A DNA stretch of 64,000 nucleotides from Permianibacter sp. (lineage in GTDB: Bacteria; Pseudomonadota; Gammaproteobacteria; Enterobacterales; Permianibacteraceae): positions 12,498-76,497 of the forward strand of contig JBKBHF010000013.1 of assembly GCA_046297695.1 (NCBI GenBank), in the 5' to 3' direction. Positions 1-64,000 of the stretch are shown here, one piece after another; positions within the stretch are counted from its first letter, which is position 1, and every line of letters begins with the position of its first letter. The translations under genes were made by a program, and so were the position numbers. The notes under the pieces were generated by a model. It did no database searches and was not told where the DNA came from. It was given only the letters and a program-made list of their open reading frames with translations.

Positions 1-357
1 GCCTGGACGGCGGAAGCGCTGAAGCTGACCATGCCGGCCAGTGTGTTTTCGCGTTCGACCGAGTGCCACAACCAGGACAAGGTCAGCATGGGCACCATCG
101 CGGCGCGCGATTGCCTGCGGGTGATCGAGCTGACCGAGCAGGTCGGCGCCGCCATGTTGATGGCGGTGGCGCAAGCCTATGAGCTGCGTGCCAACGCCGG
201 CGAGATTGTCAGCGCCGCGCACGCACCGGCGCTGAGTCAGACCGTCACCGACGTGCGTCGATTCAGCGGTTTCATCAGCGAAGATCGGATGCTGGAAATG
301 GAATTGCGGGCACTGCTGCAGGCAATCCAGCAGCGCCAGTTTGCCCTGTATCACTGA
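1..357 (+). CDS. Aromatic amino acid/histidine ammonia-lyase family protein, C-terminal part (5' end lies outside the window)
   Basis: Frame 1 is open from nt 1 (AWTAEALKLT...). The segment ECHNQDKVSMGTIAARD resembles the conserved QD-x-VSMG region of HAL/PAL/TAL lyases. Stop at 355-357. It sits directly upstream of ape-type genes. Confidence 0.7.
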   Translation, partial: AWTAEALKLTMPASVFSRSTECHNQDKVSMGTIAARDCLRVIELTEQVGAAMLMAVAQAYELRANAGEIVSAAHAPALSQTVTDVRRFSGFISEDRMLEMELRALLQAIQQRQFALYH

Positions 358-376
358 GCGAACCGGAAGCCGCCCC

Positions 377-796
377 GTGAGTAAAGTACTACGCGAAGCC
401 GAAATCGAGTTGGAAATCCCGTTTCATGACTGCGACATGATGTCGGTGGTCTGGCACGGCAATTATCTGCGCTATTTCGAGATTGCCCGCTGCGCGCTGC
501 TGCGCACGTTCAACTACGACTATATGCAGATGCGCGATTCCGGCTTTATCTGGCCGATCATCGATACCCAGATCAAATATGTCGGCTCGGCCCGGTTCGA
601 GCAGCGTATCAAGGTACGCGCGCAGTTGCTCGAGTGGGAGAACCGGCTGAAGATCGAATACCTGATCCGTGATGCCGAAACCGGTGCCCGCATCACCCGC
701 GGCTACACGGTACAGGTCGCCGTTGCGATGGCGACCGGCGAAATGCAGTTGGTGTCACCGCCGGTGCTGGCCGAACGGCTGGGCTTGTCGTCATGA
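377..796 (+). CDS. 4HBT/YbgC-type hotdog thioesterase (ApeK-like)
   Basis: GTG 377 has GGAAG upstream; TTG 341 from the ORF track is an alternative start. IPFHDCDMMSVVWHGNYLRYFE is the typical YbgC/4-hydroxybenzoyl-CoA thioesterase N-terminal signature. The stop overlaps the next start (ATGA at 793). Confidence 0.75.
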   Translation: MSKVLREAEIELEIPFHDCDMMSVVWHGNYLRYFEIARCALLRTFNYDYMQMRDSGFIWPIIDTQIKYVGSARFEQRIKVRAQLLEWENRLKIEYLIRDAETGARITRGYTVQVAVAMATGEMQLVSPPVLAERLGLSS

Positions 797-1413
797 ATCG
801 CAACTCGCTGACTCTGATGTTGAGTCTGCTGCTGTCATGCCCGCTTGGTGTGGCAGAGGCCGGCGAGCTCACTTTGACTCGTCTGACCGAACAATTGGCC
901 ACGCATTTGCAGCAGCGTTCAAGCTTCGTGCAGTTGAAAACCGTCAAAGGACTCAGTCGCCCGTTGCGTTCGACCGGCGAAGTGCTGGTACTGCCTGAGC
1001 AAGGCGTGCTGTATATGGTGCAGAAGCCGCTGGTCGCGCGCTACGGCATTGGTCGCGACAAGATGCTGCTGGAAGAAGCCGGCCGGCAAAAACTGTTGCA
1101 GGCCAACGAGGCGCCGTGGTTGCGCACGCTGGGCCGCTTGCTGCACAGCATGCTGGCCGGTGAACTGGCCGCGCTGGAGCAGGATTTTCATTGCCAGCTC
1201 AGTCCGACCGCGACCGGTTGGCAGTTGTTGCTGACACCACGTCGTGAACCGCTGTCACTGGCGCTGGCGGAAGTGCAGTTGACCGGCGGCGATACCGTGC
1301 AGCAAGTCATCATCCGCGATCGCAATGGCGATCAGACTGAGCTGCAGTTTCAGGCCTTGCCGGCCGCCGCCGTGACAGCGGCCGAGCAGGCGCTGCTGGA
1401 TCTGATCAAGTGA
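793..1413 (+). CDS. LolA-like outer-membrane lipoprotein carrier family protein (ApeL-like)
   Basis: Signal peptide MNRNSLTLMLSLLLSCPLGVAEA. About 200 aa. Translationally coupled on both sides (ATGA 793, GTGA 1410). Its position between thioesterase and MMPL exporter matches APE clusters. Confidence 0.6.
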   Translation: MNRNSLTLMLSLLLSCPLGVAEAGELTLTRLTEQLATHLQQRSSFVQLKTVKGLSRPLRSTGEVLVLPEQGVLYMVQKPLVARYGIGRDKMLLEEAGRQKLLQANEAPWLRTLGRLLHSMLAGELAALEQDFHCQLSPTATGWQLLLTPRREPLSLALAEVQLTGGDTVQQVIIRDRNGDQTELQFQALPAAAVTAAEQALLDLIK

Positions 1414-3758
1414 CGGCGCTGCGCTCGCTGCGGGTTGGGTTGTTCGTACTGCTGCTCACGCTGGCCGGGGCATTTGTCGCGCAGCGGTTGCAGCAGGGGG
1501 ATGCGTTCAGCACCGATCTGCTGGCGTTGCTGCCGGCGACCGAGCGCGACCCGCTGGCCGAACAGGCGGCGCAGCAAGTGCAAACCGCCATCGGTAGCCA
1601 TACCGTTTTTCTGATCAGTCATACCGATCGCGAACGTGCGCGGGCCATCGCCAGCGAGTTCGCCAACCAGCTACGGCAAGCCAAGGTATTCGACCGGGTG
1701 CAGTTCGAGCTGCCGGCAGACGCCCAGCAGCGGCTGATTGAAAACCTGTTGCCGTATCGCAGCGCGCTGTTGTCGAATGCTGATGCCGCGCTGATTGCGG
1801 CCGGCGGCGAAGCGCTGCAGCAGCGCTTGCTACAGGCGCTGTACTCACCGCTCTCCGTTGCCGTACCGGGCGCGGATCCATTCGGCTTCTTTGCCAACAG
1901 CCTGCAGCAGCTCGGTGCGGGCGCCGGTGTCGCGCAAGTGGATGACGGTCTGCTGACCGTTGTCCGCGATGATCGCTTCTATCTGCTGGTCGATGCGGTC
2001 TCAAGCCAATCCGTATTCGATGATCGCTATCAGCGCCAGGCCATCACTGTCATCGAGCACGCCAAGGCAACTGCCATTGCAGCTGGCGCCGAAGTGCTCG
2101 GTACCGGCACGTTACGGTTCGCCGCCCAGGCTCGCGCCGAAGGTGAGCGCGATGTCAGCGTCATCGCCAGCGTCAGCACCATCGGCGTGCTGCTGCTGGT
2201 ATTGCTGGTGTTCCGGCGCGCTGCACCGCTGTTGCTGATGTTTGCCGTGATCGGTGCGTCACTACTCGGTGCCACTGCACTGGCGCTGCTGATCTACGGC
2301 AAGCTGCATTTGCTGACCTATGTTTTCGGCACCACGTTGATCGGTATTGCCGGCGACTACGCGCTGCACTACCTGACCCTGCATGCCAGCAGCCATCACT
2401 GGGATGCGAAAGCGGCGATGCGGCAGTTGTTCAAGCCGTTGACCATCGCGATGCTGACCACCTTCATGGCCTATCTGGCAATTGCGCTGACGCCGTTCAG
2501 CGCCTTCCGGCAGATCGCGCTGTTCTGCATGCTCGGTTTGCTGTGCGGTTATCTGGCCGTGCTGGTGTTGTTGCCGGCGGTGCTGGTCGCGCCGGCCAAA
2601 CAAGCACCCGCCGCGCTGGCCTGGACGGGCGCGCTGCATGAGCGTTTGCTGGCCTGGCGCCGCCAGCGCCGACCGGTCTATCTCTTGCTTCTGATACTGT
2701 TTGCCAGTGCCTTGCCGGGTTGGTGGTGGCTGCGCGCCGATGACGACATTCACTTGCTGCAGAAATCCGATCCCGGTCTGCTGGCGGAACAGCAGCGTAT
2801 CGCCGACATTCTGCAGCAGAATGGCAACAGCCAATTCTTTCTGGTGCGTGGTAGCAATGAAGCCGAATGGCTGGCGCGCGAACAAGCCTTGGTTGCGGCG
2901 CTGCAAGCGGCGCAGGCGCGCGGTGATCTGATCGGTTGGCGGGCGTTGTCCGACGCCGTGCCGCCAGTGAATCAGCAACAACAGCGGATCGCGCTGCTTG
3001 AGTCGGCATTTGCCGATGACGGTAATTTAGCAATTGCCTTACAGGCGCTGGAATTTGCTCCGGATGATATCGCGGCGCTGAAACAACAGACGTTGAGCCA
3101 CGCTGTGCTGACAATCGGTGACTATCTGGCGATGCCGCACAACCAAGCGCAGCGGCTGCAGCGGTTGCCGACGACCGACGGCAGCGTCGTCAGCATTGTC
3201 CTGCTCGACGGTATCAGCCGTCTTGATGCGATGGCAGCACTGAGGCTCGAGGGCGTCAGCTTTGTCGACAAGACCGCGAGCATTTCGGCGCTGTTTCGAT
3301 CGTTCCGGGAACAGGCGACCGGCTATGTCTTGCTGGCTTACGGTGTCACGCTGCTGTGGCTGCTGTGGCAGTGCGGCTGGCATGGTGCGCTGGTGCGCTT
3401 GTTGCCGACCGCGCTGGCAAGTGGTTTGACGCTGGCGCTGCTCGGCTATTTCGGCCAGCCGTTCAATCTGTTCACCGGTATTGCGTTGCTGCTGGTGCTT
3501 GGCATCGGCATTGACTACGCGCTGTTTCTGGCCGAAGGCGAAGGTCATGAGCCGGCCAGTCTGTTGGCGATCCTGTTGTCGGCGTTGACTGCGATACTGG
3601 GCTTTGGCCTGCTGGTCGGCGCCAGTTTGCCGGCGGTCAGTGGTTTTGGTTTGACCGTGCTGATCGGTGTGCTGCTGGCGCTGTTGCTGGCGCCGCTGAC
3701 CTTGGTGCTCATGCACGAAAAGCCGGTGCACGAAAAGCCGGCGCATCAAAACCATTGA
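1410..3758 (+). CDS. MMPL/RND-superfamily membrane exporter (ApeM-like)
   Basis: 782 aa with two blocks of multiple hydrophobic helices (about aa 250-400 and 640-770) separated by soluble loops, the typical MMPL topology. GTG start overlaps the upstream stop. Confidence 0.75.
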   Translation: MTALRSLRVGLFVLLLTLAGAFVAQRLQQGDAFSTDLLALLPATERDPLAEQAAQQVQTAIGSHTVFLISHTDRERARAIASEFANQLRQAKVFDRVQFELPADAQQRLIENLLPYRSALLSNADAALIAAGGEALQQRLLQALYSPLSVAVPGADPFGFFANSLQQLGAGAGVAQVDDGLLTVVRDDRFYLLVDAVSSQSVFDDRYQRQAITVIEHAKATAIAAGAEVLGTGTLRFAAQARAEGERDVSVIASVSTIGVLLLVLLVFRRAAPLLLMFAVIGASLLGATALALLIYGKLHLLTYVFGTTLIGIAGDYALHYLTLHASSHHWDAKAAMRQLFKPLTIAMLTTFMAYLAIALTPFSAFRQIALFCMLGLLCGYLAVLVLLPAVLVAPAKQAPAALAWTGALHERLLAWRRQRRPVYLLLLILFASALPGWWWLRADDDIHLLQKSDPGLLAEQQRIADILQQNGNSQFFLVRGSNEAEWLAREQALVAALQAAQARGDLIGWRALSDAVPPVNQQQQRIALLESAFADDGNLAIALQALEFAPDDIAALKQQTLSHAVLTIGDYLAMPHNQAQRLQRLPTTDGSVVSIVLLDGISRLDAMAALRLEGVSFVDKTASISALFRSFREQATGYVLLAYGVTLLWLLWQCGWHGALVRLLPTALASGLTLALLGYFGQPFNLFTGIALLLVLGIGIDYALFLAEGEGHEPASLLAILLSALTAILGFGLLVGASLPAVSGFGLTVLIGVLLALLLAPLTLVLMHEKPVHEKPAHQNH

Positions 3759-3796
3759 ACGAAAACTGTTGAATGAAAAACGCTGAAGGATAGACC

Positions 3797-4345
3797 GTGA
3801 TTCGTGTCCTGCTGTTGTTGAGCCTGCTGGTGCTGCTGTCAGCCTGTGCCAGCACGCCGTGCGTGCGCTGGGCCGGCAGTGCCCGCTGGTGTGCAGCGCC
3901 GTTGCCGGCCACGCCGCCGTTTGCCCGCAGCGAAGACATCGTCAATGCCGATGCCCGTGGCGAAAAACTGGTGGTGCTGGCAACGACCGAATGGAGTGCC
4001 ACGCAGTTCACCCAAGTGGTGCTGACGCCGTTTGGTCAGCGCCTGTATCGCTTGCAGTACGATGGTCAGCAGGTGGAATTCGATGCCGGCCTGCTGCCGG
4101 TGCCGGTCAAGCCGGAACAATCGCTGCTCGATATCCAGCTGATGCTATGGCCGCTGTCGCTGTTGCAGGCGCAGTTGCCGAGCGGCTGGAGCTTGCAGGA
4201 AGATGCGGGCACCGGCGCCCGCCGGCTGCGCGCCGGTGACGAATTACTGGCCGAAGTGAACCGGCTCAGCGCCGACGAAGTGGAGCTGATTCAGCACCGG
4301 CTCGGCTACACCGTGCGTGTGCAAACGCTGGAGCAGACGCGATGA
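3797..4345 (+). CDS. DUF3261-like lipoprotein (ApeN-like)
   Basis: GTG start. Lipoprotein signal with lipobox (MIRVLLLLSLLVLLSAC). 182 aa. Stop overlaps the next gene's ATG (ATGA 4342). Position after the MMPL gene matches APE clusters. Confidence 0.6.
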   Translation: MIRVLLLLSLLVLLSACASTPCVRWAGSARWCAAPLPATPPFARSEDIVNADARGEKLVVLATTEWSATQFTQVVLTPFGQRLYRLQYDGQQVEFDAGLLPVPVKPEQSLLDIQLMLWPLSLLQAQLPSGWSLQEDAGTGARRLRAGDELLAEVNRLSADEVELIQHRLGYTVRVQTLEQTR

Positions 4346-5547
4346 CCGACCGCATCAATACGGCGAAATATTACCTTTCCGCTCCGGGTCTGATCTGCCC
4401 GCTCGGCGACAACGCGCCGACCGTTGCCGAGGCATTGTTCAATGGCAGGCCGGGGCTGGTGGCTGCAACTGGTTGGCTGCCGGAGCGCAGCGCCTGGCTC
4501 GGCAAGGTCGATACGGCATTGCCAGCCATACCGAGCTCACTGAGCGAGTTTTCCTGCCGCAACAACCAGCTGTTGCTGGCGGCGTTGCAACAACTGCAGC
4601 CGACACTCGATGCGCTGTTGCAGCGCTATCCGCGCGAACGCATCGGGGTCGTGATTGGCTCCAGCACCTCCGGCATCGATGAAGGCGAACGCGCGATTGC
4701 CTTTTATGAGCAAAGCGTTGCGCAAGCGCAAACCGGTGCGTTTCCGCCGGCATTCGATTACCGCCAGCAGGAAATCGGTGCGCCGGCCTTGTTCGTTGCC
4801 CGTCAGCTCGGTGTTACCGGCCCGACCTACACGGTTTCGACTGCCTGCACCTCGAGCACGCGGGCGGTGCTGTCGGCACGCTGGTTGCTGCAGGCGGAGC
4901 TCTGCGATGCCGTGATCGTCGGCGGCGCCGATTCGCTGTGCCGGCTGACGGTGCAGGGCTTCGCCGCGCTGGAATCGTTTTCGCAAGCGCAGTGCCGGCC
5001 GTTCAGTGCCGATCGCGATGGCATCAATATCGGTGAAGGTGCGGCGCTGTTCGTGCTGAGCCGCGAGCCGCTCGATGCCAGGCCGGTGCGTCTGCTTGGA
5101 GGTGCGGCGTCAGCGGATGCTTATCATATTTCCGCGCCGCAACCGGATGGCCTCGGTGCCGAGCGGGCGCTGCGCGGCGCGCTGGCCGATGCCGGTGTCG
5201 ATGCCGCGGCGATCGATTACCTGAATCTGCATGGCACCGCGACGCCGAAGAATGACGAGATGGAAGCCAAGGCGGTCCATCGGGTGTTTGGCGCGGCGCT
5301 GCCATGCAGCAGCACCAAATCGTTGACCGGTCATCTGCTCGGAGCAGCCGGGGCGGTGGAGCTGGCGTTCTGCTATCTGGCACTGCAACACGGGCGTTTG
5401 CCGGTACAATCGCCGCCTCGGGTGGCGGATGCCGCCTTGCCCGCGCTGAATCTGGTCACGGCACCGAGGCAGGTCAGCCTCAACACCGTGATGACGGCGA
5501 ACTATGCTTTCGGTGGCAGCAACGTGGCGCTGGTGCTGGGCCGTTGA
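4342..5547 (+). CDS. Beta-ketoacyl-ACP synthase (ApeO-like KS)
   Basis: Thiolase-fold KS with an apparent Cys-His-His triad: TVSTACTSS, NLHGTATPKND, SLTGHLLGAAG. C-terminal NYAFGGSNVALVL. Confidence 0.88.
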   Translation: MTDRINTAKYYLSAPGLICPLGDNAPTVAEALFNGRPGLVAATGWLPERSAWLGKVDTALPAIPSSLSEFSCRNNQLLLAALQQLQPTLDALLQRYPRERIGVVIGSSTSGIDEGERAIAFYEQSVAQAQTGAFPPAFDYRQQEIGAPALFVARQLGVTGPTYTVSTACTSSTRAVLSARWLLQAELCDAVIVGGADSLCRLTVQGFAALESFSQAQCRPFSADRDGINIGEGAALFVLSREPLDARPVRLLGGAASADAYHISAPQPDGLGAERALRGALADAGVDAAAIDYLNLHGTATPKNDEMEAKAVHRVFGAALPCSSTKSLTGHLLGAAGAVELAFCYLALQHGRLPVQSPPRVADAALPALNLVTAPRQVSLNTVMTANYAFGGSNVALVLGR

Positions 5548-5578
5548 AACCGGCAAACGAAATTTCAGGAGAGTGCAG

Positions 5579-6046
5579 GTGGCGCTGGCGTTTCAACAAT
5601 GGTCGATGGCCGAGCTGTTGCCGCACGCCGGCGACATGATTCTGCTCGACGCCGTGCTGAGCTGTGATGACGAGCAAATCGTCGTCACCGCGACGCCGCA
5701 TGCCGGCACCATTCTGGTCGATGACAAGGGCGTGTTGCCGGCCTGGACTGGCATCGAATACATGGCGCAGGCGATTGCCTGTTTCGCCGGTGTGCACGAG
5801 CGCGTGCACGGCCGGCCGCCGAAGGTCGGTTTCCTGCTCGGCACCCGCAGTTACGACAGCAAGGTGGCGGCGTTTGCGTTGAACCAGACGCTGCGGATCA
5901 GCGCAACCAAACAGTATCAGGAGGCCAACGGCCTCGGCGCGTTCCAGTGCCGCATCGAAAACGAAACCGGTATGCTGGTCGAAGCCAGCATCAACGTGTT
6001 TGAGCCGCCAGAGCTGGAAAAATATCTGGCCGGCGAGCAAAACTGA
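5579..6046 (+). CDS. Hotdog-fold 3-hydroxyacyl-ACP dehydratase (ApeP-like)
   Basis: GTG 5579 lies 7 nt after AGGAGA; ATG 5606 is an alternative. About 155 aa, ...LLPHAGDMILLD...GIEYMAQAIA... resembles FabA/FabZ-like hotdog dehydratases found between KS and KR in APE clusters. Confidence 0.65.
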   Translation: MALAFQQWSMAELLPHAGDMILLDAVLSCDDEQIVVTATPHAGTILVDDKGVLPAWTGIEYMAQAIACFAGVHERVHGRPPKVGFLLGTRSYDSKVAAFALNQTLRISATKQYQEANGLGAFQCRIENETGMLVEASINVFEPPELEKYLAGEQN

Positions 6047-6089
6047 CAGCAGCAAAATTTCACTTCATAAAACCCCGCAAGAGAAGCTA

Positions 6090-6824
6090 ATGACCAATCC
6101 CTCGCGCCGTATTCTGGTTACCGGCTCCAGCCGCGGCATCGGTCGCGCCATTGCCTTGCAACTGGCGCGCGACGGTTTTCACGTTTTGGTGCATGGCCGC
6201 GCCGACGGCGACGCGCTGCGTGCCGTCGCCAGCGAAATCGCCGCTGCCGGCGGCAGTGCCAGCGCCTTGCCGTTTGATATCAGTGATCGCGCCGCAACAC
6301 GCGCGGCCTTGGACCATGAACTGACCAGCAACGGCGCGCTGTACGGGGTCGTCTGCAATGCCGGCATCGCCCGCGATAACGCCTTTCCGGCGATGACCGA
6401 AGAGGATTGGGACGGCGTCATCCACACCAACCTCGACAGCTTCTATAACGTCGTGCAGCCGCTGGTGATGCCGATGGTGCGCGCCAAGAAGGGCGGCCGC
6501 ATCGTTACGCTGTCGTCGGTGTCCGGCATTGCCGGCAATCGCGGCCAAGTCAATTACAGTGCCGCCAAGGCCGGCATCATTGGTGCGACCAAGGCACTGG
6601 CGTTGGAATTGGCTTCGCGCAACATCACCGTCAATTGCGTTGCGCCGGGTTTGATCGACACCGAAATGCTGCACGGCGTCGAAGTCGACGAAGCGCTGAA
6701 ACTGGTGCCGGCCAAACGGCTCGGCAAACCGGAAGAAATCGCCGCCGTCGTGGCGTTCCTGTGCAGCGACAACGCTGCCTATGTCACCCGGCAAGTGATC
6801 GCCGTCAACGGAGGCATGGTATGA
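6090..6824 (+). CDS. 3-oxoacyl-ACP reductase, SDR family (FabG/ApeQ-like)
   Basis: ATG 6090. ILVTGSSRGIGRAIA (TGxxxGIG Rossmann motif), NAGI, and the catalytic S...YSAAK motif. Stop overlaps the next ATG (6821). Confidence 0.92.
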   Translation: MTNPSRRILVTGSSRGIGRAIALQLARDGFHVLVHGRADGDALRAVASEIAAAGGSASALPFDISDRAATRAALDHELTSNGALYGVVCNAGIARDNAFPAMTEEDWDGVIHTNLDSFYNVVQPLVMPMVRAKKGGRIVTLSSVSGIAGNRGQVNYSAAKAGIIGATKALALELASRNITVNCVAPGLIDTEMLHGVEVDEALKLVPAKRLGKPEEIAAVVAFLCSDNAAYVTRQVIAVNGGMV

Positions 6825-8053
6825 CGCCGAAACGTGTCGTCGTCACCGGCATGGCCGGCATCACCTCGCTCGGTTCGGACTGGGACAGCGTGGCGGCCAA
6901 TTTGCGCGCGGGTAAAAGCGGCATACGCTATATGCCGGAATGGGAACGCTTCGATGGCCTGAATACGAGGCTCGGCGGCCCGGTGACTGATTTCACCGTG
7001 CCGGAACATTATTCGCGCAAGAAAATTCGCAGTATGGGCCGCGTTGCCCTGCTGGGCACGGTCGCCACCGAACGCGCATTGAAAGATGCCGGTCTGCTCG
7101 ATGACCCGTGCATCAAAGACGGCCGCATGGGCATTTCCTATGGCGCGTCGGCCGGCAGCATGGAACCGGTCAAAGCCTTCGGTAATATGCTGAGTACTGG
7201 CTCGATGGCCGGCATCACTTCATCCAGTTACATCCAGATGATGGCGCACACTGCGCCGGTCAATATCGCAGTATTTTTTGAACTGAAAGGCCGCATCATC
7301 ACCACCAGTTCGGCCTGCACGTCCGGCTCGCAAGGCATCGGTTATGCCTACGAAGCGATCAAATATGGCAAACAGAAACTGATGGTCGCCGGTGGCGCCG
7401 AAGAACTGACCGGCGCCGAAGCGGCGGTGTTCGATACGCTGTTCGCCACCAGCACCAGGAACGACACGCCGGAACTGACGCCGCGGCCGTTCGATAGAGA
7501 GCGCGATGGTCTCGTGGTCGGTGAAGGCGCCGGCACCCTGATTCTGGAAGAGCTCGAACACGCGCAGGCGCGCGGCGCCAAGATCTACGCCGAGCTGGTC
7601 GGTTACGGTTGCAACTCCGATGGTGCCCACATCACCCAGCCGGAAGCGGAGACGATGGCCGTGGCGATGAAATGGGCGCTCGAAGACGCCAATCTGCCGC
7701 CAAGCGCAATTGGTTACGTCAATGCTCACGGTACCGCGACGGATCGCGGCGATATCGCTGAAACCGCCGCGACCGCGTCGGTGTTCGGCAACGCGATGCC
7801 GATTTCCTCGTTGAAGAGTTATTTCGGCCACACGCTTGGTGCCTGCGGCGCGCTGGAAGCCTGGCTCAGCATCGAGATGATGAATCGCGGCTGGTTCGCA
7901 CCGACCATCAATCTGGTAAACCGTGATGAGCGTTGTGCGGAATTGGATTACATAATGGGTAACGGTCGTGAGCTACAAACCGACTATCTGATGTCGAACA
8001 ATTTCGCCTTTGGTGGCATCAACACTTCGCTGATTTTCAAGCGCTGGCGCTAA
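6821..8053 (+). CDS. Beta-ketoacyl-ACP synthase II-like (ApeR-like KS)
   Basis: MTPKRVVVTGMAGITSLG; catalytic SSACTSG, NAHGTATDRGD, YFGHTLGACG; C-terminal NNFAFGGINTSLIF. Confidence 0.92.
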   Translation: MTPKRVVVTGMAGITSLGSDWDSVAANLRAGKSGIRYMPEWERFDGLNTRLGGPVTDFTVPEHYSRKKIRSMGRVALLGTVATERALKDAGLLDDPCIKDGRMGISYGASAGSMEPVKAFGNMLSTGSMAGITSSSYIQMMAHTAPVNIAVFFELKGRIITTSSACTSGSQGIGYAYEAIKYGKQKLMVAGGAEELTGAEAAVFDTLFATSTRNDTPELTPRPFDRERDGLVVGEGAGTLILEELEHAQARGAKIYAELVGYGCNSDGAHITQPEAETMAVAMKWALEDANLPPSAIGYVNAHGTATDRGDIAETAATASVFGNAMPISSLKSYFGHTLGACGALEAWLSIEMMNRGWFAPTINLVNRDERCAELDYIMGNGRELQTDYLMSNNFAFGGINTSLIFKRWR

Positions 8054-8065
8054 ACGGGTAAAGCG

Positions 8066-8094
8066 ACAGGAGCGGCCTCGGCCGCTCCTGATTT
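8066..8094. terminator. GC-rich hairpin between the convergent KS gene and rph
   Basis: CAGGAGCGGCC-TC-GGCCGCTCCTG followed by ATTT. It lies between stop 8053 (+) and stop 8111 (-). Confidence 0.5.
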
Positions 8095-8110
8095 GAAGAG
8101 TGTGGGTGCT

Positions 8111-8827
8111 TTACTGATTCACCGCCGTCTTCTGAATATCAAACAGTTCGCGGCAGCCCTGCTTGGCGAGTTCCAGCAGCGCATTCAATTGCTCCGGCGA
8201 GAACGGCGCGCCTTCGGCGGTGCCTTGCACTTCGATAAAGCCGCCGGTTTCGGTCATCACGACGTTCATGTCGGTTTCGCAGCCGGAGTCTTCCGGGTAA
8301 TCCAAATCGAGCACCGGCACGCCTTCATAAATACCGACGCTGATCGCCGACACCCAATGCTTGAACGGGTTGGTTTTGATTTTGCCTTCTTTGCGCATCC
8401 ACTGAATGGCGTCGTGCAGCGCGACGCAGGCGCCGGTGATCGAGGCGCAACGGGTGCCGCCATCGGCCTGGATCACGTCGCAATCGAGCGTGATGGTGTA
8501 TTCGCCGAGTTGCTCCAGCGCCACGGCGCTGCGCAAGGCGCGGCCGATCAGGCGCTGAATTTCCAAGGTGCGGCCGCCTTGCTTGCCCTTGGCGGCCTCA
8601 CGGTCGCTACGGTCATGGGTCGCGCGCGGCAGCATGCCGTATTCGGCGGTCAGCCAGCCCTGGCCTTTGCCTTTGAGAAAGCGCGGCACGCCATCGACCA
8701 CGCTGGCCGTGCAGATCACCTTGGTGTCGCCGCATTCGACCAGCACCGAACCTTCGGCATGGCGGGTGTAGTGGCGGGTCAGGGTGTAGGGGCGCAACTG
8801 GTTCGGGGTGCGTTGGCTCGGGCGCAT
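8111..8827 (-). CDS. rph: Ribonuclease PH
   Basis: 238 aa. [43 protein letters not shown]... is near-canonical RNase PH. Confidence 0.96.
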
Positions 8828-8937
8828 GGGGAGTCCGGGTCGGGAGAACGGGAGAGGCGGGCATTATAGGGCGGAACGCGCCGGAATCCTGTGTTGTCGA
8901 TGATTTGGCTACCGCGACATTCGCGCCGCCAGCCCGC

Positions 8938-8991
8938 GTAGGGTGCGCCATGCGCACCGCAGGTCCACCCCGATGCGCATGGCACACCCTA
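8938..8991. repeat. REP-like palindromic element
   Basis: 19-bp inverted repeat GTAGGGTGCGCCATGCGCA / TGCGCATGGCACACCCTAC (1 mismatch) with a 16-nt spacer, in the rph-yicC intergenic region. Confidence 0.6.
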
Positions 8992-9047
8992 CGGGAAGCG
9001 TGGCGCTGCTAAACTAAGCGCCCCTGTTTGTCCGCAATCGGTAGCCC

Positions 9048-9911
9048 ATGATCCACAGCATGACCGCCTTTGCCCGCCGCGAAGCCAGCAGCAGCCTCGG
9101 CACCTTCACCTGGGAAATCCGCTCGGTGAACCAGCGCTTTCTGGAGCCGTCTTTCCGCTTGCCGGACACGCTGCGTGCGGTCGAACACCTGCTGCGGGAC
9201 CAAGCCAAGCAGCGACTTACCCGTGGCAAACTCGATTGCTCGTTGCGTTACGAACCAGCCGTTGCCCAGCAGCTGCCGGCAATCAATGAGTCCCTGGTAA
9301 CCCAGCTCAATCACCTGAGCACGCGCCTGTCCGTACTCGGTGTCGAAGGCAACACGCTGTCGCATGCCGACGTACTGCGCTGGCCCGGCGTACTGCAAAC
9401 CGCCGAAGCCGACGCTGAACAAATGCAGGCGCAGGCGCTCGCCTTGTTCGACGGTGCACTGACTGATCTGATCGCCATGCGCGCCCGTGAAGGTGAACAG
9501 ATCAAGCGCATGCTGAAAGAGCGGCTCGATGGCATCGCCGCGGAAGTGGTCAAGGCCCGCGCGCTGCTGCCGGAAATCAAAGAGAAAGCACGCGAAAAAC
9601 TGCTCAGCAAATTCACCGAAGCCAAAGTCGAGCTCGATCCGACCCGGCTGGAACAGGAAATGGTGATGTTCGCCCAGCGCATCGATGTCGATGAAGAGCT
9701 GGACCGACTGACCACCCACGTCAATGAAATCACCCGCCTGCTCGACGAAGGCGGCGCCATCGGTCGTCGGCTCGATTTCCTGATTCAAGAATTGCACCGC
9801 GAAGCCAATACGCTCGGGTCGAAGTCGGTCAGCACGGCAACGACGGCGGTATCGGTGTCGCTGAAGGTGTTTATCGAGCAGATGCGGGAACAGGTGCAGA
9901 ACATTGAGTAA
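9048..9911 (+). CDS. yicC: YicC-family stress-induced protein/endoribonuclease
   Basis: MIHSMTAFARRE...WEIRSVNQRFLE...C-terminal REANTLGSKS and QMREQVQNIE are typical YicC signatures. rph-yicC adjacency matches E. coli. Confidence 0.9.
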   Translation: MIHSMTAFARREASSSLGTFTWEIRSVNQRFLEPSFRLPDTLRAVEHLLRDQAKQRLTRGKLDCSLRYEPAVAQQLPAINESLVTQLNHLSTRLSVLGVEGNTLSHADVLRWPGVLQTAEADAEQMQAQALALFDGALTDLIAMRAREGEQIKRMLKERLDGIAAEVVKARALLPEIKEKAREKLLSKFTEAKVELDPTRLEQEMVMFAQRIDVDEELDRLTTHVNEITRLLDEGGAIGRRLDFLIQELHREANTLGSKSVSTATTAVSVSLKVFIEQMREQVQNIE

Positions 9912-9987
9912 GCGGGGGGTAGCCAACTTCGCACTGTTCCAGCGGACGACAAGTCGCCGCTGAACAGTAGCTCTTCGAAACAGAATA

Positions 9988-10015
9988 CGTCATTCCCGCC
10001 ATCGCGGGTATGACG
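9988..10015. repeat. Short REP-like hairpin
   Basis: CGTCATTCCCGC-CATC-GCGGGTATGACG (1 mismatch), downstream of yicC. A second imperfect hairpin lies at 9934-9967. Confidence 0.4.
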
Positions 10016-10063
10016 GAATGAGAAATCTGATTTTTCCCACCGTTGAAAGTGGAAATGCACGCA

Positions 10064-10690
10064 ATGACGATGACCAACGCACCCGGAAAACTTTTCATCA
10101 TCTCGGCCGCCTCCGGCACCGGCAAAACCACGCTGGTGACGGCGCTGGTCAAGGACATGCCCGGCGTGATCCATTCCATTTCCTCGACCACCCGCGCCAA
10201 GCGCGATGGTGAGATTGATGGTGTGCATTACCACTTTGTCAGCGTCGATGAGTTCAAGGCGATGATTGCCCGTGGCGCGTTCTACGAGCACGCCGAAGTA
10301 CACGGCAATTTTTACGGCACCTCGCGCGAGTGGGTCGAAGCGCGGCTGGCCGAAGGTCAGGACGTGATTCTGGAAATCGACTGGCAGGGCGCGGCGCAAA
10401 TGCGCAAGCTGATGCCGTCCTGCATCACCGTATTCATCCTGCCGCCGTCGATTGCCGCGCTGGAAGCCCGCTTGCGTGGCCGCGGCAAGGACAGCGAAGA
10501 AGTGATCCAGCGCCGGCTCGCCGCCGCCAAGGGGGAGATCGCCCATGCCCCGGAATACGATTACCTGATCATCAACGACCAACTCGATCAGGCCCTGACC
10601 GAGTTGAAAGCGGTTTTTCTGGCCGAGCGCTGCAAGGCGGATGTGCAGCAGCAGCGGCATGCGGCGCAGTTGCGGGATTTGTTGCGCTGA
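10064..10690 (+). CDS. gmk: Guanylate kinase
   Basis: MTMTNAPGKLFIISAASGTGKTTL (P-loop)...SSTTRAKRDGEIDGVHYHFV...; start chosen by comparison with other Gmk N-termini (ORF-track TTG 10043 is possible). Confidence 0.93.
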   Translation: MTMTNAPGKLFIISAASGTGKTTLVTALVKDMPGVIHSISSTTRAKRDGEIDGVHYHFVSVDEFKAMIARGAFYEHAEVHGNFYGTSREWVEARLAEGQDVILEIDWQGAAQMRKLMPSCITVFILPPSIAALEARLRGRGKDSEEVIQRRLAAAKGEIAHAPEYDYLIINDQLDQALTELKAVFLAERCKADVQQQRHAAQLRDLLR

Positions 10691-10692
10691 AA

Positions 10693-11064
10693 ATGCCCGA
10701 AACAGCACGGAAGCTGGGGTATGGTCGCCTGATAGGCGGGGCAGGTGCGATCTGGTTGGCAACGTGGCTGATGCCCACGATGTTGTTCGGCCTGTTTTCT
10801 GATCCTGTCGATCGTGTGCTGCTGCGGTATCTCCCCATTGAACCCTGCGCAGCGCAACCCGATCATGAATTCTTTGATGCGTGCTTCAACGCGTTGTCGC
10901 TGGTCTATGGCGTCATAAAGCTGGGGCTGTTCCACGTTCCCGTTCAGGTTTTTCTTGCCGCCGGTATTTCATTCTTGATGTACCGAAAGCTGACGGACGC
11001 TCGTTGGCGATTGATTGGATTTACCTTTCCTTTGATCGCCGTTTCGACGGTTGTTGGGGGCTGA
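10693..11064 (+). CDS. Hypothetical small membrane protein (doubtful, possibly decayed)
   Basis: ATG 2 nt after the gmk stop; 123 aa with 3 hydrophobic stretches. The region looks AT-richer than its surroundings. An overlapping alternative-frame ORF at 10881-11183 suggests a frameshifted remnant. Confidence 0.3.
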   Translation: MPETARKLGYGRLIGGAGAIWLATWLMPTMLFGLFSDPVDRVLLRYLPIEPCAAQPDHEFFDACFNALSLVYGVIKLGLFHVPVQVFLAAGISFLMYRKLTDARWRLIGFTFPLIAVSTVVGG

Positions 11065-11278
11065 CCTGTTCTTATGTCGGTGCTGACGAACTCGTCGGCT
11101 TGCTGGCAATACTTCTGGGTTTGATTATTGGTAGTCGGTATGCGGGACGTGCCCTAACGCAATCAACATCAAATTCCATTTGAATGTTTGCGTGCCTTCC
11201 GGGTAGTCGCCAGCTGCTTCTTTGGTTATCAAGCGAACGAGCTACACCAAAAGGAATTTCCTGCGGCATCTCGTGATG

Positions 11279-11360
11279 CCCCCTCTCCCCAACCCCTCTC
11301 CCACAAGGGGCGAGGGGCTACACAACTCCTCCCCCTGTGAAGGGGGAGGCCGGGAGGGGG
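11279..11360. repeat. G/C-tract hairpin repeat (REP-type)
   Basis: CCCCTCTCCC-ACAA-GGGGCGAGGGG followed by a perfect CCTCCCCCT-GTGA-AGGGGGAGG hairpin. Non-coding context. Confidence 0.55.
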
Positions 11361-11441
11361 TAGTTGACGCAAGGAGCAGTGAATCTTTGAAAGCACTTCG
11401 ATAGTCGCTTAGTTTTTGACAACCATCCACGGCGCCTCTTT

Positions 11442-11662
11442 CTACCGCTCCCGCAAAAAATCAATAAACACCCGCACCTTCGGTGCCAGCAAACGTCCGC
11501 TCGGGTACACCGCCCAAATCTGTGATTCGTTCGCGAGCGGGTAGTCACTCAGCACCGGCAGCAGCGCGCCGCTGCGCAATTCCTGGTGCATGTTCCAAAT
11601 CGATTGGATGTTGACGCCTAATCCGCCCATTGCCGCTTCGCGCAAACTTTCGCCTTGGTTGG
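11442..11662 (-). pseudogene. LysR-family regulator, C-terminal remnant only
   Basis: The last ~70 codons (...GESLREAAMGGLGVNIQSIWNMHQELRSGALLPVLSDYPLANESQIWAVYPSGRLLAPKVRVFIDFL) look like the end of a LysR substrate-binding domain. Upstream of ~11662 the reading frame has no LysR character, and no HTH domain is present. Confidence 0.6.
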
Positions 11663-12270
11663 GACCAGCGTGAACCCGGTCGATTACAAGCTGAGGTGGC
11701 ATGGCCCGGCCACAGCGCCGGCCGCGTTCGACTGGCGGCAGACGGCGGCGTTGCCGCTGGTCGGCATCACGGCCTGGGAAGGGCTGGGTGACAAGGCCCG
11801 CGTTCAGCCCGGCGATAAGATGTTGGGCTGGGCCGGCGGTGTCGGCCATGTCGCCATTCAGCTGGCGAAAGCGCGCGGCGCCCATGTCGCGGCTGCGGTG
11901 TCGTCGCCGGCCAAGGCCGACATCGTCCGGGCGCTGGGCACCGATGCGGTGGTCAGATACCGCGAAGAGACGAGCGCCGATTGCGTTGGCCGGCTGACCG
12001 ACGGCCACGGCTTTGACCTGGTGCTCGATGCGGCCCGCGGCGACAGTCTGAATAGCGCGATGGCGCCGGCGCGGCCGAATGGCCAGGCTGTCACCATCGT
12101 TGCCAGCCAGCAGTACGACCTGACGCCGGCCCAATCAAGGGCCTGAGCCTGCATGTGGTGTTCATGCCGCTGCTCGATGCCCGAGCGCTTCGCCCTGACC
12201 GACATGGCCGCCGCCCACCGCCGGTTGGAGAGCGGGGCAGCGGTCGACAAGGTGGTGGTCGACATCGGCT
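11655..12270 (+). pseudogene. Zn-independent MDR quinone oxidoreductase, N-terminally truncated and frameshifted remnant
   Basis: ...GTSVNPVDYKLR...LPLVGITAWEGL...GGVGHVAIQLAKARGAHV... (Rossmann region) in one frame, ending at 12146. The expected C-terminus ALTDMAAAHRRLESGAAVDKVVVDIG* is in another frame, ending at 12270. No N-terminal catalytic-domain start. Confidence 0.6.
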
Positions 12271-12463
12271 GAGGCCGGAATCCGGGACTTGAGCGTCCCC
12301 AAAGAGTCGCCGGGCCGCCCGATCGCCATGTTGCATCGCAGCGTCAGGCTGGCCGCCCGGCCGGCCTTTCGGTACACTACAAGGCCCTGCGCCTTGCGCG
12401 GGGCTATATTGTTTGTGTAGTCCAATCCGTAGTCGTTAGTCCGAAAGTTGAAGGGGTTCAGGC

Positions 12464-12739
12464 ATGGCACGTGTCACCGTCCAGGATGCAGTCGAGAAAG
12501 TCGGCAACCGTTTTGATTTGGTGCTGTTGTCGGCCAAGCGCGCGCGCCAGCTCGCCACTGGCGGCAAGGACCCGAAAGTCGAGTGGGACAATGACAAGCC
12601 GACCGTCGTCGCGCTGCGTGAAATCGAAGAAGGCCTGATCGACGCCGAATTCGTCGAGCAGGAAGAACAGCGTCTGGTGCAGCAAGCCCAGATCGCCGCG
12701 CCGGTGGTCGAGGAAACCCCGGACTTCAGTCTCGAATAA
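12464..12739 (+). CDS. rpoZ: DNA-directed RNA polymerase subunit omega
   Basis: [30 protein letters not shown] is canonical RpoZ; followed by spoT. Confidence 0.96.
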
Positions 12740-12760
12740 TTCTCTCCGCGAGCCCTGCCC

Positions 12761-14896
12761 ATGCAATTGTTCGAGGGCTTGCGTCAGCAAATCTCGGCCT
12801 ACCTCGATCCCGAGCAGGTCGAGCAGGTTGCCAAAGCGTATGTGCTGGCCCGTGATGCCCACGAAGGCCAGCACCGCACCTCCGGCGAACCCTACATCAC
12901 TCATCCGGTCGCGGTCGCCGGCATTCTCGCTACGCTACGTCTTGATGCGCAGAGCCTGATGGCAGCGCTGATGCATGATGTCATCGAAGACTGCGGCGTC
13001 ACCAAAGAACAATTGATCGAACAGTTTGGCCCGCAAGTGGCCGATCTGGTCGAAGGCGTTTCCAAGCTCACCCAGATTCAATTTGGCAGCAAAGCCGAAC
13101 AGCAAGCCGAAAACTTCCGCAAGATGATGATGGCGATGACGCGCGATATCCGCGTCATCCTGATCAAGCTTGCCGACCGCCTGCACAACATGCAGACGCT
13201 CGGCGCGCTGGCACCGCACAAGCGCCGCCGCATCGCGCAGGAAACCCTGGAAATCTATGCGCCGATCGCCAACCGGCTCGGCATGTACAGCATCCGGCAA
13301 GAGCTGGAAGATCTCGGCTTTGCCGCGCTGCATCCCATGCGTTATGCCGTGCTGCGCAACGCGGTCAAGCGCGCGCGCGGCAACCGCAAGGAGATCATCA
13401 GCGGCATCGCCCAGGCTATCGAAGCCAAGCTGCAGAAAGCCGGCATCAATGCCCGTGTGGTCGGCCGCGAGAAATCGCTGTTCTCCATCTACAACAAGAT
13501 GAAAACCCGGGTCGGCAGTTTTGCCGAAGTCATGGACATCTATGGCTTCCGCATCATCACCGACAGCGAAGACAGCTGTTACCGCGTGCTCGGTCAGGTG
13601 CACAACCTGTACAAACCGGTGCCGGGCCGGTTCAAGGATTATGTCGCGATTCCGAAAACCAATGGCTATCAGTCGCTGCACACCGTGCTCAAAGGCCCGC
13701 ACGGTCTACATGTCGAAGTTCAGATCCGCACCGAGCTGATGGAGCAGATGGCCAACAACGGTGTCGCGGCGCACTGGCTGTACAAGTCAGGCAGTGCGCC
13801 GAATCCGGCCGAATTGCGCGCGCGCGAATGGCTGCGCAGCGTCATTGAATTCCAGCAGCGTGCCGGCGACTCGATGGAATTTGTCGAGAACGTCAAAATC
13901 GATCTGTTCCCGGACGAAGTCTACGTGTTCACCCCGAACGGCAATATTCTGGAATTGCCGGTCGGTGCGACGCCGGTCGATTTTGCCTACGCCATTCACA
14001 CCGATGTCGGTAACGCCTGCGTCGCCGCGAAAATCGATCGCCAGCTGGCGCCGCTGTCGACCATTCTGCGCAACGGTCAAACCGTTGAGATCGTTACCGC
14101 GCCGGGCGCGCGGCCGAATCCAACCTGGCTCAGTTTTGTCGCGACCGGCAAGGCGCGCGCCAATATCCGCCATTTCCTGAAAAACCAGCGCCGCGACGAA
14201 TCGGTGGCGATGGGCCGGCGCCTGCTCGAAAACGCGCTGCACGAAAAACCGATCGAGCAATTCCCCGAGGACGAGCGCAAACGGGTCGCGCTGGAAACCA
14301 AACACAAGAGCTTCGAGGATTTGCTGGCCGATATCGGCATTGGCCAGATCCCGGCCATTGCGGTGGCGCACCGGCTCGATCCGGAACGGCGCCAGATCAA
14401 GCGCATCGAGACCGGTACCGAAGAGCCGCTGGCGATCCGTGGCACCGAAGGCATGCTGGTCACCTATGCCCGTTGCTGCTGCCCGATCCCGGGTGATCCG
14501 ATCATCGGTGTGTTGACGGCCGGCCGCGGCATCACCGTGCACATGTTCTCCTGCCACAATACCGCCGAATTCATCAGCAAACCGGGCAAGACCGTGCCGC
14601 TGCAGTGGGAGAAAGACGTCAAAGGCGAATTCGCCGTCGAGCTGGAAGTGGATGTGATCAACCAGCGCGGCGTGCTGGCTCAGCTCACCTCGACCATCGC
14701 CGACGAAGAAGCCAACATCGTCAACCTCGAAATCGATCCACGCGACGGCAGCTACAACACCATCGTTTTCATGGTGCAGGTGCGTGGCCGCTTGCATCTG
14801 GCCAACATCATGCGCCGCCTGCGTGCGATGACCGAGGTGAACCGCATTGTCCGGCACCATCGGGCGCAGGCGGAGCGGATTGGCAAACCAAATTGA
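12761..14896 (+). CDS. spoT: Bifunctional (p)ppGpp synthetase/hydrolase SpoT
   Basis: 711 aa. HD hydrolase motifs (HRTSGEPYITHPVAVA, MHDVIEDC), RelA/SpoT synthetase region (YGFRIIT...GYQSLHT), TGS and ACT-like C-terminus. rpoZ-spoT synteny. Confidence 0.93.
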   Translation: MQLFEGLRQQISAYLDPEQVEQVAKAYVLARDAHEGQHRTSGEPYITHPVAVAGILATLRLDAQSLMAALMHDVIEDCGVTKEQLIEQFGPQVADLVEGVSKLTQIQFGSKAEQQAENFRKMMMAMTRDIRVILIKLADRLHNMQTLGALAPHKRRRIAQETLEIYAPIANRLGMYSIRQELEDLGFAALHPMRYAVLRNAVKRARGNRKEIISGIAQAIEAKLQKAGINARVVGREKSLFSIYNKMKTRVGSFAEVMDIYGFRIITDSEDSCYRVLGQVHNLYKPVPGRFKDYVAIPKTNGYQSLHTVLKGPHGLHVEVQIRTELMEQMANNGVAAHWLYKSGSAPNPAELRAREWLRSVIEFQQRAGDSMEFVENVKIDLFPDEVYVFTPNGNILELPVGATPVDFAYAIHTDVGNACVAAKIDRQLAPLSTILRNGQTVEIVTAPGARPNPTWLSFVATGKARANIRHFLKNQRRDESVAMGRRLLENALHEKPIEQFPEDERKRVALETKHKSFEDLLADIGIGQIPAIAVAHRLDPERRQIKRIETGTEEPLAIRGTEGMLVTYARCCCPIPGDPIIGVLTAGRGITVHMFSCHNTAEFISKPGKTVPLQWEKDVKGEFAVELEVDVINQRGVLAQLTSTIADEEANIVNLEIDPRDGSYNTIVFMVQVRGRLHLANIMRRLRAMTEVNRIVRHHRAQAERIGKPN

Positions 14897-15015
14897 TTCG
14901 TAAGGTGGGCGCCGTTCGCGACCTCCTGTGCTTCGCGGCATTCGTGCCTCCCTGCACAGCAAAGCGTAGCGGACCCACCATCAGGCAACTTGCGCATCTG
15001 CACAGGAAGAAAAAT

Positions 15016-15399
15016 ATGACCCGCACCATCATCAGCACCGAGCACGCCCCGAAAGCCATCGGCACCTATTCGCAGGCCGTCAAGGTCGGCAACACCGTTT
15101 ACCTGTCCGGTCAGATCCCGCTCGACCCGGCGACCATGCAAATGGTCAGCGGTGAGATCCGCGACGAGATCCATCGCGTGTTCAAGAACCTGAAAGCGGT
15201 GGCGCAAGCTGCCGGCGGTGACATGAAAGATTTCGTCAAAATCAACGTGTTCCTGACTGACCTGAGCTTCTTCCCGGACGTCAATGCCGTGATGGCCGAG
15301 TACTTCGTCGAGCCTTACCCGGCCCGCGCCGCGGTCGGCGTGAAAGAACTGCCGCGTGGCTGCCGGGTCGAGATCGAAGGCGTGATGGTGCTGGATTGA
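15016..15399 (+). CDS. ridA: RidA/YjgF-family enamine/imine deaminase
   Basis: MTRTIISTEHAPKAIGTYSQAVKVGNTVYLSGQIPLDP...PARAAVGVKELPRGCRVEIEGV is the canonical RidA pattern. ATG 15016 is in frame within ORF 14605-15399. Confidence 0.93.
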   Translation: MTRTIISTEHAPKAIGTYSQAVKVGNTVYLSGQIPLDPATMQMVSGEIRDEIHRVFKNLKAVAQAAGGDMKDFVKINVFLTDLSFFPDVNAVMAEYFVEPYPARAAVGVKELPRGCRVEIEGVMVLD

Positions 15400-15503
15400 T
15401 GTGAAGTTTTAGATCCCCCTCCTTTTTAAGGAGGGGCTAGGGGTGGTTGCGGAGGTTGGTGCCGAGATGATTCGCCTACCAACGCAATTTCCGACCTGGG
15501 CTT

Positions 15504-15616
15504 AACCACCCCCAACCCCGCCCGGCCACACCATGGAAGGTGTGGCGCTTACCGGCGAAGAAGTCCATTTGGACTTCTTCGCATTCCCGGTTCGCCCTTG
15601 CCAAGGAGGGGAGAAA
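15504..15616 (+). repeat. ~113-nt structured intergenic repeat, copy A
   Basis: About 96 % identical (5 differences by manual alignment) to 23929-24043, same orientation. Contains hairpins GCCACACC-ATGGAA-GGTGTGGC and GAAGAAGTCCA-TT-TGGACTTCTTC and ends in CAAGGAGGGGAGAAA. Lies upstream of trmH. Confidence 0.85.
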
Positions 15617-15648
15617 TTCGATTGCCAACGATTGCATATGGCCTGCCT

Positions 15649-16347
15649 ATGACCCCTGAACGTTTCAAGCGCGTGCAAGCCGTGCTGGCCAAGCGCCAGC
15701 CGGATCTGACCGTGCTGATGGATGAAGTGAACAAACCGCATAACTTTGCCGCCATCATGCGCACCTGCGATGCGATCGGCGTCGGCGATGTCCACGCGGT
15801 GACGCCGACAAAGGGTACGCGCTTCGGGCACGCTACCGCTGCCGGCTCGACCCGCTGGGTCGATTGCCACCGTCACGACGATGTCACTGTCGCGGCCGGC
15901 AAACTGAAAGCACAGGGCTATCAGCTGCTCTGCACCCAGCTCAGCGAGCGCTCGGTGGATTTTCGCAGTGTCGATTACACCAAGCCGACTTGCATCATTG
16001 TCGGCGCGGAAAAATTCGGCGTTTCGGACGCGGCGGCAGCGATGGCCGATCAGCACGTAATCATCCCGATGGATGGCATGGTGCAGTCGCTGAACGTGTC
16101 GGTCGCGACCGCGATCGTGCTGTACGAAGCCGAACGCCAGCGCCGCAAAGCCGGTTTCTATGACCAGCGCCGATTATCAGAAGCCGATTACCAACGCCTG
16201 CTGGTCGAATGGCTGCACCCACGCGTCGCGCACTATTGCCGTCTGCACCATATCGCCTATCCCGCCATCAACGCCGACACCGGCGAGCTGCTCAGTAATC
16301 CGGGCGAAGCTGACATTGAGTTGGCACCTGAGGACGGCGAATACTGA
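15649..16347 (+). CDS. trmH: tRNA (guanosine(18)-2'-O)-methyltransferase TrmH (SpoU family)
   Basis: MTPERFKRVQAVLAKRQPDLTVLMDEVNKPHNFAAIMRTCDAIGV...IPMDGMVQSLNVSVATAIVLYE is the SpoU/TrmH signature; spoT-trmH synteny. TTG 15622 is an in-frame alternative start. Confidence 0.9.
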   Translation: MTPERFKRVQAVLAKRQPDLTVLMDEVNKPHNFAAIMRTCDAIGVGDVHAVTPTKGTRFGHATAAGSTRWVDCHRHDDVTVAAGKLKAQGYQLLCTQLSERSVDFRSVDYTKPTCIIVGAEKFGVSDAAAAMADQHVIIPMDGMVQSLNVSVATAIVLYEAERQRRKAGFYDQRRLSEADYQRLLVEWLHPRVAHYCRLHHIAYPAINADTGELLSNPGEADIELAPEDGEY

Positions 16348-16399
16348 TCTTGGATATTGGCTTGCCCGCGCCGCGGCATTCAATCAGGTGCCGCGGCAG

Positions 16400-17806
16400 C
16401 TAAATCACCCGGTCACTGACAAACTCTCTCGGATACGCATTCTTTACTTTGCCGTTACGCAGCTTGCCGAGTCCGAGTGAGACGCCGTCAAACTGCACGC
16501 GGCGCTCGCCCTGTCCTTCAGCCGACACTTCAATATCCCGTCCCATCAAGAACGCCCGCGCCGACTCGCGGCCCACGCTTACGCTTCCTGCTTCAGACAG
16601 CGCCGGGAACACGATGGCAGCGCTGTGCAGGCTGCGGATATCGGATTTGTGCAGCTCGGCGACCGGCAGGCCGAACCGGTTGATCAAAAGCCGTTCATGC
16701 CAGTGCTCGGCTGACTCAATCAATAAGTGCACCGTGTTGTCGCGCAAGTACAACCGGTCCTCGAACGCCGACGCATCAACGCCGAGCTGGTCGCGCCAAT
16801 GCTTCAGCAACTCGCCGCGCACCTTCCTGCTCAAAAGGCTGTAGGCGAAATCGGCGGCCTTGCGGCGCATCGGCGGTTTCGTTGCAACGGATCCGGTCTT
16901 GCGAAATGCGGCGACAAAAAAACCTTCGCTGTCGTAAATCTGTGGCAGCAGCCACAGCCAACCTTCCGGCGTGGCGGCACGCGCCGCGCCCGGAAACAAC
17001 GCGTGCAACGGCAAGGTTTCCACCTGTCCGGTAAACTGGGCGAGCAGATGCCGGCAGACCTCGTGGTTCTCGATCAGGTTCAAGGTGCAGGTGGAATAGA
17101 TCAGCACGCCGCCGGGCTTCAACGCCAAAAACGCCGACTCAATCAGCTCACGCTGCAGCGCCGCGGTGGTTTCGATGGTGGCGAGATTCCAGTCACTGAG
17201 CGCGCCCGGATCCTTGCGCACCGTGCCTTCACCGGTGCAGGGCGCGTCGAGCAGAATCGCATCAAAACTTTCCGGCGCCAGCTCGCCAAAGCGACGGGCA
17301 TCGAGGTGACAGAGCGCAGTATTGCTGACGCCACAGCGAAACAGCGAGGCGGCGAGCGTTTTCAGTCGGCTGGCCGACAATTCGTTGGCAATGATCGTGC
17401 CGCGGTTGTTCAGCGCCGCCGCGAGTTGCGTGGTTTTTGAACCTGGCGCCGCACACATATCGAGTACGAGAGGCTCCGAGGCATCGAGAAACTTCAGCAG
17501 CGCTGCCACTGGCAGCATCGAGCTCGCTTCCTGGATATAGAACTGGCCGCTCAGGTGTTCGATGCTGGTGCCAAGGGCAAATTCGGTTTCGGGATGAATC
17601 TGCTGATACCAGAACGCCTGTGGCCACCACGGCACCGGCAACCGATTGCGTAAGCATTCCTGAAAGAAGCCGTCGAGCATGATGCCCGCGCGTAACGGAT
17701 TCGGCCGCAGGCAGGGGCGTAGCGGTGTCGCATTGCAGGCCACGACGTCAGCGACCACATCGCCGGGCAGGTGCTGTTTCAGGTACTGCTCGAAGGTGCT
17801 TGTCAT
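16400..17806 (-). CDS. rsmF: 16S rRNA (cytosine-C5)-methyltransferase, RsmF/RsmB (NOL1/NOP2/Sun) family
   Basis: DMCAAPGSKTTQLAA (SAM motif), DAPCTGEGTVRKDP and IYSTCT catalytic cysteines. 468 aa with a C-terminal extension, as in RsmF (YebU). Confidence 0.8.
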   Translation of the reverse strand: MTSTFEQYLKQHLPGDVVADVVACNATPLRPCLRPNPLRAGIMLDGFFQECLRNRLPVPWWPQAFWYQQIHPETEFALGTSIEHLSGQFYIQEASSMLPVAALLKFLDASEPLVLDMCAAPGSKTTQLAAALNNRGTIIANELSASRLKTLAASLFRCGVSNTALCHLDARRFGELAPESFDAILLDAPCTGEGTVRKDPGALSDWNLATIETTAALQRELIESAFLALKPGGVLIYSTCTLNLIENHEVCRHLLAQFTGQVETLPLHALFPGAARAATPEGWLWLLPQIYDSEGFFVAAFRKTGSVATKPPMRRKAADFAYSLLSRKVRGELLKHWRDQLGVDASAFEDRLYLRDNTVHLLIESAEHWHERLLINRFGLPVAELHKSDIRSLHSAAIVFPALSEAGSVSVGRESARAFLMGRDIEVSAEGQGERRVQFDGVSLGLGKLRNGKVKNAYPREFVSDRVI

Positions 17807-17842
17807 GACGAATACGGCTGACCGTGGCGTAATGGCTTGTGG

Positions 17843-19162
17843 TTAGTCGCGACAGTGTAGATGTTCGTATGCCTGTCTGGCATGGGCCTTGATGTACTTT
17901 TCCGCCTTCTCATTGACGATTTCCAGCGTCACCGGTGACATCGCCTGCGCATATTCTTCGACGTAACGGTACTGCCGCTCCCATTCGGCCAGATAGTCGC
18001 CGGGGTAGCAGCCGCGCGCATTAAGATAGCGGGCGAACAGGCTCAGCATATATCCCTGCTCGATACTTTCTGCGTGCCGCATCAGCTCCATGCCGTAGCG
18101 CTCAAGACCGAGCCGATCACCGCGTTCGCTGGCTACGGTGAGATAAGTCAATCCTGTTGCTTTTTGCTCTGGCTGTATCGCCAGATTACGGTGATCAAGC
18201 AGGACGCTGCCGGCAAGGCCGAACAGTTCCGGATAGGGTTCGGCCGCGACCGCAGCTGCCGTCACGCGTTTGTAGTACTCGGCGCGGTCATTGAACTGCC
18301 ACACGATCGATTTCAGTGTCTGGGCAAGTCCGACGTGAGCGGCGCGTGAATACGGCGGTCGGTCGTTGCCGTCGGTATCGAGCGCGCGCTCCGGTAGCGT
18401 CAGGCCATAGTTCACAACGAACGGCGCGACGAACAAGCGATCTTCATCATCAACACCGGCGTTAGCCGCCAGCCGCTCAAGTGACGGCCGCATATCAATA
18501 GCCAGCTCGCTGCAGGCGGCCAACACGGCAACTTTGTCGAACAGCACTTCTGTCTTCGCGAGACGGCCATTGAGATCGGCCGGTACAGCGCTCAGGGTAC
18601 TGCGAAGTTGCCGCTCGTGAGTGGCAACGTCCACTACCGGTACAGGCGGTGCGACAATTTCGGTGTAGGGGAAACAGATAGCATTTGGCCGGCGGTCCAT
18701 TGCCATGCTGACCAGCAGCCGGTCGGCGCCGGTGTAACCCTGTTCGGCCAATTGTTTCAACAACTGGGCAGCCTCAACAAACTTGAGGTCAGCCAGTAGA
18801 TGCACAACGTCTGATGGCAGTGCAGCCAAGGCCAAGGCATTGGCCTGGCGAATGGCGATGTGGCGCATGCGTTGCTGAAAGTACTCTCGGGCATCGGCAG
18901 GGGGCAGGTAAAGCACAACGCCTGAACTTACATCGTTGGAGGCAGCGGTTCGCCCTGCTGCTTGATTGAAAGCTTCACTTCGTGCGTTCTGTTCGCCAAC
19001 CGTAGTCCGATTCGTCGCAGCAGACCTATCCATTGGCTCCGATGGGCGTGGCGCGGCCAAAGTGGGGTGGCTATCCGGGATGTCGGTCGAGTCTGTTGAG
19101 ACGAAGAGCCAGAACAGCAACAAAAAAGCGCTGATACCGGCAACCAGCCAACGGTACTGCAT
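17843..19162 (-). CDS. Hypothetical membrane-anchored protein (paralog A)
   Basis: 439 aa. N-terminal TM helix (WLVAGISAFLLLFWLFV), low-complexity linker, then a predicted mostly helical domain. The C-terminus (LFARYLNARGCYPGDYLAEW...HLHCRD) is shared with the upstream gene. No family recognised. Confidence 0.6.
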   Translation of the reverse strand: MQYRWLVAGISAFLLLFWLFVSTDSTDIPDSHPTLAAPRPSEPMDRSAATNRTTVGEQNARSEAFNQAAGRTAASNDVSSGVVLYLPPADAREYFQQRMRHIAIRQANALALAALPSDVVHLLADLKFVEAAQLLKQLAEQGYTGADRLLVSMAMDRRPNAICFPYTEIVAPPVPVVDVATHERQLRSTLSAVPADLNGRLAKTEVLFDKVAVLAACSELAIDMRPSLERLAANAGVDDEDRLFVAPFVVNYGLTLPERALDTDGNDRPPYSRAAHVGLAQTLKSIVWQFNDRAEYYKRVTAAAVAAEPYPELFGLAGSVLLDHRNLAIQPEQKATGLTYLTVASERGDRLGLERYGMELMRHAESIEQGYMLSLFARYLNARGCYPGDYLAEWERQYRYVEEYAQAMSPVTLEIVNEKAEKYIKAHARQAYEHLHCRD

Positions 19163-19233
19163 AAGTGTGTCTTCCCTGATTGTGATGCTCTGATTGTGCC
19201 AAGGACATATGGCTCACCCCGACCGTGCGATGG

Positions 19234-20349
19234 TCAATCACATGCCAGATTCCGGCGTGCCTGCTCACCGAACTGCGTAATCAAGTTGCCCGCCAACTGC
19301 TGTGCTTCTGCTTGTGCCGTGGTCGACAGCTGCTGTCCCAGCTGCTCCAGTTCGCCGAAATTGTAGGCCGCTTCGGCAACAAACCAAATCGGGTAACAGC
19401 CAGCGCGCAACAGGTCGCGACTGAACAGATTCCATGCATACGCCTCTTCCGCGCGAGCAGGTTCTTGGGCCAGCTGGCCGCGCCAATAGGTCAGGGCCTC
19501 CCAGTCACCGTGCTCCACGGCATTGAGCAGCCATTGTTTCGCCTCGTCATCAGCTATTGGTAATGCGCACTGGCCAAGTTTGCAGCGGATGACGCTCATC
19601 GCAAGTGCATGACGTTGGTGGTCCGGCAGCTGTGCACGTAGTTTTGCAAACTCTTCGGCCGACAAACTGCTCTTGCCGCTTGCGGCTTCATTCAACTTCA
19701 AAAACGTGTCGTGGGGGGAAGGTATTGCTTCCATTGATTGGAGCTCTTGCTCACGTGCATCGGCGAGGGCAAGCAGATATGCACTATGTTGCTCAATACT
19801 GGAACATGCCTCCCGCGTTGATTCACCGTTAACGAGCGCAATCTGGGTAGACAAGGCATCAGCGATGTCGTCGGGCACTACCCCGGCCTTCTTCTGAATA
19901 ATCTGATGCAGTCGCGCAACCTCTTGGTTGAGGTCTCGCTTGGGTATTGATTGGCGTATCTGGCAGCCGACTGCTATGGCTAGTAGTTGTCCGAGAGAAT
20001 TCAGATCGCCGGCCTCAACCATGGGCAGCAACTCGTCGAAAAGCGCCGAGTAATTCTGCTTGCAGAGCAATTGATACTGAGCATCAGTAAGTCGGTTGCG
20101 GGGGAGGTCGCGACATTGCTGGCGCAGATAGGTCGCATGCAGCCGGTTGGTGAGTTCGGGCTGAGGCGATATCGAAACCGGCGAGGCGGTGGCAGGAGTT
20201 TGCGCAGAGGGCTGTTCGCCAGCTATCCGTTGCTTCGTTGGTGCTTCCGAAGCTTCAGCTAGCCGTTCGGGGGCCGTTGCCGGCCACGCGAAATAGACCA
20301 ATCCTGCTATCAAGACAATGGCCAGTCCGACCGGTCCTGCACGCATCAT
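19234..20349 (-). CDS. Hypothetical membrane-anchored protein (paralog B)
   Basis: Start ATG 20349 (MMRAGPVGLAIVLIAGLVYFAW) with GGAGAGG upstream. The ORF-track start at 20445 would run through the putA terminator hairpin. C-terminus LFSRDLLRAGCYPIWFVAEA...NLACD resembles paralog A. Confidence 0.6.
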   Translation of the reverse strand: MMRAGPVGLAIVLIAGLVYFAWPATAPERLAEASEAPTKQRIAGEQPSAQTPATASPVSISPQPELTNRLHATYLRQQCRDLPRNRLTDAQYQLLCKQNYSALFDELLPMVEAGDLNSLGQLLAIAVGCQIRQSIPKRDLNQEVARLHQIIQKKAGVVPDDIADALSTQIALVNGESTREACSSIEQHSAYLLALADAREQELQSMEAIPSPHDTFLKLNEAASGKSSLSAEEFAKLRAQLPDHQRHALAMSVIRCKLGQCALPIADDEAKQWLLNAVEHGDWEALTYWRGQLAQEPARAEEAYAWNLFSRDLLRAGCYPIWFVAEAAYNFGELEQLGQQLSTTAQAEAQQLAGNLITQFGEQARRNLACD

Positions 20350-20431
20350 CCAATCCTCTCCGACGTGGCGGGCAATTCTGTGGACACTGTTAGGTTCAGG
20401 CAAGTGATGACGTATTTTGCTCGCGCCACAA

Positions 20432-20465
20432 ACGCAAAACGCCACGGAGTCCGTGGCGTTTTGCT
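20432..20465 (-). terminator. Rho-independent terminator of putA
   Basis: On the minus strand: AAAACGCCACGG-ACT-CCGTGGCGTTTT followed by GCGTTTG, 23 nt after the putA stop. Confidence 0.8.
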
Positions 20466-20487
20466 TGCAGGCTTGGCGCTATATCGC

Positions 20488-23400
20488 TCAAGCGTCGCCA
20501 AGACTCAGTAGCGTCGCATTGCCGCCGACTGCGGCGATGTTGTTCGACACGGTGCGTTCAGTGGCAAAGCGGTGCAGGTAGTGCGGGCCGCCGGCTTTCG
20601 GGCCGGTGCCGGACATGCCTTGACCGCCGAACGGTTGCACGCCGACGACCGCGCCGATCATGTTGCGGTTGATGTAAACGTTGCCGACCCGGGCGCGTTT
20701 GGCGATGTGCGCGGCGGTGGCTTCGTTGCGGGTGTGGATGCCGAGGGTCAGGCCGTAGCCGTAGCGGTTGATGTCATCGATGACCTTGTCCAGATCGTCG
20801 CTGCTGTAGCGGACGATGTGGACGATCGGACCAAAGTTTTCCTGTTTCAGATCATGGATGCTGCCGATCTCGAAGGCGATCGGGGCGAGGAAATGGCCTT
20901 CGCTGGCGTTGGCCGGCAGTTTGCCTTCGGCAAGGAATTTCTTGCTGGCGCGCATCTGCGAAATATGGTTTTCCAGCTCGCGTTTGGAGCCGGCGTCGAT
21001 CACCGGGCCGATGTCGGTGCTCGGGTCCATCGGATCGCCGAGTTTCAGTTCGGCCATGGCACCGTGCAGCACTTCGATGATGCGATCAGCCACTTCGTTC
21101 TGTACATAGAGCACGCGCAGCGCCGAGCAACGCTGACCGGCCGAGGTGAACGCTGAACGGATGACGTCGGCGACGACTTGCTCCGGCAGCGCCGACGAAT
21201 CGACGATCATCGCGTTCTGGCCGCCGGTTTCGGCGATGAGCGATGCGATCGGCGCATGACGGGCAGCGAGCGCACGGTTGATCTGGAACGCGGTGTCGGT
21301 CGAGCCGGTAAAGGCCACACCGGCAATACGTGGGTCTTCGGTCAACACCGGCGCGAGTTCAGCGCCCGAGCCCGGCAGGAAGTGCAGGACATCGGCCGGT
21401 ACCCCCGCTTGCAGCAACAGTTGCACGGCGCGGAAGGCGACCAGCGGCGTTTGGCCGGCCGGTTTGGCCAGCACGCTGTTGCCGGCGGCGAGCGCAGCGG
21501 CCACTTGGCCGGTGAAGATCGCCAAGGGGAAATTCCACGGGGCAATACAGGCGAACACGCCGCGGCCGTCGAGGTGCAATTCGTTGCGCTCGCCAGTCGG
21601 GCCGGGCAGCGCCACCGGCTTGCCGAAATCGATGCGGCAGCGTTCGGCGTAGTAACGCAGGAAGTCGACCGCTTCGCGCACTTCGTCGATGCCGTCCTGC
21701 AGCGTCTTGCCGCCTTCGCGGCTGCAGATGGCGATCAGCTCATGTTTGTGTGACTCGAACAGATCGGCCGCTTTTTCCAAAACGGTAGCGCGGCGATCAG
21801 CCGGCGTGGCGTTCCAGCCCGGTTGGGCGTTGTAGGCGATCTCGAGTGCACGCGCTGCCTGATCGCGGGTGACGCGGGTGACGCTGCCGATGACCTCGGT
21901 GATGCGGGCCGGGTTGTAGCACTCTTTCTTGGCGCCGACGATCAGTTCACCGTTGATGATCGGCGTGGCGTGCCACTGGCTGCCTTTGTAGGCGTGCACG
22001 CCGGCGACGAATGGTTCCAGTTCAGCGCGGATGTTCAGGTTGGTACCGGCGGAATTCATGCGAGTGGCTCCGAAAAGTTGCGGCGGCAGCGGAATGCGGG
22101 CGTTGTGCAGCGTCGGGAAGGATTTCAGTTTGCGAACCGGGTGCGTGACCAGTGCCGCGGCCGGCGTGTCTTCGTCGACCAGTTGGTGTACGAACGAGGT
22201 ATTGGCGCCGTTTTCGAGCAGGCGACGAACGAGGTACGGCAGCAGATCCTTGTGGGCACCGACCGGTGCGTAGACGCGGCAGTACAGATCCGGGTGTTCG
22301 GCAATCAAGGCGTCATACAGCGCTTCGCCCATGCCATGCAGGCGCTGGAATTCGAAATCGCGCCGGGTGCCGGCCATGTTCAGGATGCTCTTCACGGTTT
22401 GCGCGTTGTGGGTCGCGAACTGCGCGAAGAAGGTGCCTTGCTGGTTCAGCAGATACTTGGCGCAGGCAAGATAGGACACATCGGTGGCCGACTTGCGGGT
22501 GTAGACCGGGTAGCTCTTCAGGCCGGCGATTTGCGACCACTTGATTTCGCTGTCCCAGTACGCGCCTTTGACCAGGCGCAGCGGAATGACGCGTTTGAGC
22601 TCTTTCGCCAGCTGGTTCAGGTAACCGAGCACCGGCAGTGCGCGCTTGGAATAGGCTTGCACGACCAGACCGAAACCGTTCCAGCCCTGGCAGACGTCCG
22701 AGCGCAGCACACGCTCAATCAATTCCAGCGACAGCTCCAGCCGATCGGCTTCTTCGGCGTCGATGGTGATGAAGACGTTGCGCTCGCGTGCTTCGCGGGC
22801 CAGATCGATCAATGTGGCGGTCAGCTCGTTCAGTACGCGCTCACGTTTGCCGACTTCGTAGCGCGGATGCAGCGCGGAGAGTTTGATCGAGATGCTGGCC
22901 GGTGGCACCCGCTCCGGTTTCGGCGCGCCGCCGATGGCGCGAATCGCGGCGGCATATGCGGCTTTGTAGCGCACGGCATCGTCGGCGGTGAAAGCGGCTT
23001 CACCGAGCATGTCGAACGAATGGGTGTAGCCGCGCGATTGATCTTTCGCCGCCCGTTCGAGTGCTTCGTCAATCGTGCGGCCGAGCACGAATTGCGAACC
23101 CATCTGCTTCATCGCCTGATTCAATGCCTGGCGGACAATCGGTTCGCCGCAGCGTTGGATCAAACGGTTCAACAGGTGCGAGGGCCGGCCGTCTTCCTCG
23201 GTGCCGAGCGTCATGACCTTGCCGGTCAACATCAGGCCCCAGGTCGACATATTGACCAGCAGCGATTCGCTCTGACCGAGGTGTTTGTCCCAATCGGCGG
23301 TGCGCAGTTTGTCGGCAATCAGTTTGTTGGCGACCTCAGCATCCGGAATGCGCAGCAGTGCTTCGGCGAGGCACATCAGGATCACACCTTCCTGGGTGCT

Positions 23401-23649
23401 CAGCGAATACTGCTGCAGGAAGGCTTCGACGCCCTGCTTGTCGCGGTTGCGTTCACGAACGTTTTCGACGAAGCGGGTGGCGTCGCCGGTGACTTTCTCG
23501 ATCTCGGCATCGCTGAGACTGAGCAGGCCGAGCAACTCTTCGAGGTAGCTCGATTCGTCGACGTTGTAGTTGCGCGTGATGAGCTCACGCCACTGAGCCA
23601 GCGACAGGTCCCGGAATTCCGGGTCGAGTGCGCGACGGGCGGGGAACAT
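20488..23649 (-). CDS. putA: Bifunctional proline dehydrogenase / L-glutamate-gamma-semialdehyde dehydrogenase PutA (no obvious N-terminal DNA-binding extension)
   Basis: About 1053 aa from ATG 23649 (GGAGG upstream). The PRODH barrel region is followed by an aldehyde dehydrogenase domain (ETGGQNAMIVDSSA..., FTSAGQRCSALRVL). Length fits the short PutA class. Confidence 0.93.
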   Translation of the reverse strand: MFPARRALDPEFRDLSLAQWRELITRNYNVDESSYLEELLGLLSLSDAEIEKVTGDATRFVENVRERNRDKQGVEAFLQQYSLSTQEGVILMCLAEALLRIPDAEVANKLIADKLRTADWDKHLGQSESLLVNMSTWGLMLTGKVMTLGTEEDGRPSHLLNRLIQRCGEPIVRQALNQAMKQMGSQFVLGRTIDEALERAAKDQSRGYTHSFDMLGEAAFTADDAVRYKAAYAAAIRAIGGAPKPERVPPASISIKLSALHPRYEVGKRERVLNELTATLIDLAREARERNVFITIDAEEADRLELSLELIERVLRSDVCQGWNGFGLVVQAYSKRALPVLGYLNQLAKELKRVIPLRLVKGAYWDSEIKWSQIAGLKSYPVYTRKSATDVSYLACAKYLLNQQGTFFAQFATHNAQTVKSILNMAGTRRDFEFQRLHGMGEALYDALIAEHPDLYCRVYAPVGAHKDLLPYLVRRLLENGANTSFVHQLVDEDTPAAALVTHPVRKLKSFPTLHNARIPLPPQLFGATRMNSAGTNLNIRAELEPFVAGVHAYKGSQWHATPIINGELIVGAKKECYNPARITEVIGSVTRVTRDQAARALEIAYNAQPGWNATPADRRATVLEKAADLFESHKHELIAICSREGGKTLQDGIDEVREAVDFLRYYAERCRIDFGKPVALPGPTGERNELHLDGRGVFACIAPWNFPLAIFTGQVAAALAAGNSVLAKPAGQTPLVAFRAVQLLLQAGVPADVLHFLPGSGAELAPVLTEDPRIAGVAFTGSTDTAFQINRALAARHAPIASLIAETGGQNAMIVDSSALPEQVVADVIRSAFTSAGQRCSALRVLYVQNEVADRIIEVLHGAMAELKLGDPMDPSTDIGPVIDAGSKRELENHISQMRASKKFLAEGKLPANASEGHFLAPIAFEIGSIHDLKQENFGPIVHIVRYSSDDLDKVIDDINRYGYGLTLGIHTRNEATAAHIAKRARVGNVYINRNMIGAVVGVQPFGGQGMSGTGPKAGGPHYLHRFATERTVSNNIAAVGGNATLLSLGDA

Positions 23650-23928
23650 GCAGACCTCCGGTAACGGCAGGCGGGTGGGGCATACCTTTCTGGGGAAAGG
23701 AAACCCGCCAAGTATGGTCGGTGCCAGCCGAATCGCAGGGCAAACCGGGCCGGACCAACCGTTATTCAATCGGGCGCTATTGTCCCGGTTGCGGCAAGGG
23801 CTGACTTGTATGCCGGCGATGGCCGGGGCGAGGGTGGGCTACAAAGGCGGGCCGAATCAGGATCTCCCGCGGACTCTATGGGGGCTGGGGCGGGATATCC
23901 CGTTCGGGCAGTTTGGCGGGCTGAGCTT

Positions 23929-24043
23929 GACCACCCGCCAACCCCGCCCGGCCACACCATGGAAGGTGTGGCGCTTGCCGGCGAAGAAGTTCATTTGGAC
24001 TTCTTCGCATTCCCGGTTCGCCCTTGACAAGGAGGGGAGAAAA
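23929..24043 (+). repeat. ~113-nt structured intergenic repeat, copy B
   Basis: Same element and orientation as 15504-15616. Located in the divergent putA / PAS-AraC intergenic region. One difference turns a C-G pair of the long hairpin into a U-G wobble only if read on the + strand. Confidence 0.85.
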
Positions 24044-24125
24044 CAACGCAACTGGCACTCTTGCCTGCCAGCAGCGACAATTACCGCCCTGCACGCCCAT
24101 CCCAACCAATGGTCGCCACGCCACC

Positions 24126-24869
24126 ATGGCTCATGCTGACGAAATCGCCGCCTTTTTTTCCCAGCTCGCCAATCCGGGCTATGTCGAGGCGCTGTTCGAC
24201 CCGATCCCGGATCTGGTGTTCGCGCTGAAGACCCGCGACGGCAAATACCTGTCGGTCAACGAAGCCTGGGTCAAGCGCTGCGGCCTCAAGCACAAGACCG
24301 AAGCGCTTGGCCGCACCGCTCGCGATCTGTTCCCGTCGCACATGGCGGCGCGTTACGAAGCGCAGGACCAGAAGCTGCTGCGTACCGGCATGCCGATCGT
24401 CGACAGCCTCGATCTGATTCTGTACGCCAACGGCAGCGCCGGCTGGTGTCTGTCGAACAAGGTCGCGCTGAAAGACGGCAAAGGCAAAATCATCGGCATT
24501 GCGACGCTGTCGAAGGATCTGGTTGACCCGAGCCGGGCTGGTTTGATCGATGAAGCATTTGCCGCCGCTGTCGATTTCATCCAGGCCCACTACGACGAAG
24601 GTCTGCGCGTCGAGGCGCTGGCGAAAATGGCCAAGCTGTCGGTGCCGCAGTTCGAACGGCGGATGAAGCGCGTCTTTCATATTTCCAGCGCCCAGTTCAT
24701 CACCAAAACCCGCATCGATGCCGCGCTGCAGGCGCTCATTGAAACCGATACGCCACTTGGCCAGATTGCCGTCGATTGCGGTTGGTACGATCACGCGGCG
24801 TTTTCGCGTCAGTTCAAACAGGTGACCGGGCTGACCCCGAGCGAATTCCGCTCGCTGTCGGTGCGCTGA
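24126..24869 (+). CDS. AraC-family transcriptional regulator with N-terminal PAS-like sensor domain
   Basis: MAHADEIAAFF...PDLVFALKTRDGKYLSVNEAWVKRCG (PAS-like) followed by a C-terminal AraC HTH (...IAVDCGWYDHAAFSRQFKQVTGLTPSEFR). Divergent from putA and only 14 nt upstream of the next gene. Confidence 0.85.
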   Translation: MAHADEIAAFFSQLANPGYVEALFDPIPDLVFALKTRDGKYLSVNEAWVKRCGLKHKTEALGRTARDLFPSHMAARYEAQDQKLLRTGMPIVDSLDLILYANGSAGWCLSNKVALKDGKGKIIGIATLSKDLVDPSRAGLIDEAFAAAVDFIQAHYDEGLRVEALAKMAKLSVPQFERRMKRVFHISSAQFITKTRIDAALQALIETDTPLGQIAVDCGWYDHAAFSRQFKQVTGLTPSEFRSLSVR

Positions 24870-24883
24870 GCTGCGAGTCGGTA

Positions 24884-25849
24884 ATGCAAGCGTCGCCGCG
24901 CATTCTGATCATCACGCCGCCCGGTGCCGCGGCGCGCACCGGCAACCGCGCGACCGCAGTGCGCTGGCGCGCGCAGCTGCTTGCGCTCGGTTGCCGCGTG
25001 CGCATTGCCGATCAGTTCATCGGCCGCTGTCCGGATCTGACCATTGCCCTGCATGCCCGGCGCAGTGCTGCCGCGGTGCAGGACGTCAAGGCCAAATGTC
25101 CGACGCCAGTGGTCGTGATGCTGACCGGTACCGACGTCTACAAGGATCTGCCGCATGATGCCGATGCCAAGACTGCGCTGCAGCTCGCGGACCGCGTGAT
25201 CGCACTGCAGCCCGATATGGCGCAGCGGGTACCGGACAATGTCCGGGAAAAGGTCCGGGTTATCGTGCAGGCGGCCACCGTTGCACCGATTGTCCGGCCG
25301 CGTCGTAACAAGCTCGATGTCCTGGTGTCCGGTCATCTGCGCGAGGAAAAAGATCCGTTCCGCGCGGTGCAGGCGCTGATGCAGTTGCCGTCGCTGCCGA
25401 TCCGGCTCAGCCATATCGGCGACGAACTCGGCGCCGGCTTTCGGCAACAGGCGCTAGACTGGATGCAGCGCGAACCGCGTTATCGCTACTACGGTGGCTG
25501 GTCGCCGGCCCGGGCCCGGCGTCGGCTCGCCAGTGCCGATGTGCTGATCAATGCCTCACGCATCGAAGGTTGTCCGGCGGTGGTGTGCGAAGCCTTGTCG
25601 GCCGGCACGCCGGTGCTGGCGTCGCGCATACCGGCACACGAAGGTTTGCTCGGTGTGGATTACCCGGGGCTGTTTCCGGTCGGCGATAGCGCTGCCCTGG
25701 CGATGCTCTTGCGCCGTATAAGCGAAGATGCCGAATTTCTGCCTCAGCTGCGCGCTGCCATGCAGCCGCGCCGCGCGCTGGTTTCACCGTTAACCGAGCA
25801 GGCGGCGATCAAACGCCTGCTGCAAGAATTGGAGTCATTGCCACGATGA
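24884..25849 (+). CDS. senB: GT-B glycosyltransferase, probable selenosugar synthase SenB-like
   Basis: 321 aa. N-terminal ILIITPPGAAARTGNRATAVRW; C-terminal GT1/GT4 motif SRIEGCPAVVCEALSAGTPVLAS. The stop overlaps the selD start (ATGA 25846). The SenB assignment comes from context plus memory of the family, not from a search. Confidence 0.6.
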   Translation: MQASPRILIITPPGAAARTGNRATAVRWRAQLLALGCRVRIADQFIGRCPDLTIALHARRSAAAVQDVKAKCPTPVVVMLTGTDVYKDLPHDADAKTALQLADRVIALQPDMAQRVPDNVREKVRVIVQAATVAPIVRPRRNKLDVLVSGHLREEKDPFRAVQALMQLPSLPIRLSHIGDELGAGFRQQALDWMQREPRYRYYGGWSPARARRRLASADVLINASRIEGCPAVVCEALSAGTPVLASRIPAHEGLLGVDYPGLFPVGDSAALAMLLRRISEDAEFLPQLRAAMQPRRALVSPLTEQAAIKRLLQELESLPR

Positions 25850-26934
25850 ACACGTCCGTGACCAACCCTCCGACCACAACCGACGATGAGCCGATCCGCT
25901 TGACCCAATACGCCCACGGTGGCGGCTGCGGCTGCAAGATTGCGCCGTCGCTACTGCAGGAAATTCTCGGCGATTCGATCGTCAAGCAGGTGGTGCCGCA
26001 ATTGCTGGTCGGGGTCGAGAACAGCGACGATGCCGCGGTCTATCAGCTGAATGACACGCAGGCGATTGTCGCCACCACCGATTTCTTCACGCCGATCGTC
26101 GATGACCCGTACGACTTTGGCCGCATCGCCGCGACCAATGCGTTGTCCGATATTTACGCGATGGGTGGCAAGCCGCTGTTTGCGCTCGCCATCGTCGGTA
26201 TGCCGATCAACAAATTAAAACCGGCGACCATTCGCGAGATCCTGCGCGGTGGCGAAGATGTCTGCAAAGCGGCCGGCATACCGATCGCCGGTGGCCATTC
26301 GATTGATACGCCGGAGCCGATTTATGGTCTGGTCGGCATTGGTGTCGTGCATCCGAAACAGCTGAAGCGCAATGACAGTGCCGAAGTGGGCGATGTACTG
26401 ATCCTCGGCAAACCGCTCGGGGTTGGTGTGCTGTCGGCGGCGATCAAGCAGGACAAGCTTGGCGCCGATGGCTATGCCGCGATGGTGGCCAACACCACCA
26501 AGCTGAATACGCCGGGCGTCGAGCTGGCACAAATCGACGGCGTCCATGCGCTGACCGACGTCACCGGGTTTGGTCTGGCCGGTCATGCTTGGGAAATGGC
26601 GCGCGGCAGCAAGGCCGAGATCGTCTTGCGGTTCGATGCGCTGCCGATTCTGCCGGGCGTGCCGGCACTCGCCGAACAAGGTTTTGTCACCGGCGCCTCG
26701 ACCCGCAACTGGGCCGGCTATGGCGAGCACATTCAACTGTTCGCGGGCTGTGCGCCGTGGCAGCAAGCGCTGCTGACCGATCCACAAACCAGCGGCGGTC
26801 TGTTGGTCGCCTGCACGCCGGCCAGCGTAGAAGCGGTGCTGGCCAAGTTCCGTCAGCACGGTTTCGCCGAGGCCGCGGTGATCGGCAAGGTGGTCGCGGG
26901 CGCGCCGTGTGTGCGGGTGCTGGCCAACGGCTGA
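25846..26934 (+). CDS. selD: Selenide, water dikinase (selenophosphate synthetase), Cys-type
   Basis: LTQYAHGGGCGCKIAPSLLQEIL matches the SelD active-site loop (Cys rather than Sec), followed by AIR-synthase-like PurM folds (DDAAV...TTDFFTPIVDDPY). Confidence 0.93.
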   Translation: MNTSVTNPPTTTDDEPIRLTQYAHGGGCGCKIAPSLLQEILGDSIVKQVVPQLLVGVENSDDAAVYQLNDTQAIVATTDFFTPIVDDPYDFGRIAATNALSDIYAMGGKPLFALAIVGMPINKLKPATIREILRGGEDVCKAAGIPIAGGHSIDTPEPIYGLVGIGVVHPKQLKRNDSAEVGDVLILGKPLGVGVLSAAIKQDKLGADGYAAMVANTTKLNTPGVELAQIDGVHALTDVTGFGLAGHAWEMARGSKAEIVLRFDALPILPGVPALAEQGFVTGASTRNWAGYGEHIQLFAGCAPWQQALLTDPQTSGGLLVACTPASVEAVLAKFRQHGFAEAAVIGKVVAGAPCVRVLANG

Positions 26935-26987
26935 AGGCGGTCGTGATACAGCCCGGGAAATGTTTCGGAGCAAAGGAGTTGGGGAAA

Positions 26988-27830
26988 ATGAAAAGTGTCG
27001 TGATGGGCCTGATGCTGGTGTTGGCGTCGCTGACTGCTGTCGCGGTCGAACCGTTGAAAGTCAGCGCCATTCCGGATGAAGCACCGACTGAATTGATTCG
27101 CAAATTCCAGCCGCTCGGCGCGTACCTTGAAAAAGAAATCGGCCGGCCGGTGGTGTTCACGCCGGTCAATGATTATGCCGCTGTGGTCGAGGCACTCGCT
27201 GCCGGCAAAATCGATCTGGCCTGGTTCGGTGGTTTCACGTTTGTCCAGGCCCGTCTGCGCACCGGCAATGCCATACCGATTGTGCAACGCGCGGAAGACG
27301 AGCAGTTCACCAGCAAATTCATTGCCAGCACCAGCAGCGGCATCAACAAGATGGCCGACATGCGCGGCAAGACGTTTGCGTTCGGCAGCCCGAGCTCGAC
27401 CTCCGGTCACCTGATGCCGCGTCATTTCCTGAACCAGAACGGCATCGATCCGGATATCGATTTCAAGAATCTCGCATTCTCCGGCGCCCATGATGCCACC
27501 GTCGCCTGGGTCGCCAGCGGCAAGGTCGACGCCGGCGCGCTCAATGCTTCGGTCTGGGACAAGCTGGTCGAGCAGGGCAAGGTCGATCAAAGCAAGGTGA
27601 AAGTGATCTGGACCACGCCACCGTACTACGACTACAACTGGACCGTGCGTGGTGATCTCGACAAGGATCTGGTGCGCAAGTTGACCGCGGCATTCCTGAA
27701 ACTCGACGCCAACAATCCCGAGCATGCCGAACTCATGAAGCTGCAGCGGGCCAGCAAGTACGTCGCGACCAAGCCGGAAAATTATGCCGGCATTGAAGCG
27801 GCGGCGCGCAAAGCCGGCCTGCTGAAATAA
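26988..27830 (+). CDS. PhnD-like periplasmic substrate-binding protein of an ABC importer (putative selenate/selenium-oxyanion binding protein)
   Basis: Signal peptide MKSVVMGLMLVLASLTAVA. ...VSAIPDEAPTELIRKFQPL..FTPVNDYAAVVEALAAGKIDLAWFGG..SSTSGHLMPR is the PhnD-family pattern. Located next to selD. Confidence 0.8.
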   Translation: MKSVVMGLMLVLASLTAVAVEPLKVSAIPDEAPTELIRKFQPLGAYLEKEIGRPVVFTPVNDYAAVVEALAAGKIDLAWFGGFTFVQARLRTGNAIPIVQRAEDEQFTSKFIASTSSGINKMADMRGKTFAFGSPSSTSGHLMPRHFLNQNGIDPDIDFKNLAFSGAHDATVAWVASGKVDAGALNASVWDKLVEQGKVDQSKVKVIWTTPPYYDYNWTVRGDLDKDLVRKLTAAFLKLDANNPEHAELMKLQRASKYVATKPENYAGIEAAARKAGLLK

Positions 27831-27845
27831 GCGGAGTAGCTGAAG

Positions 27846-28676
27846 TTGTCATCGACTGCCCCGTTGGCGCTTGAGCTGGCGCAGCTGAGTTTGCGGCTCG
27901 GTCGTGGCGAGGCAGCACGCCATGTCTTGCATCCGCTGTCGCTGCGGGTCGAGCGCGGCGAGCAGATCGCCATCATCGGGCCGAGCGGTGCCGGCAAAAC
28001 CTCGTTGTTGCGGGTTGCCGCCACCGCGCTGCGCGGCGACGGTGCGTTGCGGGTGCTTGGTGATGATCCGTGGCGCCTGGCAAGCGGCAAACGGCAGGCA
28101 TTGCGGCGGACGATTGGACTCATCCATCAAGCGCCGCCGTTGCCGGGTTCGCAACGCGTGATCACCGCCGTACTCGCCGGTCGACTCGGCCATTGGTCGC
28201 TGTCTCACAGTCTGTGGTCGCTGTGGCGGCCGGCCGATCCGCAAGGCGCGTTTCGCTGCCTGCAACAACTCGAACTTGGTGATCGGCTCTACGATCGTTG
28301 CGGCGATTTGTCCGGCGGTCAGTTGCAGCGCGTCGGCATTGCCCGGGTGCTCTATCAGCAGCCGGCGTTGGTGCTCGCGGATGAACCGGTATCGGCGCTG
28401 GATCCGGTGTTGGCGGCGCGCGCACTTGACGTGCTGCAAGCCGATTGCCGCGCGCGTGGCGCGACGCTGATCGCCAGCTTGCATGCGGTTGATCTGGCGC
28501 TGCAGCGCTTTCCGCGTGTGATTGGTTTGCGTGACGGGCGCATCGTGTTCGATGGCGCGCCGGAAGCACTCAGTGCCGAACGCTTGCAGCAGTTGTATGC
28601 CGGCGATGCCAGTGGCGTTGTGACCATGCCCGCCGCGTTGCCGGCCTCGGCGGTCGCGGCGAGTTGTGCGCCATGA
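27846..28676 (+). CDS. ABC transporter ATP-binding protein (PhnC-like)
   Basis: TTG start. Walker A GPSGAGKTS, signature LSGGQLQRV, Walker B LVLADEPVSALD. Confidence 0.9.
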   Translation: MSSTAPLALELAQLSLRLGRGEAARHVLHPLSLRVERGEQIAIIGPSGAGKTSLLRVAATALRGDGALRVLGDDPWRLASGKRQALRRTIGLIHQAPPLPGSQRVITAVLAGRLGHWSLSHSLWSLWRPADPQGAFRCLQQLELGDRLYDRCGDLSGGQLQRVGIARVLYQQPALVLADEPVSALDPVLAARALDVLQADCRARGATLIASLHAVDLALQRFPRVIGLRDGRIVFDGAPEALSAERLQQLYAGDASGVVTMPAALPASAVAASCAP

Positions 28677-29503
28677 CGGCAACGTCCGCCTTGCCTGACA
28701 AGGCGCCGGCCCGACGACTGTTCGCCGTCACGCTGGCGCTGTTGCTGCTGTGGCCACTTTTTGCCGCGACGGATTTTTCCCTGACCGGCTTGTTTCAACC
28801 CGACAGCTGGCAAGCGATGGCGGGCTTCCTGCGTGATTTCGCCACCCCAGCCTGGCAGCCGGAGTTTCTGCAGCTGACCGTTATCGCGATGGCGCAAACA
28901 CTGGCCATCGCCACGCTTGGCATTGCCGGTGCGCTGATCCTTGCCTTGCCGCTCGCGGTACTGACTACGCGTACGCTGTCCATCTCCCTGCTCGGGCCGG
29001 CACCACGCTGTGACTACTGCCGGGCGGCACGGGCGGTTGTGCGGGCCGTGGCGCTGTTGTTGCGCAGTTTGCCGGAGCTGATCTGGGCGCTGCTGTTTGT
29101 CCGGCTGTTCGGGCTTGGACCGGCGGCGGCAATCGCCGCCATCGCGGTCAGCTACGGCGGCATGCTGGCAAAAGTCTATGCCGACATCAGCGAGAGTGGC
29201 GCGCTCGAGCCAGCGCGTGCCTTGTTGATCGCTGGCGCGGGCCGTCGGCAAACCCTGTTCTATGGTGTCTGGCCGTCGGTGCGCGATGAACTGCTGTCAT
29301 ACACCGTCTATCGCTGGGAATGTGCGCTGCGCGCCAGTGTCATCATGGGCTTTGTCGGCGCCGGTGGTTTGGGCCAGCAACTGGAACTCAGTCTGCGCAT
29401 GTTGAACGGCCATGAGGCGGCGACGCTGCTGCTGGCATTCATGCTGCTGGTGCTGGCGGCCGATGCGCTCAGCGCGCTGCTGCGCTGGAGTGTGCGGCCA
29501 TGA
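28673..29503 (+). CDS. ABC transporter permease (PhnE-like), copy 1
   Basis: ATG 28673 overlaps the ATPase stop (ATGA). Multi-TM protein with an EAA-like loop region (...YADISESGALEPARALLIAGAGRRQTLFYGVWP...). Confidence 0.85.
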   Translation: MTATSALPDKAPARRLFAVTLALLLLWPLFAATDFSLTGLFQPDSWQAMAGFLRDFATPAWQPEFLQLTVIAMAQTLAIATLGIAGALILALPLAVLTTRTLSISLLGPAPRCDYCRAARAVVRAVALLLRSLPELIWALLFVRLFGLGPAAAIAAIAVSYGGMLAKVYADISESGALEPARALLIAGAGRRQTLFYGVWPSVRDELLSYTVYRWECALRASVIMGFVGAGGLGQQLELSLRMLNGHEAATLLLAFMLLVLAADALSALLRWSVRP

Positions 29504-30288
29504 ACGTCGTGACGCTTCCATCACCGCCGCGCCGGCCGTTGCTGCGTTGGCTGCTGGCGTTGGTTTTGATTGGCAGTTTGCTCGTGGTGAGCGTGCTGAC
29601 GCTCGACTTCGCCAGCTTCGATGCCAGTTGGCGCGGGCTCGGCGAATTTGTCGCGCCGCTGCTTGCGCCCAATCTGGAGCCACGCTTCTTGCTGGTGGTG
29701 GCACGTGCCAGCGCCGAAACGCTGGCGATGGCGTTGGTGTCGACGTTTTTCGCCGCACTGCTGGCCGCGCTGCTGGCGGTGCTCGCGCAAACGGCGCTGC
29801 GCTGGCCGCTCAAGCTGCTGTTCAATGCCTTGCGGGCAGTGCCGGAATTGTTGTTCGCCAGTCTGTTGGTGCTCGCGGTCGGGCTGGGTGCCACGGCCGG
29901 CATTCTGGCGCTGACCTTGCATACCGCCGGCGTGCTGGCGCGGCTATTCAGCGAAACCTTGGAGAATGCCGATCGCCGCGCCGACGAGGCGCTGCGGCTC
30001 GCCGGTGCCGGCCGCTTGCAGGCATTCTGCTACGGTCGTCTGCCGATCATCACGCCGCAATGGCTGGCTTACAGTCTGTATCGTAGCGAAATGAACCTGC
30101 GTGCCGCCACCGTGCTCGGCGTGGTCGGTGCCGGCGGACTCGGACAACAACTGCATGTCGCGCTCAGCGTGTTCCGCTACGACAAGGTCAGCACGCTGTT
30201 GCTGGCAACCTTCCTGCTGATTTGGCTGACCGAAAGCCTCAGCCGCTGGCTGCGCCGCGACCGGTTCAGCAACGCCCAGATCGATTGA
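29500..30288 (+). CDS. ABC transporter permease (PhnE-like), copy 2
   Basis: ATGA overlap with the previous permease. ...ETLENADRRADEALRLAGAGRLQAFCYGRLP... EAA-like loop; multi-TM. Confidence 0.85.
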   Translation: MNVVTLPSPPRRPLLRWLLALVLIGSLLVVSVLTLDFASFDASWRGLGEFVAPLLAPNLEPRFLLVVARASAETLAMALVSTFFAALLAALLAVLAQTALRWPLKLLFNALRAVPELLFASLLVLAVGLGATAGILALTLHTAGVLARLFSETLENADRRADEALRLAGAGRLQAFCYGRLPIITPQWLAYSLYRSEMNLRAATVLGVVGAGGLGQQLHVALSVFRYDKVSTLLLATFLLIWLTESLSRWLRRDRFSNAQID

Positions 30289-30328
30289 GCAACAGCCGCC
30301 GTCAGCGGCCGTTGCTGTCCGGTTGCTG

Positions 30329-31021
30329 TCAGCTGCGTTTGACGGTCAAGGTGCCGCGCTTGGCGCCGTCGCGCATCACATCCAGCGTTTTGCTTTCGCC
30401 GGCTTTCAGCTCAAAGGTGAGCGGCTGATAGTAGGGTATCAGCAGCGTCAAGGTGGTCTTGTCTGCCGGTACTTGCCGGAGCCGGATATCAGCTTGCTTG
30501 CTAATCCGCTCTTCAAATTCGCTGCCACCGTAATCGTCCATGCCGCCTTTTTCTTCCCAGCGTTTGAACGGTAACACCTGGTAATGGCTGGCGCGGATAT
30601 GGGCGATATAGGTTTCCATGTGGCTGTGGATAGCGCAGCCAACTCGAACAATGCTGTCTTCGGCCCAGCTCAACTTCAGATTGACGGTTTGCCCCGGCGG
30701 CACCAGACCAACGTCGAACCGGGTGCCGGTGCTGTAGCTGTTGGCGTAGATATTGTGGCGAGCCGTATCGGAATTGTGGAAGGCAATGGTGGCGTCCTGG
30801 GAGCCGACCGACAGGTACTGGCCAAACTGCCGATTCTTCTGATCGACGCTGACCTCATTGATGCTGGCGCTGGCATCGCGCACATACAGCACCGCGGCGG
30901 CCGGCGGCGTGGTTTCAAATGTCAGGGTGCCGATGATGAGATCATCGGCCGATGCGGCGGCGCTGGCCATGGCAAGCATCAGCAGGACGACGCGCTGGGC
31001 GAACGAACGTAGGTGGGACAT
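30329..31021 (-). CDS. Secreted cupredoxin-like protein (distant paralog of 46660-47295)
   Basis: ATG 31021 (MSHLRSFAQRVVLLMLAMASAAASA signal peptide). FHNSDTARHNIYANS ... VRVGCAIHSHMETYI gives a His...Cys-x2-His-x2-Met arrangement reminiscent of type-1 copper sites. The longer ORF-track version (to 31618) is antisense to the BLUF gene. Confidence 0.6.
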   Translation of the reverse strand: MSHLRSFAQRVVLLMLAMASAAASADDLIIGTLTFETTPPAAAVLYVRDASASINEVSVDQKNRQFGQYLSVGSQDATIAFHNSDTARHNIYANSYSTGTRFDVGLVPPGQTVNLKLSWAEDSIVRVGCAIHSHMETYIAHIRASHYQVLPFKRWEEKGGMDDYGGSEFEERISKQADIRLRQVPADKTTLTLLIPYYQPLTFELKAGESKTLDVMRDGAKRGTLTVKRS

Positions 31022-31123
31022 CGGGTGACTCCTGTCTTGGATGAGTGATGAGCGGCAGGGGCGGTAATCTGGCGCCGGCGCCCTTCCGTATCGACAGAGC
31101 CCGACACCAGAGAACGAAACGCC

Positions 31124-31567
31124 ATGTATCGCCTGATTTATGCCAGTACCGCCAGTGAAAGTTTTCGGCTCAGCGACGTGCACAGTATCGTCGCCGCCTC
31201 CGAACGCAACAACCGGCCGCGCCACCTGACCGGCATGCTGGTCTTCAGCAGCCGCTACTTTCTGCAATGGCTGGAAGGCCCGCGCGAAGCGGTCAATGAG
31301 CGCTACCTGCGCATTTGCCAGGACATGCGTCATCACAGCCCGGTGATGCTGGCTTACGAGCCCATCATCGAGCGCCAGTTTACCGACTGGGCCATGGGCT
31401 ATCTGGGCGAAGGGGTGTTGAACCGGCAAGTGTTGATGCGCTACTTTGCCGACGGCCAGTTCCAGCCATACCAGCTGTCCGGTGCCGCGGCCGCGGTGCT
31501 GATGCCGCAGTTGGCCGAACTCGCTTACGCCATCGAGCAGCGCCGGGCCAGTCCGACGCCAGTCTGA
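31124..31567 (+). CDS. BLUF-domain blue-light FAD photoreceptor (short, single-domain)
   Basis: [10 protein letters not shown]...[43 protein letters not shown] contains the conserved BLUF Tyr (YRLIY), Gln (FLQWLEG) and the W/M region. Confidence 0.88.
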
Positions 31568-31740
31568 GACCTTCGCGCCAATTAGAGCGCGATGGGTCAA
31601 ATTCCCCCGGGCAGGCAAATGGACAGACCTGCCCCCCTCGCGTAAAATCCCAGAAGTTTAAATCCACCCCTTGTAACCGGCTCCGGTGCCCGCTTCGGCA
31701 GGCTTCGGTGCCAGTCGCACGCCTGTCGCCCGGAGGTATC

Positions 31741-32865
31741 TTGTCCACGCCCGCTCTCCTCGCCCTCGAAGACGGCAGCCTGTTCCGCGGAGTCAGCATC
31801 GGCGCCCATGGCGCGTCGGTCGGTGAAGTGGTGTTCAATACCGCCATGACCGGCTATCAGGAAATCCTGACTGACCCTTCCTATACCAAGCAACACGTGA
31901 CGCTGACCTATCCGCATATCGGCAATACCGGCTGCAATGCCGAGGACGCCGAGTCGGACCGGGTCTGGGCCGCCGGCCTCATCATCCGTGACCTGCCGCG
32001 GCTGGCGTCGAACTACCGCATGGAAGAAGACCTCGGCAGCTACCTGAAAAAGCGCAACGTGGTTGGCATTGCCGACATCGACACCCGCCGGCTGACCAAG
32101 CTGCTGCGCACCAAGGGCGCACTGAACGGCTGCATCATGGCCGGTGACATTGATGAAGCGAAAGCGCTGGAACTGGCGCGTGGCTTTGCCGGTTTGAACG
32201 GCATGGATCTGGCGAAGGAAGTCAGCTGCACCAAGCCCTACGAGTGGCACACCGGCGAGTGGGCCTGGAACCGCGGCTACCATACCGTCAGTGAGCACAA
32301 ATTCCATGTCGTCGCTTACGACTACGGCGTCAAGCACAACATTCTGCGCATGCTGGCCGAACGCGGCTGCAAGCTGACCGTGGTGCCGGCGCAAACGCCG
32401 GCCAGCGAAGTGCTCAAATACCAACCGGACGGCATTTTCCTGTCCAACGGTCCCGGTGATCCGGCCGCTTGCGATTACGCGATCACAGCAATCAGCGAGC
32501 TGCTGAAAACCGGCATTCCGATTTTCGGTATCTGCCTCGGTCACCAGCTGCTGGCATTGGCCAGCGGTGCCAAGACCGTCAAGATGAAATTCGGTCACCA
32601 CGGCGCCAACCATCCGGTCAAGGACATGGACAAGGGCACCGTGATGATCACCAGCCAGAACCACGGTTTCGCCGCCGATGAAGCGACGCTGCCATCGAGC
32701 CTGCGGGTGACGCACAAATCGCTGTTCGACGGTTCGTTGCAAGGCATCGCCCGCACCGACGTGCCGGCCTACAGTTTCCAGGGTCACCCGGAAGCCAGCC
32801 CCGGTCCGCACGATGTCGCGCCGCTGTTCGACCAGTTCATCGAGATGATGGCGAAAAGAAAATGA
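31741..32865 (+). CDS. carA: Carbamoyl-phosphate synthase small (glutaminase) subunit
   Basis: TTG 31741 preceded by [22 protein letters not shown]...[20 protein letters not shown]; glutamine amidotransferase triad region GICLGHQLL...HG. Confidence 0.95.
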
Positions 32866-32980
32866 ATGTAGGTTGGTCGCAGGCGTTCCTGACGCCTGTC
32901 GACACTTCCTACATCCATGTAGGTCGGGTTAGGCGCTGTGCGCCGTAACCCGACACATGGCGCTGCGAATCGCGGCGCAT
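32866..32980. repeat. Cluster of REP-like palindromes (BIME-like) in the carA-carB spacer
   Basis: Two tandem imperfect hairpins that start with TGTAGGT(T/C)GG: 32867-32913, and 32918-32956 (TGTAGGTCGGGTTAGGCGC-TGT-GCGCCGTAACCCGACACA). A third short palindrome lies at 32958-32979. Confidence 0.6.
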
Positions 32981-33054
32981 GAGACAGGCCCACGCTACAA
33001 AGGATCTGGTTGGCTCCGCGCAACCAAATCCGCACAACGGGAAACGGTACCGCA

Positions 33055-36276
<3,222 letters not shown>

Positions 36277-36389
36277 CCGGGTTTGTCGGAAGGACGATGC
36301 CGATGCGCATGTCCTGCAAGCCCGAATCATCGTTTAGTGCGGCCAGCTTGCTTGAGCGACAGCAGCTGGCCGCGCAGAAAGGAGTGGAA

Positions 36390-36866
36390 ATGAATCGTGT
36401 ACCGATGACGGCACGCGGTGCGGAAGCCTTGAAAAAAGAACTGCATGAGCTGAAGACCGTGGCGCGGCCGAAAGTGATTCATGCGATTGCCGAAGCTCGT
36501 GCCCACGGTGATCTGAAAGAAAACGCCGAATATCACGCAGCGCGTGAGCAACAGGGCTTCATCGAAGGTCGCATCGCCGATATCGAAGCCAAGCTCAGCA
36601 ATGCCCAGATCATCGATGTCAGCAAGCTGCACAACGACGGCAAGGTGATTTTTGGTGCCACCGTCGAGCTCGCCAATACCGAAACCGGTGACGAAGTGGT
36701 CTACCGCATCGTTGGCGAGGATGAGGCCGACATCAAGAACAACTTGATCAGCGTCGGCTCGCCGATTGCTCGTGGTTTGGTCGGCAAGTTCGAGGGGGAT
36801 ATCGTGGTGGTAAAGACCCCGGGTGGTGATATCGAGTACGAGATCGTCGCGGTGAAGTACGTTTGA
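36390..36866 (+). CDS. greA: Transcription elongation factor GreA
   Basis: [22 protein letters not shown]...[29 protein letters not shown] is canonical GreA; carB-greA synteny. Confidence 0.95.
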
Positions 36867-36871
36867 GCAGT

Positions 36872-36910
36872 AAACAAAAACGCCGCGATGAAGTTGCGGC
36901 GTTTTTGTTG
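36872..36910. terminator. Bidirectional rho-independent terminator (greA / yhbY)
   Basis: AAAAACGCCGC-GATGAAGTT-GCGGCGTTTTT, flanked by A-run and T-run, between convergent genes. Confidence 0.85.
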
Positions 36911-36930
36911 GCAGTGATGGTTGCGATTGC

Positions 36931-37257
36931 TTAGATCAGCTTGGGTTTATTGGCCTTCGGCAGCACAATCTTGCTGTCTTTCGGTTTGGCCCGGTAAGCG
37001 ATCAGGTTGTGGCCGAGGATCTGAACATTGGCGGCGCCGACCCGCTCGCAGATGGCCTCCGCGATGGCGCGACGCTCATCGCGATCCTCACCGGCCAGCT
37101 TGACCTTGATGAGCTCATGGTGGGCGATCGCCAGTTCGATTTCGGCCAGCACGGCGTCAGTCAGGCCATTGCTGCCCAGCATGACCACCGGTTTCAGGCT
37201 GTGGGCCAGGGCGCGCAGATGGCGGACCTGATTACTGGCAAGGGCAGGAATCGACAT
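36931..37257 (-). CDS. yhbY: CRM-domain RNA-binding protein YhbY
   Basis: ...[41 protein letters not shown]... is typical YhbY. Divergent from rlmE as in E. coli. Confidence 0.9.
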
Positions 37258-37383
37258 GGCGGGTTCCGAAGCTGTCCGGCAGAGAGGGGCGCCATTCTAG
37301 CGCCGGCAACAGGGCTTAACGAGGGCTTTTGGCCAGTTGGCCGAAGCGGCTCATCAGGTCAGACGATTGGGTCTGGAAAAAGT

Positions 37384-38013
37384 ATGGCACGTAGCAAGAG
37401 TTCGACCCGCTGGCTGCAGCGGCACTTTGACGACCCGTTCGTCAAACAGGCTCAGAAGGAAGGTTGGCGCTCGCGGGCGGTGTTCAAGCTGCAGGAGATC
37501 GACCAGAAGGATAAGCTGATCCGGCCGGGAATGGTCATCGTAGACCTTGGTGCGGCACCAGGCAGCTGGAGCGAGTACGTACTTACCAGGACGGGCGGCA
37601 AGGGCAAAATCGTCGCGCTCGACATCCTGCCGATGGACAGCCTGCCGGACGTTGAGTTTATCCAGGGCGATTTTCGCGAAGATGCGGTACTGGCCGAGTT
37701 GGAAAAACGGCTCGAAGGTGAGCGGGTCGATCTTGTTTTGTCCGATATGGCCCCCAATATGAGCGGTACGCCTGTAGTCGATCAGGCCCGATCGATGTAC
37801 CTGTTGGAACTGGCACTGGAGTTTGCCAAGGCTTGGCTCAAGCCGGGCGGCAACATGCTGGTGAAGATGTTTCAGGGTGAGGGTTCCGATGCGTATTTGG
37901 TCGAATTGCGTCGGTTGTTCAAAACCGTGAAGATTCGCAAGCCAGACGCATCTCGTGACCGTTCTCGTGAAGTGTTTGTGCTCGCCCAGCACTATACTGG
38001 CCCTAAAGCCTGA
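37384..38013 (+). CDS. rlmE: 23S rRNA (uridine(2552)-2'-O)-methyltransferase RlmE (FtsJ)
   Basis: [62 protein letters not shown]...[13 protein letters not shown]. Confidence 0.95.
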
Positions 38014-38062
38014 TTGATGTATTTGCCGTTGCCCGTCGGCAGCGGCGGAAAGGAGTGGTCCC

Positions 38063-39988
38063 TTGAACGACATGTTCAAAAATGTGCTGCTGTGGCTGGT
38101 CATTGCCATCGTGCTGGTGTCGGTGTTCAACAATTTCACTGGCAGCCGCAATACCGTCCAGTCGCTCGGTTATTCGGAGTTCATCAGCGATTTGCAGAGC
38201 GGCAAGATCGACGAGGTTCAGATCCAGTCCGATGGTCGCGAGGCCATTGGCAAATACAAGAACGGTGAGCAGTTCGTCGCCAGTCTTCCGCCTTACACCG
38301 ACCGGCTTGATGCCGCGCTGACCGAACAGAAGCAGGTCAAAGTCACCATTCTGCCGCCGGAAAAGCAGAGCCTGTTGTTCGTCATTTTCATCAACCTGTT
38401 GCCAGTGTTGCTGCTGATCGGTGTCTGGATTTTCTTCATGCGCCAGATGCAGGGCGGTGGCAAGGGCGGTGCGCTCAGCTTTGGCAAGAGCAAGGCCCGT
38501 CTGCTCGGTGAAGATCAGGTCAAGACCACGCTGGCCGATGTCGCCGGTGTCGAAGAAGCGAAAGAAGAAGTCGCCGAGTTGGTCGAGTTCCTGCGCGACC
38601 CGGGCAAGTTCCAGAAACTGGGTGGCAAGATCCCGCGCGGTGTTCTGATGGTCGGCCAGCCGGGTACTGGCAAGACCCTGCTGGCGCGCGCCATCGCTGG
38701 CGAAGCGAAGGTGCCGTTCTTCACGATTTCCGGTTCTGATTTCGTTGAAATGTTTGTCGGTGTCGGTGCCTCGCGCGTTCGCGACATGTTTGATCAGGCG
38801 AAGAAGCATGCGCCGTGCATTATCTTCATCGACGAAATCGACGCCGTCGGTCGTCATCGTGGCGCCGGGCTCGGTGGTGGTCACGATGAGCGTGAGCAAA
38901 CCCTGAACCAGTTACTGGTCGAGATGGACGGTTTTGAAGGCAGCGAAGGCATCATCATCATCGCTGCGACCAACCGTCCGGACGTGCTCGACCCGGCGCT
39001 GCTGCGGCCGGGCCGTTTTGATCGTCAAGTCGTGGTCGGCCTGCCGGATATCCGCGGTCGCGAACAAATTCTGAAAGTACACATGCGCAAAGTGCCGATC
39101 GCCGATGATGTCGATCCGGCGGTGATTGCCCGCGGTACCCCGGGCTTTTCCGGCGCCGATCTGGCCAATCTGGTCAACGAAGCGGCGCTGCTCGCGGCGC
39201 GTGCCAATGAGCGCGTGGTCAAGATGCGCTTTTTCGACGCCGCCAAGGACAAGATCATGATGGGCGCCGAGCGACGCACCATGGTCATGACCGAGGAAGA
39301 AAAGCGCAACACCGCTTTCCACGAAGCCGGTCACGCCATTCTCGGTTATCTGCTGCCGCATTCGGATCCGGTCTACAAGGTCACCATCATTCCGCGCGGC
39401 CGTGCGCTCGGTGTGACCATGCAGTTGCCGGAGCAGGATCGGTTGTCGTATTCCAAGCAGTATCTGGAAAACCGCATCGCGATTCTGTTCGGTGGTCGCA
39501 TCGCCGAAGCGATCATCCATGGCTTTGATGGCGTCACCACCGGTGCCTCGAACGATATCCAGCGCGCCACCGAGCTGGCCCGCAACATGGTGACCCATTG
39601 GGGGTTGTCGGAACGGATGGGACCGCTGTCGTATAGCGAGGACGAAGGCGAAGTGTTTCTCGGTCGCTCGATCACCCAGCACAAGAGCGTGGCGGACTCC
39701 ACGGCGAAAGCGATTGACGAGGAGATCCGCGCCATCATCGACCGCAATTACAAGCTGGCCGAGAAACTGTTGAACGAAAACCTCGATAAACTGAATGCGA
39801 TGGCCGAAGCGCTGATGAAGTTCGAAACGCTGGATAGCAAGCAGATCGACGACATCATGCAGGGGCGCGATCCGCAACCGCCGGAAGGCTGGACTGATCG
39901 CGGCAATGGCGGCGGCAAAGGTTCGGCAACGGTTGAGGCCGCTGGCAAGGCCGACGATGTCAACGGCAAGGCGGCCGCCGCGCATTGA
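38063..39988 (+). CDS. ftsH: ATP-dependent zinc metalloprotease FtsH
   Basis: Two N-terminal TM helices, AAA+ Walker [19 protein letters not shown], Walker [10 protein letters not shown], and the zinc motif HEAGHAI. An ATG at 38072 is an alternative start. Confidence 0.96.
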
Positions 39989-40009
39989 TTGCAGGTGTTT
40001 CCACAATAG

Positions 40010-40040
40010 ACAAAAAAGCGCCCGATGGCGCTTTTTTGTT
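40010..40040 (+). terminator. Rho-independent terminator after ftsH
   Basis: AAAAAAGCGCC-CGAT-GGCGCTTTTTT followed by GTT. Confidence 0.85.
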
Positions 40041-40146
40041 GCCTGGATGCCGGCGATAACCGGCATCTGGCGGTGGCGTTTCGTTTGCCGGCAACATGGC
40101 AGCGCATCCGATGATGCAGGTCTGCTACCGCCTCGCCATGTCGTTT

Positions 40147-41904
40147 TCAAAAACTGTCTTTTATCGTCACCAGCCACTGCAGTTTGTCGAGCTCCGGATC
40201 AGCATCGGTGTTGAGCGGCGCCGCCAAATCGAGGTGCAGTACGGTTTGTTTGCCGGGTCGTTCGTTGCCGGTACGGGTTGGCGTGAGCCGCAAGCCAAAA
40301 CCGATATCGCGCAACCAACCGCCGTTGTAGCCATTGTCTTTGCCATCAAACCAGGCACGGCCGACGTCGGCAAACACCGCTGCACCGACATCGAATAGAG
40401 ACAACACTTCGGTGAACAGATAGAACCGCTCTTCCAGCGTCAGCAAGGCCATGCGATCGCCCATCTGATAACGGGTCGGGTAGCCGCGCAGTCCGTTGTC
40501 GCCACCGAGCGTGATGGGTTCATCGATAAAGAGATTGCGGCCGTGCTGGAGCTGCAACGCGGCGTAAAACTGGTGCGAGCTGAAATCACCCTGGTAGTAA
40601 CGGACGTGCAGTTCGCTGCGTTGGTCGAACACCTGGTCGTCGTCATGACGTCCGTTGATGGCAGCAGACAGGAACATGACCTTGTCATCATCGACCAGGT
40701 AATAGCGTTCTGCGGACGCTGAATAAAGCCAGGCCTCATCGGTTGAACCGATGGCGTCGTCAGCACGGCCGAAACGCAGTGTAGTCGTCCAGCCGGTATT
40801 GATATCCTCTGTGCGGCGCATCTGATTGATGTTGACCGCCTTGACGAAGCTGTCGTGCACCCGTTGCCACTCCAGCCAGCCATAACGGTAGTGTCGATCG
40901 TCCGGGAAGGGTTGCTCTGGCACCGTGTCCTCGTTGGTCCGAAACCGACTGTCTTCATCGTTTAGACCAAAGCGCCAGCGTTGGGTCTCGTGCCCGACCA
41001 AGCCGCGTGACCAGCCACCGAATACGCTGTGACTCGCTTCCTCATGCTCGAAGGATTGAATTTCCTCATCGCGAAAACTGAGGGTGTCAGTGCGCAGATT
41101 CCGATGCGTCAACACGCCACCGGCCCACGGCGTTTCCAGCGAAAAGAACGGTCGGTACAGTTCAAACGCATGGCTCTGGCCATCGTCGTTGTCGGTGTAT
41201 TCCAGATCCAGGACACTACGGGTATTGCCGAAGTTGGGGTCGCGGTAGCCGAACATGGTGCCGGTGCGCTCGGCATCCTGTTCGCGGACAATCTGCACGG
41301 CGCGACCGCTGCCGAGGAAATTGCTGTCCTTGAAACCAAACCGGGAGCTGTTGTCGCCACCACTGCGCGAGAAACCGACGTCGGGTACCAAGGTCCAGAC
41401 GTCTTTCACGCGCACTTCCAGATCGACTTTTTCCAGACATTCGCCGATCGGCCGGATGTCGGCGCCGCGCAGGTAACGGCGGGTGCGCAATACCCGCTCG
41501 GATTCAGCCACGCGGCTGACCCGGAATGGTTCACCGGTTTCAAACAGCAAGTCGTCGCGGATGACATCCGTGTCGGTTGGAATGTGCCAGTCGTTGACCA
41601 GCCGAAACAACCAGTTGTCTTCTTCCGGTTTGCTGGTGTCGAAAATCGGGTCGACCACAATCTGGATATCGCCAACCGGCAAGCCACGCGCTTCGAACCC
41701 GGCCAAAGTTGCCGGGTCGGCACCTTCCGACGGCAGGGCGAGACAGCCGTGGTCCAACAGTGGCTCTGCAGTCGTCTCTTCTGGGCTGGGTTCGGACATG
41801 GCGGGTGCCGTCACATCGGATGTGGCATCCGCGGCGTGAGCGTCCGCCATGCCAATCACAGACAGCACCGAAATGAGATAAAGGCGGGAAAACGGAAACG
41901 ACAC
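40147..41904 (-). CDS. Omp85/BamA-TamA-superfamily outer-membrane protein (POTRA + surface-antigen beta-barrel), orphan
   Basis: GTG start. Signal peptide ...LISVLSVIGMADAHA. POTRA-like segment (VGDIQIVVDPIFD...LLFETGEPFRVSRVAESERVLR...VDLEVRVKDVWTL). Long beta-rich C-terminal domain ending in aromatic ...VTIKDSF. Confidence 0.65.
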   Translation of the reverse strand: MSFPFSRLYLISVLSVIGMADAHAADATSDVTAPAMSEPSPEETTAEPLLDHGCLALPSEGADPATLAGFEARGLPVGDIQIVVDPIFDTSKPEEDNWLFRLVNDWHIPTDTDVIRDDLLFETGEPFRVSRVAESERVLRTRRYLRGADIRPIGECLEKVDLEVRVKDVWTLVPDVGFSRSGGDNSSRFGFKDSNFLGSGRAVQIVREQDAERTGTMFGYRDPNFGNTRSVLDLEYTDNDDGQSHAFELYRPFFSLETPWAGGVLTHRNLRTDTLSFRDEEIQSFEHEEASHSVFGGWSRGLVGHETQRWRFGLNDEDSRFRTNEDTVPEQPFPDDRHYRYGWLEWQRVHDSFVKAVNINQMRRTEDINTGWTTTLRFGRADDAIGSTDEAWLYSASAERYYLVDDDKVMFLSAAINGRHDDDQVFDQRSELHVRYYQGDFSSHQFYAALQLQHGRNLFIDEPITLGGDNGLRGYPTRYQMGDRMALLTLEERFYLFTEVLSLFDVGAAVFADVGRAWFDGKDNGYNGGWLRDIGFGLRLTPTRTGNERPGKQTVLHLDLAAPLNTDADPELDKLQWLVTIKDSF

Positions 41905-42063
41905 GCCGAAAACGTCTCCTTAGATTGGGTGAGGGCCACTCGTTTCGTTGGGCTTCGGCCGGATGCGCAATCGAGTATATGCAGCCGATTCGCGCTTGTC
42001 GCGACCGAGCCGGCGTCAATGCGATAATACCGAACCAAGCTTGAGGAAAAATGAAGCAAGCCG

Positions 42064-42906
42064 ATGGCTGTCAGCGATTACCATTGGCCCAACAGTGGAC
42101 CGCCGCTGTTGATGGCCATTCTCAATGTCACGCCGGACTCGTTCTCGGACGGCGGTCGTTATGCCGCGCCAGCCCTGCTGCGGCCGCGGCTGGAGCAGTT
42201 GCTGGCTGAAGGTGCTGACATCATCGACATCGGCGGCGAATCGACCCGGCCCGGGGCGGAACCGGTCAGCATCCAGCAGGAGCTGGACCGGGTCATGCCG
42301 GCGGTCGAACAGGCGCTGGCACTGGGGGCGGTGGTGTCGATCGATACGCGGCATCCGGAAGTGATGGCGGCGGCCCTGGCGGCCGGTGTGGCCATCATCA
42401 ATGACGTCAACGCGCTGCAGGCGCCTGGCGCCTTGGCGCTGATCAGTCAGTATCAGCCGGCGGTCTGTCTGATGCACATGCAGGGCGAGCCCCGCTCGAT
42501 GCAGCAGCAACCGCACTATGACGACGTGGTCAGCGAGGTGAACGCCTTCCTGGTTCAGCGTGCGTCGAGCTGCCGGCAAGCTGGCTTGCCGGCGGCAAAA
42601 ATTTGTCTGGACCCGGGATTTGGTTTCGGTAAGAGTGCCAGCCACAATTTGCAGCTGCTGTATGCCCTGCCGACGCTGGTGGCGACCGGCTATCCCGTGC
42701 TGGCGGGCTTGTCGCGAAAATCGCTGATCGGCCACGTCACCGGTGCGCCGGTGGCGGAACGGCTGGTCGGCAGCGTGGCGCTGGCCTTGCTGGCGGCGCA
42801 ACGCGGTGCCCGGGTGTTGCGGGTGCACGATGTCAAAGAAACCAAACAGGTTTTGCAGTTATGGCTGGCGATGGAAGCGCAAGGACAGCCATCCCAACAG
42901 GAGTGA
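42064..42906 (+). CDS. folP: Dihydropteroate synthase
   Basis: LLMAILNVTPDSFSDGG...DIIDIGGESTRPGA...DPGFGFGK...GLSRKS are the classic DHPS motifs. Confidence 0.95.
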   Translation: MAVSDYHWPNSGPPLLMAILNVTPDSFSDGGRYAAPALLRPRLEQLLAEGADIIDIGGESTRPGAEPVSIQQELDRVMPAVEQALALGAVVSIDTRHPEVMAAALAAGVAIINDVNALQAPGALALISQYQPAVCLMHMQGEPRSMQQQPHYDDVVSEVNAFLVQRASSCRQAGLPAAKICLDPGFGFGKSASHNLQLLYALPTLVATGYPVLAGLSRKSLIGHVTGAPVAERLVGSVALALLAAQRGARVLRVHDVKETKQVLQLWLAMEAQGQPSQQE

Positions 42907-42915
42907 AGCAGGAAG

Positions 42916-44250
42916 ATGAGCAAGCGTAAGTATTTCGGCACCGATGGCGTCCGCGGCAAAGTCGGCGAGTTTCCGATCAATCCGGAGTTCGTGATGAAGC
43001 TGGGCTGGGCCGCCGGCAAGGTGTTGGCCAACGGCAGCGGCAGCAAGGTGCTGATTGGCAAGGATACCCGGACCTCCGGTTACATGTTCGAAGCGGCGCT
43101 GGAAGCGGGTTTGTCGGCCGCCGGTGTCGAGGCGCACATGCTCGGGCCGATGCCGACGCCGGCCATCGCTTATCTGACCCGGACATTGCGCGCGCAGGCC
43201 GGCATTGTCATTTCGGCGTCGCACAATCCGTACTACGACAACGGCATCAAGTTCTTCTCGGCCGACGGCTTCAAACTGCCGGACGAGGTGGAAGCGCGCA
43301 TCGAAGCCATGCTCGACGAGCCGATGACTACCGTCGATTCGGCGCTGCTTGGCCGCGCTCGCCGGGTCAGCGAAGCGACGGGGCGCTATATCGAATTCTG
43401 CAAAGCCACCGTTGCCAGCAACCTGAGTCTGCGCGGCCTGAAGATCGTGGTCGACTGTGCCCACGGCGCGACCTACAAAGTCGCACCGGCCGTGCTCGAA
43501 GAGCTGGGCGCCGAGGTGCACACCATAGGCGCCGAACCGAATGGTCTGAACATCAACGACAAGGTCGGCGCGACCGCGCCGGGCTTGTTGGCGGAAATCG
43601 TGGTCGCGCAGGGCGCCGATGTCGGTGTCGCGCTCGATGGCGACGGCGACCGTTTGATCATGGTCGATCACAAAGGCGAAGTGGTTGACGGTGATGAGAT
43701 CCTGTTCGTGATCGCGCGCGATGCGCTGCGTCGCGGCAAATTGCCCGGTGGCGTGGTCGGCACCGTGATGAGCAATCTTGGTCTCGAGGTGGCGCTGCGC
43801 GAGCTGGGCATCGGCTTTGGCCGCGCCAAGGTCGGCGATCGTTACGTGCTGGAAATGATGCAGGAAAAAGGCTGGCTGCTCGGTGGCGAATCGTCTGGCC
43901 ACATTGTCTGCCTCGACAAAACCACGTCCGGCGACGGCATCGTTTCCGCGTTGCAGGTGCTGTCGGCGATGGTGCAGAACGGTGTCAGCCTGCACGATCT
44001 GAAACACGGCATGCAGAAATTTCCGCAAACGCTGATCAACGTGCCGCTCAAGGCCGGCAGCAAGCCGATGGAGGCCGATGCCGTCAAACAGACGGTGCGT
44101 CAGGTTGAGCAGGAATTGGGTGACTCCGGCCGCGTGCTGCTGCGGCCATCCGGCACCGAGCCGCTGATCCGAGTCATGGTGGAAGGCCGGGACGCCGCGC
44201 AGGTCAAGCGCTGCGCCGAGCAGATTGCCAGCGCCGTGCGATCGGTTTGA
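42916..44250 (+). CDS. glmM: Phosphoglucosamine mutase
   Basis: [18 protein letters not shown]...[17 protein letters not shown] (phosphoserine loop)...ALDGDGDRL...GGESSGH. Confidence 0.96.
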
Positions 44251-44271
44251 CGCGGCCAAGCAAGAAGTCGG

Positions 44272-44302
44272 CAAAAAAACGCGCTGTCTGGCGCGTTTTT
44301 TT
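44272..44302. terminator. Bidirectional rho-independent terminator (glmM / GGDEF-EAL gene)
   Basis: AAAAAAACGCGC-TGTCTG-GCGCGTTTTTTT; overlaps the stop codon (44301-44303) of the convergent minus-strand gene. Confidence 0.85.
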
Positions 44303-46658
44303 ATACCCGCAAACCGGCGCCGGTTTGCTGCAGCCAGTGCAGAAATTCATCCGCCGGTACCGGCCGGCTGAAATGATAGCCCTGGCCGCGATCGCAGCCC
44401 CAGTCACGCAGTAGCACCGCTTGTTCCCGGGTTTCGATGCCTTCGGCCACCACCTGCAGATCGAGGTTGTGGCCCAGTTCAATTGTGGAGCGGACAATGG
44501 CGGCATCATCGCCGTCGGCACGCAGTTGCCGGATGAAGGCCTGATCAATCTTCAGTTCCTGCACCGGCAGTTTTTTCAGGTAGGCGAGAGAAGAATAGCC
44601 GGTACCAAAATCATCGATGGCCAGCTTGATGCCAAGCGCCCGCAACTGCTCCAGCAAGGCCATCGCTCGCTCCGGCTCTTCAATGAAGCCACTTTCAGTG
44701 ACTTCCAGACCAAGATACTCCGCCGACACGGTGCTGCGTTCGAGGCTTTCGGCGAGAAAATCGCGCAGGCTTTCGTCAAGCAGATCATGGGCGGAAATAT
44801 TGACCGCGATATGCATCCGAACGCCATGCTGCTGCCATTCGCGTGCCTGACTGAGGGCGCGGGCGATGATCCAGCGGGTTAGTCGTTTGATGTCACCGGT
44901 TTGCTCGGCAAAGGGGATGAAGTCGATAGGCGGAATGAAGCCGCGGCTTGGATGCTGCCAACGGACCAGCGCCTCACAGTAGCTGTGATCATCACCCTGC
45001 AGATTGACTTTCGGTTGGTAGAACAAGCGCAGTTCGTTTTCGGCGACCGCGCGGCGCAGATCGCCGAGTAATGACAAGTGCTCGGCGCGAAACGGTTGCA
45101 GGCTGGGATCAAACCGAACGATGTGGCGACGCTGCTGTCGACTGTAGTAGAGCGCGACATCGACTGCACGCAACAGCGCACTGGTGTGCTTGCCGTCATC
45201 CGGCGCTACCGCATAACCAAGGCTGACGCGCAGATCGACCGTTTGCCCGCCCGCGACAAACGGCAACTGCATAACACCGACCAGTTGCTCGGCCAGTGCG
45301 CGACCGGCGCGATCGCCCGCGTCCGGCAGCAGAATGGCGAATTCATCGGCGCCAACGCGGGCCAAGGTGGCGCCATTCGGCAGCTGACCGTGCAATCGCT
45401 CGCCGGCAGCGCGCAGCAACTCATCACCCAGCGCATGGCCCAGCGTGTTGTTGATCAGCTTGAACCGGTCCAGATCGAGCAACAATACGGCGCAAGGGGC
45501 TGAGTTGCCGAGCAAGCGCGTCAACTGTTCGGTGAAGTAGGTGCGATTGGGCAGCGTCGTCAACGGATCGCGATAAGCCAGATCCAGGATTTGCTGTTCA
45601 CGGCTGGCTATCGTTTCGCGCATGGTGTTGAAAGCCTGCGCCAGATCGCCAATCTCGTCCTGTCGGTTGATGACCGCATCGACCGCGTAATCGCCGGCCT
45701 CCATGCGGTGTGCGGCGGTCTGCAGCTGCTGCAACGGTCGTACGATGCCGCGCGCCAGCATGACGGTGGCAACCAACGCCAGTGCCAACGCGGCCAAGCC
45801 CAAACCAAGCAGGTAGCGTTGCAACTGACGGTGCGGCGCGAGCGCCTGCTCCAGTGAGCGCTGCAAGACCGCGATTTCGCTACCGTCTTGTCCTGCCAGC
45901 GCGACGACCAGGGTTTGATACGGTTGTTCGGTCAGCATCAGTGTGTGGATGGCATGATCCGGTCGTGGCGGCAGTTGCTGCGTCAGCGCATCAGCCAGCG
46001 CTGATGGCAGGGTCGATGCCTGCAGTCGCCAATGGCGTGCGCCATCCGCATCGTGATGCCTGCCCAAAAAAGACACTTGCAAGCCGGTCAGTTTTTGCAG
46101 GTCGGTGGCAACGGTCGCATCGATCAAGAAACCCATCGCGACCACGGCAATCGGTTGCGGTGCTCGCACCGTCACCACGACCAATTGATAAGCCTGTTCA
46201 TCAAGACTGACGATGGCACTGGCGGCGCCTTGCACACGCGCCTGTTGCAGCAACTCCGGGAAGGGAAACAAGCCACTGACCTGATCGTCGCGACTGTCAG
46301 CAAGCAGGCTGCCATCCAGGCTCGCTGCCAAGCTGATGTCGGCATTGATCCGGCCGCGATGATTCTGTAACGCAGACGTGATGGTGCTTTGATCGCGGCT
46401 GGCGATGGCTTCGCGAAAGCCGTAATCTGCCGCCAGCACTTTTGCGGCCTGTGTCAGTTGTTGCTGATTTTGTTCCAGGGCCCGGGCAAACACGGCCTGA
46501 CCCAGTTGCAGCTCTTCGCGCAGCTGATTGGTAACCAGATTGCGCTGCATTTGCGACACCAACCACAGCACGCCGACCAGCACCAGCAACAGCAGGCTGC
46601 CGTAGGTCAGTGCCAGGCGGCGGCTCAGCTGGCGACGAGGTGTCGCGCCCGTACTCAT
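44301..46658 (-). CDS. Membrane c-di-GMP signalling protein: periplasmic sensor domain-HAMP-degenerate GGDEF (GADEF)-EAL
   Basis: ATG 46658. TM1 (LALTYGSLLLLVLVGVLWLV), a ~240-aa periplasmic region, TM2, HAMP (...DEIGDLAQAFNTM...), a GGDEF domain with RVGADEFAILL, and an EAL domain with intact CEALVRW, DDFGTGYSSL, KIDQAFIR, VAEGIET, QGYHFSRP. Confidence 0.9.
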   Translation of the reverse strand: MSTGATPRRQLSRRLALTYGSLLLLVLVGVLWLVSQMQRNLVTNQLREELQLGQAVFARALEQNQQQLTQAAKVLAADYGFREAIASRDQSTITSALQNHRGRINADISLAASLDGSLLADSRDDQVSGLFPFPELLQQARVQGAASAIVSLDEQAYQLVVVTVRAPQPIAVVAMGFLIDATVATDLQKLTGLQVSFLGRHHDADGARHWRLQASTLPSALADALTQQLPPRPDHAIHTLMLTEQPYQTLVVALAGQDGSEIAVLQRSLEQALAPHRQLQRYLLGLGLAALALALVATVMLARGIVRPLQQLQTAAHRMEAGDYAVDAVINRQDEIGDLAQAFNTMRETIASREQQILDLAYRDPLTTLPNRTYFTEQLTRLLGNSAPCAVLLLDLDRFKLINNTLGHALGDELLRAAGERLHGQLPNGATLARVGADEFAILLPDAGDRAGRALAEQLVGVMQLPFVAGGQTVDLRVSLGYAVAPDDGKHTSALLRAVDVALYYSRQQRRHIVRFDPSLQPFRAEHLSLLGDLRRAVAENELRLFYQPKVNLQGDDHSYCEALVRWQHPSRGFIPPIDFIPFAEQTGDIKRLTRWIIARALSQAREWQQHGVRMHIAVNISAHDLLDESLRDFLAESLERSTVSAEYLGLEVTESGFIEEPERAMALLEQLRALGIKLAIDDFGTGYSSLAYLKKLPVQELKIDQAFIRQLRADGDDAAIVRSTIELGHNLDLQVVAEGIETREQAVLLRDWGCDRGQGYHFSRPVPADEFLHWLQQTGAGLRV

Positions 46659-46659
46659 C

Positions 46660-47295
46660 TCAATGCTGGCTCGAGGCGCTGGCCCGTGGCCGCAGGCTGA
46701 CCGGTACGCGTAGCGGCGCGGACGCATCGGTGACGGTGACGGCGAGCGCTGTGGTCGGCGCGCTCAGTTCCGGATGCCACAGCTGCAATTGATGCGGGCC
46801 CGGCGGCAGCTGCAGGACCAGTTCGCCATGACCATTGCTTTTGCCGAACCAGGGGGTATCGACCACCAGCACGTAAGCCAGCATCCAATCGTGGATGTTG
46901 CAGCCCAAGGCCACCACGCCGGCGCGGTCGAACAGCACGGGTTCGGCCGGTACGCCGCTGTAGAGCTTCAGTTCAAATTTTTTGGCATCGGAAAACGAAT
47001 AAACGTGATGCCGGATATTGTCCTTGTTCGGAAACCGGATCCGGCTGCCGACCGGCGCCACGGTCACATACGGGACGAATTCCTTGTTGATCTGATCGAT
47101 GTCGACCTGCATGCCGACCGGTTTGGCGGCGGCGGAATGCACATAGGCGACGACGTCCGGCACCGGCTTGCCGTCCGCGTCTTGCAACTGCAGGCGAAAC
47201 TCGGCCGCGCTGCCGGTCGAAGTCAACAGCAACGCCATCAACAGAGATGCAACGCGCATCGATGAGCCCATCGCCATCATCCTTTTGTCGAACAA
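46660..47295 (-). CDS. Secreted cupredoxin-like protein (family often annotated 'methylamine utilization protein')
   Basis: Signal peptide (MRVASLLMALLLTSTGSAA). FPNKDNIRHHVYSFS ... VALGCNIHDWMLAYV gives His...Cys-x2-His-x2-Met. The stop lies 1 nt from the downstream GGDEF-EAL start. The start may be an internal ATG (e.g. 47259). Confidence 0.65.
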   Translation of the reverse strand: MFDKRMMAMGSSMRVASLLMALLLTSTGSAAEFRLQLQDADGKPVPDVVAYVHSAAAKPVGMQVDIDQINKEFVPYVTVAPVGSRIRFPNKDNIRHHVYSFSDAKKFELKLYSGVPAEPVLFDRAGVVALGCNIHDWMLAYVLVVDTPWFGKSNGHGELVLQLPPGPHQLQLWHPELSAPTTALAVTVTDASAPLRVPVSLRPRASASSQH

Positions 47296-47724
47296 TCAGG
47301 GGCCGGCAGCAACCGGATCCACCACCTGCGGCTTCATCGGCGCCAGCAATGCCAAAAACTCGTTCTTTTCCCGACTGCCGACCCCGCGAGCGTCGAGAAT
47401 GGTGCGCAACTGTTCAACCAAGCCGTAGAACTCACGTTCGGTAATTTGCAGTCCGCGGTGGACCAAGCGCATATCGTCACCCGTATACGTGCAGGGACCG
47501 CCGGCCAGTACACAGAACTGTTCGGCCAGCTTCTCTTTCACCCGCTGCAGATTCACCTTGTGAAAACTGCGTTTGGTGTTGGGGTCGGTGCTGGCGACGT
47601 CGATCAGTTGATCGGTGATCGCCTGCAGGGCCGGCTGTCCGCCGAGGCGTTGATACAAGGTGTCGGCCGCCGCCAGTGGCGTGCTCAGGCACAGCAGAGG
47701 CAGCAGCAATAAAGATCGCAGCAT
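47296..47724 (-). CDS. Group-1-type truncated hemoglobin with N-terminal signal peptide
   Basis: ATG 47724 (MLRSLLLLPLLCLSTPLAAA). LYQRLGGQPALQAITDQLID...F..VNLQRVKEKLAEQFCVLAGGPCTYTGDDMRLVHRGLQITEREF matches the trHb 2-on-2 pattern, including a candidate proximal His (VHRGL). Confidence 0.75.
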   Translation of the reverse strand: MLRSLLLLPLLCLSTPLAAADTLYQRLGGQPALQAITDQLIDVASTDPNTKRSFHKVNLQRVKEKLAEQFCVLAGGPCTYTGDDMRLVHRGLQITEREFYGLVEQLRTILDARGVGSREKNEFLALLAPMKPQVVDPVAAGP

Positions 47725-47802
47725 TTTTGACAGGCCCTCCGGGGCGATTAGCATTGAGCATAGACAGTGACCACCCATAGGTCACCCTGGTTGGGGGCGG
47801 GT

Positions 47803-48669
47803 ATGAGCGGAATCAGAAGCGTTATACGAGGGTTTGGCCTGTTTGCGTTGCTCATCCAGGCTGCCTATGCCGATCCGGGGGGGCGGCTGCCGGCAACGGG
47901 CGGCGTGGTATCGGTTGATGGCAGTGGCGGTGGCGGCTTGACCAGCTGGGCGCTGATCAGCGGCTATGGCACGGCAGATGAATGGGGCGGTGCCATCAGC
48001 GTCACCCGGTTGCCGTTGCCCGATTATCAGTTCGAAAGTGCGGCACTAACCCTCGGCTTGTTCGACCGTGTCGAACTCAGCGTGGGTCGTCAGCGCTTCG
48101 ATCTGGAAGACGTGGTGCCCGGCGAACACGTCGAGCAGGACATTTTTGCCGTGAAGTGGCGCCTGGCGGGGGATGCAGTGTTTGCCCCCGATTCCTTTCT
48201 GCCGCAACTGGCGCTTGCCGTGCAGCACAAGCGCAACCGCGATTTTGACTTCATTCCAGCTGCACTTGGCGGCCAGCGTGACAGCGACAGCGAGTTTGCG
48301 CTGTTGGCCAGCAAGCTCTATTTCGCTGCGATGTTCGGCCACAACCTGCTGATCAATGCCGGCCTGCATTACAGCCGCGCCAATCAGTTTGGCTTGCTGG
48401 GCTTTGGCGGCCCCGATGATGATCGCAGGGAGTGGTTGGCGCAGGCCGCGTTGGGGGTTTTCTTGACCGATCAATTGCTGCTTGGTCTGGAATATCGACA
48501 GAAGCCCGACAATCTCGCTGTTCCAGAAGACGATGCTCACGATCTGTTTCTGGCTTGGGTGCCGAACCGGCGCTTTGCGCTGACCCTGGCCAGAGTGGAT
48601 TTGGGCCGCATCGCCGTAACCGAGGACGAGCAGGTCGGTACCTATCTGCAGGTGCAGCTCAATTATTGA
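47803..48669 (+). CDS. DUF3034-like secreted/outer-membrane beta-rich protein
   Basis: ATG 47803. Signal peptide (GFGLFALLIQAAYA), Gly-rich GSGGGGLTSWALISGYG, alternating beta-strand-like sequence, C-terminal aromatic (VQLNY). Family name recalled from memory, not searched. Confidence 0.55.
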   Translation: MSGIRSVIRGFGLFALLIQAAYADPGGRLPATGGVVSVDGSGGGGLTSWALISGYGTADEWGGAISVTRLPLPDYQFESAALTLGLFDRVELSVGRQRFDLEDVVPGEHVEQDIFAVKWRLAGDAVFAPDSFLPQLALAVQHKRNRDFDFIPAALGGQRDSDSEFALLASKLYFAAMFGHNLLINAGLHYSRANQFGLLGFGGPDDDRREWLAQAALGVFLTDQLLLGLEYRQKPDNLAVPEDDAHDLFLAWVPNRRFALTLARVDLGRIAVTEDEQVGTYLQVQLNY

Positions 48670-48777
48670 ACAAGCTGGCGGCCGTTCCCTGTGAGCGGAC
48701 GGGCCGGCGCTGCAGCTTGCTTGTAACTTGGCGGCCGCATCGCTACCATATGCGCCCGCTTCGCCAGGCCCCTTTTT

Positions 48778-49539
48778 ATGACCTCGTCGCGCCCGCGTAT
48801 CGTTGCCGGTAACTGGAAAATGCACGGTTCGCGCGAGCTGGTTCGGGCCTTGGTTCCCGCCGTGCAGCAGGCACTGCCGGCCACGGGCCGCTGCCAGGTC
48901 GTGTTCTGTCCGCCGGCGGTGTACCTGGCCGAGGTGGCTGGCATGTTGAGTCACCCACGCTGTGCGGTCGGGGCTCAGGATGTCAGTGCCCATGCCAGCG
49001 GTGCCTATACCGGTGAACTGGCCGGGTCGATGCTGAAAGAGCTGGCTTGCCAGTTCAGCATCGTCGGGCATTCGGAGCGGCGCCGTTACCACGGCGAAAG
49101 CAGCGAGCTGGTTGCCGCCAAAGCGGCAGCAGCACTGGCTGCAGGATTACGGCCGATCATCTGCATCGGCGAAACCCTGGCCGAACGCGAAAGCGAGCGG
49201 ACTTGGGCCGTGCTGGAGCAGCAGCTGTCGGCGATTGCCGGGCTGCTCCGGCAGCAACGGGCCGGCGAGATTGTGCTGGCCTACGAACCGGTCTGGGCCA
49301 TTGGCAGCGGCCGGACCGCGACGCCGGAACAGGCGCAGGCGGTACACGGGCAGGTGCGGACCTGGCTGAAACAGCAGGCGCCGGCCTTGGCCGAGCAGCT
49401 GCCGATTCTGTACGGCGGCAGTGTGAAAGCGGATAACGCGGCGGCGCTGATGGCGCAGCCGGATGTGGACGGAGCCCTGGTCGGGGGCGCCTCCTTGCAG
49501 GCAGATGAGTTCATCGCCATCTGCCGCAGCGCCGGGTAG
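48778..49539 (+). CDS. tpiA: Triosephosphate isomerase
   Basis: RIVAGNWKMHG...VGHSERR...ICIGE...YEPVWAIGSG...YGGSV are the canonical TIM motifs. Confidence 0.95.
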   Translation: MTSSRPRIVAGNWKMHGSRELVRALVPAVQQALPATGRCQVVFCPPAVYLAEVAGMLSHPRCAVGAQDVSAHASGAYTGELAGSMLKELACQFSIVGHSERRRYHGESSELVAAKAAAALAAGLRPIICIGETLAERESERTWAVLEQQLSAIAGLLRQQRAGEIVLAYEPVWAIGSGRTATPEQAQAVHGQVRTWLKQQAPALAEQLPILYGGSVKADNAAALMAQPDVDGALVGGASLQADEFIAICRSAG

Positions 49540-49568
49540 GCGCTGATAAAAAGTCGGAAAAGACTGAC

Positions 49569-49994
49569 ATGTACGAGATTTTGCTGGGTCTGTTTCTGGT
49601 CATCGCGCTGGCGCTGATCGGCATCATCCTGCTGCAACAGGGCAAGGGCGCCGATCTGGGCGCGTCGTTCGGTGCCGGTGCCTCGAACACCGTGTTCGGT
49701 GCTGCCGGTTCGGGCAACTTCCTGACCAAGGCGACCTGGTGGTTGGCCCTGGTATCGCTGGTGATTCTGTTGGTGCTGGGTTACATGGCCAGCCACCGCG
49801 ATAAAGCGGCGACGGCAACCGATGACGTGTTTGCCGAGCTGCCGGCAGATGCTCCGGTCACCGAAGTACCGGCTGCCGAAGCCGTACCGGCCAGCGATGT
49901 CCCGGCCGCGACTGAAGCGGCGCCGGTCAATAGCGACGTGCCGGCCGCGCCGGCCGCAACCGAACAGCCGGCCAGTGATGCGCCGAAGCCGTAA
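49569..49994 (+). CDS. secG: Preprotein translocase subunit SecG (with Ala/Pro-rich C-terminal tail)
   Basis: MYEILLGLFLVIALALIGIILLQQGKGADLGASFGAGASNTVFGAAGSGNFLTK is canonical SecG; tpiA-secG-tRNA-Leu synteny. Confidence 0.93.
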   Translation: MYEILLGLFLVIALALIGIILLQQGKGADLGASFGAGASNTVFGAAGSGNFLTKATWWLALVSLVILLVLGYMASHRDKAATATDDVFAELPADAPVTEVPAAEAVPASDVPAATEAAPVNSDVPAAPAATEQPASDAPKP

Positions 49995-50026
49995 GGCAGC
50001 TTGAGGTCGGCTGACCTGCACAATTT

Positions 50027-50111
50027 GCGGAAGTGGTGAAATTGGTAGACACACCATCTTGAGGGGGTGGCGCCGCAAGGCATGAGGGTTCAAGTCCCTC
50101 CTTCCGCACCA
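50027..50111 (+). tRNA. tRNA-Leu (anticodon GAG), class II with long variable arm
   Basis: 85 nt: GCGGAAG acceptor / CTTCCGC-A 3' end (a genomic CA follows the discriminator, so the annotated end covers ACCA with only one C of a CCA tail), D-arm GTG..CAC, anticodon stem CCATC/GGTGG with loop TTGAGGG (GAG), T-arm GAGGG-TTCAAGT-CCCTC. Equivalent position to E. coli leuU after secG. Confidence 0.92.
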
Positions 50112-50145
50112 ATTCACCGGTCGGGTTCTCCGGCCGGTCAGAACG

Positions 50146-50183
50146 GAAAATGGCATCGGACCGCAAGGCGATGCCATTTTTTC
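50146..50183 (+). terminator. Rho-independent terminator after tRNA-Leu
   Basis: AAAATGGCATCG-GACCGCAAGG-CGATGCCATTTTTT. Confidence 0.8.
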
Positions 50184-50390
50184 TGCCCGCACCTGCCTCG
50201 GGCATGCGGGAAAAAACGCTGTCCGGCGCAGGCCGGCAGTACGAAGGAGGTGGCTCCACGCTGGCACTGACGTTGCGCTCGGTCAGAAAAAGCCGGTGGG
50301 AAGCTGCTAAAATCTCGTGGTTTTTTGTCCCGCCACGTTTGTGCGTGCCGCCGATGGGGTTTCAGGCAGGCGGCGCGCAGGGTGAACAAC

Positions 50391-50759
50391 ATGCTGCAGA
50401 ACTACACTCCCATCCTCGTGTTCATGGGGGTCGGGCTCGGCCTTGGCACCGTTCTGGTCGCCCTCGGTTGGTTGCTCGGCTACCTGTTCGGTCGGCACAA
50501 GCCGGACGCGGCCAAGAATGCACCGTTCGAATGCGGCTATGACGCGTTCGAAGATGCCCGCATGAAGTTCGACGTGCGTTTCTATCTGGTTGCCATCCTG
50601 TTCATCATTTTCGATCTCGAGATCGCCTTCCTGTTCCCGTGGGCGGTGGTCATCAACGAGATTGGCTGGTTCGGCTTCTGGGCCATGGCGGCCTTCCTGG
50701 GTCTGCTGGTCGTCGGTTTCATTTACGAATGGAAGAAAGGCGCGCTCGAGTGGGAGTAA
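50391..50759 (+). CDS. nuoA: NADH-quinone oxidoreductase subunit A
   Basis: [19 protein letters not shown]...[40 protein letters not shown]. Confidence 0.93.
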
Positions 50760-50809
50760 CCCGCTCAGGCGCTGTTTTGCATTCGTAACGCTGCAAGAGG
50801 ATTCCGGAA

Positions 50810-51292
50810 ATGGCGGTTGAAGGCGTCATGGAAAAAGGGTTTGTCACCACCTCGGTCGACACCCTCGTAAACTGGGCCAGCACCGGCTCGATGTGGCCGA
50901 TGACTTTCGGTCTGGCCTGCTGTGCCGTCGAGATGATGCACGCCGGTGCGTCGCGTTATGACCTCGACCGCTTCGGCATCGTGTTCCGGCCGAGTCCGCG
51001 CCAATCCGACGTGATGATCGTCGCCGGCACGCTGACCAACAAGATGGCGCCGGCGCTGCGCCGCGTCTATGACCAGATGCCGGAACCGCGCTGGGTCATC
51101 TCGATGGGCTCCTGCGCCAACGGCGGCGGTTACTACCACTATTCCTACGCGGTGGTGCGCGGTTGCGATCGGGTCGTGCCGGTCGACATCTACGTGCCGG
51201 GCTGCCCGCCGACCGCGGAAGCGCTGCTGTACGGTCTCATCCAGCTGCAAAACAAGATTCGCCGCACCAACACCATCGCGCGGCAAGCCTAA
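50810..51292 (+). CDS. nuoB: NADH-quinone oxidoreductase subunit B
   Basis: [15 protein letters not shown]...[11 protein letters not shown]...VPGCPP (cluster N2 cysteines). Confidence 0.96.
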
Positions 51293-51303
51293 GGATCCCG
51301 CTC

Positions 51304-51963
51304 ATGCAATTGGCCGAACAACTGACGGCACATTTCGGCGCGCGCCTGCAGGCCTGCGTTGTCGATCGTGACGAAGTGACCATCGAAGTGTCGCGTGAGG
51401 ATTACCTCGGCGTATGCCAGGAGCTGCGCGACAAGGAAGCCTTCCAGTTCAAGCAACTGATCGATCTCTGCGGTGTCGACTACTCGCAATACGGCGCTAC
51501 CGAATGGGAAACCGAAGACGCCTCCAGCGCCGGTTTTTCGCGCGGTGTTGACCGCGACCAGCCGCGCGCAGCCAGCTGGAGCAAGCCACGTTTCGCCGTG
51601 GTCGTGCACCTGCTGTCGGTCAGCAACAACCAGCGCATTCGCGTTCGGGTGTTCGTCGACGAGCAATTCCCGATCGTGGCCAGCGTCTCCGAGCTGTGGC
51701 CGGTTGCCAACTGGTTCGAGCGCGAAGCGTTCGACCTGTTTGGCATCCTGTTCGACGGTCACAACGATCTGCGCCGCCTGCTGACCGATTACGGTTTCGT
51801 TGGTCATCCGTTCCGGAAAGATTTCCCGCTGATCGGCAACGTCGAAATCCGTTACGACGCCGCGCAAGCCCGCTGTGTCTACGAACCGGTATCGATCGAG
51901 CCGCGCGTGCTGGTGCCGCGTGTCATTCGTCACGATCAGCGTTACAGCGCGAAGAAGGCCTAA
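51304..51963 (+). CDS. nuoC: NADH-quinone oxidoreductase subunit C (not fused to NuoD)
   Basis: ...LCGVDYSQY...[44 protein letters not shown]. Confidence 0.93.
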
Positions 51964-51967
51964 AGAA

Positions 51968-53221
51968 ATGGCAGAGATCCGCAATTACACCATCAACTTC
52001 GGCCCGCAACACCCGGCCGCGCACGGCGTGCTGCGCCTGATTCTGGAGCTGGACGGTGAAACCATCGTCCGTGCCGATCCGCACATCGGCCTGCTGCACC
52101 GTGGCACTGAAAAGCTGGCCGAGAGCAAGCCGTTCAACCAGAGCATCGGTTACATGGACCGGCTCGACTACGTCTCGATGATGTGCAACGAGCACGCCTA
52201 TGTCATGGCCATCGAGAAGCTGCTCGGTATCCAGGCACCGGTGCGGGCCCAGTACATCCGGGTGATGTTCGACGAGATCACCCGTATCCTGAACCACCTG
52301 CTCTGGCTCGGCGCGCACGGTCTCGACATTGGCGCGATGACCATGTTCCTGTACTGCTTCCGTGAGCGGGAAGCGCTGATGGACTGCTACGAAGCAGTCT
52401 CGGGGGCGCGTCTGCACGCGACCTATTACCGTCCGGGCGGTGTCTACCGCGACCTGCCGGATCGCATGCCGCAGTATCAAGCCTCGAAATTCCGCAGCGA
52501 AAAAGACGTCAAGAAACTGAACGAAACGCGTCAGGGCTCGATGCTCGACTACCTGTGGGCGTTCACCGAAGATTTTCCGAAGCGCGTCGACGAATACGAG
52601 GCGTTGCTCACCGACAACCGGATCTGGAAACAGCGCACCGTCGGTATTGGTGTGGTGTCGCCGGAACGGGCCTTGGCGCTCGGTTTGACTGGCCCGATGC
52701 TGCGCGGTTCGGGCGTGGTCTGGGATCTGCGCAAGCACCAGCCATACGAAGTCTACGATCAGCTCGATTTCGATATCCCGGTCGGCAAGAACGGTGACTG
52801 CTATGACCGTTATCTGGTGCGTGTCGAAGAAATGCGCCAGTCGAACCGGATCATTCGTCAGTGCATCGAGTGGCTGCGCAAGAACCCGGGTCCGGTCATG
52901 GTCGACAACTACAAGGTTGCGCCGCCGCGCCGCGAAGCCATGAAGCACGACATGGAGGCGCTGATCCACCACTTCAAGTTCTTTACCGAAGGCTTCTGCG
53001 CGCCGGAAGGCGAGGTCTACAGCGCGGTCGAACACCCGAAAGGCGAGTTCGGCATTTACCTGGTTTCAGACGGTGCCAACAAGCCGTACCGGGTCAAAAT
53101 CCGTGCGCCGGGTTTTGCCCACCTGTCAGCCATTGATGAAGTCGGTCGTGGCCACATGCTGGCCGACATCGTGGCGATTATTGGCACGATGGATATTGTG
53201 TTCGGGGAGATCGATCGCTGA
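51968..53221 (+). CDS. nuoD: NADH-quinone oxidoreductase subunit D
   Basis: [31 protein letters not shown]...[12 protein letters not shown]...C-terminal DIVFGEIDR. Confidence 0.97.
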
Positions 53222-53727
53222 TGAGCACGCAAGCAAATCCGAACAAGCTCAAAGAGCTGTTGCCGGCTTCGGCCATTGCCGAAATCGAAGTCTGGTTGGC
53301 CAAGTATCCGCCGGATCGTCGTCGCTCTGCCGTCATGGGCGCACTGACCATTGCCCAGGATCACCTGAACTACCTGAGCACCGAAACGATGGACGCGGTG
53401 GCCGATTATCTCGGTATTCCGCGCATCGCCGCCTACGAGGTGGCGACGTTCTACTCGATGTATCAGCTGCAGCCGGTCGGCAAGCATGTGATCAACGTCT
53501 GCACCAACGTCAGCTGCATGCTGCGGGGTTCCGACCAGATCGTCGACCACCTGCAGAAGAAACTGGGCATCGGCTTCAAACAGACCACCAAGGACGGCAA
53601 GTTCACGCTCCGTGAAGTCGAGTGCCTGGCCGCCTGCGGTGGGGCGCCGTGTGCCTTAATCGACAAGACCTATCACGAGAACCTGACCCCGGAAAAAGTG
53701 GATCAGATTCTGGCCAAACTGGATTAA
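53221..53727 (+). CDS. nuoE: NADH-quinone oxidoreductase subunit E
   Basis: 2Fe-2S thioredoxin-like motif: [13 protein letters not shown] ... [11 protein letters not shown]. Confidence 0.95.
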
Positions 53728-53740
53728 GGAAAAACCGATC

Positions 53741-55045
53741 ATGATCGATGTTGCCTACCAGTTGCACAAAGGTCCGGTCTGCTACCGGACCATCGGCCTG
53801 CCGGAGCCGTGGTCGCTGAAGACCTACGAATCGGTTGGAGGTTACGCCCAGTGGCGGAAAATCCTCACCGAGAAAATTCCGCCGGAACAAATCATCGAGG
53901 CGCTGAAGCTCGGTAACCTGCGTGGTCGCGGTGGTGCCGGCTTCCCGACCGGTCTGAAGTGGTCGTTCATGCCGCGCAATGCGCCAGGCCAGAAATACAT
54001 GGTCTGCAACGCCGACGAAGGCGAGCCGGGCACCTACAAGGATCGCGACATCCTGCGCTTCAATCCGCACCAGCTGATCGAAGGCATGGCAATCGGTGCC
54101 TATGTCATCGGCGCGACCGTTGGCTACAACTACATTCGCGGTGAGTTCTATGAGCCGATCATGCGGTTCGAGAACGCGCTGAAGGAAGCCTATGCCGCAG
54201 GTTTGATCGGCAAGAACATTCTCGGCAGTGGTATCGATTTCGATCTGTTCACCCACTACGGTGCCGGTGCCTATATCTGCGGCGAAGAAACGGCGCTGAT
54301 CGAATCGATCGAAGGCAAAAAGGGCCAGCCGCGCTTCAAGCCGCCGTTCCCAGCCAACTACGGCGTGTTCGGTCGCCCGACCAACGTCAACAACGTCGAG
54401 TCGTTTGCCTCGGTGCCGGTCATCCTCGAAAAAGGCGGCCAGTGGTTCCTGGAGCAGGGCAAGCCGAACAACGGCGGCACCAAGATCTTCTCGGTCTCCG
54501 GTCACGTCAACAAGCCGGGCAACTTCGAAGTTCCGCTCGGTACGCCGTTCAAGGATCTGCTGGAAATGGCCGGCGGCATGCTGAACGGCAAGAAGCTGAA
54601 GGCAGTCATTCCGGGTGGCTCATCGACGCCGATCCTGCCGGGTCACATCATGATGGACCTGACCATGGATTACGACAGCATCAGCAAGGCCGGTTCGATG
54701 CTGGGCGCCGGCTCCGTGATCGTGATGGACGAAGACACCGACCTCGTCAAAGTGCTCGCCCGCATCTCGCATTTCTACTACGAAGAATCCTGCGGTCAGT
54801 GCACGCCGTGCCGTGAAGGCACCGGTTGGCTGGCACGCATGCTGCACCGGATCCTGCACGGCGAAGGCACCCGTGACGATCTGGCCAAACTGGATGCGGT
54901 CGCCGCCAACATTTCCGGCCGGACGATTTGCGCGCTCGGTGATGCCGCGGCGATGCCGGTGATGAGTTTCCTGAAGCATTTCCGCCACGAGTTCGAACAC
55001 TACATCGAACACAAGCGCAGCATCGTCGGTGGTGGCGGTCACTGA
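53741..55045 (+). CDS. nuoF: NADH-quinone oxidoreductase subunit F
   Basis: [16 protein letters not shown] (FMN/NADH site), [22 protein letters not shown] (cluster N3). Confidence 0.97.
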
Positions 55046-55158
55046 GCCGGCGAAGGAATGAACGAATTGAGTTGCCAGGCAACACGGCAACTCGGGCAGT
55101 CAACGAAGTGCCGGCCGACCTAGTGGCTGGCTCACTTCCTCTGCAAGAGACGTAGACG

Positions 55159-57312
55159 ATGGTCAACATCGAAATTGATGGCAAGAAACTGCAGGTCGAA
55201 CCGGGCTCGATGATTATCGAAGCCGCCGACGCCGCAGGCATTTACATTCCGCGCTTCTGCTATCACAAGAAGCTGTCGGTCGCGGCCAACTGCCGGATGT
55301 GTCTGGTCGATGTCGCCAAGGCACCGAAAGCGGTGCCGGCCTGCGCGACGCCGGTCAACGAAGGCATGGTCGTGCAGACCAAATCGCCGAAGGCGCTCGA
55401 TGCCCAGAAAGCGGTGATGGAATTCCTGCTGATCAACCATCCGCTCGATTGCCCGATCTGCGATCAGGGCGGCGAGTGTGAGCTGCAGGATCTGGCCGTC
55501 GGTTACGGCCGCGATGTCTCGCGCTACACCGAAGGCAAGCGCGTGGTCGAAGACAAGGACATCGGTCCGCTGATCGCGACCGAGATGACCCGCTGCATCC
55601 ACTGCACCCGCTGTGTCCGCTTCGGCACCGAAATCGCCGGCGTCCGTGAACTCGGCGCCACCGGCCGCGGCGAGCACATGAGCATCGGTACCTTCATCGA
55701 GAAGAGCGTTGACTCGGAAGTGTCGGGCAACGTCATCGATCTGTGCCCGGTCGGTGCGCTGACCGCCAAGCCGTCGCGCTTCACCGCCCGCGCCTGGGAG
55801 CTGCAGGCGCGGCCGAGCGTGGCGCCGCATGACTGCCTCGGCTCGAACGTCGATGTCCATGTCCGCCGCAACGAAGTGATTCGTGTCGTGCCACGCGAAA
55901 ACGAAGCCATCAACGAAGTCTGGCTATCGGATCGCGACCGCTTCTCGTACGAAGCCTTGAACAAGGCACCGCGTCTGACCACGCCGCGCATCCGTCGTGA
56001 TGGCCAGTGGCAGGATGTCAGCTGGCAGGAAGCGCTGGAGCTGACCGCAGCCAATCTGAAGCGCCTCGCCGGCAACGATCTCGGCGCACTGGCGTCGCCG
56101 TCGGCGACCACCGAAGAACTGTACCTGCTGCAGAAACTGCTGCGCGGTTTGAACTCGAACAATATCGACGTCCGCCTGCGTCAGCGTGATTTCAGCGATG
56201 ACGCGAGCCAGGCCCTGTTCCCGGCGCTCGGTTTGCCGGTCGCTGATCTGGAAACCCTCGACACGACCTTGCTGATCGGTTCGAACCTGCGTCGCGAGCA
56301 GCCGATTGCGGCGCTGCGTCTGCGCAAGAGCACCCGCACCGGCATCGTGATGTCGGTGGCCGATGCCGATTACGACTGGAATTTCAAACTGGCCGAAGAC
56401 CTCATCAGTAAGGATTTGCTGGCCGAAGTCGCCGGTATCGCGAAAGCGCTGGCCGATGCCAAAGCCGACGCCGTCCCGGCTGACGCGAAAGCCATTCTGG
56501 CTGGCGTCAGCGCCAGCGAAGCGCACAAACGCGTCGCGGCCAACTTGCTGAAAGACGGCAAGAAGGCGGTGCTGCTGGGCGCCGCCGCACTGGAGCATGA
56601 AAACGCAGCCAGCATTCGCGCCTTCGCCCAATTGATCGGCACGATCAGCGGCGCCAGCGTCGGTGAATTCAGCCATGGCGCCAACATGGCCGGCGCTTTC
56701 CTCGCCGGTGCGTTGCCGCATCGCCGCGAAGGCGGCCAGGCCGTTGCCGCCGGCCGCAATGCCGTCGAAATGTTCAAGCAGGGCCTGAAAGCCTGGCTGT
56801 TGCTCGATGTCGAACCGGAGCACGACAGCATCGTCGGCAAAGCCGGCAATGAAGCGCTGAAGCGTGCCGAGTTCATCGTGGCGCTGACCCCGTTTGCCGA
56901 CAGCGTCGCCGCGCAATACGCCGACGTGCTGTTGCCGATGGGTGCGTTCACCGAAACCTCCGGCACCTATGTCAACGTCAACGGCGTATTCCAGTCGTTC
57001 GCGGCGGCGGTGCCGGCCAAAGGCCAGGCGCGTCCGGCCTGGAAGATCCTGCGCGTGCTCGGCAATTTGCTGAACCTGAAAGGTTTCGATCACAACTCAT
57101 CGGAAGATGTGCTGGCGGAACTGAAAGCCGTGCTCGCGCGGACCCCGGCTCCGGTGACCAGCTGGAAGGCGCCGACCAAAGTGAGCGGCGGCAGCGCCGG
57201 TCGTCCGCTCGGCCTGTATCAAGTCGATGGCACCGTGCGCCGCGCGGCCAGCCTGCAACAAACAGCGGCCGGCCGTAGCGCGGCCGAGCTGCCTGTGCGC
57301 GTGGAGGCCTGA
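55159..57312 (+). CDS. nuoG: NADH-quinone oxidoreductase subunit G
   Basis: CYHKKLSVAANCRMCLV (2Fe-2S), HPLDCPICDQGGEC, CIHCTRCVRF, followed by a molybdopterin-oxidoreductase-like domain. Confidence 0.96.
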   Translation: MVNIEIDGKKLQVEPGSMIIEAADAAGIYIPRFCYHKKLSVAANCRMCLVDVAKAPKAVPACATPVNEGMVVQTKSPKALDAQKAVMEFLLINHPLDCPICDQGGECELQDLAVGYGRDVSRYTEGKRVVEDKDIGPLIATEMTRCIHCTRCVRFGTEIAGVRELGATGRGEHMSIGTFIEKSVDSEVSGNVIDLCPVGALTAKPSRFTARAWELQARPSVAPHDCLGSNVDVHVRRNEVIRVVPRENEAINEVWLSDRDRFSYEALNKAPRLTTPRIRRDGQWQDVSWQEALELTAANLKRLAGNDLGALASPSATTEELYLLQKLLRGLNSNNIDVRLRQRDFSDDASQALFPALGLPVADLETLDTTLLIGSNLRREQPIAALRLRKSTRTGIVMSVADADYDWNFKLAEDLISKDLLAEVAGIAKALADAKADAVPADAKAILAGVSASEAHKRVAANLLKDGKKAVLLGAAALEHENAASIRAFAQLIGTISGASVGEFSHGANMAGAFLAGALPHRREGGQAVAAGRNAVEMFKQGLKAWLLLDVEPEHDSIVGKAGNEALKRAEFIVALTPFADSVAAQYADVLLPMGAFTETSGTYVNVNGVFQSFAAAVPAKGQARPAWKILRVLGNLLNLKGFDHNSSEDVLAELKAVLARTPAPVTSWKAPTKVSGGSAGRPLGLYQVDGTVRRAASLQQTAAGRSAAELPVRVEA

Positions 57313-57315
57313 TTC

Positions 57316-58341
57316 ATGTTGATGGATTATGTAATTGAAGGCGCCTGGATTCTCGCGAAGATCGTCGCGATTGTGCTGCCGCTGATTCTGGCGGTGGCCT
57401 ACGCGACCTACGCCGAGCGGAAAGTGATCGGCTTCATGCAGATCCGCATCGGCCCGAACCGGGTCGGCCCGCTCGGTCTGTTCCAGCCGTTCGCTGACGT
57501 CATCAAGCTGCTGACCAAGGAAATCGTGCAGCCGACCGCGGCGAACAAAGGTCTGTTCATGATCGCGCCGATCGTCTGTTTCGCACCGGCGCTGGTGGCT
57601 TGGGCGGTGGTGCCGTTCGATGCCGGCATGATCCTGGCCGATGTCAATGCCGGCTTGCTGTTCCTGCTGGCGATGACCTCGCTTGGCGTCTACGGCGTAC
57701 TGATTGCCGGTTGGGCGTCGAACTCGAAATACGCTTTCCTCGGTGGTCTGCGTTCGGCGTCGCAGATCGTGTCGTACGAAATCGCAATGGGCTTCACGCT
57801 GGTTTGCGTGCTGATGACCGCGCAAACGATGAACCTCGGCGACATCGTCGAGAAGCAGGCCGGTGGTGTCTGGAACTGGTATATCTGGCCGCTGTTCCCG
57901 ATGGCGGTGATTTACTGGATCTGCGGCGTTGCCGAAACCAACCGGGCACCGTTCGACCTGCCGGAAGGTGAATCGGAAATCGTCGCCGGTTTCCACGTCG
58001 AATACGCCGGCTCGGCCTTTGCGGTGTTCTTCCTCGCCGAATACGCCAACATGATCCTGATCAGCGTGCTGACCGCGACCTTCTTCTTCGGCGGCTGGCT
58101 GAATCCGTTCCAGGGTATCCCGGTACTGGAAGCCGCCACCAGCTGGGTGCCGGGCACGATCTGGCTGCTGGCGAAAGCATTCTTCTTCCTGTTCGCGATG
58201 TTCTGGCTGCGCGCGACCTATCCGCGCTTCCGTTATGACCAGGTCATGCGCCTGGGTTGGAAAGTCTTCATTCCGTTCACCCTTGTCTGGGTGGTCGTGG
58301 TGGCCGTCTTCGTCAAGACCGGCTTTGGCCCGTGGTACTAA
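57316..58341 (+). CDS. nuoH: NADH-quinone oxidoreductase subunit H
   Basis: ...[35 protein letters not shown]...[23 protein letters not shown]. Confidence 0.96.
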
Positions 58342-58355
58342 GCGGAATTCACGAC

Positions 58356-58850
58356 ATGTTGGAAAGCATTCGCCGTTTTTGGCACACCTACACGATGAAA
58401 GAGCTGCGCCACGGTCTGGTTGTGACCTGGCGGCACATGTTCATGCAAAAAATCACCGTGCAATTCCCGGAAGAGCGGACGCCGCAGTCGCACCGTTTCC
58501 GTGGTTTGCACGCGCTGCGCCGTTACCCGAACGGGGAAGAGCGCTGCATTGCCTGCAAACTCTGTGAAGCGGTTTGCCCGGCATTGGCGATCACCATCGA
58601 AGCCGGCCCGCGCCAGAACGATGGCACCCGCCGCACGACCCGTTACGAGATCGATCTGTTCAAGTGCATCTTCTGCGGTTTCTGCGAAGAATCCTGTCCG
58701 GTTGATTCGATCGTCGAAACCCGCGTCTTCGATTACCACTTCGAGAAGCGCGGCGAGCAGATCATGACCAAGGCCAAGCTGCTGGCGATTGGTGACAAGT
58801 ACGAAGCCCAGATTGCCGAAGACCGCGCTCTTGACGCGGCCTACCGTTAA
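58356..58850 (+). CDS. nuoI: NADH-quinone oxidoreductase subunit I
   Basis: Two 4Fe-4S ferredoxin motifs: [12 protein letters not shown] and [15 protein letters not shown] 58356 lies after the nuoH stop. Confidence 0.95.
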
Positions 58851-58859
58851 GGAAACAAC

Positions 58860-59486
58860 ATGGAACTGAAATCCCTGGTGTTCTATGTGTTCGCGGCGCT
58901 GATGCTGATCTCCGCGACCATGGTCATCACCGTCCGCAACGCGGTCCGTGCCGTGCTGTGTCTGGTGCTGACCTTCTTCTGTGCCGCCGTGCTGTGGCTG
59001 CTGACCGAAGCCGAGTTTCTGTCGATTGCGCTGGTGCTGGTCTATGTCGGCGCCGTGATGGTGCTGTTCTTGTTCGTCGTCATGATGCTCGACGTCGACT
59101 ATGCGGCGGTCAAGCAGGGCTTCACCCGCTATCTGCCGCTCGGCGTCATCGCCGCCATGCTGGTGTTCGCCGGTATCTGGGGCATGGTCAACGAAGGCGG
59201 TTTCGGCGCCGGTGCCGCGGCGCCGGCCGGTGGTGGCGAGACGCCGAACATCAATGTGCTCGGCAAGCTGCTGTACACCGAATACTTCTATCCGTTTGAA
59301 CTGGCGGCCGTGATTCTGCTGGTGGCGCTGATTGCCGCCGTCGCACTGACCTTCCGCGGTACCCGCATGCGCAAGGTGCAGGACGTGGGCCGGCAGGTCC
59401 ATGTCAGCAAGGAAGAGCGTTTGCGCGTCGTCAAGGTCGAGCCGGTGAAAAAGGCGCAGCCGACTGTCGATGGAGAAAAAGCATGA
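58860..59486 (+). CDS. nuoJ: NADH-quinone oxidoreductase subunit J
   Basis: Hydrophobic 208-aa protein ...[27 protein letters not shown]...; position in the operon. Confidence 0.9.
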
Positions 59487-59788
59487 TCACGATCGAACAT
59501 TACCTGGTCGTCAGCAGTGCGCTGTTTGCGATCTCCATCGCCGGCATCATCCTGAACCGCAAGAACGTCATCACCTTGCTGATGTGCGTGGAACTGCTGC
59601 TGCTCGCGGTCAACACCAACTTCATCGCCTTCTCGCGTTACCTCGGTGACGCCACCGGCCAGATATTCGTGTTCTTCATCCTGACCGTGGCGGCGGCGGA
59701 AGCGGCAATTGGTCTCGCCATTCTGGTCGTGCTGTTCCGTAACCGCAGCACCATCGATGTCGAAGAACTCGACGAGCTCAAGGGGTAA
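59483..59788 (+). CDS. nuoK: NADH-quinone oxidoreductase subunit K
   Basis: 101 aa, ...[19 protein letters not shown]...[18 protein letters not shown]; ATGA overlap with nuoJ. Confidence 0.94.
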
Positions 59789-59797
59789 GCCGCAACC

Positions 59798-61843
59798 ATG
59801 GAAAAGATTTATCTTGCCATCGTGCTGGCGCCTCTGTTCGGCGCCATCCTTGCCGGCCTGTTCGGCAAGCAAATCGGCCGCGTCGGTGCTCATACCGCGA
59901 CCATTCTCGGGGTAGCGATTGCCGCGGCGCTGTCGGTTTATGTGTTCTGGCAGCATGGCGTCAATGGTCTGCCGATTTATAACGCCAGTGTCTACGAATG
60001 GGCGACCATCGGCGGCCTGCGTTTGGAGGTCGGCTTCCTGGTCGACAACCTGACCGCGATGATGATGGTGGTCGTGACTTCGGTCAGCCTGATGGTGCAC
60101 ATCTACACCATTGGCTACATGGCCGATGACAACGGTTACCAGCGCTTCTTCAGCTACATCTCGCTGTTCACCTTCTCGATGCTGATGCTGGTGATGAGCA
60201 ACAACTTCCTGCAGCTGTTCTTCGGCTGGGAAGCGGTGGGCCTCGTCTCGTACCTGCTGATCGGTTTCTGGTTCAAGAAGCCGACGGCAATCTACGCCAA
60301 CATGAAAGCCTTCCTGGTCAACCGGGTCGGTGACTTCGGCTTCCTGATCGGTATCGCGGCGGTGCTGTACTGGTTCGGTTCGCTGGATTACGCCACCGTG
60401 TTCGCTGCGGCGCCGGATTGGGCCAAACAGGGCTTGACCCTGCAAGTGACCGACAGCGTGCAGTGGTCGGCGATCAGCGTGATCTGTATTGGCTTGTTCA
60501 TTGGCGCGATGGGCAAATCGGCGCAGGTGCCGCTGCACGTCTGGCTGCCGGACTCGATGGAAGGCCCGACCCCGATCTCGGCACTCATTCACGCCGCGAC
60601 CATGGTGACTGCCGGTGTGTTCATGGTGGCGCGGATGTCGCCGCTGTTCGAGCTGTCGGAAACCGCGCTGACTTTCGTCATCGTGATCGGCGCCACCACG
60701 GCACTGTTCATGGGCTTCCTCGGCATCGTCCAGAACGACATCAAGCGCGTCGTTGCCTACTCGACGCTGTCGCAACTCGGTTACATGGTTGTTGCGCTCG
60801 GCGCATCGGCCTACGCCGCCGGTGTGTTCCACTTGATGACCCACGCGTTCTTCAAGGCGCTGCTGTTCCTCGGCGCCGGTGCCGTGATCGTTGCCATGCA
60901 CCACGAGCAGGACATCCGCAAGATGGGCGGCCTGTGGAAGCACATGAAGGTGGTCTGGGTCACCGCGCTGCTCGGTTCGCTGGCGCTGATCGGCACGCCG
61001 TTCTTCTCCGGCTTCTATTCGAAAGACGCGATCATCGAAGCGGTGCATGCTTCCACCATCGCCGGTTCGGGTTATGCCTACGTCTGCGTGCTGGCCGGCG
61101 TGTTCATCACCGCACTGTACAGCTTCCGGATGTTCTTCCTGGTGTTCCACACCAAGGAGCGCTTCCATGACGCCGACAACCATCATCACCACAAAGTGCC
61201 GCACGATGACGGCCACGCCAAGCACGGCAGCCACACCCATCACGGCCATCACGATGATCACGGCGTGCCGCATCATCTGCCGTGGGTGATCACGCTGCCG
61301 CTGATCCTGCTGGCGATTCCGTCGGTGATCGTGGCCTGGTTCTGGGCCGAGCCGATGCTGGCCGGTGACTTCTTCAAAGGCGTCATCTACGTCGCGCCGG
61401 AGCACAATTCGCTGGCCGTCGTTGCCGAGCATCTGGAGCATGGCTGGGTCGCCTTCGCCCTGCATGCGCCGATGACCGTGCCGTTCTGGCTTGCGGCTGC
61501 CGGTGTCGTCACCGCCTGGTTCATCTGGGTCAAGAACCCGAAGATCGCCGATGTCGCGCAGGCCAAGTTGAAAGCTGTGCACACCCTGCTCATCAACAAA
61601 TACTACTTCGATGACATCAACCAGGCGCTGTTTGCCAATGGTTCGGTGCGCCTCGGTGGCCGGCTGTCCAAGCATGGCGACACCCAGCTGATCGACGGCC
61701 TGATCGTCAATGGCAGCGCCAAGGGGGTTGGCAAGCTGGCGGTCCAGCTGCGCAAGCTGCAGAGCGGCTATCTGTATCACTATGCATTCGGCATGATCAT
61801 CGGCTTGCTGCTGCTGATCGGCTGGTTGTATTTCCGTGTCTAA
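59798..61843 (+). CDS. nuoL: NADH-quinone oxidoreductase subunit L (with expanded His-rich loop)
   Basis: Antiporter-like subunit: ...FFGWEAVGLVSYLLIGFW...LPDSMEGPTPISALIHAATMVTAGV...; 681 aa. Confidence 0.96.
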   Translation: MEKIYLAIVLAPLFGAILAGLFGKQIGRVGAHTATILGVAIAAALSVYVFWQHGVNGLPIYNASVYEWATIGGLRLEVGFLVDNLTAMMMVVVTSVSLMVHIYTIGYMADDNGYQRFFSYISLFTFSMLMLVMSNNFLQLFFGWEAVGLVSYLLIGFWFKKPTAIYANMKAFLVNRVGDFGFLIGIAAVLYWFGSLDYATVFAAAPDWAKQGLTLQVTDSVQWSAISVICIGLFIGAMGKSAQVPLHVWLPDSMEGPTPISALIHAATMVTAGVFMVARMSPLFELSETALTFVIVIGATTALFMGFLGIVQNDIKRVVAYSTLSQLGYMVVALGASAYAAGVFHLMTHAFFKALLFLGAGAVIVAMHHEQDIRKMGGLWKHMKVVWVTALLGSLALIGTPFFSGFYSKDAIIEAVHASTIAGSGYAYVCVLAGVFITALYSFRMFFLVFHTKERFHDADNHHHHKVPHDDGHAKHGSHTHHGHHDDHGVPHHLPWVITLPLILLAIPSVIVAWFWAEPMLAGDFFKGVIYVAPEHNSLAVVAEHLEHGWVAFALHAPMTVPFWLAAAGVVTAWFIWVKNPKIADVAQAKLKAVHTLLINKYYFDDINQALFANGSVRLGGRLSKHGDTQLIDGLIVNGSAKGVGKLAVQLRKLQSGYLYHYAFGMIIGLLLLIGWLYFRV

Positions 61844-61855
61844 GCTAGGGGCCTA

Positions 61856-63391
61856 ATGAACATGACAACTCTTCCCCTGCTCAGCCTGCTGGTCTGGACG
61901 CCGATCGTCGGTGCCCTGCTGGTGCTGTTCGGTGCCGGTGAGCGCAACAACGGCAGCACGGCCAAGTGGCTGGCGCTGATCACGTCGTTGATTACGCTGG
62001 CGCTGTGCGTGCCGCTGTACACCGGTTTTGATCTGACCACGGCCAACATGCAGTTCACCGAATTGAGCCCGTGGTTCAGCATCTCCGGCCTGACCATCAA
62101 TTACGCGCTCGGCGTTGACGGCTTCTCGATGCCGCTGATCCTGCTGACCTCGTTCATCACCGTGATTGTGGTGATCGCCGGTTGGGAAGTGATCGAGAAC
62201 AAGGTGTCGCAGTACATGGCCGCGTTCCTGGTCATGACCGGCCTGATGAACGGCGTGTTCGCGGCGCTCGACGCGATGCTGTTCTACGTGTTCTGGGAAG
62301 CGATGCTGGTGCCGATGTTCCTGATCATCGGTATCTGGGGCGGTCCGAACCGCGTTTACGCGACCATCAAGTTCTTCCTGTACACCTTCTTCGGTTCGGT
62401 GTTCATGCTGATTGCGTTGATCTACATGGCGATTCAGGCCGGTAGCTTCAGCATTCTCGAGCTGCACAAGCTGCCGATGTCGCTGGACGTGCAGCACTGG
62501 ATCTTCGCCGCGTTCCTGATTGCATTTGCCGTGAAAGTGCCGATGTTCCCGGTTCACACCTGGTTGCCGGACGCGCACGTCGAAGCGCCGACCGGGGGCT
62601 CGGTGGTGCTGGCGGCGATCATGCTGAAGATGGGTACCTACGGTTTTGTTCGGTTCAATCTGCCGATCACACCGGATGCCTCGCTCGCCTGGGCCGACGT
62701 CATGATCGCCCTGAGCCTCATTGCCGTGGTCTACATCGGCTTTGTCGCGCTGGTGCAGAAAGACATGAAGAAGCTGGTCGCGTATTCGTCGATTGCGCAC
62801 ATGGGTTTTGTCACCCTCGGTTTCTTCATCGCCTTTGCCTTGCTCGCCAACGACCACGACATGCAGGCAGCGCTCGGTGTCCAGGGCGCGCTGGTGCAGA
62901 TGGTTTCGCACGGTTTCATCTCCGGTGCGATGTTCCTCTGTATCGGCGTGCTGTATGACCGCGTGCACAGCCGCCAGATCGGCGATTACGGTGGTGTGGC
63001 CAACACCATGCCGAAATTCGCCGCGCTGATGATGCTGTTCACGATGGCCAATGCCGGTTTGCCGGGCACCTCCGGTTTCGTTGGCGAGTTCATGGTGATT
63101 CTGGCCGCGTTCAGCGCCAACTTCTGGTACGCGATTCTGGCCGCGACCACCTTGATCGTCGGCGCCGCCTACAGCCTGTGGATGTACAAGCGTGTGGTGT
63201 TCGGTGAAGTCGCCAACAGCCACGTCGCCGAGCTGGAAGACATCAATCGCCGCGAGCAGTTCATGCTGGTGGTGTTGGCACTGGCCGTGCTCGCGCTCGG
63301 TCTGTATCCGAAGATGCTGACTGAGCTGATGGAGCCGACCGTGCAACACCTGTTGCAGGTCAGCCTGCAGTCGAAACTGCCGGGAGCCTAA
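61856..63391 (+). CDS. nuoM: NADH-quinone oxidoreductase subunit M
   Basis: ...FYVFWEAMLVPMFLIIGIWGG...HTWLPDAHVEAPTGGSVVLAAIMLKMG... Confidence 0.96.
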   Translation: MNMTTLPLLSLLVWTPIVGALLVLFGAGERNNGSTAKWLALITSLITLALCVPLYTGFDLTTANMQFTELSPWFSISGLTINYALGVDGFSMPLILLTSFITVIVVIAGWEVIENKVSQYMAAFLVMTGLMNGVFAALDAMLFYVFWEAMLVPMFLIIGIWGGPNRVYATIKFFLYTFFGSVFMLIALIYMAIQAGSFSILELHKLPMSLDVQHWIFAAFLIAFAVKVPMFPVHTWLPDAHVEAPTGGSVVLAAIMLKMGTYGFVRFNLPITPDASLAWADVMIALSLIAVVYIGFVALVQKDMKKLVAYSSIAHMGFVTLGFFIAFALLANDHDMQAALGVQGALVQMVSHGFISGAMFLCIGVLYDRVHSRQIGDYGGVANTMPKFAALMMLFTMANAGLPGTSGFVGEFMVILAAFSANFWYAILAATTLIVGAAYSLWMYKRVVFGEVANSHVAELEDINRREQFMLVVLALAVLALGLYPKMLTELMEPTVQHLLQVSLQSKLPGA

Positions 63392-63396
63392 TCGCC

Positions 63397-64000
63397 ATGT
63401 TGGAGAACGGCATGCAAACTTTTTCTTTCGCCCCGATGGCTGCCGAGCTGTTCGTGCTCGTCATGTCCTGCGTGGTGATGCTGGTCGATCTGTTCGTGCC
63501 CGGCGCGAACCGGCGCAACAGCTTCTGGATGGCGCAGGCCACCCTGCTGGGCGCGCTGCTGATCACCATCAATCTGTCGTCGATGCCGAACGCGCTGGTG
63601 TACGGCGCTCATTTCATGCATGACAGTCTCGGTACGGTGCTGAAAGTCGGCCTGTACATCGTCACCGCCATTGCGCTGCTTTATGCCCGGGCCTACATCG
63701 CCGGGCGCCAGTTCATGCGCGGTGAGTACTATCTGCTGAGCCTGCTGGCCATGCTCGGGGCGATGGTGCTGATCACGGCCTACAGCCTGCTGACGATTTA
63801 CCTTGGTCTCGAGCTGATGTCGCTGTCGCTGTATGCGATGGTGGCGATGCAACGCGACAGCAAGCAGGCACCGGAAGCGGCGATGAAGTATTTCGTCATG
63901 GGCGCGCTGGCGTCCGGTTTCCTGCTGTTCGGCATGTCGCTGCTGTACGGTGTCACCGGCCACATCACCATCCCGCACCTCAGCATGCTGCCGAGCGATG
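63397..64000 (+). CDS. nuoN: NADH-quinone oxidoreductase subunit N, N-terminal part (3' end outside the window)
   Basis: Manual translation from ATG 63397: MLENGMQTFSFAPMAAELFVLVMSCVVMLVDLF...EYYLLSLLAMLGAMVLITAYSLLTIYLGLELMSLSLYAMVAM...AAMKYFVMGALASGFLLFGMSLLYG. The frame stays open to the end of the window. Confidence 0.9.
   Translation, partial: MLENGMQTFSFAPMAAELFVLVMSCVVMLVDLFVPGANRRNSFWMAQATLLGALLITINLSSMPNALVYGAHFMHDSLGTVLKVGLYIVTAIALLYARAYIAGRQFMRGEYYLLSLLAMLGAMVLITAYSLLTIYLGLELMSLSLYAMVAMQRDSKQAPEAAMKYFVMGALASGFLLFGMSLLYGVTGHITIPHLSMLPSD

Follow-up and report, generated by a model that had tools for sequence, protein, structure and literature searches.

The closest described relatives of the locus analyzed here are the sen clusters, which Kayrouz et al. 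(2022; bioRxiv 10.1101/2022.04.13.486033) define as an egtB-like gene, a TIGR04348 gene, and selD lying within 5 kb of one another. SenB itself forms a C-Se bond (PMC11237966); K158 is catalytic, N20/T23/E231 form a sugar triad, and T83/T85 belong to the selenophosphate pocket (PMC10891094). SenA uses a three-His triad, a catalytic Tyr363, and the hercynine contacts N395 and F396 (PMC11237966). We refer to enzymes of the EgtB/SenA/OvsA type as NHISS (sulfoxide/selenoxide synthases with non-heme iron), and there is precedent for senBC and NHISS genes lying apart on a chromosome (PMC11030361). A further point of comparison is PhnD1 of picocyanobacteria, which binds phosphite in preference to phosphate, and phosphate in preference to methylphosphonate (PMC10284923).

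We analyzed a 64,000-nucleotide stretch (the window) from a Permianibacter metagenome-assembled genome (MAG). A preliminary description had seen no C-Se bond-forming enzyme at its selenium locus, a statement that overlooks the activity of SenB itself. We consider it likely that, in this Permianibacter species, the selenoneine pathway is split and the operon forms its selenium-supply half, whose products most likely take up selenium, activate it, and build it into a selenosugar.

Operon layout and gene identities

Six tightly packed genes occupy one strand at positions 24884-30288, in the order senB-selD-SBP-ATPase-permease-permease (SBP, substrate-binding protein; Table 1). The senB stop and selD start share a 4-nt ATGA overlap, ATGA overlaps also join the ATPase gene to permease 1 and permease 1 to permease 2, and the remaining gaps measure 53 nt (selD to the SBP gene) and 15 nt (SBP gene to the ATPase gene, which starts with TTG). 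A promoter and terminator scan revealed nothing within the unit, terminator-like sites included, that exceeded chance. The earlier proposal of a single transcription unit holds, and the gene identifications and coordinates given with it were confirmed on re-derivation, with SenB, SelD, and the SBP all passing curated cutoffs.

Table 1. Selenium operon and adjoining regulator gene, in window coordinates
Feature	Position	Strand	Basis of assignment
PAS-AraC family regulator	24126..24869	+	Pfam PAS_4 + HTH_18/HTH_AraC
senB, selenosugar synthase (Se-glycosyltransferase, GT-B/GT4), predicted	24884..25849	+	TIGR04348; PDB SenB matches
selD/senC, Cys-type selenophosphate synthetase	25846..26934	+	NF002098, TIGR00476; exact match MFN4290556.1 (Permianibacter sp.)
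Periplasmic SBP, PhnD1/TIGR04553 type	26988..27830	+	TIGR04553; exact match MFN4290557.1
ABC transporter ATPase, PhnC-like	27846..28676	+	TIGR02315 below cutoff; Pfam ABC_tran
ABC permease 1, PhnE-like	28673..29503	+	TIGR01097 below cutoff; BPD_transp_1
ABC permease 2, PhnE-like	29500..30288	+	TIGR01097 above cutoff; BPD_transp_1

The PAS-AraC regulator gene, divergent from the upstream neighbor putA, stops 14 nt upstream of senB and holds the same position in all syntenic loci, including the selD-only locus of strain IMCC34836. It is probably co-transcribed with the selenium genes and may act in selenium regulation. The genes downstream comprise one for a secreted hypothetical protein, a BLUF gene, and carAB, and the flanking regulator, cupredoxin-like gene, and BLUF gene are as previously described. 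We considered two of these neighbors as acceptor enzymes and rejected both: the cupredoxin-like gene has no family matches and also occurs in the selD-only locus, and BLUF is a light-sensor domain. Rfam and tRNA scans returned a tRNA-Leu only, with no selC and no riboswitch. The ~10 kb to the left of the window hold an aryl-polyene-like lipid cluster. No account of the locus came up in literature searches that covered Permianibacter, TIGR04553, and selenosugar clusters.

The complete SenB protein scores 322.5 bits against TIGR04348, a narrow margin over the cutoff of 300 (the sister-MAG copy, P0424, scores 319.1 bits), and the PDB SenB structures 8FBX and 8JJQ match it at E 5e-52. Alignment to V. 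paradoxus SenB shows that N20, T23, H58, T83, T85, D86, Q131, R155, K158, E231, and E239 are conserved, among them the catalytic lysine, the complete sugar triad, and both selenophosphate-pocket threonines. The conserved sugar-donor motif EGGAHV is absent, its place taken by EGCPAV, which retains E231 but has Ala at the H/N235 position. This variant is found in 9/9 members of the clade to which the window protein belongs, whereas 108 of 120 other homologs have EGGANV. By its family assignment and catalytic residues the protein is a predicted selenosugar synthase, and the clade-specific motif could mean that it uses another sugar donor and makes another selenosugar.

SelD scores 530.9 bits against NF002098 (cutoff 299) and 436.9 bits against TIGR00476, and its N-terminal Cys/Lys motif is present (LTQYAHGGGCGCKIAP, HGGGCGCK). 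The isolate Permianibacter sp. IMCC34836 carries an intact selD alone at this site, with its own terminator and neither senB nor the importer. Because that strain retains selD alone, SelD may have a part in some other selenium trait as well, and in IMCC34836 it appears to have a SenB-independent role.

A SenA-like partner in close relatives

The locus falls outside the sen cluster definition in that no NHISS is encoded within 5 kb of senB. The preliminary description had noted no EgtB/OvoA-like enzyme in or beside the unit, and this holds for all 64 kb: Pfam DinB_2/FGE-sulfatase had no match in the large ORFs of the window, and tblastn with bona fide SenA returned nothing at E<=1e-3. The same syntenic locus is present in GCA_041914645.1, GCA_049324755.1, a third MAG with HEX49... 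accessions, and metagenome contigs. In the sister MAG GCA_049324755.1 (locus L095, contig ...059.1), it is 91-93% identical to the window in nucleotides and 89-98% in proteins. At a second locus of that MAG (L094, contig ...056.1), the gene for an NHISS (MFZ5843828.1) forms a divergent pair with that for EgtD (MFZ5843829.1; TIGR03438 327 bits, cutoff 290.9). The co-occurrence is seen in MAG bins, and the composition of L094 fits Permianibacter (GC 62.3%; tetranucleotide r 0.97-0.98, against 0.73-0.88 for unrelated loci). The same NHISS clade includes HEX4909498.1, from a second form-A Permianibacter MAG, and WP_133593516.1, from the isolate P. aggregans.

Members of this clade score 328-358 bits on the SenA model (NF041186), under its equivalog cutoff of 420, and only 191-223 bits on EgtB. 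Aligned to PDB 8RYZ, the member P0300 keeps H71, H167, H171, Y363, N395, and F396 of V. paradoxus SenA. These features suggest that the NHISS of the sister genomes is SenA-like; taken alone, the NHISS and EgtD pair could in principle make ergothioneine. NCBI labels the clade only as "SUMF1/EgtB/PvdO family."

Combining the two loci yields a candidate pathway. The PhnD1-type ABC importer would bring in a small selenium oxyanion, presumably selenite or selenate, which would then be converted to selenide by cellular thiols, an established reduction. Judging by family membership, SelD would form selenophosphate from it, and SenB, with its family assignment and catalytic residues, would move the selenium onto a UDP-sugar to give a 1-seleno-sugar. 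The divergent SenA-like selenoxide synthase may then use the selenosugar together with EgtD-made hercynine to produce selenoneine. The SenA-like gene and egtD lie at a second chromosomal locus in sister genomes, and we infer the same for the genome from which the window derives.

The preliminary description instead favored a selenosugar that is an end product or feeds an uncharacterized acceptor, which would imply that this strain has no NHISS partner. We consider this unlikely. NHISS genes are missing from the window and from the ~10 kb further left, and the accession series of the window's MAG, which is only partly indexed, is absent from the NCBI members of the NHISS clusters. A free selenosugar is also chemically viable, in that an ovsA knockout accumulates SeGlcNAc (PMC11030361). 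In a SenB-alignment scan of GTDB genomes, where the matches listed were loci 39-47% identical and none came from Permianibacter, 23 of the 80 other SenB loci listed lack an NHISS, including the senB-selD pairs L048, L063, and L064. Against this, two sister MAGs that share the locus carry a SenA-like gene, as does P. aggregans, and this strain's own copy may be P0415, a Logan member of the 90% cluster that contains the NHISS of the sister MAG. Absence of an NHISS cannot be read from the window's MAG because it is fragmentary (79.7-kb contig). Separation of sen genes is, moreover, normal, since only 17 of those 80 listed loci keep senA, senB, and selD together; senA without selD is found in 40.

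An unrelated MAG, GCA_041914905.1, shows the same genes joined. Its locus (L091) is a single cluster, senA<>senB-selD-egtD-SBP-ATPase-permease-permease, with a senA of the same NHISS clade. The encoded SelD, SBP, and SenB are 78%, 71%, and 45-47% identical to those of the window, and GC content (52.5% versus 61%) marks a different organism. Close relatives such as GCA_049324755.1 hold an ordinary selenoneine pathway that is split, an outcome that the preliminary description had set against its own proposal. We conclude that the locus is most likely part of an ordinary split selenoneine pathway and not new selenium chemistry. This removes an apparent orphan, and it indicates that a whole-genome check is needed before senB-selD cassettes without an EgtB-like neighbor are called new chemistry. 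It also extends selenoneine potential to the genus Permianibacter, whose divergent SenA-like and SenB enzymes are missed or barely caught by current NCBIfam cutoffs.

The importer and its ligand

The SBP carries a Sec-type signal peptide and scores 384.1 bits against TIGR04553, the "putative selenate" SBP family (cutoff 250). On the equivalog models of the PhnCDE phosphonate transporter, the SBP (PhnD, 195.8 bits, cutoff 261.1), the ATPase (PhnC, TIGR02315, 199.5 bits, cutoff 266.1), and permease 1 (PhnE, TIGR01097, 186.5 bits, cutoff 216.7) all fall short; only permease 2 passes, barely, at 221 bits. The best PDB matches of the SBP are 7S6G (45% identity) and 5LQ5 (38%), the PhnD1 proteins of Synechococcus and Prochlorococcus, and the homology to these structures, like that of SenB to the solved SenB structures, is unambiguous. 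The two PhnD1 proteins exceed the TIGR04553 cutoff themselves, at 338 and 303 bits, and therefore the family name gives no proof of a selenium ligand. All 11 PhnD1 ligand-site residues are identical in the window SBP, whose first-shell pocket is indistinguishable from that of the phosphite/phosphate binders. The importer had been described as never characterized biochemically. For the family this does not stand, given the phosphite-binding PhnD1 proteins; for selenium it does so far as the main text of PMC10284923 goes, which makes no mention of the element, and selenium oxyanions appear untried there.

One could read the ABC system as a PhnD1-type phosphite/phosphate importer, adjacent by chance to a selD that serves mainly 2-selenouridine or selenocysteine, with senB as an add-on. 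The shared pocket and family membership are consistent with this reading, as is the solitary selD of IMCC34836, but we judge it improbable. The importer is gained or lost with senB and not with selD, its genes are bound into a single unit by translational overlaps, and neither ptxD nor phosphonate catabolic genes lie nearby. Furthermore, 7/7 of the loci with this SBP among the GTDB matches listed also hold senA and senB, and L091 has the same gene order within a complete sen cluster.

On our preferred reading of the operon as a selenium-supply module, we predict that the SBP recognizes a small XO3/XO4 oxyanion, presumably selenite or selenate. Selenite, a structural analogue of phosphite, seems at least as plausible a substrate as selenate. 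We raise, as a tentative and rather doubtful extension, that the PhnD1-type (TIGR04553) importer is dedicated to selenite and that its presence follows bulk selenometabolite synthesis (senB) and not SelD as such. Were this true, the "selenate" in the family name would be wrong, and picocyanobacterial PhnD1 would owe its puzzling preference for phosphite to a pocket that can accommodate selenium oxyanions as well. A "putative selenate" family that includes proteins characterized as phosphite/phosphate binders poses an annotation problem. Reagents that already exist would suffice to decide which ligand is bound, and IMCC34836 and its full-operon relatives form a natural comparison set for the contributions of the importer and SenB.

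Relation to described selenium and phosphite systems

The ovs system of Marinobacter vinifirmus resembles the locus in that a gammaproteobacterial senBC cassette lies apart from its NHISS partner (PMC11030361). However, a role in supplying ovoselenol, with ovsA and ovsM elsewhere, is highly improbable and we reject it: ovs clusters whose senBC lie apart were described in aquatic gammaproteobacteria, to which Permianibacter belongs, but the NHISS of Permianibacter is paired in sister genomes with hercynine-forming EgtD, not with an OvsM-type N-pi methyltransferase, and retains the hercynine-contacting N-F motif of SenA. The partners accordingly differ, OvsA with OvsM in M. vinifirmus and a SenA-like enzyme with EgtD, the hercynine route, in Permianibacter. 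With picocyanobacterial PhnD1 of PhnDCE (PMC10284923, PMC5700983), the window SBP shares TIGR04553 membership and ABC architecture, but its context is selenium metabolism, not phosphorus.

The V. paradoxus senA-senB-senC system is alike in its overlapping SenB and SelD/SenC frames and in its combination of a SenA-like enzyme with EgtD, found here in sister genomes; some of the sen clusters of Kayrouz et al. also have a "putative selenate transporter" gene nearby. Unlike V. paradoxus, Permianibacter has senA and egtD, in the sister genomes, at a separate chromosomal locus, its SenA-like partner scores under the NCBIfam SenA cutoff, its SenB is ~40% identical with EGCPAV in place of EGGAHV, and a full four-gene ABC importer follows selD within one operon. 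The order senB-selD-...-SBP-ATPase-permease-permease is shared with L091, which differs in that senA lies upstream in divergent orientation and egtD intervenes between selD and the SBP gene.

Organization of the senB-selD-importer unit

The six genes at the locus of interest (24884-30288) lie exactly where the preliminary description placed them, and its flanking regulator, cupredoxin-like gene and BLUF gene were likewise found in place. Gene assignments are backed by Pfam, and the two proposed model searches, of the glycosyltransferase against SenB and of the periplasmic substrate-binding protein (SBP) against the "putative selenate" family, both gave scores above cutoff. ATGA overlaps join the selD start to senB and occur at the start of each permease gene; the gaps between selD and the SBP gene (53 nt) and between the SBP and ATPase genes (15 nt) are short, and no terminator-like site within the unit rises above chance. 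SelD contains the Cys-type motif HGGGCGCK.

Features of the locus and its flanks, with model scores in bits
Feature	Position	Strand	Model	Score (cutoff)	Remark
PAS-AraC regulator	24126-24869				upstream; divergent from putA
senB	24884-25849		TIGR04348 (NCBIfam)	322.5 (300)
selD	25846-26934		NF002098 (NCBIfam)	530.9 (299)
Binding protein	26988-27830		TIGR04553 (NCBIfam)	384.1 (250)	signal peptide
ATPase	27846-28676		PhnC	199.5 (266.1)	below cutoff
Permease 1	28673-29503		PhnE	186.5 (216.7)	below cutoff
Permease 2	29500-30288		PhnE	221 (216.7)
Secreted hypothetical	30329-31021	minus			downstream of permease 2
BLUF gene	31124-31567				downstream, as is carAB

By its sequence, the glycosyltransferase is a SenB carrying a clade-specific change beside the sugar C4' contact, an assignment on which model score and catalytic residues agree. 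Over its full length it can be aligned to the Variovorax paradoxus SenB structures 8FBX and 8JJQ (E about 5e-52), and this alignment shows conservation of K158, the N20/T23/E231 triad, T83/T85/D86, H58, Q131 and E239, residues found important by mutagenesis (PMC10891094). In the window's SenB, as in 9/9 close relatives, the sugar-donor motif (residues 228-233) is EGCPAV in place of EGGAHV, which puts Ala at the position contacting the sugar C4' hydroxyl; 108 of 120 other homologs have EGGANV. Further variants are EGAPAV in the relative P0010 and EGGPAV in the comparison locus L091, with EGGANV or EGGAHV elsewhere. The Permianibacter SenB clade is isolated, with 76-94% identity inside and at most 57% to outsiders.

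Exact window sequences are deposited at NCBI under a Permianibacter sp. MAG, on a contig of 79,673 bp (SelD, MFN4290556.1; SBP, MFN4290557.1; PutA, MFN4290553.1). The order trmH-rsmF-putA-regulator-senB-selD-SBP-ATPase-permease-permease-hypothetical-BLUF-carAB recurs in GCA_041914645.1 (L002), in the sister MAG GCA_049324755.1 (L095, contig JBMOMZ010000059.1), in a third MAG (HEX49... accessions) and in metagenome contigs L003-L006. L095 is 91-93% identical to the window in nucleotides, and its proteins are 89-98% identical.

The regulator resembles a proline-utilisation activator and stops 14 nt before senB; when its counterpart in the Permianibacter isolate IMCC34836 (GCA_013179735.1; L007 8934-9677), which precedes selD, is included, the distance is 14-20 nt. 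Given this spacing, the selenium genes may be transcribed by read-through from the regulator gene. The hypothetical gene encodes a 230-aa product with a cupredoxin-like H...C-x2-H-x2-M pattern that matched nothing in Pfam and NCBIfam searches; this fast-evolving protein (65-80% identity) is kept by every Permianibacter locus, even where selD stands alone. The small BLUF (blue-light sensor) gene lies downstream of every senB and importer locus whose contig extends there (L002, L003, L095), whereas IMCC34836 lacks it at its selD-only site; in L095 it is separated from the hypothetical gene by an inserted S8 peptidase gene and one further ORF. An aryl-polyene/flexirubin-like lipid biosynthesis cluster enters the window's left end (1-6824, continued in L010), with genes for an aromatic ammonia-lyase, ACPs, an AMP-ligase, ketosynthases, ApeI/ApeP-like dehydratases, LolA-like and MMPL proteins and a ketoreductase.

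Partner genes in related genomes

The observation that no EgtB/OvoA-like gene lies in or beside the unit extends to the whole 64 kb. Pfam scans of its large ORFs found no non-heme iron sulfoxide/selenoxide synthase (NHISS) and housekeeping genes only (among them the lipid/aryl-polyene-like cluster, rph, yicC, spoT, trmH, rsmF, putA, carAB, ftsH, folP, glmM and the nuo operon), and tblastn of the window with the SenA of L009, a bona fide query (NF041186, 522 bits; cutoff 420), gave no match at E<=1e-3. The 10 kb further left of the window also contain no NHISS.

From this absence, the preliminary description concluded that either the acceptor enzyme is encoded elsewhere in the genome or a selenosugar is made as an end product or as the donor for an uncharacterised acceptor. 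Related genomes argue against the selenosugar reading. A search with a relative's SelD reached a complete cluster in L091 (GCA_041914905.1), where senB-selD-egtD-SBP-ATPase-permease-permease is preceded by a divergent gene for a 378-aa NHISS (P0286); the SelD and SBP of this cluster are 78% and 71% identical to those of the window. P0286 has few close relatives, and one of them occurs in GCA_049324755.1 (P0300, MFZ5843828.1, contig JBMOMZ010000056.1), divergently paired with an EgtD gene (MFZ5843829.1; TIGR03438 327 bits, cutoff 290.9) and with neither senB nor selD nearby. This sister MAG thus carries both the window-type locus and the NHISS-EgtD pair, on separate contigs. The composition of the NHISS contig (GC 62.3%; tetranucleotide correlation 0.97-0.98 with the window and L095, against 0.73-0.88 for unrelated loci) matches Permianibacter, so mis-binning is unlikely. 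Two more members of this NHISS clade lend independent support: HEX4909498.1, labelled Permianibacter sp. and sharing its accession series with the HEX49... senB-selD locus, and WP_133593516.1, which a 4.27-Mb contig of the P. aggregans isolate encodes.

With the SenA model, the clade reaches 328-358 bits, short of the cutoff of 420 but well above the 191-223 that it gains with the EgtB model. Alignment to V. paradoxus SenA (PDB 8RYZ) shows that the clade retains the His71/His167/His171 triad, Tyr363, which is catalytic, and Asn395/Phe396, which contact hercynine (PMC11237966). These SenA-type residues, the adjacent EgtD and the fused L091 cluster indicate selenoneine as the predicted product, rather than ovoselenol or ergothioneine.

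At the corresponding site (window 24869-31300), IMCC34836 reads putA-regulator-selD-hypothetical-carAB, with no senB, ABC importer or BLUF gene. Its SelD (L007 7867-8913) is intact, followed by a terminator hairpin, and only 75% identical to that of the window, compared with 96.6% for PutA and 95.5% for CarA, which suggests allelic replacement or changed constraint. Among the matches, none of the Permianibacter-clade NHISS proteins was assignable to IMCC34836, a weak negative. From this selD-only site we infer that the importer travels with senB, not with selD, and that in Permianibacter SelD probably serves, or used to serve, a further client. A stand-alone selD, 70% identical to that of the window, occurs in a MAG of Permianibacter-like composition (tetranucleotide r 0.96; GCA_041913605.1, L093 10001-11068); its neighborhood is unrelated and lacks senB, the importer and an NHISS.

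Candidate ligands of the importer

The solved structures nearest to the SBP are the picocyanobacterial PhnD1 proteins of Synechococcus MITS9220 (7S6G) and Prochlorococcus (5LQ5). These proteins prefer phosphite, with an affinity in the micromolar range or near it, over the more weakly bound phosphate and methylphosphonate, and selenium is unmentioned in the main text of that report (PMC10284923). Both PhnD1 proteins themselves pass TIGR04553 (338 and 303 bits; cutoff 250); the "putative selenate ABC transporter substrate-binding protein" model thus also takes in characterised phosphite/phosphate binders. All 11 ligand-site residues (D11, Y44, T65, S123-S126, H156, N174, D203 and Y204) are PhnD1-identical in the window protein, as they are in nearly all sen-linked homologs, and residue identity at this site therefore does not separate a selenium from a phosphorus ligand. 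Genomic context favors selenium, because the importer shares an operon with selD and senB, sits inside the complete L091 cluster and, among the GTDB loci listed, was found only with senA and senB (7/7). Selenite would be at least as plausible as selenate, since the PhnD1-type pocket prefers phosphite, which selenite resembles in its trigonal XO3 geometry.

Separation of sen genes across genomes

Split sen genes are the norm. Among the matches listed, 80 SenB loci came from GTDB genomes, and within the fetched flanks 57 had an NHISS and 20 had selD: senA, senB and selD occurred together in 17/80, senA and senB without selD in 40/80, senB and selD without NHISS in 3/80, and senB alone in 20/80. 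An NHISS is thus lacking from 23 of the listed loci (within L013-L080). The senB-alone loci belong mainly to Thiobacillus, Sulfuricella and Hydrogenophilales, where senB adjoins a SpoU/RlmB-like methyltransferase gene at the usual senA position (for example L020, L036, L043, L067, L080), and where senA is absent from the surrounding 10 kb, as selD mostly is too. Other betaproteobacteria have senA between these two genes, so that senA may have been lost or relocated in the former group. Published surveys agree: both partners lie within 5 kb for only 827 of 2,353 TIGR04348 genes (10.1101/2022.04.13.486033), and in Marinobacter senBC and its NHISS can be chromosomally separated (PMC11030361).

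We think it likely that the locus is the selenium-supply half of a split selenoneine pathway, in which it would provide uptake, activation and selenosugar formation and the partner genes would be counterparts of those read from sister genomes. The novelty claimed in the preliminary description dissolves; the locus itself is real and was correctly read. The pathway type is already known, and the Permianibacter locus adds another instance of it.

Follow-up and report, generated by a model that had tools for sequence, protein, structure and literature searches.

A conserved four-gene neighbourhood suggests an envelope-spanning module coupling a periplasmic cupredoxin, an exported globin and an outer-membrane barrel to c-di-GMP hydrolysis

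Four adjacent genes in the 64,000-nucleotide stretch of Permianibacter sp. DNA analysed here (the window) are predicted to encode a sensor phosphodiesterase, a cupredoxin, a truncated haemoglobin and a DUF3034 barrel (Table 1), and the recurrence of the four genes next to each other in many bacteria suggests a signalling system sensing gas or redox conditions outside the cytoplasm. On the basis of gene context and sequence, we assign a probability of about 0.5 to the idea that they form one envelope-spanning module which sets c-di-GMP hydrolysis in response to a periplasmic redox/gas signal. A functional connection of the four genes and an extracytoplasmic location of their action, which follow from the conservation of both the neighbourhood and the signal peptides, are well supported. 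No published description of this four-gene module was found in the literature.

Results

Organization of the locus

A previous inspection of the DNA, made from the letters alone (hereafter the sequence-only reading), had placed three minus-strand ORFs and a divergent one at 44301-48669, and all four are indeed present there. The same reading described the minus-strand genes as separated by 0-1 nt; this holds for the cupredoxin and sensor genes, with 1 nt between the stop codon of the former and the ATG of the latter, and not for the globin and cupredoxin genes, whose distance is probably 24 nt. The 0-nt value presupposes a TTG start at 47295, whereas the close homologues of the cupredoxin are 203 aa long, their first residue being equivalent to the ATG at 47271, upstream of which an AAGGA sequence is found. 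The true start is probably this ATG rather than the TTG, and such a start leaves a 24-nt spacer after the globin gene. The divergent position of the DUF3034 gene, 78 nt away, was read correctly (globin ATG at 47724, DUF3034 ATG at 47803); on the plus strand of this region a sigma-70-like site (TTGACA-16-TAGCAT, 47727-47754), identified by consensus match only, faces DUF3034.

Table 1. Genes, intergenic region and predicted sensor domains of the locus (positions in the window).
Feature	Position	Strand	Details
Sensor phosphodiesterase gene	44301..46658	-	785 aa from ATG 46658; ORF reaches 46727
EAL phosphodiesterase domain	44361..45062	-	Pfam PF00563, E 1.5e-75
GGDEF domain, degenerate GADEF signature	45126..45578	-	Pfam PF00990
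HAMP domain	45609..45758	-	Pfam PF00672, E 6.2e-16
Periplasmic dCache_3 domain, aa 35-282	45813..46556	-	Pfam PF14827 and hydropathy
Cupredoxin gene	46660..47271	-	203 aa from ATG 47271 (probable start); maximal ORF from TTG 47295
Truncated haemoglobin gene	47296..47724	-	142-aa precursor
Divergent intergenic region	47725..47802	none	78 nt
DUF3034 gene	47803..48669	+	288 aa

The four proteins

Besides the HAMP and EAL domains (Table 1), the Pfam search of the 44301-46727 ORF recognized GGDEF (E 4.9e-36) and dCache_3 (E 4.5e-12) domains. Numbering from ATG 46658, the hydropathy profile places TM1 at aa 16-34 and TM2 at aa 283-301; the resulting loop of about 248 aa, followed by the three Pfam domains, is in agreement with the ~240-aa periplasmic domain and HAMP-GGDEF-EAL architecture recognized in the sequence-only reading. 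The EAL domain possesses the full catalytic motif set (EAL, N, ExxE, DDFGTGYSS, KID, EGxE and QGY), and the motif statistics of 59 homologous sensors revealed that all the EAL catalytic motifs are kept in the family and that the GGDEF motif is often degenerate. The GADEF-bearing domain is probably regulatory and not a cyclase. Conserved residues of the dCache_3 domain include D78, F81, T92, S95, R103, P167 and F177; no conserved His, Cys or Met was found in this domain when residue conservation was compared among homologues. Thus, no metal site is evident in the domain itself, which is consistent with the reliance of this domain on a partner protein; it is presumed to be the docking surface for the cupredoxin.

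The 211-aa cupredoxin ORF gave no Pfam or NCBIfam match. Its AF2 model (pLDDT 88) has pseudoazurin and amicyanin as best Foldseek matches, the 5fc9 cupredoxin is a weak sequence match, and H96, C132, H135 and M138, the last three within a C-x2-H-x2-M loop, are invariant in 26 diverse homologues. Fold and ligands bear out the initial view of a cupredoxin-like His/Cys/His/Met protein, and the product is predicted to be a periplasmic two-domain blue-copper (type 1) cupredoxin. The family embeds more than 7,400 homologues (1,734 clusters at 50% identity, E <= 1e-30), many of which show a faint CarboxypepD_reg match; in the databases they are named "methylamine utilization protein" or "plastocyanin".

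The product of the 47296-47724 ORF matches Bac_globin (PF01152, E 6.7e-15), and its best PDB matches are truncated haemoglobins of group 1 (N), from S. benthica and M. tuberculosis (HbN), as expected for the 2-on-2 globin initially recognized. Its sequence points to an exported, TrHbN-2-like haemoglobin of group N, with the predicted signal peptide MLRSLLLLPLLCLSTPLAAA followed by DTLYQ. The F8 His, the C71/C78 pair and the signal peptide, often with a lipobox, are found in 35/35 module globins, and the Cys pair is missing from the cytoplasmic HbN proteins compared. The distal pocket (B10, E7, E11 and G8) is apolar, as in the TrHbN-2 subgroup (PMC11904497). The export of such a globin had been regarded as unusual, but it is no one-off: a hydrophobic N-terminal extension is present in 113 of the 120 best homologues, and the Cys pair in 117. 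An exported globin of the same clade stands alone in a Mesorhizobium locus (L090).

The divergent gene belongs to PF11231 (E 5e-86), and its product has a signal peptide with AYA as its last residues, ahead of DPGG; an N-terminal segment rich in Gly is conserved, and an aromatic residue stands at the C-terminus. The AF2 model (pLDDT 80) has 12 strands and matches, in Foldseek, the FapF, OmpG, KdgM and NanC barrels. The DUF3034-like assignment and the predicted secretion of this protein are thereby borne out, and the model predicts a 12-strand outer-membrane beta-barrel, by which the four-gene system would span the envelope. The signal peptides noticed at the outset in globin and cupredoxin, and that of DUF3034, have n-, h- and c-regions ending in an AxA-type site; N-terminal signals are kept in every orthologue, with a lipoprotein lipobox in many globins.

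Conservation of the neighbourhood

The survey embedded 80 genomic loci, selected by the cupredoxin gene alone. A dCache_3-HAMP sensor lies directly downstream of the cupredoxin gene, on the same strand, in 72/80 loci and elsewhere in the locus in three more, giving 75/80 with both genes; no sensor was detectable nearby in the other five. The sensor output is GGDEF-EAL in some loci and a class III nucleotide cyclase (Guanylate_cyc) in others; many phyla share the cupredoxin-sensor pair, with differing output domains. The dCache_3 sensor has its universal partner in the cupredoxin; one dCache_3-cupredoxin input combined with exchangeable outputs is what such sensing systems usually show.

DUF3034 and globin are also present in 32/80 loci, all from beta- and gammaproteobacteria, where they adjoin each other in 32/32 cases, in two gene orders, and solely alongside GGDEF-EAL sensors. 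The globin is an accessory component, always accompanied by DUF3034. An alternative outer-membrane protein, OMP-X, is encoded in 27/80 loci. In two of the sensor-less loci (L018 and L055) the OMP-X-cupredoxin pair is preceded by a gene for an NDH-2-like flavoprotein and, in L018 only, by one for a rhodanese-domain protein still further upstream.

The four-gene set was found again when DUF3034 or globin was used as the starting point, and it occurs in unrelated chromosomal contexts in many genera. The survey and these searches indicate that the four-gene linkage is strongly conserved, and an arrangement recurring in dozens of genomes is not due to chance. Fortuitous adjacency, or mis-called genes devoid of any functional link, retains hardly any probability and is effectively refuted by the survey, given the two gene orders, the unrelated contexts and the independent recovery of the set from three of its four genes.

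Discussion

How might these proteins act together? The gene context is best read as follows: the cupredoxin serves the phosphodiesterase as a redox co-sensor in the periplasm, and globin and barrel add a gas input. As a co-receptor, the cupredoxin would bind dCache_3 differently in its Cu(I) and Cu(II) states, and the altered binding might be relayed via HAMP to switch the EAL activity. The globin, in turn, could represent a gas-reactive site swapping electrons with the cupredoxin, an exchange by which gas availability would be recorded in the cupredoxin redox state. Its apolar pocket should disfavour stable O2 and favour NO/CO, or lower the O2 affinity; it might act beside the DUF3034 barrel, being presumably soluble in Permianibacter and lipid-tethered to the outer membrane in Pseudomonas and others. 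The net result would be a shift in c-di-GMP affecting biofilm and motility behaviour. That both metalloproteins are sensing partners had been proposed in the sequence-only reading; gene linkage and export agree with this proposal, which the survey refines by assigning the role of core partner to the cupredoxin (72/80 loci) and an accessory one to the globin.

Some points count against such a module. Classically, type-1 copper proteins serve as electron carriers and not as sensors. Five of the 80 loci have no detectable sensor near the cupredoxin, and the NDH-2-like neighbours in two of these five hint at a real redox-chain role for the cupredoxin. Moreover, a Sec-exported haem b globin would require putative haem insertion in the periplasm, and the same-clade globins that stand alone, as in Mesorhizobium, imply a globin function not requiring the sensor.

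These solitary globins, together with the NDH-2-like gene replacing the sensor at a few cupredoxin loci, would fit a periplasmic redox or detoxification pathway. The globin would then work as NO dioxygenase, peroxidase or oxidase on electrons from the cupredoxin, substrates would pass through the barrel, and the co-transcribed phosphodiesterase would sense something different via dCache_3. TrHbN proteins do detoxify NO and require a reductase, and cupredoxins are electron carriers. For S. benthica TrHbN-2, a reaction with peroxide is described (PMC11904497). We nevertheless consider this explanation unlikely: the sensor accompanies the cupredoxin in 75/80 loci, even where globin or any enzyme gene is lacking, and a cupredoxin-sensor tie with variable outputs is difficult to account for if the cupredoxin itself does not belong to the signal input.

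If the cupredoxin does belong to the input, its apo/holo state, and not its redox state, might report periplasmic copper to the sensor, with DUF3034 or OMP-X barrels admitting copper and the sensor tuning c-di-GMP or cNMP to copper stress. The invariant copper ligands, the presence of one or the other barrel with the pair in most loci and the lack of a metal site in the sensor domain itself would suit this idea. However, it does not account for why a haem globin co-occurs so strictly; besides, copper is bound very firmly at type-1 sites, which are not typical of the exchangeable sites used in sensing, and known periplasmic copper sensors, CusS and CopS among them, have Met/His sites within the sensor. 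Copper sensing appears to us unlikely, and slightly less probable than detoxification.

It is improbable, finally, that dCache_3 binds a small ligand directly and that the cupredoxin plays a structural or accessory role (folding, stability, localisation) carrying no information. Small-ligand binding is common among Cache domains (PMC8846402), and the conserved D78, T92, S95 and R103 are candidates for lining a pocket; yet the full redox-copper ligand set is invariant in a family of thousands of homologues, which argues that the metal centre is functionally required and not merely structural.

Comparison with known systems

The redox co-sensor reading has a close counterpart in NspS-MbaA of Vibrio cholerae, where a periplasmic partner encoded by a neighbouring gene also signals to an inner-membrane protein with periplasmic domain, GGDEF and EAL. 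NspS, however, is a PotD-like solute-binding protein that recognizes polyamines, whereas in the module a type-1 copper protein takes this place and is accompanied by a haem globin and an outer-membrane barrel. The YfiBNR/TpbB system of Pseudomonas and E. coli likewise combines an outer-membrane part, a redox-sensitive periplasmic regulator and an inner-membrane HAMP c-di-GMP enzyme; the protein families are unrelated, YfiB being an OmpA-like lipoprotein, YfiR no metalloprotein and YfiN a cyclase, while the output here is a phosphodiesterase.

As in H-NOX/NosP systems, a stand-alone haemoprotein with an apolar distal pocket, expected to disfavour O2, is encoded beside a GGDEF/EAL enzyme. H-NOX and NosP, haem-NO sensors paired with c-di-GMP enzymes or kinases, are cytoplasmic, differ in fold and exert their effect on the enzyme directly; in the module, the haemoprotein is a 2-on-2 globin exported via the Sec or lipoprotein pathway and genetically linked to an outer-membrane barrel, and a cupredoxin stands between it and the sensor.

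Amicyanin and pseudoazurin share the cupredoxin fold with the window protein (Foldseek E about 1e-5 to 1e-4), and amicyanin also the His...Cys-x2-His-x2-Met ligand spacing. The sequence identity is only about 20%; the window cupredoxin differs from both in its additional Ig-like (CarboxypepD_reg-like) module, in falling outside every Pfam model and in its genetic partner, a sensor instead of a dehydrogenase or nitrite reductase.

Globin-coupled sensors and DosP/DosC (DgcO/PdeO) also place c-di-GMP turnover under haem-based control by gases (PMC8846402); these are cytoplasmic, with a 3-on-3 protoglobin or PAS haem domain fused to the enzyme, whereas the module globin is separate and exported. 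Its best solved relative is S. benthica TrHbN-2 (PDB 7tt9, 8tls and 8ugz; E 4e-16), which has in common with it the F8 His, the apolar B10/E7/E11/G8 pocket and the Cys at E16, lacks the second Cys of the pair, and carries Tyr/His at CD1/B13 where the window globin has Phe/Ala; the crystallised protein is 116 aa long, and its paper mentions no signal peptide (PMC11904497). A predicted periplasmic 2-on-2 globin domain joined to a redox partner is found in cable bacteria, where it is fused to pentahaem cytochromes with a proposed oxidase role (PMC11976967); the module globin, in contrast, is a separate small protein within a signalling operon.

Organization of the Four-Gene Module

Four genes of the window form the module under study; they code for an exported truncated hemoglobin (hereafter, the globin), a periplasmic cupredoxin, a dCache_3-HAMP-GGDEF-EAL sensor, and a DUF3034 barrel, and the nearest relatives of all four proteins belong to Permianibacter (73-94% identity).

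Features of the module and of its surroundings in the window
Feature	Position (nt)	Strand	Basis or remark
Uncharacterized 585-aa ORF	40147-41904	-	ORF
folP-glmM housekeeping genes	42064-44250	+	one flank of the module
Sensor membrane protein, 785 aa	46658-44301	-	Pfam dCache_3, HAMP, GGDEF, EAL
Cupredoxin-like protein	47295-46660 (maximal ORF)	-	ORF; no Pfam or NCBIfam match
Globin precursor, 142 aa	47724-47296	-	ORF and Bac_globin match (Pfam)
DUF3034 protein, 288 aa	47803-48669	+	PF11231, E 5e-86; starts 78 nt from the globin start
Gly-rich segment of DUF3034 (mature residues 23-60)	47869-47980
tpiA-secG-tRNA-Leu-nuoA	48778 onward (48778-50759)	+	other flank of the module
tRNA-Leu(GAG)	50027-50111		within the tpiA-secG-tRNA-Leu-nuoA run

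The sequence-only reading had described the three minus-strand genes as packed with 0-1 nt between them. This holds for the cupredoxin and the sensor, where a single base separates the stop codon from the following ATG, but probably not for the globin and the cupredoxin: close homologues of the latter (203 aa) start at the position matching ATG 47271, which has AAGGA upstream, so that the spacer after the globin stop codon is probably 24 nt rather than 0. A sigma-70-like hexamer pair, recognized by consensus match only, lies in the divergent intergenic region and faces DUF3034.

In Permianibacter, the module sits between glmM and tpiA, splitting the otherwise contiguous folP-glmM-tpiA-secG cluster, and an identical insertion is found in Permianibacter fluminis. 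Elsewhere its flanks vary (metG/apbC, dnaK/tatD, ahpC/LysR, dnaA/yidC, mutS), and these unrelated contexts suggest that the module moves as a cassette. The window also harbors an ORF of 585 aa with a signal-like leader, the C-terminal sequence ...TIKDSF, and no Pfam match at E <= 1e-5; the corresponding position in P. fluminis (fetched locus L001, 13619-15403) is occupied by a gene of 594 aa, which has no Pfam match either. The 585-aa ORF may code for an outer-membrane protein.

Conservation of the Gene Neighborhood

The survey covered 80 loci, one genome per species, which were found by cupredoxin peptide patterns only and whose six-frame ORFs were scored against the domains of the window; at least 600 genomic stretches were retrieved by peptide patterns including GCNIHD[WNS]M. 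A dCache_3-HAMP protein directly follows the cupredoxin on the same strand in 72 of the 80 loci and lies elsewhere in the locus in three more, while in the remaining five no sensor was detectable. The loci come from Pseudomonadota, Verrucomicrobiota, Myxococcota, Nitrospinota, Nitrospirota, Desulfuromonadaceae, and other taxa. Most sensors have a GGDEF-EAL output; among the ten with a different output that were scanned against Pfam, nine carry a class III nucleotide cyclase and the tenth (locus L030) is a histidine kinase that is not adjacent to the cupredoxin. The secreted type-1 copper protein and the dCache_3-HAMP sensor make up a conserved pair of genes in which the output is exchangeable.

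DUF3034 and the globin occur together in 32 of the 80 loci, invariably side by side and accompanied by a GGDEF-EAL sensor, and the globin without DUF3034 was found in one further locus. Two main gene orders were observed. One, with DUF3034 divergent from globin-cupredoxin-sensor, occurs in Permianibacter, Methylophilaceae, Niveibacterium, and Steroidobacteraceae; the other, which places cupredoxin-sensor-DUF3034-globin on one strand, occurs in many Pseudomonas, Stutzerimonas, Cellvibrio, Herbaspirillum, and Dyella. The same four-gene set was recovered when DUF3034 homologues or globin homologues were taken as the starting point. The secreted or lipidated globin and the 12-strand barrel are a second conserved pair, which is added to the first only where the system is of the phosphodiesterase type. 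The neighborhood that the sequence-only reading had proposed as a module is, indeed, conserved within varied flanking genes, and we consider it probable that the four genes work together.

In some genomes a second dCache_3-HAMP-GGDEF(-EAL) paralogue, lacking a cupredoxin of its own, adjoins the module (loci L088/L089, 6846-8498, minus strand; L015, 126-2585; L067, 2612-5071); there, one cupredoxin may serve two sensors.

The Globin

The globin matches PF01152 with 55.8 bits (cut-off 21), and its best solved relatives in a PDB search are the group-N truncated hemoglobins (TrHbs) of Shewanella benthica and M. tuberculosis (E from 4e-16 to 2e-13, with a gap-free alignment). The proximal F8 His corresponds to H89, which is kept in all 35 module globins. 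Only apolar residues line the distal pocket (B10 I41, E7 V62, E11 L66, G8 L102, and a CD1 Phe), and the family has L/I/V at B10, L/V/F at E7, L/V at E11, and L/M at G8; E10 is Lys in 21 of the 35 relatives. Hydrophobic residues at B10, E7, E11, and G8 mark the TrHbN-2 subgroup, the TrHbN-1 one having a Tyr/Gln network (PMC11904497). By sequence, the protein is a group N (group 1) truncated hemoglobin of subgroup TrHbN-2 for which binding of heme b is predicted, in agreement with its initial recognition as a 2-on-2 globin.

It had also been proposed that both the globin and the cupredoxin carry cleavable signal peptides. This idea is supported by leaders conserved in the orthologues, as judged by a heuristic test (a leader plus an AxA site or a lipobox); the cupredoxin leaders align, and a hydrophobic leader ending in an AxA cleavage site or a lipobox is present in 35 out of 35 distinct module globins. 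In Pseudomonas, Methylophilaceae, and others, the globin leader ends with a lipobox (L-x-x-C), and the next residue is usually Ala or Ser, not Asp. Among the best 120 homologues in the database, whose identity falls to about 40%, such a leader is present in 113, a lipobox in 27, and the motif C-x3-GG-x-C in 117. All 35 module globins carry the pair C71/C78 (C-x6-C), the second Cys being absent from the cytoplasmic proteins of S. benthica and M. tuberculosis; a conserved pair of this kind would fit a disulfide in a periplasmic protein.

No twin-arginine motif was seen in the leaders of either the 35 module globins or the 120 best homologues, and Tat export was therefore rejected; export would then use the Sec or the lipoprotein pathway, and heme would have to be inserted in the periplasm, as occurs in cytochrome b562 of E. 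coli. The covalent attachment of a c-type heme was rejected as well, since the globin has no CXXCH and its Cys pair is C-x6-C. An exported globin of the same clade, with signal peptide and Cys pair, stands alone in Mesorhizobium delmotii (locus L090, 6001-6432), with no cupredoxin, DUF3034, or sensor by it and a dCache_1-HAMP-cyclase about 3 kb off.

The Cupredoxin and the Sensor

The AlphaFold (AF2) model of the cupredoxin, built with 26 diverse homologues, has a pLDDT of 88, and at least the 40 top Foldseek matches in the PDB are pseudoazurin, amicyanin, plastocyanin, and related cupredoxins or type-1 copper proteins. H96, C132, H135, and M138 are invariant in the 26 sequences, with the C-x2-H-x2-M spacing of amicyanin. 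The His/Cys/His/Met set noticed at first falls on a modeled beta-sandwich, and the protein is, by fold and ligand set, a type-1 (blue) copper cupredoxin with predicted copper binding and redox activity. A faint CarboxypepD_reg match arising from its N- and C-terminal strands suggests an added Ig-like module.

Neither the cupredoxin nor the globin nor DUF3034 matches an NCBIfam family. More than 7,400 cupredoxin homologues exist in a database clustered at 90%, under source names such as "methylamine utilization protein" or "plastocyanin", and 1,734 clusters at 50% identity are found with E <= 1e-30. Seven stretches of a giant protein of 3178 aa (P0361) match positions 120-200 of the cupredoxin profile, its C-terminal Ig-like part; this part is, therefore, a repeatable module occurring outside the cupredoxin family, and it inflates the number of matches at weak E-values (8,707 at 1e-10).

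The sensor architecture agrees with the one initially described, that is, a periplasmic domain of about 240 aa between two transmembrane helices, followed by HAMP-GGDEF-EAL. According to hydropathy, the helices (aa 16-34 and 283-301) enclose about 248 periplasmic residues, where dCache_3 is recognized (PF14827, 46.5 bits, cut-off 25.7). All the EAL motifs (EAL, N, ExxE, DDFGTGYSS, KxD, EGxE, and QGY) are present in the protein of the window and hardly vary among 59 homologous sensors. The cyclase signature GG[DE]EF is GADEF in the window and is degenerate in many family members (IADEF, IGDEF, or FADEF, for example); taken with the intact EAL motifs, this makes the hydrolysis of c-di-GMP the predicted output. 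The matches to NCBIfam equivalogs (such as DibA, DosP, and HmsP) are all sub-threshold, so that the sensor is orthologous to no named enzyme.

DUF3034 and the Alternative Outer-Membrane Proteins

As first suspected, the divergent gene codes for a secreted, beta-rich DUF3034 protein (PF11231, 288.8 bits), with a signal peptide and an aromatic C-terminal residue (...QVQLNY). Its AF2 model is a 12-strand barrel (pLDDT 80) that in Foldseek resembles FapF, OmpG, KdgM, and NanC; on this model, DUF3034 is an outer-membrane beta-barrel. The Gly-rich segment following the signal peptide is strongly conserved and is left unplaced by the model, with very low confidence; from one DUF3034 protein to another its pattern, (A)TGGV..(E)G.GGGGL..WAL(I).GYGT.DE, hardly changes. 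This segment may act as a plug or bind a partner. An iron oxidation of the Cyc2/rusticyanin type was rejected, since DUF3034 has no Cys and hence no heme motif.

Other loci harbor a different outer-membrane barrel of about 290 aa, labeled here OMP-X, with a weak OMP_b-brl (PF13505) match and an aromatic C-terminal residue. It is typically located directly upstream of the cupredoxin and is present in 27 of the 80 surveyed loci and in 30 of all the 86 fetched; DUF3034 is present in 35 of the 86, never together with OMP-X, and 21 loci have neither, a few of these having DUF4394 or unclassified ORFs. The possibility of a universal third partner in the outer membrane was rejected over the 86 loci, only the cupredoxin-sensor pair being universal. 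Iterated profiles of DUF3034 and OMP-X share no matches, and by this comparison no homology between them was detected.

OMP-X takes the place of DUF3034 and the globin in loci L004, L005/L006, L011, L012, L018, L022, L042, L047, L062, and others, and all the cyclase-output systems fall among the OMP-X loci. The cupredoxin-sensor pair of some Comamonadaceae-type loci has a secreted DUF4394 protein as its neighbor (L016, 6064-6963; L070, 6015-6938; L053; L058; L050), the match having E ~1e-70 in L016 and L070, the two that were scanned; no outer-membrane barrel was detected in the DUF4394 loci.

A Possible Mechanism and Its Alternatives

We propose that the cupredoxin acts as co-receptor of the sensor, its redox state controlling the docking to dCache_3 and hence the activity of HAMP-EAL. 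The globin would be the source of a gas-reactive heme, and an electron exchange between heme and copper would turn gas availability into the redox state of the cupredoxin. The apolar pocket of the globin should disfavor stable O2 binding and favor NO or CO, by analogy with the NO-selective H-NOX proteins. As for the barrel, it may tether the globin to the outer membrane or be its route to a ligand or to heme. To this mechanism as a whole we assign a probability of about 0.5, and the identity of the gas is proposed more tentatively.

According to a different reading, the pathway might be primarily enzymatic, acting on NO or peroxide with the sensor as a bystander. Two of the five loci with no detectable sensor, both from gammaproteobacterial MAGs, have OMP-X and the cupredoxin with an NDH-2-like flavoprotein (Pyr_redox_2 + NDH2_C) upstream (L018, 2539-6017; L055, 3970-5919), a rhodanese/VTT-domain protein lying further upstream in L018; this context is a hint that the cupredoxin may also work in a redox chain. 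Given the sensor gene that directly follows the cupredoxin in most loci, we regard the bystander reading as unlikely. Somewhat less likely still is that the module senses copper itself; a copper site is predicted in the cupredoxin, and, within the co-receptor mechanism, control of docking by metallation seems less likely than control by redox state. The residues conserved in the periplasmic domain of the sensor are D78, F81, T92, S95, R103, P167, and F177, with no conserved His, Cys, or Met in the homologue alignment. The direct binding of a small ligand by the Cache domain is the least probable of these alternatives.

If the co-receptor mechanism is extended to the whole family, one might speculate, with considerable doubt, that these genes represent a widespread undescribed class of envelope systems, in which a blue-copper redox co-receptor serves dCache_3 sensors with c-di-GMP, cNMP, or kinase outputs in many phyla, and to which a beta-/gammaproteobacterial subclass adds an exported globin, often lipidated at the outer membrane and docked at a dedicated 12-strand barrel. 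The latter would represent the first case of a globin sensing gas (NO or O2) outside the cytoplasm, and its signaling step would be electron transfer from heme to copper.

Significance and Comparison with Known Systems

The inputs of most c-di-GMP enzymes are unknown. If our proposal is correct, the module would represent a directly testable periplasmic gas/redox sensing based on two metalloproteins with well-understood chemistry, in carriers that are cultivable, such as Pseudomonas (syringae and other groups), Methylophilus, Herbaspirillum, Cellvibrio, and Permianibacter. It would also give roles to DUF3034, to the cupredoxin family (at least 1,700 clusters at 50% identity), and to the exported truncated hemoglobin clade, and it would raise the question of how heme b is loaded into a Sec-exported globin.

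A full-text literature search, mostly outside subscription journals, returned no functional description of DUF3034, of the cupredoxin family, or of the combination. The known heme sensors of the c-di-GMP network are all cytoplasmic, and copper, cupredoxin, and truncated hemoglobin partners all go unmentioned in a 2022 census of the sensory inputs to c-di-GMP (PMC8846402). In cable bacteria, predicted periplasmic truncated-hemoglobin domains are fused to multiheme cytochromes and proposed to be oxidases (PMC11976967), whereas the module globin is a separate protein; the globins discussed in a genomics paper on Fe oxidizers are unrelated.

The sequence-only reading had seen in the module a possible extracytoplasmic counterpart of H-NOX/NosP-type gas sensing. 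None of the four proteins has a Pfam or NCBIfam match to the H-NOX or NosP (FIST) heme domain, and the resemblance is purely one of function. H-NOX, NosP, DosP, and the globin-coupled sensors are, indeed, similar to the module in purpose. NspS-MbaA, where a periplasmic partner protein controls a GGDEF-EAL enzyme, and YfiBNR, a relay running from the outer membrane through the periplasm to the inner membrane, are similar to it in logic; none of these systems has a component family in common with the module. The module would represent an accessory-protein-dependent periplasmic sensing, which is known in kind, built from undescribed components and with a large family behind it.
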